Part shown: in pieces, positions 1 through 37,629 of the stretch
How positions within the stretch are numbered: position 1 is the stretch's first letter
Layout of the letters: the number at the start of each line of letters is the position of its first letter
NCBI GenBank assembly: GCA_016192455.1
Contig: JACPUC010000021.1
Location: forward strand, 62,001-99,629
Length of the DNA: 37,629 bases
Direction of reading: 5' to 3'
Source: Candidatus Tectimicrobiota bacterium
GTDB taxonomy: Bacteria > JACPUC01
The notes under the pieces: model-generated
Database searches by the model: none
The model's input: only the letters and a program-made list of their open reading frames with translations
Told to the model about the DNA's origin: nothing
Program-made: the position numbers and the translations under genes

Positions 1-781
1 GCGCCGCGTACTCCCGCGCGTACTCCGCCACGTACTCCGGCGTGGCATGGTAGTGGACCCTGCCCTGCACCTCCTCGGGAGGTCCGGCGTTCGGCTGCGC
101 GATCAGATCGAAGAAGCCGCTCTCGGCAATATCCTCCAGCGCCTCCTTCAGGTGGTAGGGAGCGTTGCAGTTCACCCCCAGAACTTCAACGCCGTGGTTG
201 CGCAGCGTCCGCAGCACGCTGCCGGTGTCGCGCTCGTTGCCCAGCTTGCCGTCGGGAAAACCCCGGAACATGCAGATCGGGGGGGCTCCCAGCACCCGCT
301 TCACGGCTTTGATCGCCAGCACCATCTCGCGCAGGTCGAGGAAGGTTTCCAGGGAGACCATGGCGACGCCTCCCTCGGCCAACCCCTCGACCTGTTCGGT
401 GAAGACCTGGAGAATGTCGTCGTCGCTGAGGTTCTCTTCGAAGCGGCGGAATCCGAGGGGACCCACCGAGCCGGAGACGGTCGCCAGCGGGCCGGCGGTC
501 TTGCAGGCCAGGCGGGCCGCCGCCTCGTTGATGGGGCGCACCTTGTCCTCCAAGCCGTACAGCTCCAGCTTCAGAGCATTGGCGCCGAAGCTGTTCGTGT
601 GCAGCAGCCGCGCCCCGGCCTCGAGGTAGGAGCGGTGCACGAGCTGGATCAGGTGGGCATCGCTGAGATTGAGCTGCTCCTTGCAGAGGCCGAACTTGCC
701 GTAGCCGACCTCCAGCATGGTGCCCATGGCGCCGTCGCAGAGCACCACGTCATCCGCGAGGAGGTCTCGCACGTTCACCAT
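1..781 (-). CDS. Homocysteine S-methyltransferase family protein (MetH N-terminal/YitJ-like); 3' end runs off the window
   Basis: Not in the ORF track; translated by hand from ATG 781 (RBS AAGAAGGTGA). Reads MVNVRDLLADDVVLCDGAMGTMLE...HRSYLEAGARLLHTNSFGAN...SGSVGPLG...LETF...GVNC...AQPNAG, which are the hallmark motifs of the Hcy-binding domain. The + ORF 47..973 is its antisense shadow. Confidence 0.93.
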   Translation of the reverse strand, partial: MVNVRDLLADDVVLCDGAMGTMLEVGYGKFGLCKEQLNLSDAHLIQLVHRSYLEAGARLLHTNSFGANALKLELYGLEDKVRPINEAAARLACKTAGPLATVSGSVGPLGFRRFEENLSDDDILQVFTEQVEGLAEGGVAMVSLETFLDLREMVLAIKAVKRVLGAPPICMFRGFPDGKLGNERDTGSVLRTLRNHGVEVLGVNCNAPYHLKEALEDIAESGFFDLIAQPNAGPPEEVQGRVHYHATPEYVAEYAREYAA

Positions 782-842
782 GCGCTCACCTTCTTGAAGA
801 CCGGGAGAGAGCAAAAGCGGCTGGTTGGAAGGAGCTGCCTTC

Positions 843-871
843 AATATCATGAAGTTCCGCCGCCCTGTCAA
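843..871 (-). promoter_or_regulatory. Sigma70-type promoter for the Hcy S-methyltransferase gene
   Basis: Minus strand TTGACA (871-866), 17-nt spacer, GATATT (848-843), about 60 nt upstream of the ATG. Confidence 0.6.
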
Positions 872-1205
872 GAATCGTGGCGGCGGCGGGTGGCCCAGCC
901 CGGCGCCGTGACAGCGCGGCACATCCACGCGGCCCCCGCGGCGCGCCTGCCCGGTTCCCCGCGCCGACGCTGAGGAGAAATACCCTGGCGTCGGCGCCGC
1001 GGCAGGGAGCCGTACCGGCGGCGGGCGTGCAGGGCCATGGCCGCGGGGTGCGTTTCAGCACGGAGTCGGGTATCCTGCGGAGGGGCAGTGGAGGGGCGCC
1101 AGCCGCATCGCAGCCTCGCCGCGCTCCCGGCTCGGCAGGCGCGCAGCGTCACCGGGTCCTCGGCGCGGGCGAGGTGCGGGTTCAGAGCGCTGCCTCTCCG
1201 CCACC

Positions 1206-1928
1206 ATGACGCCGCAGACCGTGCGAGGCATGATCATGAAAGCCTGGGAGGCCTTGGCGTTCGCCAGTGAGGAGGAGCGACGGCAGTACTATGCGAACTT
1301 CCCCCTGCCCCCTGGGCACTCGGTGGCAGCCTTTTGGCAGGACCCCGTCTTCAAGCGGCAGCTCTTCGCCCGTGCGCACCTGCGGCCCGGCACCTCGCTC
1401 CTCCTCATCAGCGAGGCGAACGAGCGCTGCGGCCTCAGCGCCCTGGCGCGCGACGCCGTGGGCGAGCAGGGAAGGCTCGTCGAGCACGACGTCATCCGGG
1501 AAGGACGCACCCTGCACGAGTGGAACATCTACGAGCGCCTCTGCCGGCCGTATGCTCCCGCCACCTTCGACGCCGCCATCGCCACCACCACGCACCACAT
1601 GCAGCAGCTCGACCGCGAGATGGGCGAGCTCATCCGGGTGGTAAAACCGGGGGGCTGGCTCGTCGTCGCCGACAACGGGCCGGGCAAGCTTTTCTTCGAG
1701 CTGGCGAAGCAGGACGCGCACCTGGAGTTCGCCGCCGATCTCCTCATCTACGCGATGGCCGTCTGGCTGAACTTCGGCGACTCGGTCGATGAAGCCTACG
1801 CGAACCTCAAGCGCTGGGGATGCAAGTACGACGAAGAGGACCTGCTGCGCGCCATGCGGCCCGCGCTCGAGGAGGTCGGCGCGTTCGCCTGGAAGGGGCT
1901 GTGGCTGGTGGCCGGACGGAAGCGCTGA
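1206..1928 (+). CDS. Class I SAM-methyltransferase-fold protein with a degenerate motif I
   Basis: UbiE-like segments HLRPGTSLLLI...ARDAVGEQGRLVEHD, FDAAIA and HH...ELIRVVKPGGWLVVAD. Start could instead be a downstream ATG (1230 or 1236). Confidence 0.72.
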   Translation: MTPQTVRGMIMKAWEALAFASEEERRQYYANFPLPPGHSVAAFWQDPVFKRQLFARAHLRPGTSLLLISEANERCGLSALARDAVGEQGRLVEHDVIREGRTLHEWNIYERLCRPYAPATFDAAIATTTHHMQQLDREMGELIRVVKPGGWLVVADNGPGKLFFELAKQDAHLEFAADLLIYAMAVWLNFGDSVDEAYANLKRWGCKYDEEDLLRAMRPALEEVGAFAWKGLWLVAGRKR

Positions 1929-2043
1929 TCGCCGGGGCCGAGGGCGCAACGCCGCAGCCTTGCTCCGCCTTGCCCGGCAGGGGAGTGGGGCGGCGCCGGC
2001 GAGGCGCTGGAGCAAATCGGTGGCAGTGTTGAGAGGTTGCGCA

Positions 2044-3072
2044 ATGGTGAACGCGGCCGTCGTCGCGTCGGGAGCCTGGCGGCGCGGTGCGGCGCTCGCG
2101 GCGTTGCTGCTCCTGGCCCTGCCGCAGCTCGCGGGGGCCCAGGGCGCCGTGGCGCGCCTGGCGTTGCCGGGGCGCACCATGGCGTTCCTGAGCCTCTACG
2201 TCAGCGAGGCGAAGGGCTTTTTCCCGGAGGCGGGCATCGACCTGCGCGTCACGCTGGAATCCGGCGCGAAAACCATGCAGTCCCTGGGCTCCGGCTCCGT
2301 CGAGTTCGCCGGCGGCACCGTGGAGGCGGCGATCCGCGCCCCGGAAGGCGGGCGGCGGCCGATCATCGTCGCGGCGGGGACGAGCCGCCTGCCGCTGGAG
2401 ATCGTGGCGCGCCGGGAGGTGGCGCCGCAGCAGGGGATGCCGCAGGAGACGCCCCTGGCCGAGCGTCTTCGCCTCTTGAAGGGGCGCACCATTGGTCTGT
2501 TGCACAGCGGCGACCTGGCGCACCAGTTCCTCAAGTCCGCGCTGTCGCAAGCTGGTCTCGACCCCGCCCGAGACGTCAAGGTGCTTGGGATCGGGAAACC
2601 GGGGACGCTCCTCGCCAGCCTGCAGCGGCGACTGGTTGACGCCATCATCGCCGTGCCGCCGATGTCCATCGTGCCGCTTCTGCGCGGCTACGGCGTGCGC
2701 CTGGCCAGCGGCCCCCTCAATGATTTCCCGCAGTTCGATCCCTTCCCCTACGCGGTGCTCCTTACCATGGAGCAGACCACGCAGGCGCGGCCGGAGCTGG
2801 TGCGCCGCGTCGTGCGAGCCTGGGTGAAGGGTCTGCGGTTCATCCACGAGCATCCCGAGGAAGCGAGGCAGCTCCTCAAGGCGCAGTTCAAGCGGGCCGA
2901 CGAGGCGCTCATCGAGGCCACCCTGAGGCTCATGCTGCCAGGCGTCTCGAAAGACGGGCGGGTTCCTCTGGAGGGTTTGGAGAGGGTGCAGAAGCTGCTC
3001 CTGGAGGGTGGCGTTCTGAAGCAGCCGATTGATCTCAGCCGCGTCGCCACCAGCCGCTTCCTGCCGGAGTAG
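2044..3072 (+). CDS. ABC transporter substrate-binding protein, NMT1/THI5/SsuA/TauA family
   Basis: Signal peptide (ALAALLLLALPQLAGA); LYVSEAKGFFPEAGIDL, LKGRTIG, AGLDPARDV and KGLRFIHEHPEEA segments. Start moved from 1789 to ATG 2044, after GAGAGG. Confidence 0.88.
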   Translation: MVNAAVVASGAWRRGAALAALLLLALPQLAGAQGAVARLALPGRTMAFLSLYVSEAKGFFPEAGIDLRVTLESGAKTMQSLGSGSVEFAGGTVEAAIRAPEGGRRPIIVAAGTSRLPLEIVARREVAPQQGMPQETPLAERLRLLKGRTIGLLHSGDLAHQFLKSALSQAGLDPARDVKVLGIGKPGTLLASLQRRLVDAIIAVPPMSIVPLLRGYGVRLASGPLNDFPQFDPFPYAVLLTMEQTTQARPELVRRVVRAWVKGLRFIHEHPEEARQLLKAQFKRADEALIEATLRLMLPGVSKDGRVPLEGLERVQKLLLEGGVLKQPIDLSRVATSRFLPE

Positions 3073-3133
3073 GGGAGAGCGCCGGCCTGGCTCATGGCCG
3101 CGCGTCCAGTTTGGTTGAGGGAGGAGGAAGATC

Positions 3134-4177
3134 ATGCAGCAACACCGACGGCGTCTCATTCGGAGCAGTGCTGTGATGCTGGCCCTGCTGCTCAGCGTGC
3201 TTCTAGGTCTGGCTGCCGCGCCGGCTCCCTCGGCGTCCGCCGCCGGCGACGCCGTCCGCATTGCGGTGCCGGCGCGCAGCATGTCCTTCAGCGCCATCTA
3301 CGTCGGCCAGGGCAAGAAGTTCTTCGAGGAGCAAGGACTCGACCTGCGCGTCTCGGTGGTGGCGGGGATCGGCGCTTTGCAGGCGATGCTCGCCGGCTCG
3401 ACCGATTTCACCGGGCTCACCGGCACCGAGGTCATCAAGGCCCACACCAAGGGCCTCACGCCCGTCGTCATCGCGGCGGGCATCGAGCGCATGAGCATGG
3501 AGATCATCGCTGACAAGGAGAAGGCCACGGCGGCGGGGGTGACCGAGTCCTCCTCCTTGCAAGAGAAGCTCCGCTTCATGAAAGGACGCACTATCGGCGT
3601 CCTGCGCACCGGCGCCGTGGCGCATTTCTTCCTCCTCTACGCGGCGGCGAGAGGCGGACTCGATCCGAAGACCGACCTCAGCATCGTCAGCCTCGGCACA
3701 CCGCCGGCGCTCTTCGCCAGCCTGGAGAAGAAACAGATTGATGCCTTCGTCTTCGTGCCGCCGATCAGCGTCATCCCCGTGGTGAAAGGATACGGCCTGC
3801 GCCTGGCGAGCGGCCCGCTGAACACCTTCCCCGAGATCGCGCCGTTCCCCTATATCTCCTTGCTCACCATGGCGAAGACCGCCCAGGAGAACCCCGGCCT
3901 GACGCGCCGCATGACCCATGCCTTCGTCAAGGGGCTGCGCCACATCCACTCGCATCCTGAGGAGTCCGCGGCGCTGGTCAAGGCGCAGTTCAAGGATGTC
4001 CCGGAGCCGGTGCTCAATGAGTCGCTGCGCCTCGTCCTGCCGTCGCACTCGAAGGATGGGCGCATCACCCTGGCGGCCATGGAGACGGCGCAGAAGTTCC
4101 TGCTCGACGGCGGCGCCATCGACAAGCCGGTGGACCTGAGCAAGACCTTCACGAACGACTTCCTACCGAAGGAATAG
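3134..4177 (+). CDS. ABC transporter substrate-binding protein, NMT1/THI5/SsuA/TauA family (paralog of the upstream gene)
   Basis: Strong RBS GGAGGAGG; signal peptide; IYVGQGKKFFEEQGLDL, MKGRTIG, GLDPKTD and GYGLRLASGPLN segments. Confidence 0.9.
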   Translation: MQQHRRRLIRSSAVMLALLLSVLLGLAAAPAPSASAAGDAVRIAVPARSMSFSAIYVGQGKKFFEEQGLDLRVSVVAGIGALQAMLAGSTDFTGLTGTEVIKAHTKGLTPVVIAAGIERMSMEIIADKEKATAAGVTESSSLQEKLRFMKGRTIGVLRTGAVAHFFLLYAAARGGLDPKTDLSIVSLGTPPALFASLEKKQIDAFVFVPPISVIPVVKGYGLRLASGPLNTFPEIAPFPYISLLTMAKTAQENPGLTRRMTHAFVKGLRHIHSHPEESAALVKAQFKDVPEPVLNESLRLVLPSHSKDGRITLAAMETAQKFLLDGGAIDKPVDLSKTFTNDFLPKE

Positions 4178-4274
4178 GGCGTGGGGGGCGGGCTGGCTGG
4201 GGAGGCGGCGCGGCAGCGAGGGGGGATGCCTGGGGCCGGGAGGTGACCCTCGAGGCGGCGCAAAGCGGTCCCCT

Positions 4275-5183
4275 TCACTCACCATCCTCGTATCCCGGCT
4301 CGCCCGGGATGACGAAGCGGCGCACGCCGTCCACCTCGAGGCGACGCGGCATGATCGGGGCGATGCGGCGCTGCTTGGTTGCGGCGAGGATCTCCGCGAC
4401 GCTGCGCGACTGCCCTACCTGCTGGAGGTTCCGCTGCGTCGCCAGCATGGCGAGCATGGAGCCCTCGCCGATCTTCGCCAGGGCCTCCTGCGGCGTCAGC
4501 CAGGCGCCATCCACGGCTTCGCCTTGGTCATGGCGAGGCTCCTGCCCTGGCGGCAGGACCGCCACGAAGAAGCGGGCGCTGAAGCGCCGCGGCACCCAGA
4601 CCGGGGTGATCCAGTGGGCGAAGGCGTGCAGGCGGCGGGCCGCCAGGGTGAGGTTCGCGCCCGAAACGATGTCGCGGAACGACAGGGCGCGCTGACGCAG
4701 GAGCGCGGCATATTCCTGGTAGCGTGGCGCGTGGCTCTCCACGAAGGCGCCGCCGGCGTCGTAGGCCAGGAGGAGGCCGGCCTCCTCGAAGAGTTCGCGG
4801 ATCGCCGCCACCCAGAGTCCGAGGCCTGGCGTCTCTCCTGGCTGCGCCCCGAAGGCCGCCGCGGCATCCTCCTCGCTGAGGCCGTCGCAGCGGCTGGTGA
4901 GGAACAGGTCCCGGTCGGCCGGGTCCACCTTCCCCCCTGGGAAGACGTAGCGACCCCCAGCGACTTCGAGCTCTTCATGCCGCTGCACGAGGTAGACCTC
5001 GAGGCCGCCGGCGCCGCTGACCGTGGGCCGATCACGCACCAGGATCACCGTCGCCGCGTCCGCGGCCGGCGCGATCTTCCCATCCCAGGGAGCGCGACTC
5101 GGCTGGAGAGGAACGGCGGCGCGTCGCTCGAGCTCTGGTCGGCCGCGGCGTTGCTGGTGAGATTCGGAGCTCTGCGAAACCAT
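4275..5183 (-). CDS. NUDIX hydrolase (NUDT19-like)
   Basis: DAATVILVRD, YVFPGGKVDPAD, a split Nudix box ending AAIRELFEEAG, and HWITPVWVPRRFSARFF. Start uncertain; ATG 5183 chosen. Confidence 0.88.
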   Translation of the reverse strand: MVSQSSESHQQRRGRPELERRAAVPLQPSRAPWDGKIAPAADAATVILVRDRPTVSGAGGLEVYLVQRHEELEVAGGRYVFPGGKVDPADRDLFLTSRCDGLSEEDAAAAFGAQPGETPGLGLWVAAIRELFEEAGLLLAYDAGGAFVESHAPRYQEYAALLRQRALSFRDIVSGANLTLAARRLHAFAHWITPVWVPRRFSARFFVAVLPPGQEPRHDQGEAVDGAWLTPQEALAKIGEGSMLAMLATQRNLQQVGQSRSVAEILAATKQRRIAPIMPRRLEVDGVRRFVIPGEPGYEDGE

Positions 5184-5227
5184 GTGGCGTGTTCCTGAAC
5201 AGTGGAGGATTTCTCGCCGCGGCTGCC

Positions 5228-5256
5228 TTGACACCCCCGTCCCGGACGGGTACAAC
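5228..5256 (+). promoter_or_regulatory. Near-consensus sigma70 promoter
   Basis: TTGACA (5228-5233), 17-nt spacer, TACAAC (5251-5256). Confidence 0.65.
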
Positions 5257-5604
5257 CCTCCGTGGTGGTCGTGAGATTAGCTACCGGTAATCGTCGCGCC
5301 GCTGTGGATTTTTGCAGCGCTTGGTTCAAACCATACACCCCCCGGACTCAACGCGCCAGGTCGCCCGCCGCCACCGGGTAAGCCGAGCGGCTGCGTGGCG
5401 TCGGCGCCGAGGCGTCGATCAGGCAGGCCAGGGGCGCGGGCGGAGCGGCGACGCTCCGTGGCTCCCTCGTCCAGGCGCCTCCCATGAGTGCGTTCGAGGC
5501 GGGGAGGGCTTCGGGACGAAGCGCTCTCCGCGCCGCGAGCCGGCCCGTCCGCCGTACTGCGTCAAGAGTTCCCAAGGTCAGCGGGCCATCCAAGGAGCGT
5601 GACG

Positions 5605-6594
5605 ATGAAGTTCGACGTCGAATTCAACTCGGCTGGACAGCTCTCCGTCGAGGCCGTCCTCGAAGGCGCCGTGGTGGCTGAGCAGAAGGGCTTCCACACG
5701 GTCTGGAAGGGCGAGTCCAACAGCAAGGACCCCCTCGTCCTCCTGACGGCCATCGCGGCCCGCACGCAGCGCATTAACCTGGGGACGGCCGTCTACCATA
5801 TCTTCGGGCGCACGCCGGTCACCCTCGGCATTATGGCCGCCAGCCTCGACGAGCTGTCGGGAGGACGCTTCATCTTCGGCCTTGGCGTGGCGAACCGGAA
5901 CATCGCCACCTGGCACGGCCAGTCGTTTGCGAAGCCGCTGAAAGCAATCCGCGAGTACGTGGAGATCGTGCAGCAGACCTTCAGCGGCCAGAAGGTTTCG
6001 TACAAAGGCGAGTTCTTCTCCGCGGAGGGGTTCCGCCTTGCCTTCAAGCCGGTGAGCGCCCGCCTGCCGATCTACCTCGCCGGCCTGGGACCCAAAATGA
6101 CGCGCCTGGCCGGCAGCATCGCGGACGGCGTCCTCATCAACATGGGCACGCCGGGGAAGATCGGGGAGATCGCCTCGAACGCGCGCGAAGGCGCCGCCGC
6201 GGCGGGCCGGAACCCGGGTGACGTTGCAATCGTCGCCAAGGTGCGCTGCTCGATCCACGAGGACATCAAGGTCGCCCGCTCGAACCTGAAGAAGATCGTC
6301 ACCTTTTACGGCCTTGCCGATCACTACCGCGATGCCCTGCGCGGCCTCGGGTTCGGCAGCCTCGTCGATACCCTCCACGAGACCTGGAAGCAGAAGGGTT
6401 TCCACGCCGCCAAGGAGCAGGTCGCGGACGAGGTGCTCGATCAGCTCCCAACCATCGCCGCCACCTCCATGGCGCACCTGAAGGAGCGCCTGCGGCCCTT
6501 CGAAGCGAGCGCCGCGACGCGCCTCATCATCCCCTACGTGCCGGTCACCGACGACTACGCCGCCGAGGTCCTGGCATTCCTGCGCGACTGGTAG
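5605..6594 (+). CDS. LLM-class flavin/F420-dependent oxidoreductase (Mer-like)
   Basis: AEQKGFHTVWKGE, DPLVLLTAIAARTQRINLGTAV, SLDELSGGRFIFGLG and PIYLAGLGPKMTRLAGSIADG. RBS AAGGAG precedes ATG 5605. Confidence 0.92.
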   Translation: MKFDVEFNSAGQLSVEAVLEGAVVAEQKGFHTVWKGESNSKDPLVLLTAIAARTQRINLGTAVYHIFGRTPVTLGIMAASLDELSGGRFIFGLGVANRNIATWHGQSFAKPLKAIREYVEIVQQTFSGQKVSYKGEFFSAEGFRLAFKPVSARLPIYLAGLGPKMTRLAGSIADGVLINMGTPGKIGEIASNAREGAAAAGRNPGDVAIVAKVRCSIHEDIKVARSNLKKIVTFYGLADHYRDALRGLGFGSLVDTLHETWKQKGFHAAKEQVADEVLDQLPTIAATSMAHLKERLRPFEASAATRLIIPYVPVTDDYAAEVLAFLRDW

Positions 6595-6656
6595 GCGTTG
6601 GAAGCGGCGTCAGCTTCTCCGCCTGCGCCGCCGCGACGCCCCGAGGGAGCCCCAGC

Positions 6657-7529
6657 ATGGAGCCGGCGACGCAATTGCGGCGACTCCTCGAGGATCCCGG
6701 CATCCTGGTGCTGCCTGGCGTCTACGATGCCCTGAGCGCCCGCCTCGCCGAGCAGGTCGGCTTCGCCGCCCTCTTCACCAGCGGCTTCGGCATCGCCGCC
6801 TCCAGCCTGGGTCTGCCGGACTACGGCCTGATGACGATGACCGAGTCCCTCGAGCGCGTGCGGCGCATCGTGCAGGCCGTCAGCCGGCCGGTGGTGGCGG
6901 ACTGCGATACCGGCTACGGCAACCCCCTGAACGTCATGCGCACCGTGCACGAGTGCCTGGCCATCGGCGTCGCCGGTATCATCCTCGAGGACCAGGAATG
7001 GCCGAAGAAGTGCGGCCACATGCAGGCGAAGCGCGTCATCCCCCTCGCCGAGCAGGTGGAGAAGATCAAGGCGGCGGTGCAGGCGCGCGGCGAGCGCGAC
7101 CTGGTGCTCATCGGCCGCACCGACGCCCGCGAGCCCCTCGGCATCGAGGAGGCGCTGCGGCGCGGCAAGGCCTTCGCCGAGGCGGGGGCGGACGTGGTGT
7201 TCATTGAAGCGCCGCAGTCCGTGGACGAGCTGCGCCTGATCAGCAGGGAGATCAAGGCGCCGACCTTCGCCAACATGATCGAGGGGGGCAAGACGCCTCT
7301 CCTCAGCCGCGAGGAGCTCCGGGACCTCGGTTTTAAGATTGTCGTCTTCCCCCTCTCCTCGTTGTTTGCCGCCGCCTGGGCCATGCGTGCGGTGCTGCAA
7401 CGGCTGAAGGAGACCGGCTCCACTCAGGGATTCAACGATCTCGCTGATTTCCACGCCTTTGAGGAGCTGATGCGCGTGCCGCACTATCGCGCCCTCGAGC
7501 AGCAATTCCGTGTTGATGGCGCGGCCTGA
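6657..7529 (+). CDS. Isocitrate lyase/PEP mutase family enzyme (methylisocitrate lyase/CPEP mutase-like)
   Basis: PGVYDALSA, DCDTGYG, LEDQEWPKKCGH catalytic loop, IGRTDA and ANMIEGGKTP. Confidence 0.93.
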   Translation: MEPATQLRRLLEDPGILVLPGVYDALSARLAEQVGFAALFTSGFGIAASSLGLPDYGLMTMTESLERVRRIVQAVSRPVVADCDTGYGNPLNVMRTVHECLAIGVAGIILEDQEWPKKCGHMQAKRVIPLAEQVEKIKAAVQARGERDLVLIGRTDAREPLGIEEALRRGKAFAEAGADVVFIEAPQSVDELRLISREIKAPTFANMIEGGKTPLLSREELRDLGFKIVVFPLSSLFAAAWAMRAVLQRLKETGSTQGFNDLADFHAFEELMRVPHYRALEQQFRVDGAA

Positions 7530-7813
7530 CCGCAAGCTCCCCTGCCGTGACTGCCGCCACCCCGCCGAAACTCCCAGCCCGCCAACCTCGTGAGCATCCG
7601 CGCCCGGACGGCCCCACCTCGTCGCTCTCCGGCTGATCTCTTCTTATACTGCGAACGAAGCATCTCGCGCCGTCCGGCCATCCCTCCAGGTGCGGCCATG
7701 CTCTCATGCTTCGTTGCGGAGCGCGTTCCGGCGCGCCACGAGGCGGAATTCCTGTCGGGAACCGTGCCGGGCGCGGCCCTTGAGTCGCCCCCGTGGCGCT
7801 CGAAGGAGGAAGC

Positions 7814-8467
7814 ATGCTCTCTTCCCCCGTGTCACTCGTCCCTCTCTTCCTCTCCTGCCTGGTCCTCCTGCAGCTCGGCTTCCCCACGAACGGCAACCCG
7901 CAGACGATGGAGGAGCTCCTGCTCACCCTGCGCGCGGGCACGGCGGAGGAGAAGGTGCGGGCGGTGATCCAGCTCGTGAACCGTGGCGATCAACGAGCCC
8001 TGCCGCACCTCAAGGAAGCGCTGCGCGACGCGCATGAGCGCGTCCGGCAGGCCGCCGAGCAGGGGATGTGGGCGCTCTGGCTGCAATCCAGCGATGCCGC
8101 CGTCGACACGCTCATGGAGCGTGGCATCCGGCTTCTGGAACAACGCCGCTTCGAGGAGGCGGTGCAGGTCTTCGCGGACATCGTCGCTCAAGCTCCGGGC
8201 TTCGCCGAGGGCTACAATAAACGCGCCACCGTCTACTACCTCATGAAGGAGTTCGACAAGTCGCTGCGCGACTGCGCGGCGACGCTGCGGCTCAACCCTG
8301 ATCACTTCGGTGCCTTGAGCGGCAGCGGCCTGTGCTACGTCGGCCTGAAGCGCTACCGCGAAGCGCTGCGGGCCTTCCGGCGCGCCGTGGCGGTCAATCC
8401 GAACCTCGAGAGCATCAAGGAGTACATCAAGGATCTCGAGGCCTACCTGCGCAACCGCTCGCTCTGA
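7814..8467 (+). CDS. HEAT-repeat plus tetratricopeptide-repeat protein, probably exported or membrane-anchored
   Basis: RBS AAGGAGG; hydrophobic N-terminus; HEAT-like RALPHLKEALRDAHERVRQAA; TPR motifs AEGYNKRATVYY and LNPDHFGALSGSG. Confidence 0.85.
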   Translation: MLSSPVSLVPLFLSCLVLLQLGFPTNGNPQTMEELLLTLRAGTAEEKVRAVIQLVNRGDQRALPHLKEALRDAHERVRQAAEQGMWALWLQSSDAAVDTLMERGIRLLEQRRFEEAVQVFADIVAQAPGFAEGYNKRATVYYLMKEFDKSLRDCAATLRLNPDHFGALSGSGLCYVGLKRYREALRAFRRAVAVNPNLESIKEYIKDLEAYLRNRSL

Positions 8468-8559
8468 CGACGGCGGCGGGCAGCGTCGGATAGGCTTCCA
8501 GCCGGTCATCTCTCGGCTGGTGGGGAGCGGCCCGGGGGGAGGATGCAGCGCGGTGGGGG

Positions 8560-9345
8560 TTACTTGAGGATAAGTGAGGAGAAGTGGCCGAAGAGGAGGC
8601 CGGCGCTGCCGGCAAGGATGCCGATGATCATGATCTCCAGACCATTGCGCACCCAGTTGAGCTTCGTCACCTTGCTGCGGCCGGCTCCAATGAAGAAGAG
8701 CGCCACGAGGGAGACAATCCCGGCAACCTTTGCGGCAAGGGGCGCGCGATGGGTAAAGGCGAACGGCAAGAGCGGCGGCAACGCCCCGATGAGGAAGGAG
8801 ATCCCCATCGTCGCGCCGACCTTCAAGGGGTTATCGAATGTCTCCGGCACGATCCCCAGCTCTTCCTTGGCCATGAACTCGAGCCAGTGCTGCTTGTCCG
8901 AGGTGACGCGCTTCACGAGAATGTCGGCCTCGCTCTTCGTAAAGCCCTTCTCGGCGAAGATCTCCTGCATCTCCGCGATCTCTTTTTCCGGCACCTCCTC
9001 GATTTCCCGCGCCTCGCGCCGCAGCTCGCGGTCGAAGTACTCGCTCTGCGACTTCGTGGAGATGTAGGCCCCGAAGAACATGGAGATCGCCCCGGCGAAC
9101 ATCGCCATGATGCCCGCCAAGAGCACCAGATTGCTCTCCTTGATGGACGCAGCCAGCCCCATGACAAAGCCGATGGTCGTGATGAGGCCGTCGTTCATGC
9201 CGAAGACCACCTCGCGGATGGCCCGGCCTTTGGGGGTATGCCACTCCTCGCCGTGAAAGCGCTTGGAGAAGTGTCCGACGCGCGCCCGATACTCCTTCAA
9301 GATATCTTCCGGCATTGCCGGAGTGGAACTTGCATCGCTCTCCAT
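8560..9345 (-). CDS. VIT1/CCC1 family Fe/Mn transporter
   Basis: IREVVFGMNDGLIT, AGAISMFFGAYIS, Glu-rich ELRREAREIEEVPEKEIAE, and KEELG. Confidence 0.93.
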   Translation of the reverse strand: MESDASSTPAMPEDILKEYRARVGHFSKRFHGEEWHTPKGRAIREVVFGMNDGLITTIGFVMGLAASIKESNLVLLAGIMAMFAGAISMFFGAYISTKSQSEYFDRELRREAREIEEVPEKEIAEMQEIFAEKGFTKSEADILVKRVTSDKQHWLEFMAKEELGIVPETFDNPLKVGATMGISFLIGALPPLLPFAFTHRAPLAAKVAGIVSLVALFFIGAGRSKVTKLNWVRNGLEIMIIGILAGSAGLLFGHFSSLILK

Positions 9346-9489
9346 CGTTTCGTTTCAATCCACGCCTCCGCGCGGGAGGCGACCGCGTGCCGGCTTCCAC
9401 CAGGAAAGCGAGAGTGCAGCCCCGCACTACCCTACGGCTGATCCGCCGGCCGCCTTCCGGCTCGCCGGCCGACGGCTGCGGCAAGCAGC

Positions 9490-10320
9490 CTACGCGAGGC
9501 TCGCCAGGCTGGCGCTCTCGAGGTCCGGCTCCCGGCCGTTGAGGAGGGGGATGAGCAGACGCCGGATGTTGGTGGCGCGGCCCGTGCTCAACTCCACCGT
9601 CACGACCACGCCCGCCAGGACCGCGTCTTTCTTCGCCGCTTCGAAGCGCTTCGGCATCTGCGAGAGGAACTTCTCGATGACGATCTCTTTCTGAATGCCG
9701 ATGACCGAGTCGTAGGGTCCCGTCATGCCGACATCCGTGATGTAGGCGGTGCCCCGGGGGAGGATGCGCTCATCCGCGGTCTGCACGTGGGTGTGGCTCC
9801 CCACCACGGCGCTGACGCGGCCATCCAGGTACCAGCCCATGGCGATCTTCTCGGAGGTCGCCTCGGCGTGCATGTCGACGAAGATGACCTCGCATTGCGG
9901 CCGCAAGCGCTCGATCTCTTCATCCGCTTTGCGGAACGGACAATCGACGGTCGACATGAACACCCGCCCCATCAGGTTCAGCACGCCGATACGCGTTCCA
10001 TCAGGGGCCACCACGACGTGGCTGCCCCTCCCAGGCACGTCCTCGGGATAGTTCGCCGGGCGCAGGAGGCGCGTCTCATGGCTGATGCACTCGAAGACCT
10101 CCTTCTTGTCCCAGACGTGGTTCCCGGAAGTGAGGACATTGATGCCGCTCTTCAGCAGCTCGTCGATGATCGCCGGCGTTACGCCTGCGCCGCCCGCGGC
10201 GTTCTCACAGTTGGCAATGCAGACATCCGCGCCGTAGTGCTGCACAATCTCGCCGAGGAGACGCTGCACCACCATGCGCCCGGGCTTGCCAAAAATGTCG
10301 CCGATGTAGACGAGTTTCAC
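9490..10320 (-). CDS. ymdB: YmdB-family metallophosphoesterase (TIGR00282)
   Basis: GDIFGKPGR, NCENAAGG, SGNHVWD, DMHAEATSEK, GSHTHVQTAD and TDVGMTGP; lies downstream of rny. Confidence 0.95.
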   Translation of the reverse strand: MKLVYIGDIFGKPGRMVVQRLLGEIVQHYGADVCIANCENAAGGAGVTPAIIDELLKSGINVLTSGNHVWDKKEVFECISHETRLLRPANYPEDVPGRGSHVVVAPDGTRIGVLNLMGRVFMSTVDCPFRKADEEIERLRPQCEVIFVDMHAEATSEKIAMGWYLDGRVSAVVGSHTHVQTADERILPRGTAYITDVGMTGPYDSVIGIQKEIVIEKFLSQMPKRFEAAKKDAVLAGVVVTVELSTGRATNIRRLLIPLLNGREPDLESASLASLA

Positions 10321-10656
10321 GCCCGTTCCCTTGCCCCTTGCAGGTGCAGCGGTCTCCCTCGCTCAGCGCCGATGAGCGCATTCCGAACGCTCCCGGCGCG
10401 GCTCGTCCGTCGCCGCCGCACGTTTGTCCGCCGCTCCGAGGTTTCGGTTCAGCCTTGCGGCTTGCACGCCGATCGGACGACGCCGCGGGGAACGATCACC
10501 TCTCCCGCTGCGTGCTCGGTGCTGGCGCTCAGCCCGCCCCAAGGGGGAGCGAACCCCGACAGGCGCGGGGAGGGCTTCACTCCCTGGCCCCGCCGCCCCG
10601 CCCAGCGGCGCCCGCGCGACGCCGGGACGGCAGCGTGCCGAGGCGCTGGCCTGGGT

Positions 10657-12219
10657 CTAGCGCGCATACTCCACCGAACGCATCTCGCGAATTACCGTCA
10701 CCTTGATCTCGCCCGGGTAGGCTACTTCCTCCTCAATCCGTTTGGCGATGTCCCGAGCCAGCAACTGCGCCTCCGCGTCGCTGATCTCGCTCGGTTCCAC
10801 GATGACGCGAATCTCGCGCCCGGCTTGGATCGCGTAGGCCTTCTGGACTCCGGCAAAGGAGTCGCAGATGTTCTCGAGCTGCTCGAGGCGCTTGATGTAG
10901 TTCTCCAGCATCTCGCGGCGGGCGCCGGGACGGGCCGCCGAGATGGCATCGGCCGCCTGCACGATGATGGCTTCCAGCGATTGCGCCTCGGCATCCTCGT
11001 GGTGGGCCTCAATGGCGTTGAGGACCTGCTTCGATTCGTTGCCGCGCTTCAGAATCTCGACGCTGATCTGCGTGTGGGTCCCATCGTGCTGGTGGGTGAC
11101 CGCCTTGCCGATGTCGTGCAGCAGCCCGGCGCGCTTCGCCACCTTCACATCACATCCCAGCTCCGCCGCGATCACCCCGGCGATGTAGGCCACCTCCTTG
11201 GAGTGCTGCAGCATGTTCTGGGAGTAGCTGGTGCGATACCTCAGGCGGCCCAGCAGGCGCAGGACCTCCTGGTGCAGGTTATCGACGCCGGCTTCGAAGG
11301 CCGCTTTCTCCCCCTCCTCGCGCAGGGAGGTCGACATCTCCTTGGTGACGCGCGCCACCATCTCTTCGATGCGCGCCGGATGGATGCGCCCGTCCGCGAT
11401 GAGCCGTTCGAGCGCCAAGCGGGCGATCTCCCGCTTCACTGGATCGAAGCCGCTCAAGATCACCGCTTCCGGGGTGTCATCGACGATGAGGTCGATGCCG
11501 GTGGCCATTTGCAGGGCGCGGATGTTCCGCCCCTCGCGGCCGATGATGCGGCCCTTCATCTCCTCGTTCGGCAGACCCACCACGGAGACGGTGGTCTCGG
11601 CGACATATTCGGAGGCGCAGCTTTGGATCGCATAGCCGAGAATTTCCCGCGCTTTGCGATCCGCGGTCTCGCGCGTCTGGCGCTCCAGCCGCCGCAGCTT
11701 CTCGGCGCACTCCAGGCGAGCCTCGCGCAGCATCTCGTCCATGAGGGACTGACGCGCCTCGCTGGCGGTCATGCCGGCGATGAGCTCCAGCTTCACCTTG
11801 GCCTCGTGAAGCTGCTGGTCCACCCGCGTGCGATCGCCGGCCAAGCTCTCCTCCAGCCCCTGAAGCTGCCGCTGCTGCTTGGCGAGGGTCTTCTCCTGGC
11901 CCTCGCAGAGGGTGACCCGCTGGTTCAGGGTCTGCTCGCGTTCGTCGAGGCGTTGCGACATGCGCTTCAGCTCGAGCTGCCGCTCGCGCGTCTCCTCCTC
12001 GAAGGCCAGGCGCGTCTGCAGGAGCTTCTCCTTGGCCTCCAGCTCAGCATCGTGCCGTCGTCTCTTCACCTCTTCGTCGGTCTGTTGCCGCAGCCGCTCC
12101 GCCTCTCGGTCCAGCTCGGCGCGTCGCTTGCGGATGAGGGAGCGCCCCACACCCAGGCCAATGACGAGGCCGATGCCAAGGGCTACCACCGCCAACAGGA
12201 TCATGAATGTGAGTTGCAT
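10657..12219 (-). CDS. rny: Ribonuclease Y
   Basis: N-terminal TM helix, coiled coil, KH domain ([14 protein letters not shown]), HD domain (LLHDIGKA), [14 protein letters not shown] 12219 follows GGGAGG. Confidence 0.97.
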
Positions 12220-12720
12220 AGGAGTGAACACCTCCCGGCGTCATCCACCGGCATTTACGCGGCGCAGGGTTCCAAGGCCATGGCGCGCCGGCGCGGCCTG
12301 AAGAGAAAGGGCGCCATGGGGGATGCTGCCGCCGCGCCGCCGCCGGCGCTCTGCCTCCCAAGAATGCTCCGAGAACGACGAAGATGTGGAGGGAGTGAGC
12401 GTCGTCCAGCGGTTCTCACCTGGGCAAACATCTAGCCCCCTTCGTGCATCGTGTGTCAGAAGACGAGCGAGCAAGGAGACGAAAGCATCAACCGGAGAGA
12501 GCCTGGCGGGAATGGCGAGGCACACCTGACGGTCCCGAGTACGTGGGCCGTGCGAGGCGGCAAGGAGAGGCGCTCACTGAATCAGAGGCGGTCAGGGCAA
12601 CGCGGGCCACGGGGGTGTGGGATGGTCAGGTGGCGCCGGCGCAGAGTTCCAGGATCGCTGCCAGAGATGGACTTCCACGCACCAGCATGCCCCACGCTCA
12701 GCACGAATCCCTGACCTGTA

Positions 12721-12895
12721 AAGGAACGACGAGTACCCTACATCCTCAACCACGCATCACCTTTTTTGATGTTGAACTCATGTTGAGGCAACCACCCACA
12801 CGTGAGCTTCGGTCCCCACCACGTGGGGGTCCCGCCGAGCCCGCGCCCCCTCTGAACAGGAGCCAATTTCTCCCTACTCTCACTCGTCCCTCGTT
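12721..12895 (-). ncRNA. 6S RNA-like rod (candidate ssrS), embedded in a larger structured region
   Basis: Lies downstream of zapA, the usual ssrS position. About 175-nt rod closed by GACGAGT 12728-12734 / ACTCGTC 12882-12888, with a central bubble. Minus-strand stems TTGGCTC/GAGTTCAA, TGTT/AACA and GAGG/CCTC lead to an apical CCCCAC/GTGGGG hairpin. G-U pairs favour the minus strand. Boundaries approximate. Confidence 0.5.
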
Positions 12896-13078
12896 CAATC
12901 GGGAAGATGTTGCCGCCCGCACCTGTCACGGGGCGCACCCGCCTTGCAAGATCGGCGATAGTCCTTGGGTGCAACGCCCCGCGAGGCCAAACGACGCCTC
13001 CGCTCTCCTGCCCGGTTTTCTCCTTTCTGCCTTGTACCATGCGTGGGACCGAGGAATCCTCCCCGTCGCGTGTCCACG

Positions 13079-13408
13079 TCATGGCTCAAGAGTATTGTAC
13101 TCTTCAGCAAGCTCCTTGTCCAATAGCGACAACATCGAGGAGGCCTTCTTGGCGATCAGGGCGGTGTTCGTCTCATGCTGCTGGCGCAGCTCGAAGAGCT
13201 CGCTGGCAATGTAGAGCGCCGCCAGGATGCCGATTTTCGCCGGCGAACTATCCGGCGGGGCCTTGGCTGCCACGTCGCGCATCTTTTGATCAACGTACGC
13301 CGCAATTTGACGGGTCAGCTCCTCGCTGGCTTCCCCGCGGATGGTGTAGCTGCGCCCAAAGATCTCAACCTGTGTCTGAACGCTCACCGTTGGCTGAGCC
13401 GCCTCCAT
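13079..13408 (-). CDS. zapA: Cell division protein ZapA
   Basis: VEIFGRSYTIRG...IAAYVDQKMRDV...ILAALYIASELFEL; context downstream of pheT. Confidence 0.93.
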   Translation of the reverse strand: MEAAQPTVSVQTQVEIFGRSYTIRGEASEELTRQIAAYVDQKMRDVAAKAPPDSSPAKIGILAALYIASELFELRQQHETNTALIAKKASSMLSLLDKELAEEYNTLEP

Positions 13409-13471
13409 GGGAGCCCTGCCGGCGTCTGGCCGCGGCCTCCCGCCTGCACGCGCCCCGCTGCCTGCGCCGCG

Positions 13472-13747
13472 TTACAGATCGAGCTCCTCCAGCTTCTCCA
13501 GGAGGGACTCGATCCTGCTGCTGACGATATCACGCTCTTCAAGGAGCCTCTTGTTCTCGTGCAGGAGCGTGTCGTACTCGCCGCGCTCGTTGTGCAGCTC
13601 GAGCGCCAGGGCATCCTGTTCTTGAACGCGGCGCTCCAGCTCTTCCACGCGCCGTTGCAGTTGAGCATTCTGGGTGCGGTAGTCCGTGAGGCGTTCCAGC
13701 AGTTCGACAAGGCGACGTTCCACCGCCTCGAGCTTCTCGACCGACAT
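13472..13747 (-). CDS. zapB: ZapB-like coiled-coil cell division protein
   Basis: All-helical heptad protein ending ERDIVSSRIESLLEKLEELDL; RBS AAGGAG before ATG 13747; directly upstream of zapA. Confidence 0.75.
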   Translation of the reverse strand: MSVEKLEAVERRLVELLERLTDYRTQNAQLQRRVEELERRVQEQDALALELHNERGEYDTLLHENKRLLEERDIVSSRIESLLEKLEELDL

Positions 13748-13799
13748 GCACGAATCTCCTTGAAGAATCCTCATCCAAGTTACGTGCAGCCAGCAAAAA

Positions 13800-13829
13800 A
13801 TGATGCCAGATAAAGAGAGGCAAAGTCAA
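13800..13829 (-). promoter_or_regulatory. Possible promoter for zapB-zapA
   Basis: Minus strand TTGACT, 18-nt spacer ending TGG, then CATCAT, within an AT-rich patch. Confidence 0.4.
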
Positions 13830-14131
13830 CCGATTTCATTTCCCCTGGAGGTTGCGCCAGGTTGAGGTATGGAGAGGGGGGCTGCCCGCGGGTCGCCGGG
13901 GCCGCCTCGCCCGCGGCGTGGGGAGGCGACGGCGAGACTGGTCGGCGAATCTTCACCAAGGAGGGCGGCAAGGCGCGGCGGCCGGAGACTGGGTCGGAAG
14001 CTGTGCCGGGATTCTCTGCCGGGGGCCGGCTGGAATGAGGAGGGGGGAACGCGGCGCGCCGACCCGGCTCCGCCCGGACGGCTCTCGCCACGCCGTCGCT
14101 GAGGCGGCCGAGCCCGGCGGGGCGGCGGGGG

Positions 14132-16543
14132 CTAGCGGTCGCGCAGGATTGCCTGGTGCTCGGCAGCCAGAGCCCGCACGATGGCCGCGCACTGTTCGTT
14201 GATCATCTCGTCCGTGAGCGTCCGATCCTCGGCCTGGAAGGTGAGGGAGAAGGCCAGACTCTTCTTGCCGGCTGGAATGGTCTCGCCCTTGAAGCAGTCG
14301 AACAAGGTGACCTCCCGCACCAGGAGGGGGGCGGCGCGACGAATCGAGGCTTCCACCTCGGCCGCCGGCGCCTGCTCGTCCACGATCAGCGCCAGGTCGC
14401 GCGGGCTGGCGGGATAGCGCGGCAGCTCCGCGAAACGCGGCGCCAGCGAGGCTGCCGCAAAGAATGGCCGCAGGTGCATCTCGAAGACGTACGCCGCGCC
14501 GGGGATGCGGAAGGCGGCCAGCGTGTCGGGATGGATCTCCCCGAGAGAGCCGATGACCTCCTCGCGGCAGCGGATGGCGAGGGCGCGACCGGGGTGCAGG
14601 AAGGGCGCCTCCGTCGGCGCAAGGTCGAGGCAGGTCAGGCGGAACCCGCGCCCTACATGCTCGAGGATGCCTTTGATGTCGAAGAAGTCCGCCCCGATGT
14701 CCTCGCTGGCCCACGAGAGTGGATGGCGAGGTCCGCTCAGGAGCACCGCCAGGTGGCGCAGCTCGACCGGCAGCGCCCCGGCCTGCTCTGCCGGCAGGAA
14801 GACGGCGCCGTACTCGAAGAGCCTCACCTCGCTCTGCTGGCGGGTGAGGTTGTAGCGCAGGCAGTTCAGCAGACCCGGCAGCAGCATGGTCCTCATGATG
14901 GAGAACTCGGCGCTGAGGGGGTTGCTGAGCGGCATCGGCCGGGCCTGGGGGTCGCTGCGCGTGAGCCGCAGATGGTCGAGCCACTCGGCGTTGATGAAGG
15001 AGTAGGTGATTGCCTCGCACAGTCCGCAGGCGAGGAGCAGCTCGCGCAGGCGGCGCTCCTGGGGGCGCGTGGAGGGGCCGCTCTCAGCGGTGAGGGGGCT
15101 CAACGGCAGCGTCGTCGGGATGTTCTCATAGCCGTGCAGACGCGCCACTTCTTCGATGAGGTCGATCTCGCGGCTGAGGTCCGGCCGGAAGAGCGGCAGG
15201 CTCACCTCGAACTCATCGGGGGCCGTGTCGCGCACGGGCAACTGCAGCCGCTCCAAGGCGCCGCGCGCCTCCGGTCCCGCAAGCGCCGTGCCGAGGACGT
15301 GATTGAGGCGGGCGAGGCGCAGCCGCACCTTGGGTTTCGTCAGCGGCGTGGGGTAGGCGTCGACCATTCCCTGGGCGACGCGACCGGCCGCAATCCGCGC
15401 CATGAGGTCGGCGGCCCGGTCGCATGCGATCGGCGTGCCGTCGGGGTCCACGCCGCGCTCGAAACGATGCGAGGCTTCGGTGTGCATGCCGAGACGTTTC
15501 GCGGTGCGACGGATGCTGGTCGGCTCGAAGTAGGCGCTCTCGAGGAGGACGTTCCGCGTGCCCGCGTGCACTTCCGAGTTCAAGCCGCCCATCACCCCGG
15601 CCAGGGCGATACTGCGTCGGCCGTCGGCGATCATCAGCATGTCCGGCTGCAGCTCCCGCTCCACGCCGTCGAGGGTGATGAAGCGCTCTCCCGCGGCGGC
15701 GCACCGCACGACGATGCGCTGCTCCTCGAGGAGATCGAAGTCGAAGGCGTGCAGGGGCTGGCCGCGCTCGAGGAGGACGTAGTTCGTGGCATCGACGATC
15801 GCGTTGATGGGCCGCAGCCCAGCCTTCAGGAGGCGCACCTGCAGCCACAGGGGGGAGGGGCCGATGACGACGCCCTCGATGAGCCGGCCGCAGTACCGCG
15901 GGCAGAGGTCGGGCCGGTCGAGGACGATCGCCACCCTGCCGGCGGTCGGCGGCCCTTCCTCGGCCACGTTCACCTGCGGCGGGGCGAAGGGCAGCTTGCA
16001 GAGCGCCGCGACCTCGCGCGCCACCCCGAGCATGCTGAAGCAATCGGCGCGGTTCGGCGTCAGGTCCAGCTCGAGGATGACATCGTCGTACTGCAGGAGC
16101 TCCGCGAGGGGCGCGCCGAGGGGGCTGCCTTCGGGGAGGACCAGGACGCCCTCGGCATCGTGCCCGAGCTCCAGCTCCGCGCTGGAGCAGAGCATCCCCT
16201 CCGAGAGGACGCCGCGGATCTCAGCGGCCTCGACGCGCTGCCCGTTCGGGAGCTGGGCGCCGACCTTTCCAAGGGCCACAGCCTGGCCGGGATGGAGGTT
16301 GGCGGCGGCGCAGACCACGCGCGACCTTCCCTGCCCCGTGTCCACGGTGCAGAGCCGCAGGCGCTCCGCCTTGGGATGGGGCGTGACGGCGACGAGCCGG
16401 GCGACGACGACACCCCGCAGGCGCCCGCGCCAGTCGTCGAGGTGACCAACCTCGACGCCTCCCATGGTGAGGGTCTCGGCCAGCTCCTCCGGCGGGCGAT
16501 CAAGCTTCACGAACTCTTGCAGCCAGGCAAAGCTGACGCGCAC
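14132..16543 (-). CDS. pheT: Phenylalanine--tRNA ligase beta subunit
   Basis: MRVSFAWLQEF, HPKAERLRLC, SEGMLCS, LTPNRADC, RFERGVD, DLIEEVARLHGY and C-terminal KSLAFSLTFQ. GTG start. Confidence 0.98.
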   Translation of the reverse strand: MRVSFAWLQEFVKLDRPPEELAETLTMGGVEVGHLDDWRGRLRGVVVARLVAVTPHPKAERLRLCTVDTGQGRSRVVCAAANLHPGQAVALGKVGAQLPNGQRVEAAEIRGVLSEGMLCSSAELELGHDAEGVLVLPEGSPLGAPLAELLQYDDVILELDLTPNRADCFSMLGVAREVAALCKLPFAPPQVNVAEEGPPTAGRVAIVLDRPDLCPRYCGRLIEGVVIGPSPLWLQVRLLKAGLRPINAIVDATNYVLLERGQPLHAFDFDLLEEQRIVVRCAAAGERFITLDGVERELQPDMLMIADGRRSIALAGVMGGLNSEVHAGTRNVLLESAYFEPTSIRRTAKRLGMHTEASHRFERGVDPDGTPIACDRAADLMARIAAGRVAQGMVDAYPTPLTKPKVRLRLARLNHVLGTALAGPEARGALERLQLPVRDTAPDEFEVSLPLFRPDLSREIDLIEEVARLHGYENIPTTLPLSPLTAESGPSTRPQERRLRELLLACGLCEAITYSFINAEWLDHLRLTRSDPQARPMPLSNPLSAEFSIMRTMLLPGLLNCLRYNLTRQQSEVRLFEYGAVFLPAEQAGALPVELRHLAVLLSGPRHPLSWASEDIGADFFDIKGILEHVGRGFRLTCLDLAPTEAPFLHPGRALAIRCREEVIGSLGEIHPDTLAAFRIPGAAYVFEMHLRPFFAAASLAPRFAELPRYPASPRDLALIVDEQAPAAEVEASIRRAAPLLVREVTLFDCFKGETIPAGKKSLAFSLTFQAEDRTLTDEMINEQCAAIVRALAAEHQAILRDR

Positions 16544-16572
16544 GGCGCGGGGTCCTCGCTGGGCGGCTGGGG

Positions 16573-17601
16573 TTAGAACTGGCGCAGGAAGCGCAGATCG
16601 TTCTCGAAGAAGAGGCGCAGGTCGTTGATGCCGAAGCGCAGCATGGCAATCCGCTCGATGCCCATGCCGAAGGCAAAGCCGGTGAATTCCTCACTGTCGT
16701 AGTTGACAAATTCGTAGACGGCGGGGTCTACCATGCCGGCGCCGAGGATCTCCAACCAGCCGCTGTGCGAACAGACGCGGCAGCCGCGGCCGCCGCACAT
16801 GACGCAGCCGATATCCACTTCGGCGCTTGGCTCGGTGTACGGGAAGAAGCTAGGGCGGAAACGCACCGGGGTGTCGGGACCGAACATGCGGTGCGCAAAC
16901 GCCTCGAGGGTGCCCTTCAGGTGGCTGAAGCGGATGCCGCGATCGACGAGCAGCCCTTCCACCTGGTGGAACATCGGCGTGTGGGTGAGATCGTGGTCGC
17001 GGCGATAGACGCGCCCGGGGGCGATGATGCGTACGGGGGGCTGGCGCTTCTCCATGACGCGCACCTGCACGGCGGAGGTGTGGGTGCGCAGCACGAAGCC
17101 GCCGGGCAGGTAGAAGGTGTCCTGCATGTCGCGCGCCGGATGATCGGCGGGCATGTTCAGCGCCTCGAAGTTGTAGTAGTCGAGTTCGACTTCCGGCCCC
17201 TCGACGATCTCGAACCCGAGGCCGATGAAGATGCTCTCGATCTCCTGCTGCACGATGGCGATGGGATGCTGGTGGCCCAGCCACGGGCGGCGGCCGGGGA
17301 GCGTGAGGTCGAGCTGCTGGCTCATCCTGGCGCTGAGGCGTTCGTCCTTCAGCCGCTGGCGCTGGGCGATCACCTGGCCTTCGAGGAAGAGTTTCACTTC
17401 GTTCGCCAGGCGGCCCACGAGCGGGAGCTCCTCGGCGGGGAGGTCGCGCAGGTGTTTGAGGAGGCCGGTCACCAGCCCGCGGGGGCCGAGGTACCGTCCC
17501 TTCACCTGTTGCAGGTCGGCCTCGCTCCGCGCGGCGGCAAACGCGGCGGCGGCCTCATCTCTCAGGAGTTCGAGCTTGTGGCGCACGACTGCTCTCGTCA
17601 C
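16573..17601 (-). CDS. pheS: Phenylalanine--tRNA ligase alpha subunit
   Basis: HPARDMQDTFY, LRTHTS, HTPMFHQVEG, FFPYTEPS and GFAFGMGIER. Confidence 0.98.
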   Translation of the reverse strand: MTRAVVRHKLELLRDEAAAAFAAARSEADLQQVKGRYLGPRGLVTGLLKHLRDLPAEELPLVGRLANEVKLFLEGQVIAQRQRLKDERLSARMSQQLDLTLPGRRPWLGHQHPIAIVQQEIESIFIGLGFEIVEGPEVELDYYNFEALNMPADHPARDMQDTFYLPGGFVLRTHTSAVQVRVMEKRQPPVRIIAPGRVYRRDHDLTHTPMFHQVEGLLVDRGIRFSHLKGTLEAFAHRMFGPDTPVRFRPSFFPYTEPSAEVDIGCVMCGGRGCRVCSHSGWLEILGAGMVDPAVYEFVNYDSEEFTGFAFGMGIERIAMLRFGINDLRLFFENDLRFLRQF

Positions 17602-17671
17602 ACAGGGGACACCGGCTACCTGGCGCAGCCGGTGCGGCGGGACAGGGGTACGGGATCGGGCTGGGATGGGA

Positions 17672-18037
17672 TCAGACGGCGACGGAGAGCTGCCTCTTGG
17701 CGAGCGCGGCGAGCTCGGCGAACGCCGCTTGATTATTCACTGCCATCTCGGCGAGCATCTTGCGGTCCACGTCGACCCGCGCCTTCCGCAGGCCGTTCAT
17801 GAAGGTGCTGTAGGAGAGACCGTGCTCGCGGGCTGCCGCATTGATGCGAATGATCCACAGACTGCGGAAATCGCGCTTCCGCGTGCGTCGATCGCGGTAG
17901 GCGTACTGCAGGCTGTGCATCACCGCCTCGTGCGCTCTGCGGAAGGTCTTGCCGCGCGGATAGCGAAAGCCCTTCGCTAACTGCAGGATCTTATCATGGC
18001 GGTGCTTCGAAGCTGGTCCACTTCGGGCGCGTGGCAT
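17672..18037 (-). CDS. rplT: 50S ribosomal protein L20
   Basis: [26 protein letters not shown] and [10 protein letters not shown]. Confidence 0.98.
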
Positions 18038-18071
18038 GGCGTCAACTCTCCAGACTTAGGACGGTTCGGTG

Positions 18072-18269
18072 TTAGGCGTAGGGAACAAGCCGGCGGACCC
18101 TGGCAAGATCATGGGCGTGCACCAAGCCCGCCTTGCGCAGCTTGCGCTTCCGCTGGCGCGTTTTCTTGGTCAGGATATGGCTCCGGTGCGCCTTGCTGCG
18201 TTTCACCTGGCCACTGCTGGTACAGCGAAACCGCTTGGCCGCGGAACGATTCGTCTTAACTTTTGGCAC
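18072..18269 (-). CDS. rpmI: 50S ribosomal protein L35
   Basis: (M)PKVKTNRSAAKRF...HRSHILTKKTRQRKRKLR; 65 aa from GTG 18269. Confidence 0.96.
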   Translation of the reverse strand: MPKVKTNRSAAKRFRCTSSGQVKRSKAHRSHILTKKTRQRKRKLRKAGLVHAHDLARVRRLVPYA

Positions 18270-18401
18270 CTGCTTCATCCTTCCTGCGCGTACGGCGTCT
18301 CGCCGCACACAACACCCCTGGCGGCCGCGCGCCGCTGCCTCGCCGCTGGCGCTCGCCGGCGGCTGCCGCACGAGCAGGGAAGCCGCGCCCCACGCACGGC
18401 G

Positions 18402-19043
18402 TTACGGTTGCACTGGTTCAGCTTCGCCCGCGAACTGCCGCTCGGCCTCGCTCCGGGCAGCCTCAGCCTTGGCGGCGGCCTCCCGCGCCATCTCCTTGGT
18501 GGGGGGCTTGGGGATGAAGATGCTGCTCATCTGCCGCCCCTCCTGCCTGGGGGTCTGCTCCAGCACCGCGGCATCATCGAGGGCCGCACTGACGCGGTCG
18601 AGGAGACGCCTCCCCAGATCGAGGTGCATCATCTCACGCCCACGAAACACCACGGTCATCTTGACTTTGTTCCCTTCCCCAAGGAATCGGCGGGCATAGT
18701 TCAGCTTTACCCCCACGTCGTGCTCGTCGGTCTTGGGTGTCAGCTTCACTTCCTTGAGGAGCTGATTCTTCTGCTTCCTCTTCGCCTGATGCGTGCGCTT
18801 GCTCTGCTGGTACTTGAACTTGCCGTAGTCCATGATGCGGCACACGGGGGGACGCTCGTTGGGAGCCACCTCGACGAGGTCCAGACCCTGCTCTTCCGCC
18901 ATGGCGCGCGCTTCAGGCACCGCAAGCACCCCAAGCTGCTTGCCGTCAGGGTCGATCACCCGCACCTCCCTGACGCGGATCATGTGGTTAATCCGGTATC
19001 CACCGCTGCGATTGGCTATACCGCTACGTTCGATCCGATTGAT
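18402..19043 (-). CDS. infC: Translation initiation factor IF-3 (non-AUG start, ATC 19043 or ATA 19019)
   Basis: RINHMIRVREVRVI, LDLVEVAP, PPVCRIMDYGKFKY and FRGRE. The frame is open up to a TGA at 19052-19050, and GAGGAGG lies 9 nt before the in-frame ATC. Confidence 0.95.
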   Translation of the reverse strand: MNRIERSGIANRSGGYRINHMIRVREVRVIDPDGKQLGVLAVPEARAMAEEQGLDLVEVAPNERPPVCRIMDYGKFKYQQSKRTHQAKRKQKNQLLKEVKLTPKTDEHDVGVKLNYARRFLGEGNKVKMTVVFRGREMMHLDLGRRLLDRVSAALDDAAVLEQTPRQEGRQMSSIFIPKPPTKEMAREAAAKAEAARSEAERQFAGEAEPVQP

Positions 19044-20991
19044 TAGCTGTCACCTCCTCGGAGTTCGTGCGGCAGTCGATGACCTGGCGCAGCCGCGCGA
19101 TCGCCGCGTCGACGGCAAAGACGCCAAGGTGACCGGCGCGGCGATGCCGCAGCGCCACACTGCCCGCTGCCATCTCCTGGTCGCCCAGGACGAACATGTA
19201 GGGAACCTGCTCGATCTGCGCTTCCCGAACCTTCAGGGAGACCTTCTCGTTGCGGAAGTCGCCTTCAGCCCGCACGCCGGCCGCCAGCAGGGCGTCGAGA
19301 ACGCGCTGCGCGGCTGGGATGTGGCGATCCGTGATGGTGAGCACCTTCGCCTGCACCGGCGCCAGCCAGGTCGGGAAGGCGCCGGCGTAGTGCTCGGTGA
19401 GGCCGCCGATGAAGCGCTCCATGGAGCCGAGCGTGGTGCGATGGATCATCACCACGTGGTGCTCCTGACTGTCCGATCCCACGTACGTGATATTGAACCG
19501 CTTCGGCAGGTTGAAATCGAACTGAATGGTGGGGCCTTGCCAGCCGCGCCCCAGGGCATCCAGCATCTTGATGTCGATCTTGGGGCCGTAGAAGACGGCC
19601 TCCCCCTCCTGGCGCTTGGCCGGGATGCCGAGCTTATCGAGACCCGCGCCGAGGGCGCGCTCGGCCATCAGCCACTCGGCGTCGCTGCCGGCATACTTCT
19701 CGGGGTGCTCGGGGTCGCGCACGCTGAGCTCGATCTGAAAGTTCTCGTAGCCGAAGGTGCGCAGCATCTCGAGGGCGAACTGCAGGACCTTGTCGATCTC
19801 CTCGTGCACCTGCTCGGGGGTGCAGAAGATATGCGCGTCGTCCTGGGTGAAGCCGCGCACGCGCAGCATGCCGTGCAGGGCGCCGGAGCGCTCGTAGCGG
19901 TAAACGGTGCCCAGTTCGGCGAACTTGATCGGCAGCTCGCGGTAGCTGTGCCGGCGCGACTGGTAGATGAGGATGTGCCCTGGGCAGTTCATCGGCTTCA
20001 GGACGTACTCATCGCTGTCGATCTCCAGCACGTACATGTTGTCGCGATAGTAGTCGTAATGCCCGGAGGTCCTGAAGAGCACATCCCTGGCGATGTGCGG
20101 GATGATGACGAGCTGGTAGCCGCGCCGCACGTGCTCGTCTTCCCAGAAGCGCTCGATGACCTTGCGCAGCGTCGCCCCCTTGGGGAGCCAGTAGATGAGC
20201 CCGGCGCCGGCCCGCTCGTCGGTGAGGAAGAGGCCGAGCTGGCGGCCGAGGAGGCGATGGTCGCGCTTCTTGGCCTCTTCCAGCCGCTGGAGGTGCTCCC
20301 GCACCTGCTTGGCGCTGGGGTACGAGGTGCCGTAGATGCGCTGCAGCATGGGGTTGCGCTCGTCCCCGCGCCAGTATGCGCCGGCCACGCTCAGCAGCTT
20401 TACGGCCGGGATTTGCCCGGTGGAACGCACGTGCGGACCGCGGCAGAGATCGACGAAGTCGCCTTCGCGGTAAAGCGAGACGGTGTCCTCCGCGAGCTGC
20501 TCGAGCATCTCCACTTTGTAGGTCTCGCCGCGGGCCTGGAACAGCGCGATGGCCTCCTGGCGCGGCACCTCCTGGCGCACGAAGGGGTGATCGGCGGCGA
20601 TGATCTCCTGCATGCGCTGCTCGATGGCTTCGAGATCGGCCTCGGTGAACGGGCGCTTGTAGTCGAAGTCGTAGTAGTACCCCTCGGCGAGCGGCGGCCC
20701 GATGGTGATCTTGGCGCCGGCAAAGAGGTCCTGCACGGCGTGGGCCATGATGTGCGTGCTGCTGTGCCGGAAGACCTCGCGCCCCTCCTCATCGTCGAAG
20801 GAGAGGAAGGCCACGTGGTCGCCCGGCTGGGCTGGGGCGCTCAGATCGACGACCTTGCCGTTCTGCTTGGCGGCGACGACCTGCCGGTACTTGGGCGGCT
20901 TGACGAGGTGCAGAACCTCGGCGAGGGTCGCACCCTCCGGCACGCCGCAGGTGCGGCCGTCGGCCAGCGTCACCTCGATCTCGGTGGCCAT
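19024..20991 (-). CDS. thrS: Threonine--tRNA ligase
   Basis: TGS domain, RHSSTHIMA, DLCRGPHV, RDHRLLG, LKPMNCPGH, RVRGFTQDDAH and FYGPKID. Confidence 0.99.
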   Translation of the reverse strand: MATEIEVTLADGRTCGVPEGATLAEVLHLVKPPKYRQVVAAKQNGKVVDLSAPAQPGDHVAFLSFDDEEGREVFRHSSTHIMAHAVQDLFAGAKITIGPPLAEGYYYDFDYKRPFTEADLEAIEQRMQEIIAADHPFVRQEVPRQEAIALFQARGETYKVEMLEQLAEDTVSLYREGDFVDLCRGPHVRSTGQIPAVKLLSVAGAYWRGDERNPMLQRIYGTSYPSAKQVREHLQRLEEAKKRDHRLLGRQLGLFLTDERAGAGLIYWLPKGATLRKVIERFWEDEHVRRGYQLVIIPHIARDVLFRTSGHYDYYRDNMYVLEIDSDEYVLKPMNCPGHILIYQSRRHSYRELPIKFAELGTVYRYERSGALHGMLRVRGFTQDDAHIFCTPEQVHEEIDKVLQFALEMLRTFGYENFQIELSVRDPEHPEKYAGSDAEWLMAERALGAGLDKLGIPAKRQEGEAVFYGPKIDIKMLDALGRGWQGPTIQFDFNLPKRFNITYVGSDSQEHHVVMIHRTTLGSMERFIGGLTEHYAGAFPTWLAPVQAKVLTITDRHIPAAQRVLDALLAAGVRAEGDFRNEKVSLKVREAQIEQVPYMFVLGDQEMAAGSVALRHRRAGHLGVFAVDAAIARLRQVIDCRTNSEEVTANQSDRT

Positions 20992-21189
20992 ACCCCACAG
21001 CTCTTTCTAAGTCGCGGAGCCTCCTGGCGCGCGGCGGCGCACCGCGGCTCCAAACATAACAGGCATCCCGAGGCCAAGGAATGCTCGCAGATGCCTGCTG
21101 AGACAGCTCGGTTCCACGACGTCACGAACGGCACCGCACGCTGACGCGCTGCGCTGGCCCCTCTGGATTCCGCCACGCTGACTCGTGCA

Positions 21190-21264
21190 TGGTAGGCACG
21201 GGCGGTTTCGAACCGCCGACCTCTTGCGCGTCAAGCAAGCGCTCTCCCCCTGAGCTACGTGCCT
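21190..21264 (-). tRNA. tRNA-Val (GAC)
   Basis: AGGCACG acceptor stem, TAGCTCAG D-arm, anticodon arm CTTGC-TTGACGC-GCAAG, GGTTCGAAACC T-arm, encoded 3' ACCA; 75 nt. Confidence 0.97.
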
Positions 21265-21286
21265 CCACGGTCTGCGGAATGAAAAA

Positions 21287-21315
21287 ACGCTACAACGTTA
21301 GCGCGGCGTTGTCAA
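21287..21315 (-). promoter_or_regulatory. Sigma70 promoter for tRNA-Val/thrS
   Basis: Minus strand TTGACA (21315-21310), 17-nt spacer, TAGCGT (21292-21287). Confidence 0.65.
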
Positions 21316-21342
21316 GGCAAATGAGCGCCTGACGGCGATGTC

Positions 21343-22629
<1,287 letters not shown>

Positions 22630-22766
22630 AGGGCATTCCTTTCGAAGCCTCGCCTCTCTCCTCGAAGGGGAGCGTCAAAGGAGGCCCCTCGGGAGAGGTG
22701 GCGAACCCCGCCGCGCCAGCGACGCCGCTCCGCGCTGGGTCAGGCTGAGCGAGCTGGTCCGCTTCC

Positions 22767-23402
22767 CTATTTCTTCCCGTCCGATTCTGGGCTGCCTGCC
22801 GATGGGGTCCGCGACGTGATCACGTTGTCGATGATGCCATAATCCTTGGCCTGCTCACCGGTCATGAAGAAATCGCGGTCCGTGTCCTGCTTCACCTTTT
22901 TCAAGGATTGGCCCGTATGTTTGGCGAAGATACCATCGAGGCTATCGCGCATGCGCAGGATCTCGCGCGCCTGGATGTCCACATCGGTGGCCTGCCCCTG
23001 GAAGCCGCCCAGGGGCTGATGGATCATGATGCGCGAGTTCGGCAGGGCGAAGCGCTTGCCGTGCTCGCCGGCGGCCAGCAGCAGCGACCCCATGCTAGCG
23101 GCCTGCCCGATGCAGATGGTCTGCACGTCCGGCCTGATGTACTGCATGGTGTCGTAGATCGCCAACCCCGCCGTCACCAGCCCGCCGGGACAGTTGACGT
23201 AGAGGAAGATGTCCTGCTCCGGCTCCTCGGCCTCCAGAAAGAGCAACTGGGCAATGATCACGTTCGCCACGTGGTCATCAATCGGCGTTCCCAAGAATAC
23301 GATGCGGTCCTTCAGAAGGCGCGAGTAAATGTCGTACGAGCGCTCACCGCGATTGGTCTGCTCAACCACGAACGGAATAACTTGCGCATGCTCTCTCATC
23401 AT
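22767..23402 (-). CDS. clpP: ATP-dependent Clp protease proteolytic subunit
   Basis: [18 protein letters not shown] (catalytic Ser), MIHQP and DTDRD. Confidence 0.99.
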
Positions 23403-23420
23403 CTTCAGTCCTTGCCTCTG

Positions 23421-24749
23421 TTACTTCGGAATCAGTTCCTCGGAGGCACCACCCCTCTCGGCAGGCACCACCTCCTCGGCAACCGAGACGCTGCTCAAAA
23501 TTGCCTGGTAGGCTTTCTCTTCTAGCAGTTGCATCCGCAAGAGGTCATAGGTGCCGTTTTCGCGCATCGATGACTTCAAGGTGCCGAGATGCTTGTTCGT
23601 CTGCTCGGCCAGGGTTCGCACCTCGGCATCGAGCGTCTCGTCATCGACCTCCAGGCCTTCCTGCCTTGCCACAGCTTGAAGCAAAAGCGATGCCTTCGCT
23701 CGGTGCCGGGCTTCGGGACGGAGCTGCTCGCGCAGCGGCGCCACCTCCTGGTGCACCTGACTCGACGACAAGCCGCTCGCCCGCAGGCGACGCTGGTACT
23801 CCGCCAGCATCTGGCTCGTGTGCTCCTCCACCAGCGCTTCGGGCACCTCGAAGAGGTTGCGCTCCAGCAACGCCTCCAGGATCGTCCGGCGCAGTTGCCG
23901 CTCGGAGGTCTCTCGCGCTGTCTGCTGAAGGCTTTCCAGCAATTGCCCGCGCAGGTGCTCGAGGGACTCATACGCTCCCAGCGACTGCGCAAAGGTGTCA
24001 TCAAGCTCTGGAAGAGTCGCTTTCTTCAGCTCCTTCAGGGTCACCTGACACAGCGCGGTTTTCCCCGCAAGCTTGTCATTCTGATAGTCTGGCGGAAAGG
24101 AGAGATCAAACTGCCGGGTCTCGCCTGGACGCATCCCCAGCACGGTCCGTTCGAAGTCAGGCAACAGCCGCCCGCGCCCAAGCAAGGCCGTGTAATCGGT
24201 GGCTCCGCCGTCCTCCACCGCCGCGCCATCGAGGCTCAACGTGTAGTCGAGCCGCACGAAGTCGTGGGCTTCCACGCCGCGGTCGCTCACGGCTTCCAGT
24301 TCGGCTTGACGTTCGCGCCAGGCTTCGAGCTGCCGGTTCACCTCCTCCTCCCCCACCTCCTGGACGGAGCGGGTAAAGCTGAGGCCGCGATAGTCCCCCA
24401 CCTCCACCTCAGGCAGAATCTCGACGGTGGCGGTGAAGGTGAAGGGCGCGTCCGCATGCAGGTCCACATCCTCAACCTTGGGTTCCCCAACGACCTTCAG
24501 CCCCTGCTCGGCGATCGCCTTGCCGTAAGCCTCGGGGATGAGCCACTGCAGTACCTCGCTCTCCACGTCGCTGCGATAATACTGCCGCAAGATGCGGCGA
24601 GGCGCTTTGCCCGGCCGGAACCCCTTGATTTTCACTCGCTTGGAGATCGCCGCGTAGGCGCGGTCAAACGCCGCCGCCACCTCCTCGGCGGACACCTCCA
24701 CCGCGAGCTTCTTCACACACGCTGCGAGGTCTTGCGCTTCGACTTTCAT
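23421..24749 (-). CDS. tig: Trigger factor
   Basis: GFRPGKAP signature, FKBP domain (FPPDYQNDKLAGK), upstream of clpP. ATG 24749 chosen. Confidence 0.96.
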   Translation of the reverse strand: MKVEAQDLAACVKKLAVEVSAEEVAAAFDRAYAAISKRVKIKGFRPGKAPRRILRQYYRSDVESEVLQWLIPEAYGKAIAEQGLKVVGEPKVEDVDLHADAPFTFTATVEILPEVEVGDYRGLSFTRSVQEVGEEEVNRQLEAWRERQAELEAVSDRGVEAHDFVRLDYTLSLDGAAVEDGGATDYTALLGRGRLLPDFERTVLGMRPGETRQFDLSFPPDYQNDKLAGKTALCQVTLKELKKATLPELDDTFAQSLGAYESLEHLRGQLLESLQQTARETSERQLRRTILEALLERNLFEVPEALVEEHTSQMLAEYQRRLRASGLSSSQVHQEVAPLREQLRPEARHRAKASLLLQAVARQEGLEVDDETLDAEVRTLAEQTNKHLGTLKSSMRENGTYDLLRMQLLEEKAYQAILSSVSVAEEVVPAERGGASEELIPK

Positions 24750-24898
24750 GTATCCACAGGAGATCAATGCGACAGGATTGCGCTAGGGGAGCATCTCCCA
24801 AAACCAACCGTACCGTTCCGGGCCGGCGGCGCGCCGGCATCGCGCGCCCCGCACCAATGAGGAGAACCGAACGACGCTACTATAAGCTGCCTGCACAC

Positions 24899-24927
24899 AA
24901 TATACAACGGCGTTTCCAGGCCGCCAA
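24899..24927 (-). promoter_or_regulatory. Possible promoter for tig-clpP-clpX
   Basis: Minus strand TTGGCG, 17-nt spacer, TATATT. Confidence 0.4.
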
Positions 24928-25166
24928 GGGAAGAATCTGCCGGCAGCCGGCAGCGCGGGCTGGGGTGGCTTCTCGTCCAGCGCCGCGCGCCGCGACGCGC
25001 CACGCTCGCAGCGCTGCCTCAAGGCATTGTACGGTTTCGCCCCCCACCTCGTCGCCCGCCTACCGCAACGCAGTGGCAGGCAGTTCCCCATGGGCCTTCG
25101 GCCCACCCGCAAGGTCATGAAAATAAGCGGACACTTCTTTCTCAGCAGGCTTCCATCCTATCGACC

Positions 25167-25194
25167 GTAGGGGCGGTTCGCGAACCGCCCCTGC
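25167..25194. repeat. GTAG-type REP-like palindrome
   Basis: GTAGGGGCGGTTCGCGAACCGCCCCTGC; perfect 24-nt palindrome at 25169-25192 starting within a GTAG tetranucleotide. Confidence 0.75.
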
Positions 25195-25208
25195 CAGCGG
25201 GATGCAAA

Positions 25209-25270
25209 GAACCACTGATGAACACGGATGGCCACTGATATTTCTGTGAACCCGCGTCCATCAGCGGTTC
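25209..25270. repeat. Imperfect inverted repeat (ACCACTGATGAACACGGAT-type)
   Basis: GAACCACTGATGAACACGG 25209-25227 versus CCGCGTCCATCAGCGGTTC 25252-25270: 16 of 19 complementary, and the other three are G-U on the minus strand. Confidence 0.7.
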
Positions 25271-25283
25271 CTCCCCCTACCTT

Positions 25284-25347
25284 CTCGGCGTTCTCTGCGT
25301 CTCTGCGGTGCAATCCATTCCACCGCAGAGGCGCAGAGAGCGCCGAG
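25284..25347. repeat. 27-bp inverted repeat (CACCGCAGAGGCGCAGAG-type)
   Basis: CTCGGCGTTCTCTGCGTCTCTGCGGTG, 10-nt loop, CACCGCAGAGGCGCAGAGAGCGCCGAG: 25 of 27 Watson-Crick pairs plus 2 G-U on the plus strand. Confidence 0.85.
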
Positions 25348-25681
25348 GTGGAGGGAGGCTGGCCGCACGACCGTCAGCCTCATCCTGGCGCAAAATCAAC
25401 CACCTACGCGCCTATTTTCGAGGTAGGGTGGGGGGAGGATGGAGATGGTTCCTCCTTGCTTCCTATGCGGCCGATTGGAGGGCGCCGCGGAGGAGCCATG
25501 CGAGCGGTCTGCCTCGGACAAGAAAGCCGTCACCACCGCAGGGAGTACGTACCTCGCTGAAAGACCGGGTTCCGAGCCGACGCGGCGCGCGCTCAACTTG
25601 CTCGGCGGCGCATGGCGCCGCATAATCGCCGCTGCCCTGAACGGTTAGCGCGACCATCCACGTCATGCAGGAGCCTACGCC

Positions 25682-25927
25682 ATGACAGCGTTCATGCGCA
25701 CTCTCAAGGCGGTGAGCAGCAACTGTTACCTGTTACTGCTCCTCTCTCTCATCCTCTTCATCACCAGCATGTTCGAGGCCTGGGAGACCCTCGCCGAGGA
25801 CCTCAGCAACCTCAACCTTGGCGCGCACCACGGCCTGGCCATCTTGGGCCTGTTCAACCTCGCCAAGGTTCTGCCGGATGTCTTCGAAAGCCTGGAGTGG
25901 GTGACAGAAACCGAAGAAAAGGAGTAG
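25682..25927 (+). CDS. Small membrane protein, 81 aa, two predicted TM helices
   Basis: RBS AGGAG; hydrophobic segments YLLLLLSLILFITSM and HHGLAILGLFNLAKVL; codon usage like neighbouring genes. Confidence 0.75.
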   Translation: MTAFMRTLKAVSSNCYLLLLLSLILFITSMFEAWETLAEDLSNLNLGAHHGLAILGLFNLAKVLPDVFESLEWVTETEEKE

Positions 25928-26106
25928 GCGGAAAGCCGCTGCCCCCGTCACCGGCGCGCGCCGTATCCGCCGGCTTCAGCTCGGGCGCGCGGATTGCGGA
26001 GAGGCCCTGTGGTTTCGGCAGGGTGGCGGGAGGTTCTGGTCCAGGCACGGACGCGGGGACGGCTGAGAGCGACGAGAGCGCGCGGCGCCTGCCGGCGTGA
26101 CCGCCC

Positions 26107-27000
26107 CTAGTCAAGCAGGTTCGCCTCGATGATGCGCTCGGTGCTGAAGTCGGGGAGCTGGAGGTAGTAGCGCACGATGTCCTGCAGGGCTTTTTGGGGG
26201 ATGAGGCCGATGAGCTCGGTGCCGGAGACGCGCACGCCGTAACGGTGCGCTTCGGTCTTCACGGCCTCCACGCCGCGGGAGATGGGGGTCTTCTCGTAGT
26301 CGGTGAAGTTCATCGCCACCTGCACCAGGCCGCTGCGCCGCAGGCTGACGCCGATCGCCTGCAGGTGCGGCAGTCCGCCACCCGACTCTCGCACGCCGCG
26401 GGCGATGGCCCGGGCGATCTCCACGTTCGAGGTCTCCAGGTTGACGTTGAAAGCGATGAGGGGGCGGCGCGCTCCGACGGCGGTGGCGCCGACCTTGGCG
26501 TTGAAGGTCTGCGGGCCGGCATCGACGCGCCAGGCGGGCTGCTGGAGCCGCCTCGACAGGCTCTCATACTGTCCGCGGCGAATGAACGGCAGGCTGCGGC
26601 GCTCGGCGGAGGTGGCCGCCTCGCCGTAGAAGAAGACCGGCACGCCGGCGCGGCGCCCGAACTCGTGGCCGAACTCGCGCGCCATCCCCGTGGCCTCCTG
26701 CATGGTGAGGCTGCGGATCGGCACGAAGGGGACCACGTCCACGGCGCCGATGCGCGGGTGCTCGCCGTGGTGCCGCCGCAAGTCGATGCGCTCGACCGCC
26801 ACCAACGCCGCCGCCAGGGCCGCCTCGCCGACGCCGGCCGGCTCGCCCATGAAGGTGAAGACGCTGCGGTGGTGATCAACGTTGGCGCTGTAGTCGAGCA
26901 GCTTCACCCCGCGGACGTTGCGGATGCTTGCGGCGATTGCCTCGAGGGTTTCCGCGTCCCGGCCTTCACTGAAGTTGGGCACACACTCAAGCACCTGCAA
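26107..27000 (-). CDS. ftcD: Glutamate formimidoyltransferase (stand-alone FT domain)
   Basis: LECVPNFSEGR, DHHRSVFT, IDLRRHHGEHPRIGAVDVVPFVP, GARRPLIAFNVNL and ELIGLIP. TTG start after AAGGAGG. Confidence 0.95.
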   Translation of the reverse strand: MQVLECVPNFSEGRDAETLEAIAASIRNVRGVKLLDYSANVDHHRSVFTFMGEPAGVGEAALAAALVAVERIDLRRHHGEHPRIGAVDVVPFVPIRSLTMQEATGMAREFGHEFGRRAGVPVFFYGEAATSAERRSLPFIRRGQYESLSRRLQQPAWRVDAGPQTFNAKVGATAVGARRPLIAFNVNLETSNVEIARAIARGVRESGGGLPHLQAIGVSLRRSGLVQVAMNFTDYEKTPISRGVEAVKTEAHRYGVRVSGTELIGLIPQKALQDIVRYYLQLPDFSTERIIEANLLD

Positions 27001-27316
27001 CGTGGCTTCCTCCTTGGGCGTGGACGTCGACAGATGGAAGAACCGGCTGAACGGCTGATCTCAGCGTGGGGGCCAGGGCGCAAGGCACTGACGAGGGAGG
27101 AGAGACGAGGCTTTAGAAACAAGGCGCTGAAACGCGGCGAATTCCGGTCTACGCCTTCACCCACATATACCGCCTTTCCCATTGAAGTGCAAGGTCTGCT
27201 GGAGGGAGTACGGCGCGGCCTCGAGCGCGGGCCGTGGCGCGGGGCAAGGGACGCGTCGCCCGATGCCCGCCCTGGGAGGAATGGCGTGGCCCCCTCTCTC
27301 CCCTGAGCTCTCGATT

Positions 27317-27325
27317 TGCTATACT
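27317..27325 (+). promoter_or_regulatory. Possible extended -10 promoter
   Basis: TGcTATACT about 130 nt upstream of the ATG at 27453. Confidence 0.35.
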
Positions 27326-27452
27326 GAAAAGGGATTGTCGCCAACTTCGGTTGCTGCTTCAGCCTTGCGCCGCTGATGTGGCGACGGCGCCGTTGTTGGC
27401 CGAGGCCGCGCAATGGCGCGCCTCCCCCCTACCGCATGAATGGAAGGAAGGT

Positions 27453-27662
27453 ATGACGCAATCCTGCGCCCGCTGCGGCGCCTCCGGCGCCCATGTGTTT
27501 CGCCGCCACTACGTCGCGCCGCATGGCGAAGGGGAGGCGCTGCGACTCGAGGTTGAGGAGCTGGTGCTCTGCCGGCCCTGTTTCCTGGAGATCGGCAAGA
27601 AGGTCGGCGTGGAGCGGCGCGCCCTCTTCGAAGAGCTGCGCCAGCGCACCCCGCACGCCTAG
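27453..27662 (+). CDS. Small CxxC...CxxC (putative zinc-binding) protein, 69 aa
   Basis: MTQSCARCG...LCRPCFLE; purine-rich RBS GGAAGGAAGG before ATG 27453. Confidence 0.7.
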   Translation: MTQSCARCGASGAHVFRRHYVAPHGEGEALRLEVEELVLCRPCFLEIGKKVGVERRALFEELRQRTPHA

Positions 27663-27773
27663 CCCGCGCTCGCTGGCAAGGGAATGCGGGTTGCGGCGCC
27701 CGGGCACCCGCCGCGCCCGCGCTCAGCGGCTGGGGGCTTCCTTGTCTCCCCTCCTCGTGGATGCTCCTGCAAC

Positions 27774-27971
27774 GTGGACGAAGATGAACTGCGGGAAGTG
27801 CTGCGTCACGTCCTTACGGAGCTGAAAAAGCTGCGCCAGGAGGTCGATGCGCTGCGGCAGGCGGCAGGCAGGGCGCACCAGCGTGGCCGCGCGGTCGCCG
27901 TGGTCGCCATGCTGGCGTTCCTCCTGGGGATCGCGGCGGTGGCCTGGGCGGCGATCAGGGCGATGCTGTAG
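27774..27971 (+). CDS. Small coiled-coil protein with C-terminal TM anchor, about 65 aa
   Basis: (M)DEDELREVLRHVLTELKKLRQEVDALR followed by hydrophobic AVAVVAMLAFLLGIAAVAWAAI. GTG start with a weak RBS. Confidence 0.6.
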   Translation: MDEDELREVLRHVLTELKKLRQEVDALRQAAGRAHQRGRAVAVVAMLAFLLGIAAVAWAAIRAML

Positions 27972-28079
27972 CGTGCGGAGTTCAGGAAGATGCCTCCGGA
28001 GTTGTGCCTGCGCCTCGCTGACGGCTGACCAAAACGCGGCGCCTCACCACCGCGCCACCCCGCGGGTGCTTTTTGGCGT

Positions 28080-28709
28080 ATGGGATTCTACGCGGACTGC
28101 ATTTTTCCGTGGCTGATGGACCTGAGCATGCGCTCGGAGTCGATCTCGGCGGAGCGGCGGCGCGTGCTGCGCGACGTGGCCGGCGACGTGCTGGAGATCG
28201 GCTTCGGCACCGGCCTGAACCTGCCGCACTACGTCGTGGGACCCGACGGCGTGCGCAGCCTCACGGCGCTCGACCCGTCACGGGGCATGGCGAAGCGGGC
28301 GGCGCGACGGCTGCGGCAGGCGCCCCTTGCGGTGCGGCTTGAGGTGCTGCCGGCGGAGCGCCTGCCGTTCGCGGACGAGCAGTTCGACGCCGCGGTGAGC
28401 ACCTGGACGCTCTGCTCCGTCGCCGACCCGGCCCCTGCCTTGGCGGGCCTGCGCCGCGTGCTGAAGCGCGGCGGCCGGTTCTTTTTCCTCGAGCATGGCC
28501 GCGCCCAGGCCGAACACCTGCGGCGCTGGCAGGACCGTTTGAATCCCCTGCAACGCCGCATCGCCTGCGGCTGCAACCTGAACCGCGACATCGAGGGCCT
28601 CGTCAGCCAGAGCGGCTTGCGGATCATCGAGCTCGAGCGCTACTTCCTGCCTCGCGTGCCGAAAATCGTCGGCAGCATGTACCGCGGCGTGGCCGTGCGC
28701 GACGGGTAA
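28080..28709 (+). CDS. Class I SAM-dependent methyltransferase (Methyltransf_11 type)
   Basis: VLEIGFGTGLN, AERLPFADEQFD, WTLCSV, RVLKRGG, FLEHG and GCNLNRDI. Confidence 0.93.
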   Translation: MGFYADCIFPWLMDLSMRSESISAERRRVLRDVAGDVLEIGFGTGLNLPHYVVGPDGVRSLTALDPSRGMAKRAARRLRQAPLAVRLEVLPAERLPFADEQFDAAVSTWTLCSVADPAPALAGLRRVLKRGGRFFFLEHGRAQAEHLRRWQDRLNPLQRRIACGCNLNRDIEGLVSQSGLRIIELERYFLPRVPKIVGSMYRGVAVRDG

Positions 28710-28936
28710 CGGTTAGCCCCATCATGCTCCGCAGAGATGGTTGCTGTCTTTCTCGAAGGGAGGATGCGAGGGAACATGGTCCCCTCGCGCACCCCAATTA
28801 CGCGAGGTCCTGCGCAGCTCGCGCTGACATGCGGCGTGGGGCTTCGAGGAGCTGAGAAAAACAACCTTCCTTAGAATCCATTCCAGGAATTGGATTCTTC
28901 CGGGAATCTTCCACGCATGACGAAAGGGGGCTCGTC

Positions 28937-29743
28937 ATGAGGCAGCGTAGAGAGCAGGTTTTCCTTCAACGCGGCGACGGCGCCTATGGCGCCGCGCGGC
29001 GGCTGCTGGAGCGCATGGGATTCGGGCTGCGCGGCAAGCGGGTCTTCGTGAAGCCGAACCTGGTGAACGCCAAGAGCGCGGCGGAGGGGGTGACGACCGA
29101 CCTGGGCGTCTGCCGGGCGATCTTCGAGCGCCTCGAAGACTGCCGCGTGACCCTCGGCGACGCCGGCGGCGACACCAAGGCGAGCCTGCGGCGCAACGGC
29201 TACACCAAGCTCTGCCGCGAGTTCGGCGTGGAGACCGTCGATCTGAACGACGACGAGATCGTCTGGCTGGAGGTGCCCCGGCCGGTGGTCTACGAGCGCG
29301 TCCCGTTCTCGCGCCGCGTTCTGGAGGCGGAGGTGCGCATCGACGTAGCGAAGCTGAAGCTGCACTCCAGCGCCCAGGTGACCCTGACGCTGAAGAACTG
29401 GTTCGGCTGCGTGCCGACCTACCGCGAGCGCTCGAAAATCCACCCCCGCATCAGCCGCGCCATCGTCGACCTCGTGCAGGTGGCGCCGCCGCACCTGTGC
29501 CTCATCGACGGCATCATCGGCAACAACTTCAACGAAGTGACCCCCTCGCCCATCCACGTCGGCATCATGATCGGCGGCCGCGACGCGCTCGCCGTGGATA
29601 TCGTCGGCACGCAGTGCATGGGCATCAACCCCGACGACATCGTGCAGCTCACCGAAGCGCGGCGCATCCTCGGCGAGCGCACCATCGCCATCGACGGCCC
29701 CGCCATCGAGGAGGTGATGGTGCCGTTCCTGGCGGGGGTGTAA
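28937..29743 (+). CDS. DUF362 domain-containing protein
   Basis: VFVKPNLV, GVTTD, AKLKLH, TLTLKNWFG, LIDGIIG and DALAVD. Confidence 0.88.
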   Translation: MRQRREQVFLQRGDGAYGAARRLLERMGFGLRGKRVFVKPNLVNAKSAAEGVTTDLGVCRAIFERLEDCRVTLGDAGGDTKASLRRNGYTKLCREFGVETVDLNDDEIVWLEVPRPVVYERVPFSRRVLEAEVRIDVAKLKLHSSAQVTLTLKNWFGCVPTYRERSKIHPRISRAIVDLVQVAPPHLCLIDGIIGNNFNEVTPSPIHVGIMIGGRDALAVDIVGTQCMGINPDDIVQLTEARRILGERTIAIDGPAIEEVMVPFLAGV

Positions 29744-29810
29744 GAGGCTGAGGAAGGGGAGCTGCGTCTGGTCGTGTACGGTCTCTGAAGCTTGATAAAG
29801 ACGAATTGGT

Positions 29811-29902
29811 GCGAGGGAGCCGCGCCCCCTCGCGCACCCCGCTTACGCGAGCTGCGGCGCAGCTCGCGGGGAGAGGGGGTGTGGGGGAACAATGTTCCCC
29901 CA
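29811..29902. repeat. Three adjacent hairpins between convergent genes
   Basis: GCGAGGG/CCCTCGC (29811-29833), CGCGAGCTGC/GCAGCTCGCG (29846-29868) and TGGGGGAAC/GTTCCCCCA (29882-29902). Confidence 0.6.
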
Positions 29903-29934
29903 TAAAAAAAGTAGCTCGTGCCGCCTCAACGTTG

Positions 29935-30813
29935 TCAGCGAACGCCCCCGCCGCCTTCCATCCTCCCCACCAGCGCCGCCAGTTCTTTCCGCATCTGCTC
30001 TTCCGGCAGGTTCACGCGCTGCCCGTGGCCAGGCAGGACCCAGGCGAACGAGTAGTCCAGCAGGCGGGCCATTGATCTTTTCTGTTCCGGCCAGGAGTGC
30101 CAGCAGACGCGGCGCGAGGCGTGCAGGCGCTGGGCGTCGCGGTCCCAGGAGAGGTGGTCGCCGGTGAAGAGGAAGCGGTTGCGGTAGAGGAGGACGCAAT
30201 GGCCGCGGGTGTGGCCGGGGGTGGGGATGATGGTGAAATCGGCGGCGAGGTGGACCGGATCGGCGCCGTCGAGGACGATCTCGGCATCGGGCTGGGCGGC
30301 TAGCTCGTGGCGGTGGATGATGCGCTGGCTGCCGAAGCGCGTGGCGTAGCGGTCGGAGTCGGCCACGTCGTCGCGGTGGGTCAGGAAGAGGTAGCGGAGG
30401 CCGCCGAGCTCCTCGAAGCGGCGCACCAGGTGCTTGACGTAGCGGGGTGAATCGATCAGCCAGTTTCCGGCGGGATGCTGCACGACGTAGCTGTTGCCGC
30501 CGTAGGAATCGGCGGAGTTGAAGCCGGCGTAGGAGACCTCCGCCTCCAGGAGGAGGGGGAAGTCCCGCATCGTCTGCTTGGCGCCGTTGGCGCCGATGGT
30601 GCCGATGGAGCCGGTGGGGCAGGAGAGGAGGGCGTGCAGGGCGCGGCGCGTCTGCGCTTCGGTGCTGGGCTGCGCCGCGACGTAGGAGCTGTCGCGGGCC
30701 TCGCCGAAGGTTTCCGGCGCGAGCTGGCGGCAGGCGTCGCAGTCGATGCAGGTGGAATCGACGAAAAACGCGCCGGCCGCGTTGAGGGCCAGACGCTTGC
30801 TCGGGTCGGCCAT
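29935..30813 (-). CDS. MBL-fold metallo-hydrolase with N-terminal ferredoxin-like domain
   Basis: CIDCDAC...CPTGSIG Fe-S motif; LTHRDD, PGHTRG, FTGDH and LPGHG MBL motifs. Confidence 0.92.
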   Translation of the reverse strand: MADPSKRLALNAAGAFFVDSTCIDCDACRQLAPETFGEARDSSYVAAQPSTEAQTRRALHALLSCPTGSIGTIGANGAKQTMRDFPLLLEAEVSYAGFNSADSYGGNSYVVQHPAGNWLIDSPRYVKHLVRRFEELGGLRYLFLTHRDDVADSDRYATRFGSQRIIHRHELAAQPDAEIVLDGADPVHLAADFTIIPTPGHTRGHCVLLYRNRFLFTGDHLSWDRDAQRLHASRRVCWHSWPEQKRSMARLLDYSFAWVLPGHGQRVNLPEEQMRKELAALVGRMEGGGGVR

Positions 30814-30898
30814 GCTGCCTCACGGGGCGCGCGCCGCCCCTCTGCACTCCTCCGCCACTTCGACGGCGCCGCCAAGCCGCCTTCGGGAGCCTCCCCCC

Positions 30899-32317
30899 TC
30901 AGCGGTTCGTGAGGTACTCTTGGATGCTGCGGGCGGCGATCTTCCCTTGCCCCATGGCCAGGATGACCGTCGCTCCGCCGGTGATGATGTCGCCGCCGGC
31001 GAAGACGCCGGGCTTCGAGGTCTGCCCGGTCTTCGTATCCACCTTGATGATGCCCTCTTTCGTCGTGATGATGTCCGGGCTGGTCTCGGCGATGATGGGG
31101 TTGACGTTGAAGCCGAGGGCGAAGATCGCCACCTGAGCCGGCACCACGTAATTCGAGTCCGCTACCGGCACGGGACGCCGCCGGCCCGACTCGTCCGGCT
31201 GCCCCAGCTCCATGCGCTGGAACTCAACGCCGGTGAGGAACCCGCGTTCGTTGCCCAGGAAGCGCACGGGGGAGGTGAGCCACTCGAAGCCGATGCCCTC
31301 CTCGGTGGCGTGGTGCATCTCCTCGACGCGGCAGGGCGCTTCGGCGGCGGTGCGGCGGTAGTAGATCGTCACCTGCCTCGTGCCCAGCCGCCGGGCGGTG
31401 CGCGCCGCGTCCATGGCCGTGTCGCCCGCGCCGATCACCGCAATACGCTCTCCCCGCACGATCGGCGTGTCGAACTCCGGGAACTTGTTCGCCCCCATGA
31501 GGTTGACGCGCGTCAGGAACTCATTCGCCGAGTACACCCCGTTGAGGTTCTCGCCGGGGATATTGAGGAAACGCGGGTGGCCGGCGCCGGTGCCGATGAA
31601 AACGGCGTGGTAGCCCTCCTCCTTGAGGAGATCGTCGATGCTGTAGAGGCGTCCGATGACGACGTTGCAGCGGAACTCCACGCCGAGCTTTTTCAGGTAG
31701 TCGATCTCGTGGTCGATCACCTCGATCGGCAGGCGGAAGCGCGGGATGCCGTAGACGAGCACCCCGCCGGGGCGGTGCAGGGCTTCGAAGACGGTGACGT
31801 CGTGTCCCTTGCGGATCATCTCGCCGGCCACCGTCAGCCCCGCCGGGCCCGAGCCGACCACGGCCACGCGGTAGCCGGTCTTCGGCGGCAGCTCCGGCAG
31901 CTCGCTGGCGCCGCTGGCGCGCTCATAATCGGCCACGAAGCGCTCCACCCGGCCGATCGCCACGGAGGTGTACTTCTTGGTCAATGCGCAGACCGCTTCG
32001 CACTGCTCCTCCTGCGGGCAGACGCGCCCACAGATGGCGGGGAGGATATTCGTCTCCTTGATCTTCTGCGCCGCCCCAAGGAAATCGCCTTGCTCGACCA
32101 GGGCGAGGAAGCCGGGGATGTCGATGCGCACCGGACAGCCTTCGATGCAGGTAGGGACGGGGCACTGCAGGCAGCGCTGCGCTTCCAGGATCGCGGTCTC
32201 AATGGAGTAGCCCAACGGCACTTCGTCGAAACTACAGACGCGCTTTTCCGGCTCCTGCTCGGGCATCGGGTTGCGGGAAATCTTCAGGCGTTCTTTCTTG
32301 CTCAGTGCAGCAGACAT
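30899..32317 (-). CDS. nfnB: GltD-like NADPH-dependent oxidoreductase (NfnB/SudA; often annotated as glutamate synthase small subunit)
   Basis: EAQRCLQC...CIEGCPV, ICGRVCPQEEQCE, GSGPAGL, YGIPRFRLP, IGAGDTAMD and GVFAGGDI. Paired with a PyrK-like gene; no gltB is adjacent. Confidence 0.9.
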   Translation of the reverse strand: MSAALSKKERLKISRNPMPEQEPEKRVCSFDEVPLGYSIETAILEAQRCLQCPVPTCIEGCPVRIDIPGFLALVEQGDFLGAAQKIKETNILPAICGRVCPQEEQCEAVCALTKKYTSVAIGRVERFVADYERASGASELPELPPKTGYRVAVVGSGPAGLTVAGEMIRKGHDVTVFEALHRPGGVLVYGIPRFRLPIEVIDHEIDYLKKLGVEFRCNVVIGRLYSIDDLLKEEGYHAVFIGTGAGHPRFLNIPGENLNGVYSANEFLTRVNLMGANKFPEFDTPIVRGERIAVIGAGDTAMDAARTARRLGTRQVTIYYRRTAAEAPCRVEEMHHATEEGIGFEWLTSPVRFLGNERGFLTGVEFQRMELGQPDESGRRRPVPVADSNYVVPAQVAIFALGFNVNPIIAETSPDIITTKEGIIKVDTKTGQTSKPGVFAGGDIITGGATVILAMGQGKIAARSIQEYLTNR

Positions 32318-32337
32318 TGACCCTCTCCCGTGACGCC

Positions 32338-33249
32338 TCAGGATTCCTTTGGGGTTGATGACTGGCGCGCCGTGGCGGTTTGTCCCGCAAGCGCCGCCAC
32401 CTGGCAGGACTCCTCCATCTCCGCCCGCCGACGTTCCAGCGCCTCGCGCTCTTCAGCCAGGTACATCGCGTTGCGCTGGCGGATCGCTTCGAAATCGACC
32501 AGGTGCCCGTCGAAGTCAGGCCCGTGCACGCAGGCGAAGCGGGTTTGCCCGCCGACGACGACGCGGCACGAGCCGCACATGCCCGTCCCATCCACCATGA
32601 TGGTGTTGAGGCTGACGAGGGTTCGGATGCGGTGCGGCCGCGTCAGCTCGCTCACCGCCTTCATCATCAGCATGGGGCCGACCGCCATGACGAAGTGCAC
32701 GGGGGCGCGCTCGATGATCTCGCGCAGCACATCGGTCACGATCCCCTTGCGGCCGTGGCTGCCGTCATCGGTGGTGACGTAGACCTCATCACAGAGCGCT
32801 CTCGTCTCCTCCTCCAGCAGCACAAGGCTCCGCTGACGGGCGCCAAGGATGGCAATGACGCGATTGCCCGCGTCGCGCAGGGCGGTGGCAATGGGTTGCA
32901 GGGCCCCCACGCCGAAGCCGCCGCCGATGAGCACGCAGGTGCCGTACTCGGCGATCGGCGTGGGCCGGCCGAGTGGCCCCACGACGTCGAGGAAGGCGTC
33001 CCCCACGGCGAGATCGTGAATCTCCCCGCTGGTCTTGCCGACGGCTTGCACCAGGAGGTAGATGAGGCCTTCCTCCATGTCGCTTCCGGCCAGACTGAGC
33101 GGCACGCGCTCGCCATGCTCGTGGGTGCGCACGATGACGAACTGACCGGGACGATACTTGCGAGCAATCTCAGGTGCGCGAACCGCCAGGTGGACGGTCT
33201 TGGGGGCGATCTCACGTCGCCTCACCACCTCGTAACGTGTTTGGATCAT
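32338..33249 (-). CDS. nfnA: Ferredoxin-NADP reductase/PyrK-like subunit (NfnA/SudB)
   Basis: PGQFVIVR...GERVPLS, VVGPLG, TTDDGSHG and the Asp-ligated [2Fe-2S] motif MVDGTGMCGSCRV...ACVHGPDFD. Confidence 0.9.
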   Translation of the reverse strand: MIQTRYEVVRRREIAPKTVHLAVRAPEIARKYRPGQFVIVRTHEHGERVPLSLAGSDMEEGLIYLLVQAVGKTSGEIHDLAVGDAFLDVVGPLGRPTPIAEYGTCVLIGGGFGVGALQPIATALRDAGNRVIAILGARQRSLVLLEEETRALCDEVYVTTDDGSHGRKGIVTDVLREIIERAPVHFVMAVGPMLMMKAVSELTRPHRIRTLVSLNTIMVDGTGMCGSCRVVVGGQTRFACVHGPDFDGHLVDFEAIRQRNAMYLAEEREALERRRAEMEESCQVAALAGQTATARQSSTPKES

Positions 33250-34154
33250 GGGCAATCACCCCGTCCTTGACAGAAAGTGCCAGGCGCTCCCGGAAGGTGG
33301 TCCCGTGGAAGTGCGCTGGCCGGCGGCAACGAAGGGGGACTGGCTTCGCCTCGTGAAATAGTTGCGGCCTGAACGCGCCGCCGCGTCGCAGGCGACCGCA
33401 AACGTAGACTGACCCCGCGAGAATCCCGCCGCGCCTCCTTCTCTCTCCGCGCTCCACCCTTCTCCGTCGAAACTTCCGGCGCAAGCCGAGGAGCTTTAGA
33501 ACAAAACTACAGCAAAAACTATTCCCTCCGAGCGCGCCCTCGGGGGGACCCACGCGATTCCTGCGATTCCTCTCCCGACGCCAGCCTCAGCCTGGGGGCG
33601 CGACCCGTGCTGTTGGTCGCGTGCCCTCTTCTGCCCATCCCTAGCATCAGGCCCAGTGCCAACTTGTCTCATCAGAGCCTGTCGGCGCCTCCTTTTTGCG
33701 TCACAATAAGCCTCAATATAGAGCGGCTCCGGAGGGCATGCCAACGGAAATCGTTTCAACTCCCATAATTACAGGAGGCGAGTTAAAAGACCCGACAGAC
33801 TTGTAACTTACTGAGGCGGCGGGAAATACTCCCGAGGCGAGAATTGCGGGCCAGCCTGGGCGCAGGCAGGGCAGGCGCCTCTCTCTGCCGCTCTAGTCAG
33901 GCAGGACCCGGGAGAGGGGCGGCGCAGCGCCCGGCGATGCGGGCCGTCGGGGAGTGGGGGCGAAGAGCGTGGCGGCAAGGAACGTGCCTGGCAGTGCTCT
34001 GGAGTCGAGCCGGCAGGTTGACAGGAACAACCCGCCTTGCAGCGCGGACGGCGCGACAGGCAGGCGAGGGGAGACGCGCCCCTCGCCCAACCTTACAACG
34101 TCACCTGTCAGGGGCAGAACCCAACGCCCGGCAGTGCGGTTCTGAGCTGCCGTC

Positions 34155-35249
34155 CTAGGCCTTGCGCGATGGCATGATCGCCTCGATGAACTCATCGCTC
34201 CAGCGGTGGCCTTCCGCCAGCATGCGACGCATCTTGATGAAGTCCGGCTCGCGCTGGCCCCGGGCCCCCTCGTTGAAAGCTTTGAAGCCGGCCTTTCCCT
34301 CGGTCATCATGTTCAGGCTCAGCCAGGCGCGGTTCGTCTCGCGGTTGCGATCCCAATGCTGCAGCTTGTGCTTGCGCAGTGACTCCACCGTCTTCGTGAG
34401 GCAGTCGGGCACCGTCATCATCAGCGCGGTGCAGTAGCGGTTCACCACTTCATCCAGGCGCGAGAGGTCGTACTGGCAGTGGCTGACGAGCTGCTTCGCT
34501 TGCTCGCGCGCCTGCCCCGTTTTCATTTCGCCGTAGACAATGTTGCCGCTCTCATCGACCCAGCGGTCGGTAACGACGAGCGGGTTCGGGATGTAGGCGC
34601 CATCTTTCTTCAGCACCGGCGCCACCTCGGAGAGGAGCCCCAGCCGCTTTGCCTTGTGGGCGCTCCAGAGCTCGCAGATGGTGTTGCTGAACATGGCGTT
34701 CTCGACGCCCACGTAGAGGGGGAGGAAATCGGTGGCGCCGCCGTCCGGCGCCGAGCCGTGCTTCGGGCCGGCCTGGCCGAAGAGCGCCATGTCGCTGGCG
34801 ACGGAAAGGTCGCAGGCCATGCCGATCTCCTGGCCGCCGGCCACGCGCAGGCCGTTGACGCGGCAGATGACCGGTTTGTCGCACTGCAGGATGGAGGTCA
34901 CCATGTCGTTGAAGAGGCGCATGTACTGCCGGTACTCATGCGGCTGGCCGGCGTAGTACTCGGCGTACTCCTTCGTGTTCCCTCCCGTGCAGAACGCTTG
35001 ATGCCCCACCGCCGAGAAGACCGCCGCCACCACGTCGCGCGCGTTCGAGGCCCGGCGGAAGGAGAGGATGATCTCCTTCACCGCCTGGGTGGTGTAGGAG
35101 TTGAGCTGGGACGGATTGTTGATCATGATCCAGGCGTTGGACAAGCCGTCCACCGGCTTGCCCTGCGCATCGAGACACGGCTTCAACTCGTAGATCACTT
35201 CAGCGTTCTTGTACTCCGGCACCAGGTTGTGGTCCACGAAAGTCGTCAT
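34155..35249 (-). CDS. oah: 6-oxocyclohex-1-ene-1-carbonyl-CoA hydrolase (Oah/BamA/BzdY)
   Basis: DHNLV, NNPSQLNSYTT, AFCTGGNTKEYAEYYAG, EYRQYMRLFNDMV, GGQEIGMACD, GPKHGSAPDGGATDFLP and LNMMTEGKAGF. ATG 35249 follows GGAGAG. Confidence 0.95.
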   Translation of the reverse strand: MTTFVDHNLVPEYKNAEVIYELKPCLDAQGKPVDGLSNAWIMINNPSQLNSYTTQAVKEIILSFRRASNARDVVAAVFSAVGHQAFCTGGNTKEYAEYYAGQPHEYRQYMRLFNDMVTSILQCDKPVICRVNGLRVAGGQEIGMACDLSVASDMALFGQAGPKHGSAPDGGATDFLPLYVGVENAMFSNTICELWSAHKAKRLGLLSEVAPVLKKDGAYIPNPLVVTDRWVDESGNIVYGEMKTGQAREQAKQLVSHCQYDLSRLDEVVNRYCTALMMTVPDCLTKTVESLRKHKLQHWDRNRETNRAWLSLNMMTEGKAGFKAFNEGARGQREPDFIKMRRMLAEGHRWSDEFIEAIMPSRKA

Positions 35250-35580
35250 AGCGCTCTCCACTCTTCTGAGATGACAGTTCCTCGCTTACGGGGGCGCGCT
35301 CGACGGCGCCACGGACCCGCCGCATGGCCCGGGAAACGGGCGCACTCTACCTCTTTCCTGCAGGCCCTTCCTGATCTCCAGGCGGTCGTTCGAAGGTCGT
35401 GCGTGGAACGCGCTGGGCGCCCCTCCGGCGGCCACCCGCCGCGCGGCGCCTTCGCTGCCACGAGGGGAGAACAGAGGGTTGGCGCATGGCTCCGCGGGGT
35501 ATGACGCCGGCCTCGGGGATCGAGCGCGGCGACCCCTCCGCGAGCAACCGCGGCGTGAGCTTTCGCGTTTACTCCAGGGT

Positions 35581-35609
35581 AATGTACGGTCGGGGGTATC
35601 AAATTTCAA
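35581..35609 (-). promoter_or_regulatory. Sigma70-type promoter upstream of oah
   Basis: Minus strand TTGAAA (35609-35604), 17-nt spacer, TACATT (35586-35581), in an AT-rich patch. Confidence 0.55.
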
Positions 35610-35689
35610 AGCCCTCCGTCAATTTTTCCCACCGTTCCCGAACGTTCCCCGGTGAGCATCCCTGCTGATCGCACTGGCCTGGGGTTGCC

Positions 35690-35724
35690 GGTGGCGCCTG
35701 TCTGCCGAACAAGCAGGCGCCACC
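35690..35724. repeat. Hairpin containing the dispersed GGCGCCTGTCTGC motif
   Basis: Perfect 11-bp inverted repeat GGTGGCGCCTG/CAGGCGCCACC; the 13-mer at 35693-35705 recurs at 37600-37612. Confidence 0.55.
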
Positions 35725-35846
35725 CTCCCAGGGGCAAGGATGGCAGGGGGGGAGCGCGTCGCCTGAGCACTTGACCCTCAGCAGCCGAAAGGCCGCGGGC
35801 GGGGTGCGCCCGCTTCGCGTTCCTCGGCTTTATCCCCCCGGACTGC

Positions 35847-36512
35847 TCACCGCGATGCCTCCCAGAGCGTCTCCCAGAACATCAGCTCGTAGTCTTGCAG
35901 GAGGCGGACGGCGCGCTTGACGAGGCGTGCGCTGACGCCGCGGGCGAGAGCCGCCTCGATAATGGTCGCGGCGGTGTCGGCGAGGCCGGGGGCCGGCGCG
36001 GCGAAGAGCTCGAAGAAGCGCACCTGCGCGGTGGTCATGCCGTAGCGGCTTCGCAGCGCCGCGCCTATCCTGCCGCAGTTCTCCCCCCAGGCGGGGAAGT
36101 TGACCGCGAAGGCGGCGGCCACCTGCGCATCCTCGCCGTAGTGGGCCAGCCACGCCATGTAGGCGCCGTAGGCGTGCGCCCCGGCCAGCGGCTCGTGCGC
36201 CTCAAGGTCCTCCTGCGTCATCTCCAGAGCGGCGGCGAGTGGCAGCAGCGCCTCCAGGGCGGCCTGCTCCGCCTGCACCCCGCCCAGGAAGAGCGGCCCG
36301 CTCACCCTGCCCCAGAAGCGCGACACGAGGTGCCCCATGCCGCGCAAGTCCCCGCTGATGATGTGAAACTGCTCGCCGGCGAAGAGGCGCAGCCGCGGGC
36401 GCGCGATACGCCCCTCCTCCAGCGCCGCCACGTACGGGTGGCGGCGGAGTTTCGCCTCGGTTTCCGCCAGCTCCTCACGGCATGCGGCAAAGATCGCGTC
36501 GGCGTTGGTCAT
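35847..36512 (-). CDS. TenA/THI-4/PqqC (heme-oxygenase-like) family protein
   Basis: RHPYVAALEEGRI...LRLFAGEQFHII, AYGAYMAWLA and C-terminal YELMFWE; RBS GAAAGGA. Confidence 0.85.
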   Translation of the reverse strand: MTNADAIFAACREELAETEAKLRRHPYVAALEEGRIARPRLRLFAGEQFHIISGDLRGMGHLVSRFWGRVSGPLFLGGVQAEQAALEALLPLAAALEMTQEDLEAHEPLAGAHAYGAYMAWLAHYGEDAQVAAAFAVNFPAWGENCGRIGAALRSRYGMTTAQVRFFELFAAPAPGLADTAATIIEAALARGVSARLVKRAVRLLQDYELMFWETLWEASR

Positions 36513-36753
36513 GGCGTGGTCCTTTCCCTTGCTCCCTGCATCTCACTTGGTTGCGTGCTGCGTGCGCCCAGGCAGGAGAGGCATGGTTCCCTGAGACGAT
36601 CCTTCCGGCAATGGAGGCTCCGAAGATTAGCACCGAAGCTCCCCGCCGACACTTAATTCCCCAGAATTGGCCGGAATTGGATTGTCGGCACGCAGATGCT
36701 ATCCTAGCATCGATGTCACCCACTTCAGCATTTCAGGGATGGAGGACGGGCCC

Positions 36754-37413
36754 ATGCAGATCATCCCCAGCGAGCATCGCCGCGATGAAATCTATAAACT
36801 GCTTACAGGCTGCGTGGTGCCGCGCCCCATCGCCTTTGTCAGCTCCCTGTCGCCGGCGGGGGTGCTGAACCTGGCGCCCTTCAGCTTCTTCAGCGTGGCC
36901 TGTCCCTATCCGCCCATCCTCTGCTTCTCACCGGGGCGGCGGCCCGACGGGCGGAAGAAGGACAGCGTGGTGAACGCCGAGACGACGGGCGAGTTCGTCA
37001 TCAACGTGGTGACCGCGCAGATGGCCGAAGGCATGAACGCCACCGCCTTCGACTTCGAGCCTGAGGTGGACGAGTTCGCCATCAGCGGCTTCACGCCAGT
37101 GGCGTCCGATCTCGTCAAGCCGCCGCGGGTGGCCGAGTCGCCGATCCAGATGGAGTGCCGCACCGAGCGCATCCTGGAGTTTGGCAATGGCCACCACTAC
37201 GTCGTCTTTGGCGAGGTGCTTAAGTTCCACCTTAACGAGGCCATCCTCGACGACGGCGGCCAGATCAACGTGGCGGCGGTGCACCCCATCGGCCGCCTCA
37301 ATCGCGCTTTTTATTGCCGCACGGACGACCAGTTCAAGCTGGCGCGGCCGCTCCAGCCGGGGACGGTCCCGAAGCTGGAGGAGGTGAGGTCGGTGCTGCG
37401 GGCGGGCGCCTAG
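36754..37413 (+). CDS. Flavin reductase family protein (flavoredoxin/DIM6/NTAB-like)
   Basis: VVPRPIAFVSS, NLAPFSFF, KDSVVNAETTGEFVIN and PPRVAESPIQMEC; RBS GGAGGA before ATG 36754. Confidence 0.93.
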   Translation: MQIIPSEHRRDEIYKLLTGCVVPRPIAFVSSLSPAGVLNLAPFSFFSVACPYPPILCFSPGRRPDGRKKDSVVNAETTGEFVINVVTAQMAEGMNATAFDFEPEVDEFAISGFTPVASDLVKPPRVAESPIQMECRTERILEFGNGHHYVVFGEVLKFHLNEAILDDGGQINVAAVHPIGRLNRAFYCRTDDQFKLARPLQPGTVPKLEEVRSVLRAGA

Positions 37414-37629
37414 CTGGGCCAACGAGGCGTCTACCCCGCGGCGCAGCCGCTTTTCAGGTTGATCTTTCAGGGGAGGGATGGGAGTGCTCCTAGGAGCCTG
37501 TCGGGGTAATGGTTACCGGCAGGGGTGATAGGTCAGGGTGCGGGGTCGTCGTCCTGGTGCGTCGGGTTCAGGAAGCTGGACGACGCCTGCCTGCCCGCAG
37601 GCGCCTGTCTGCGTCAACGCCCAGGCAGA

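Follow-up and report, generated by a model that had tools for sequence, protein, structure and literature searches.

Does the gap between zapA and rny in this genome (12232–13078, about 850 nt) encode a large structured RNA, and if so, is that RNA a form of 6S RNA? The window, i.e. the whole 37,629-nt stretch that was analyzed, derives from an 88%-complete assembly of a groundwater lineage, the sole representative of its phylum among the genomes searched. The gap has a GC content of ~64%, and both flanking genes lie on the minus strand: zapA upstream (13079–13408; Pfam ZapA, E 5.6e-19) and rny downstream (10657–12231; Pfam RNase_Y_N, KH and HD domains), with ymdB (9490–10320, minus strand; Pfam YmdB) after rny. 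The likelier start of rny, which encodes RNase Y (in many bacteria the principal nuclease of mRNA decay), is the ATG at 12219. Its Shine-Dalgarno sequence, GGGAGGUG, can be read from the minus strand at 12229–12236, and the similar GGAGGTG also stands ahead of rny in aligned loci.

Coding content and conservation of the gap

The zapA–rny gap is non-coding and single-copy. Across the three codon positions, GC stays flat in the gap (0.62/0.68/0.62) but not in rny (0.70/0.39/0.87), none of the 10 gap ORFs has a Pfam match at E ≤ 1, and none is found by exact look-up in the protein collection. Two relatives that are 92–95% identical, X5 and X7 (one contig each from two other studies, both spanning zapA–gap–rny), carry 1–2-nt indels inside it. 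These results agree with a preliminary description of this DNA, which had seen no convincing ORF in the gap.

The gap is kept at full length in both relatives. X5 differs by 77 substitutions and 3 alignment gaps, and X7 by 122 substitutions and 9 alignment gaps; two other contigs, X11 and X14, cover only short pieces of the stretch. Divergence within the zapA–rny gap is ~5.5%, no lower than in the flanking genes, and no indel is large at 8% divergence. Identity to the best relatives is 54–56% for RNase Y (genome contigs) and, along most of its length, 47–48% for ZapA (metagenome contigs; short partial matches ≤54%), and the gap has no DNA similarity to any of the loci compared.

Two explanations in terms of other genetic elements can be judged on these data. 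It is extremely unlikely that the gap holds a missed or decayed protein gene, such as the 114-aa ORF at 12738–13082, or a remnant of ygfA. The ATG of this ORF does overlap the zapA stop codon, but codon periodicity and Pfam matches at E ≤ 1 are absent, the ORF does not occur in the protein collection, and inside it the relatives have lost 2 nt at 12825/12827 and carry single-nucleotide indels at 12942, 12947 and 13064; an intact ygfA homologue, moreover, is present elsewhere (C7:219184–219792). A non-autonomous, MITE-like mobile element with long terminal inverted repeats is very unlikely. Imperfect inverted arms around a ~225-nt spacer would suit such an element, yet the gap is single-copy, occupies the same position in two relatives, and gives only short GC-rich low-complexity matches with BLAST and nhmmer (an 88%-complete MAG may have lost repeats).

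Predicted fold and long-range pairing

On the minus strand, the favored fold is predicted to combine a long irregular rod with outer helices, one hairpin at the side and a five-hairpin crown of 224 nt, together forming a core domain of ~566 nt (12465–13030). In the outer closing helices, the 5′ strand (12995–13030, with TCTCCTT, CCGGTT and GCTCTC) pairs with the 3′ strand at 12467–12508 (AAGGAGA, AACCGG and GAGAGC); ensemble probabilities are 0.36–0.43 for the main helices of the MFE fold and 0.17 for the innermost 4-bp helix, and the outer-helix duplex alone is not significant (z −1.7, 9/200 shuffles). The side hairpin (12926–12984) contains a CGGGGCG/CGCCCCG arm and has probabilities of 0.85 and 0.81. 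In the rod, 12831–12917 (5′ strand) pairs with 12514–12606 (3′ strand) in the MFE fold, with pair probabilities of 0.6–1.0. Its non-Watson-Crick oppositions comprise 6 G-U pairs and 6 purine-purine 1 × 1 mismatches, with no A-C and no pyrimidine-pyrimidine opposition, and its symmetric loops are ≤3 nt, the sole large loop being a 77/5-nt junction with a hairpin. The rod is capped by the apical crown (12607–12830), whose five MFE hairpins (12791–12830, 12744–12788, 12717–12742, 12624–12716 and 12607–12620) have probabilities of 0.5–0.99.

Two further minus-strand hairpins are predicted in the part nearest rny: a GC-rich 9-bp hairpin at 12278–12319, ~50–90 nt upstream of the rny start, and one at 12371–12417 with a 19-nt loop, which had been described earlier as a flanking hairpin. 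An anti-Shine-Dalgarno role for the latter loop (12381–12399) was considered and dropped because X5 is altered at 12388.

The inverted repeats listed in the preliminary description are all present, with standard pairs throughout, and its side arm lies inside the side hairpin described above. The nested arrangement into which it had placed them is not favored: the pairings 12550–12563/12910–12922, 12590–12597/12709–12716 and 12728–12734/12882–12888 each have an ensemble probability of ≤0.06, the nest when forced is ~30 kcal/mol dearer (−228.9 versus an MFE of −258.6 kcal/mol), and the proposed 175-nt rod folds as a multi-branch structure (z −1.1). Taken singly, repeats of 6–7 nt are at chance level, and a repeat search returned 28 inverted pairs in the gap.

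Long-range pairing was quantified as dE, the full MFE minus the MFE obtained when pairs may span ≤150. The whole gap has a dE of −51.4, compared with −27.7 ± 5.0 in shuffles (z −4.8, 0/60). For the core, whose limits were picked after the helices had been seen, it is −50.3 compared with −15.5 ± 5.3 (z −6.6), a value reached by 0 of 150 shuffles and 0 of 48 genomic controls; it is also the extreme of 185 window tiles, with a runner-up at −30.4. The rod duplex energy of −105.5 lies well below that of shuffles (−73.3 ± 5.7; z −5.65, 0/200), to be read beside control duplexes chosen as the best of 8151 pairs, which reach z −4.0 to −4.6; in raw duplex energies on a fixed grid, the gap falls outside the top 15 of 8151 segment pairs. 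As judged by total MFE, in contrast, folding is ordinary (whole gap, z −1.0; core, z −1.9 to −2.3), local folding of the core is weaker than in shuffles (z +2.5), and 160-nt minus-strand windows are nowhere exceptional (z −1.5 to +1.05). G-U pairs had also been taken to favor the minus strand; total energy agrees (−258.6 versus −238.5), but long-range pairing is equal on both strands (plus-strand gap dE −52.3, z −4.7), and we therefore infer the RNA strand from gene orientation only.

The relatives were compared with the fold on the 40 of 159 site-by-site differences that are listed, all at or below 12681. Among these, X5 has changed at only two sites in the rod 3′ strand 12514–12606 (12580 and 12586), at 5 of 142 sites (3.5%) in 12465–12606, which includes the outer 3′ strand, and at 17 of 233 sites (7.3%) in 12232–12464; its listed substitutions fall on 10/294 sites predicted to pair and on 16/156 predicted to be unpaired (Fisher p 0.005), whereas in the core alone the listed counts, 5/149 and 4/68, do not differ significantly. 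All three X5 changes in hairpin 12371–12417 (12384, 12385 and 12388) and all four in hairpin 12278–12319 (12293, 12295, 12302 and 12308) are in the loops. No indel listed within the core affects either rod strand; the crown holds those at 12610, 12673 and 12825/12827, and the X7 indels 12942 and 12947 lie in or next to the apical loop of the side hairpin, the insertion behind 12942 being within a 3-bp apical stem. A C-to-U change (minus strand) in X5 at 12495, in the outer 3′ strand, leaves a G-U pair that exists only on the minus strand. In the rny-proximal part, X5 changes at 12340, 12357 and 12367 disrupt MFE pairs, and in the rod pair 12586/12851 (probability 1.0), position 12586 is changed in both relatives while 12851 lies beyond the listed differences. 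The other changed paired sites with a partner past 12681 belong to the pairs 12483/13025, 12664/12682 and 12268/13038.

The gap as a slot for 6S RNA

6S RNA (SsrS, RF00013) is ~185 nt long and folds into one rod interrupted by a large central bubble; it associates with the sigma-70 RNA polymerase holoenzyme and is the template for product RNAs, and in E. coli it is processed out of ssrS-ygfA. Its gene directly follows zapA in beta- and gamma-proteobacteria, according to an excerpt of PMC7641849. Among 17 distant zapA–gap–rny loci, Rfam detects 6S inside the gap in four, and R1, our own 6S model built from those four syntenic RNAs, places 6S just upstream of rny in five further loci. These loci support the 6S position that the preliminary description had assigned to the gap.

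Its proposal of an expanded 6S RNA is not supported as a statement of family membership. Rfam 6S has no match in the gap at gathering score and none at E ≤ 10 across 12000–13400; R1 run without filters yields ≤5.4 bits, with 4.0 bits for the best gap-associated match; and the predicted rod closes a crown and lacks a large central bubble. The location downstream of zapA on the same strand is that of 6S, whereas the covariance model and, in the predicted fold, the single-rod shape are not. Across all 4227 Rfam families, the gap has no match at gathering score or at E ≤ 10, and two chance-level matches of 17 bits, and the only gathering-score match in the window is a tRNA (21193–21264). Canonical 6S was not found in this 88%-complete genome, nor was 6S found next to or upstream of the ygfA homologue. 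The best genome-wide 6S match (C1:55205–55365, 20.5 bits) lies inside long ORFs, has a fold z of +0.4, and was rejected. Because the search recovers 6S in only 5 of 14 control genomes, a missing 6S is weak evidence.

In Syntrophaceae/Thermodesulfobacteriota, a ~420-nt rod RNA precedes rny at seven MAG loci from seven genomes (alignment A2), with zapA or else a short 6S-like hairpin on its other side, and the rod is backed by covariation in this alignment. On the dE measure, two of these RNAs have z values of −3.6 and −4.7. A sequence profile of the rod matches its seven source loci only, and none of five Syntrophaceae-like genomes with the rod has an Rfam 6S match at E ≤ 0.01. This RNA resembles that of the window in slot, orientation, long-range closing rod, variable apical part and dE outlier status; it differs in being AT-richer, in having no sequence similarity, and in that covariation support exists only there. 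This groundwater lineage and the five Syntrophaceae-like genomes, in which canonical 6S goes undetected, may use the zapA–rny slot for rod RNAs of 400–570 nt, as giant 6S replacements or RNase-Y-linked regulators of multiple origins, a generalization that we regard as doubtful.

We consider it somewhat unlikely that the gap has no RNA function and is a long spacer in which an inverted duplication at the DNA level has decayed, or in which GC-rich repeats are arranged by chance. Such an origin would be consistent with the strand symmetry of the long-range pairing, the total MFE z of about −1, a divergence from relatives similar to that of the coding flanks, the z scores of the best-of-8151 control duplexes, and direct repeats such as GCAAGGAGA (present twice), which permit alternative registers. 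The dE outlier nevertheless holds with gene-set boundaries and against 185 tiles, and the rod mismatches are one-sided, with 12 tolerated oppositions versus 0 of the A-C or pyrimidine-pyrimidine type. The listed indels and substitutions of the relatives avoid rod strands and predicted pairs, large indels are absent at 8% divergence, and the same slot holds structured RNAs in other phyla. A stand-alone RNA that replaces 6S, i.e. a giant 6S-like or Ms1-like RNA polymerase decoy processed from a zapA–rny transcript, appears rather improbable. The slot is that of 6S at the four syntenic loci found by Rfam, and R1 adds five loci with 6S upstream of rny; the genome has no canonical 6S, as is the case in the five Syntrophaceae-like genomes at the threshold given, and the domain has 5′ and 3′ ends predicted to join in a rod; but the gap has no 6S match, the domain is three times as long as 6S, symmetric loops of ≤3 nt take the place of a large central bubble, and the sensitivity of the 6S search (5/14) tempers the argument from absence.

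A candidate leader of the rny-ymdB operon and its known counterparts

Excess long-range self-complementarity in a 6S slot suggests that the gap probably specifies a new type of large folded RNA or of mRNA leader. Based on these observations, we propose, with a probability of roughly 40%, that it serves the rny-ymdB operon as a new kind of large structured element, either a leader or a processed RNA. The third option of the preliminary description, a large RNA that is separate and undescribed, or else an rny-linked scaffold, appears to fit the evidence best, at the level of a predicted fold.

A candidate sigma-70-like promoter (TGGACA/17-nt spacer/TACAAT; 13094–13122, minus strand) lies within the last zapA codons; it is a consensus match only, with a predicted start near 13087, and is the one promoter-like site in 12000–13500, compared with 0.2 on average in shuffles. 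A terminator search between zapA and rny found none. Transcription may start at this site, read through from zapA, or both, and since no terminator intervenes, the RNA domain running from 13030 down to 12465 would be continuous with the rny-ymdB mRNA. Its ~96 long-range bp would form the irregular rod, which joins the domain ends and closes the 224-nt crown, and a further 230 nt with two hairpins would lead to the rny ribosome-binding site. The likeliest role would be that of a cis-acting leader or processing module that sets the level of RNase Y. The rod could serve as a cleavage or protection site for RNase III, RNase E/G or RNase Y (the same genome encodes RNase III and two RNase E/G homologues), and as such would uncouple rny from zapA and control rny mRNA stability. 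Once cut out, the domain may be retained as a stable RNA, in the genomic slot where 6S is found elsewhere.

The 5′ UTR of E. coli rne is an autoregulatory leader, and the autoregulation that we propose for rny would be analogous to that of this UTR and of the rny 5′ UTR of B. subtilis. According to an excerpt of PMC10303841, B. subtilis RNase Y autoregulates via its 164-nt 5′ UTR, which is AU-rich and mostly unstructured at the 5′ end. In the literature (supplements outside the scope), a search for a 6S–rny link or a large rny leader returned only this UTR and the zapA-ssrS synteny.

Few structured RNAs of bacteria exceed 400–500 nt, and every discovery of one has started a new field of study. 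Were the present candidate real, it would tie a very large fold to RNase Y expression; alternatively, it would mean that an RNA of quite another kind can occupy the conserved 6S slot in lineages where 6S has never been found. The covariation-backed rod of Syntrophaceae-like genomes, with seven aligned loci from seven genomes, offers a second test system.

Among known systems, 6S RNA shares with the gap the slot and strand after zapA, the zapA-6S-rny-ymdB order in distant phyla, ends that pair into an irregular rod, and probable excision from a longer transcript; it differs in length (~185 versus ~566 nt), in having a central bubble rather than a multi-hairpin crown, and in that its covariance model does not match the gap. 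OLE, GOLLD, ROOL, HEARO and raiA are large bacterial ncRNAs in Rfam, with which the gap shares the >500-nt size class and a predicted multi-domain architecture but no Rfam match. In rRNA operons, long-range processing stems are cut by RNase III; these likewise are long imperfect duplexes flanking an internal structured RNA, and an RNase III gene is present here, although the RNA enclosed by the predicted rod is not rRNA. Rfam leader families have no match in the gap. The leaders of RNase genes (B. subtilis rny and E. coli rne) resemble it in lying directly ahead of the gene for the main decay-initiating endoribonuclease with no terminator between; as described in the excerpt cited above, the B. 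subtilis rny leader is 164 nt long and AU-rich, whereas the gap spans ~850 nt at 64% GC with predicted long-range helices.

The zapA–rny gap and its non-coding status

The gap interrupts a row of genes that all lie on the minus strand: pheT (14132–16543), a 108-aa ORF (13384–13710), zapA (13079–13408), the gap itself, rny, encoding RNase Y (10657–12231), and ymdB (9490–10320). The named genes were assigned by Pfam match and ORF map; the 108-aa ORF, placed by the ORF map, has no Pfam match at E ≤ 1, and passages of one study (PMC7641849) describe ZapB as the frequent occupant of the position between pheT and zapA in other bacteria. As read from the sequence, the GTG start listed for rny falls within rny's own Shine-Dalgarno sequence and the start is more plausibly the ATG at 12219, so that the gap measures 847–859 nt depending on the start chosen. 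The genome (4.46 Mb in 31 contigs, 88% complete, 66.8% GC) is the sole member of its phylum among the GTDB genomes searched; its DNA occurs in groundwater metagenomes of several studies among the holders listed, and soil runs have small, putative shares.

Four lines of evidence establish that the gap is non-coding, in agreement with the preliminary description, which saw no convincing ORF. GC content by codon position is flat (0.62/0.68/0.62, versus 0.70/0.39/0.87 in rny and 0.74/0.47/0.90 in pheT); none of ten gap ORFs has a Pfam match at E ≤ 1; none of the ten is present, by exact look-up, in a collection of 15 billion proteins; and two related contigs from public sequencing runs, X5 and X7, carry 1–2-nt indels across the gap, so that every gap ORF would be frameshifted, among them a 114-aa ORF that starts with an ATG overlapping the stop codon of zapA. 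A ygfA remnant is ruled out as the identity of the gap, because the ygfA homologue is intact elsewhere in the genome.

Long-range pairing and the favoured fold

By total folding energy, the gap hardly exceeds chance. For the minimum free energy (MFE), z is −1.0 for the whole gap, whichever strand is folded (−0.96 and −1.46 with 60 shuffles), and −1.87 (6/100 shuffles) and −2.31 (3/150 shuffles) for the core (12465–13030); local 160-nt windows of the minus strand range from −1.5 to +1.05. Whereas the shuffle comparison proposed earlier finds total MFE ordinary, long-range pairing, measured as dE (full MFE minus MFE with pair span limited to 150 nt), is a strong outlier. On the minus strand, dE of the core is −50.3 against −15.5 ± 5.3 in shuffles (z −6.6, 0/150); the minimum of 48 genomic controls is −32.4 (0/48), and the core is the extreme of 185 window tiles (mean −15.1, sd 5.6, next best −30.4). 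Because the core boundaries were picked after the helices had been seen, the test was repeated on the whole gap with gene boundaries, giving −51.4 against −27.7 ± 5.0 on the minus strand (z −4.8, 0/60) and −52.3 against −26.0 ± 5.6 on the plus strand (z −4.7, 0/60). Local-only folding of the core is weaker than in shuffles (z +2.5), and the rod duplex alone reaches −105.5 versus −73.3 ± 5.7 kcal/mol (z −5.65, 0/200). Ranked by raw duplex energy on a fixed 50-nt grid, the gap does not rank within the first 15 among 8151 pairs; the four higher-ranking, GC-richer pairs that were tested gave z −1.9 to −4.6. In other genomes, two covariation-supported RNAs that occupy the equivalent position have dE z of −3.6 and −4.7. 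We conclude that the long-range complementarity of the gap is real; by itself it decides neither strand nor function.

The inverted repeats on which the preliminary description was built were all found at the coordinates given there, the 6–7-nt ones being individually unremarkable (28 inverted pairs in the gap by repeat search). Taken together they are a real feature, but folding prediction prefers a structure other than the detailed nest: forcing that nest whole costs 30 kcal/mol (−228.9 vs −258.6). In the minus-strand ensemble its outer helices (probability 0.36–0.39) and side arm (0.81) persist, whereas the inner elements have probabilities of at most 0.06, namely the 13-bp helix 12550–12563/12910–12922, the arm 12590–12597/12709–12716 and the closure 12728–12734/12882–12888 of a "175-nt rod" that is itself predicted to be a multi-branch fold (z −1.1). 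The favoured predicted fold of the minus strand comprises outer helices (12995–13030 with 12467–12508), a side hairpin (12926–12984), a long irregular rod (12831–12917 with 12514–12606, probabilities 0.6–1.0) and a 224-nt crown of five hairpins (12607–12830).

Alternative pairing registers exist because GCAAGGAGA-type motifs are present twice on each side. With copies at 12464–12479 and 12553–12568 and complement copies at 12867–12878 and 13017–13028, mutually exclusive long-range registers are possible, in which Shine-Dalgarno-like purine runs of the minus-strand RNA pair with UCUCCUU runs; judged from the motifs, a conformational switch would be a possibility. A GC-rich low-complexity run at 12322–12359 (GCCGCCGCGCCGCCGCC-like) has many matches elsewhere in the genome without constituting a repeat family; it draws other organisms' contigs when sequencing runs are aligned, and depth is inflated there.

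Variation in relatives

No close relative was found among the genomes or JGI contigs searched; the best RNase Y match is 54–56% identical and the best ZapA match 47–48% over most of the protein. One X5 contig (77 substitutions and 3 gaps over 1492 nt) and one X7 contig (122 substitutions and 9 gaps over 1508 nt) span zapA–gap–rny, so the full gap length is kept at about 5% and 8% divergence. Every indel listed in the gap is 1–2 nt long; those listed in the core (12610, 12673, 12825/7, 12942 and 12947) fall in hairpin loops, apical hairpins or the side arm, and none listed for either relative falls in a rod strand.

The substitutions examined are the 40 listed out of 159; each is an X5 change, and none lies above 12681. 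By interval, 12232–12464 has 17 in 233 nt (7.3%); 12465–12606, where the rod and the outer helices have their 3′ strands, has 5 in 142 nt (3.5%); and 12607–12681 has 4 in 75 nt. Over 12232–12681, 10 of 294 MFE-paired sites are substituted versus 16 of 156 unpaired sites (Fisher p 0.005), and at A/T sites only 2/75 versus 12/76; the core alone, with 5/149 versus 4/68, gives no significant difference. Of the ten paired-site changes, three leave a G-U pair in place, one of them at 12495 in the AACCGG helix proposed earlier; in four the partner lies past 12681, where the X5 differences listed end, and one of these four sites (12586, pair probability 1.0) is altered in both relatives; and three (12340, 12357 and 12367) break MFE pairs in the rny-proximal part, where the MFE is therefore wrong. 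Two simple proximal hairpins, in which the X5 changes are confined to loops (3/3 at 12371–12417 and 4/4 at 12278–12319), fit the variants better than the MFE.

Strand, the 6S slot and the reading of the gap

The suggestion that G-U pairs favour the minus strand holds for total energy (−258.6 vs −238.5), an effect of composition, but long-range pairing is symmetric between strands (G-U in 6/96 long-range pairs on the minus strand and 7/72 on the plus). In the predicted minus-strand rod, the non-Watson-Crick oppositions are six G-U pairs and six purine-purine 1×1 mismatches, with no A-C or pyrimidine-pyrimidine mismatch; neutral decay of a DNA palindrome should yield both mismatch kinds equally, and the one-sided spectrum would hint at the minus strand. 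Gene orientation and a promoter-like site (TGGACA, 17-nt spacer, TACAAT; 13122–13094, minus strand, by consensus match) also point to this strand, the site being the only one in 12000–13500 versus 0.2 in shuffles; a scan of the zapA–rny region found no intrinsic terminator.

Probing with ZapA and RNase Y of the window recovered zapA–gap–rny in 17 of 97 distant loci, mostly followed by ymdB, an undercount because the probe is weak. Rfam 6S lies inside the gap in four of the 17, and R1, a covariance model built from those four, places 6S just upstream of rny in five further loci among 47 searched, which bears out the designation of the gap as a 6S position; passages of PMC7641849 likewise put ssrS directly after zapA in beta- and gamma-proteobacteria. 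The canonical 6S RNAs directly upstream of rny lie at L008:3624–3808, L009:3621–3807, L014:1195–1380, L084:4311–4504, L026:3554–3733, L007:3647–3821, L028:2976–3154, L015:3573–3753 and L023:3683–3862. These nine loci come from Methylomirabilota, Desulfobaccales-type and other MAGs, and 6S follows zapA where zapA was detected, so the zapA–6S–rny–ymdB order spans several phyla. Two other zapA–rny gaps, L092:4298–4535 and L079:3530–4000, fold much more stably than shuffled sequence (z −4.1 and −4.0, 30 shuffles), match neither Rfam 6S at the gathering score nor R1, and could each harbour a diverged 6S RNA or some other structured RNA.

Within the window itself, 6S went undetected by Rfam and by unfiltered R1 alike, and membership of the gap in the 6S family, as in the expanded 6S once envisaged, fails the tests that could be run. 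No 6S was found genome-wide or near the ygfA homologue, which is weak evidence because a control search detects 6S in only 5 of 14 model genomes.

We tentatively propose, with a probability of about 0.4, that the gap serves the rny–ymdB transcript as a large structured leader or as a processing module, acting by a mechanism that we infer. Passages of PMC10303841 describe B. subtilis RNase Y as autoregulating via cleavages in its own 164-nt 5′ UTR and early ORF; here, besides RNase Y, the genome has RNase III and two RNase E/G homologues. That the repeats are a functionless relic or chance, a reading compatible with the ordinary total energy and the strand symmetry but less so with the mismatch spectrum, is on balance unlikely. 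A stand-alone RNA replacing 6S would suit the slot, and the absence of a 6S match in the genome, weak as it is, agrees with it; we consider it improbable. A mobile element would also carry inverted repeats, but the gap stretch is single-copy in the genome and this origin is very improbable, as is a missed gene, for which the 114-aa ORF is a candidate that the frameshifts in relatives disfavour. The gap element is most aptly classed as a candidate for a new large structured RNA, or leader, in the 6S slot.

Seven Syntrophaceae/Thermodesulfobacteriota MAG loci have zapA–rny gaps of 500–860 nt that align with hairpin-sized indels and share a consensus rod that spans about 420 nt and comprises 63 pairs (L013:3354–3770, L021:3297–3778, L024:2084–2474, L027:3315–3783, L029:3471–3907, L030:3582–3954 and L036:3376–3796). 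In this rod 90.9% of cells are paired versus 48–56% with partners slid, 18 pairs are changed on both sides versus 4–10 in the slid controls, and 0/500 shuffles reach its covariation. The rod is preceded by a short 6S-like hairpin in three loci and directly follows zapA in others; the seven loci have no Rfam match, 6S included, at E ≤ 5, none of five rod-bearing genomes has Rfam 6S at E ≤ 0.01, and R1 gives a weak match of 116 nt in L021. The Syntrophaceae-type rod may be a new RNA family. It shares the zapA–rny slot, but no sequence, with the gap of the window, and demonstrates that such a slot does accommodate large rod-shaped RNAs.
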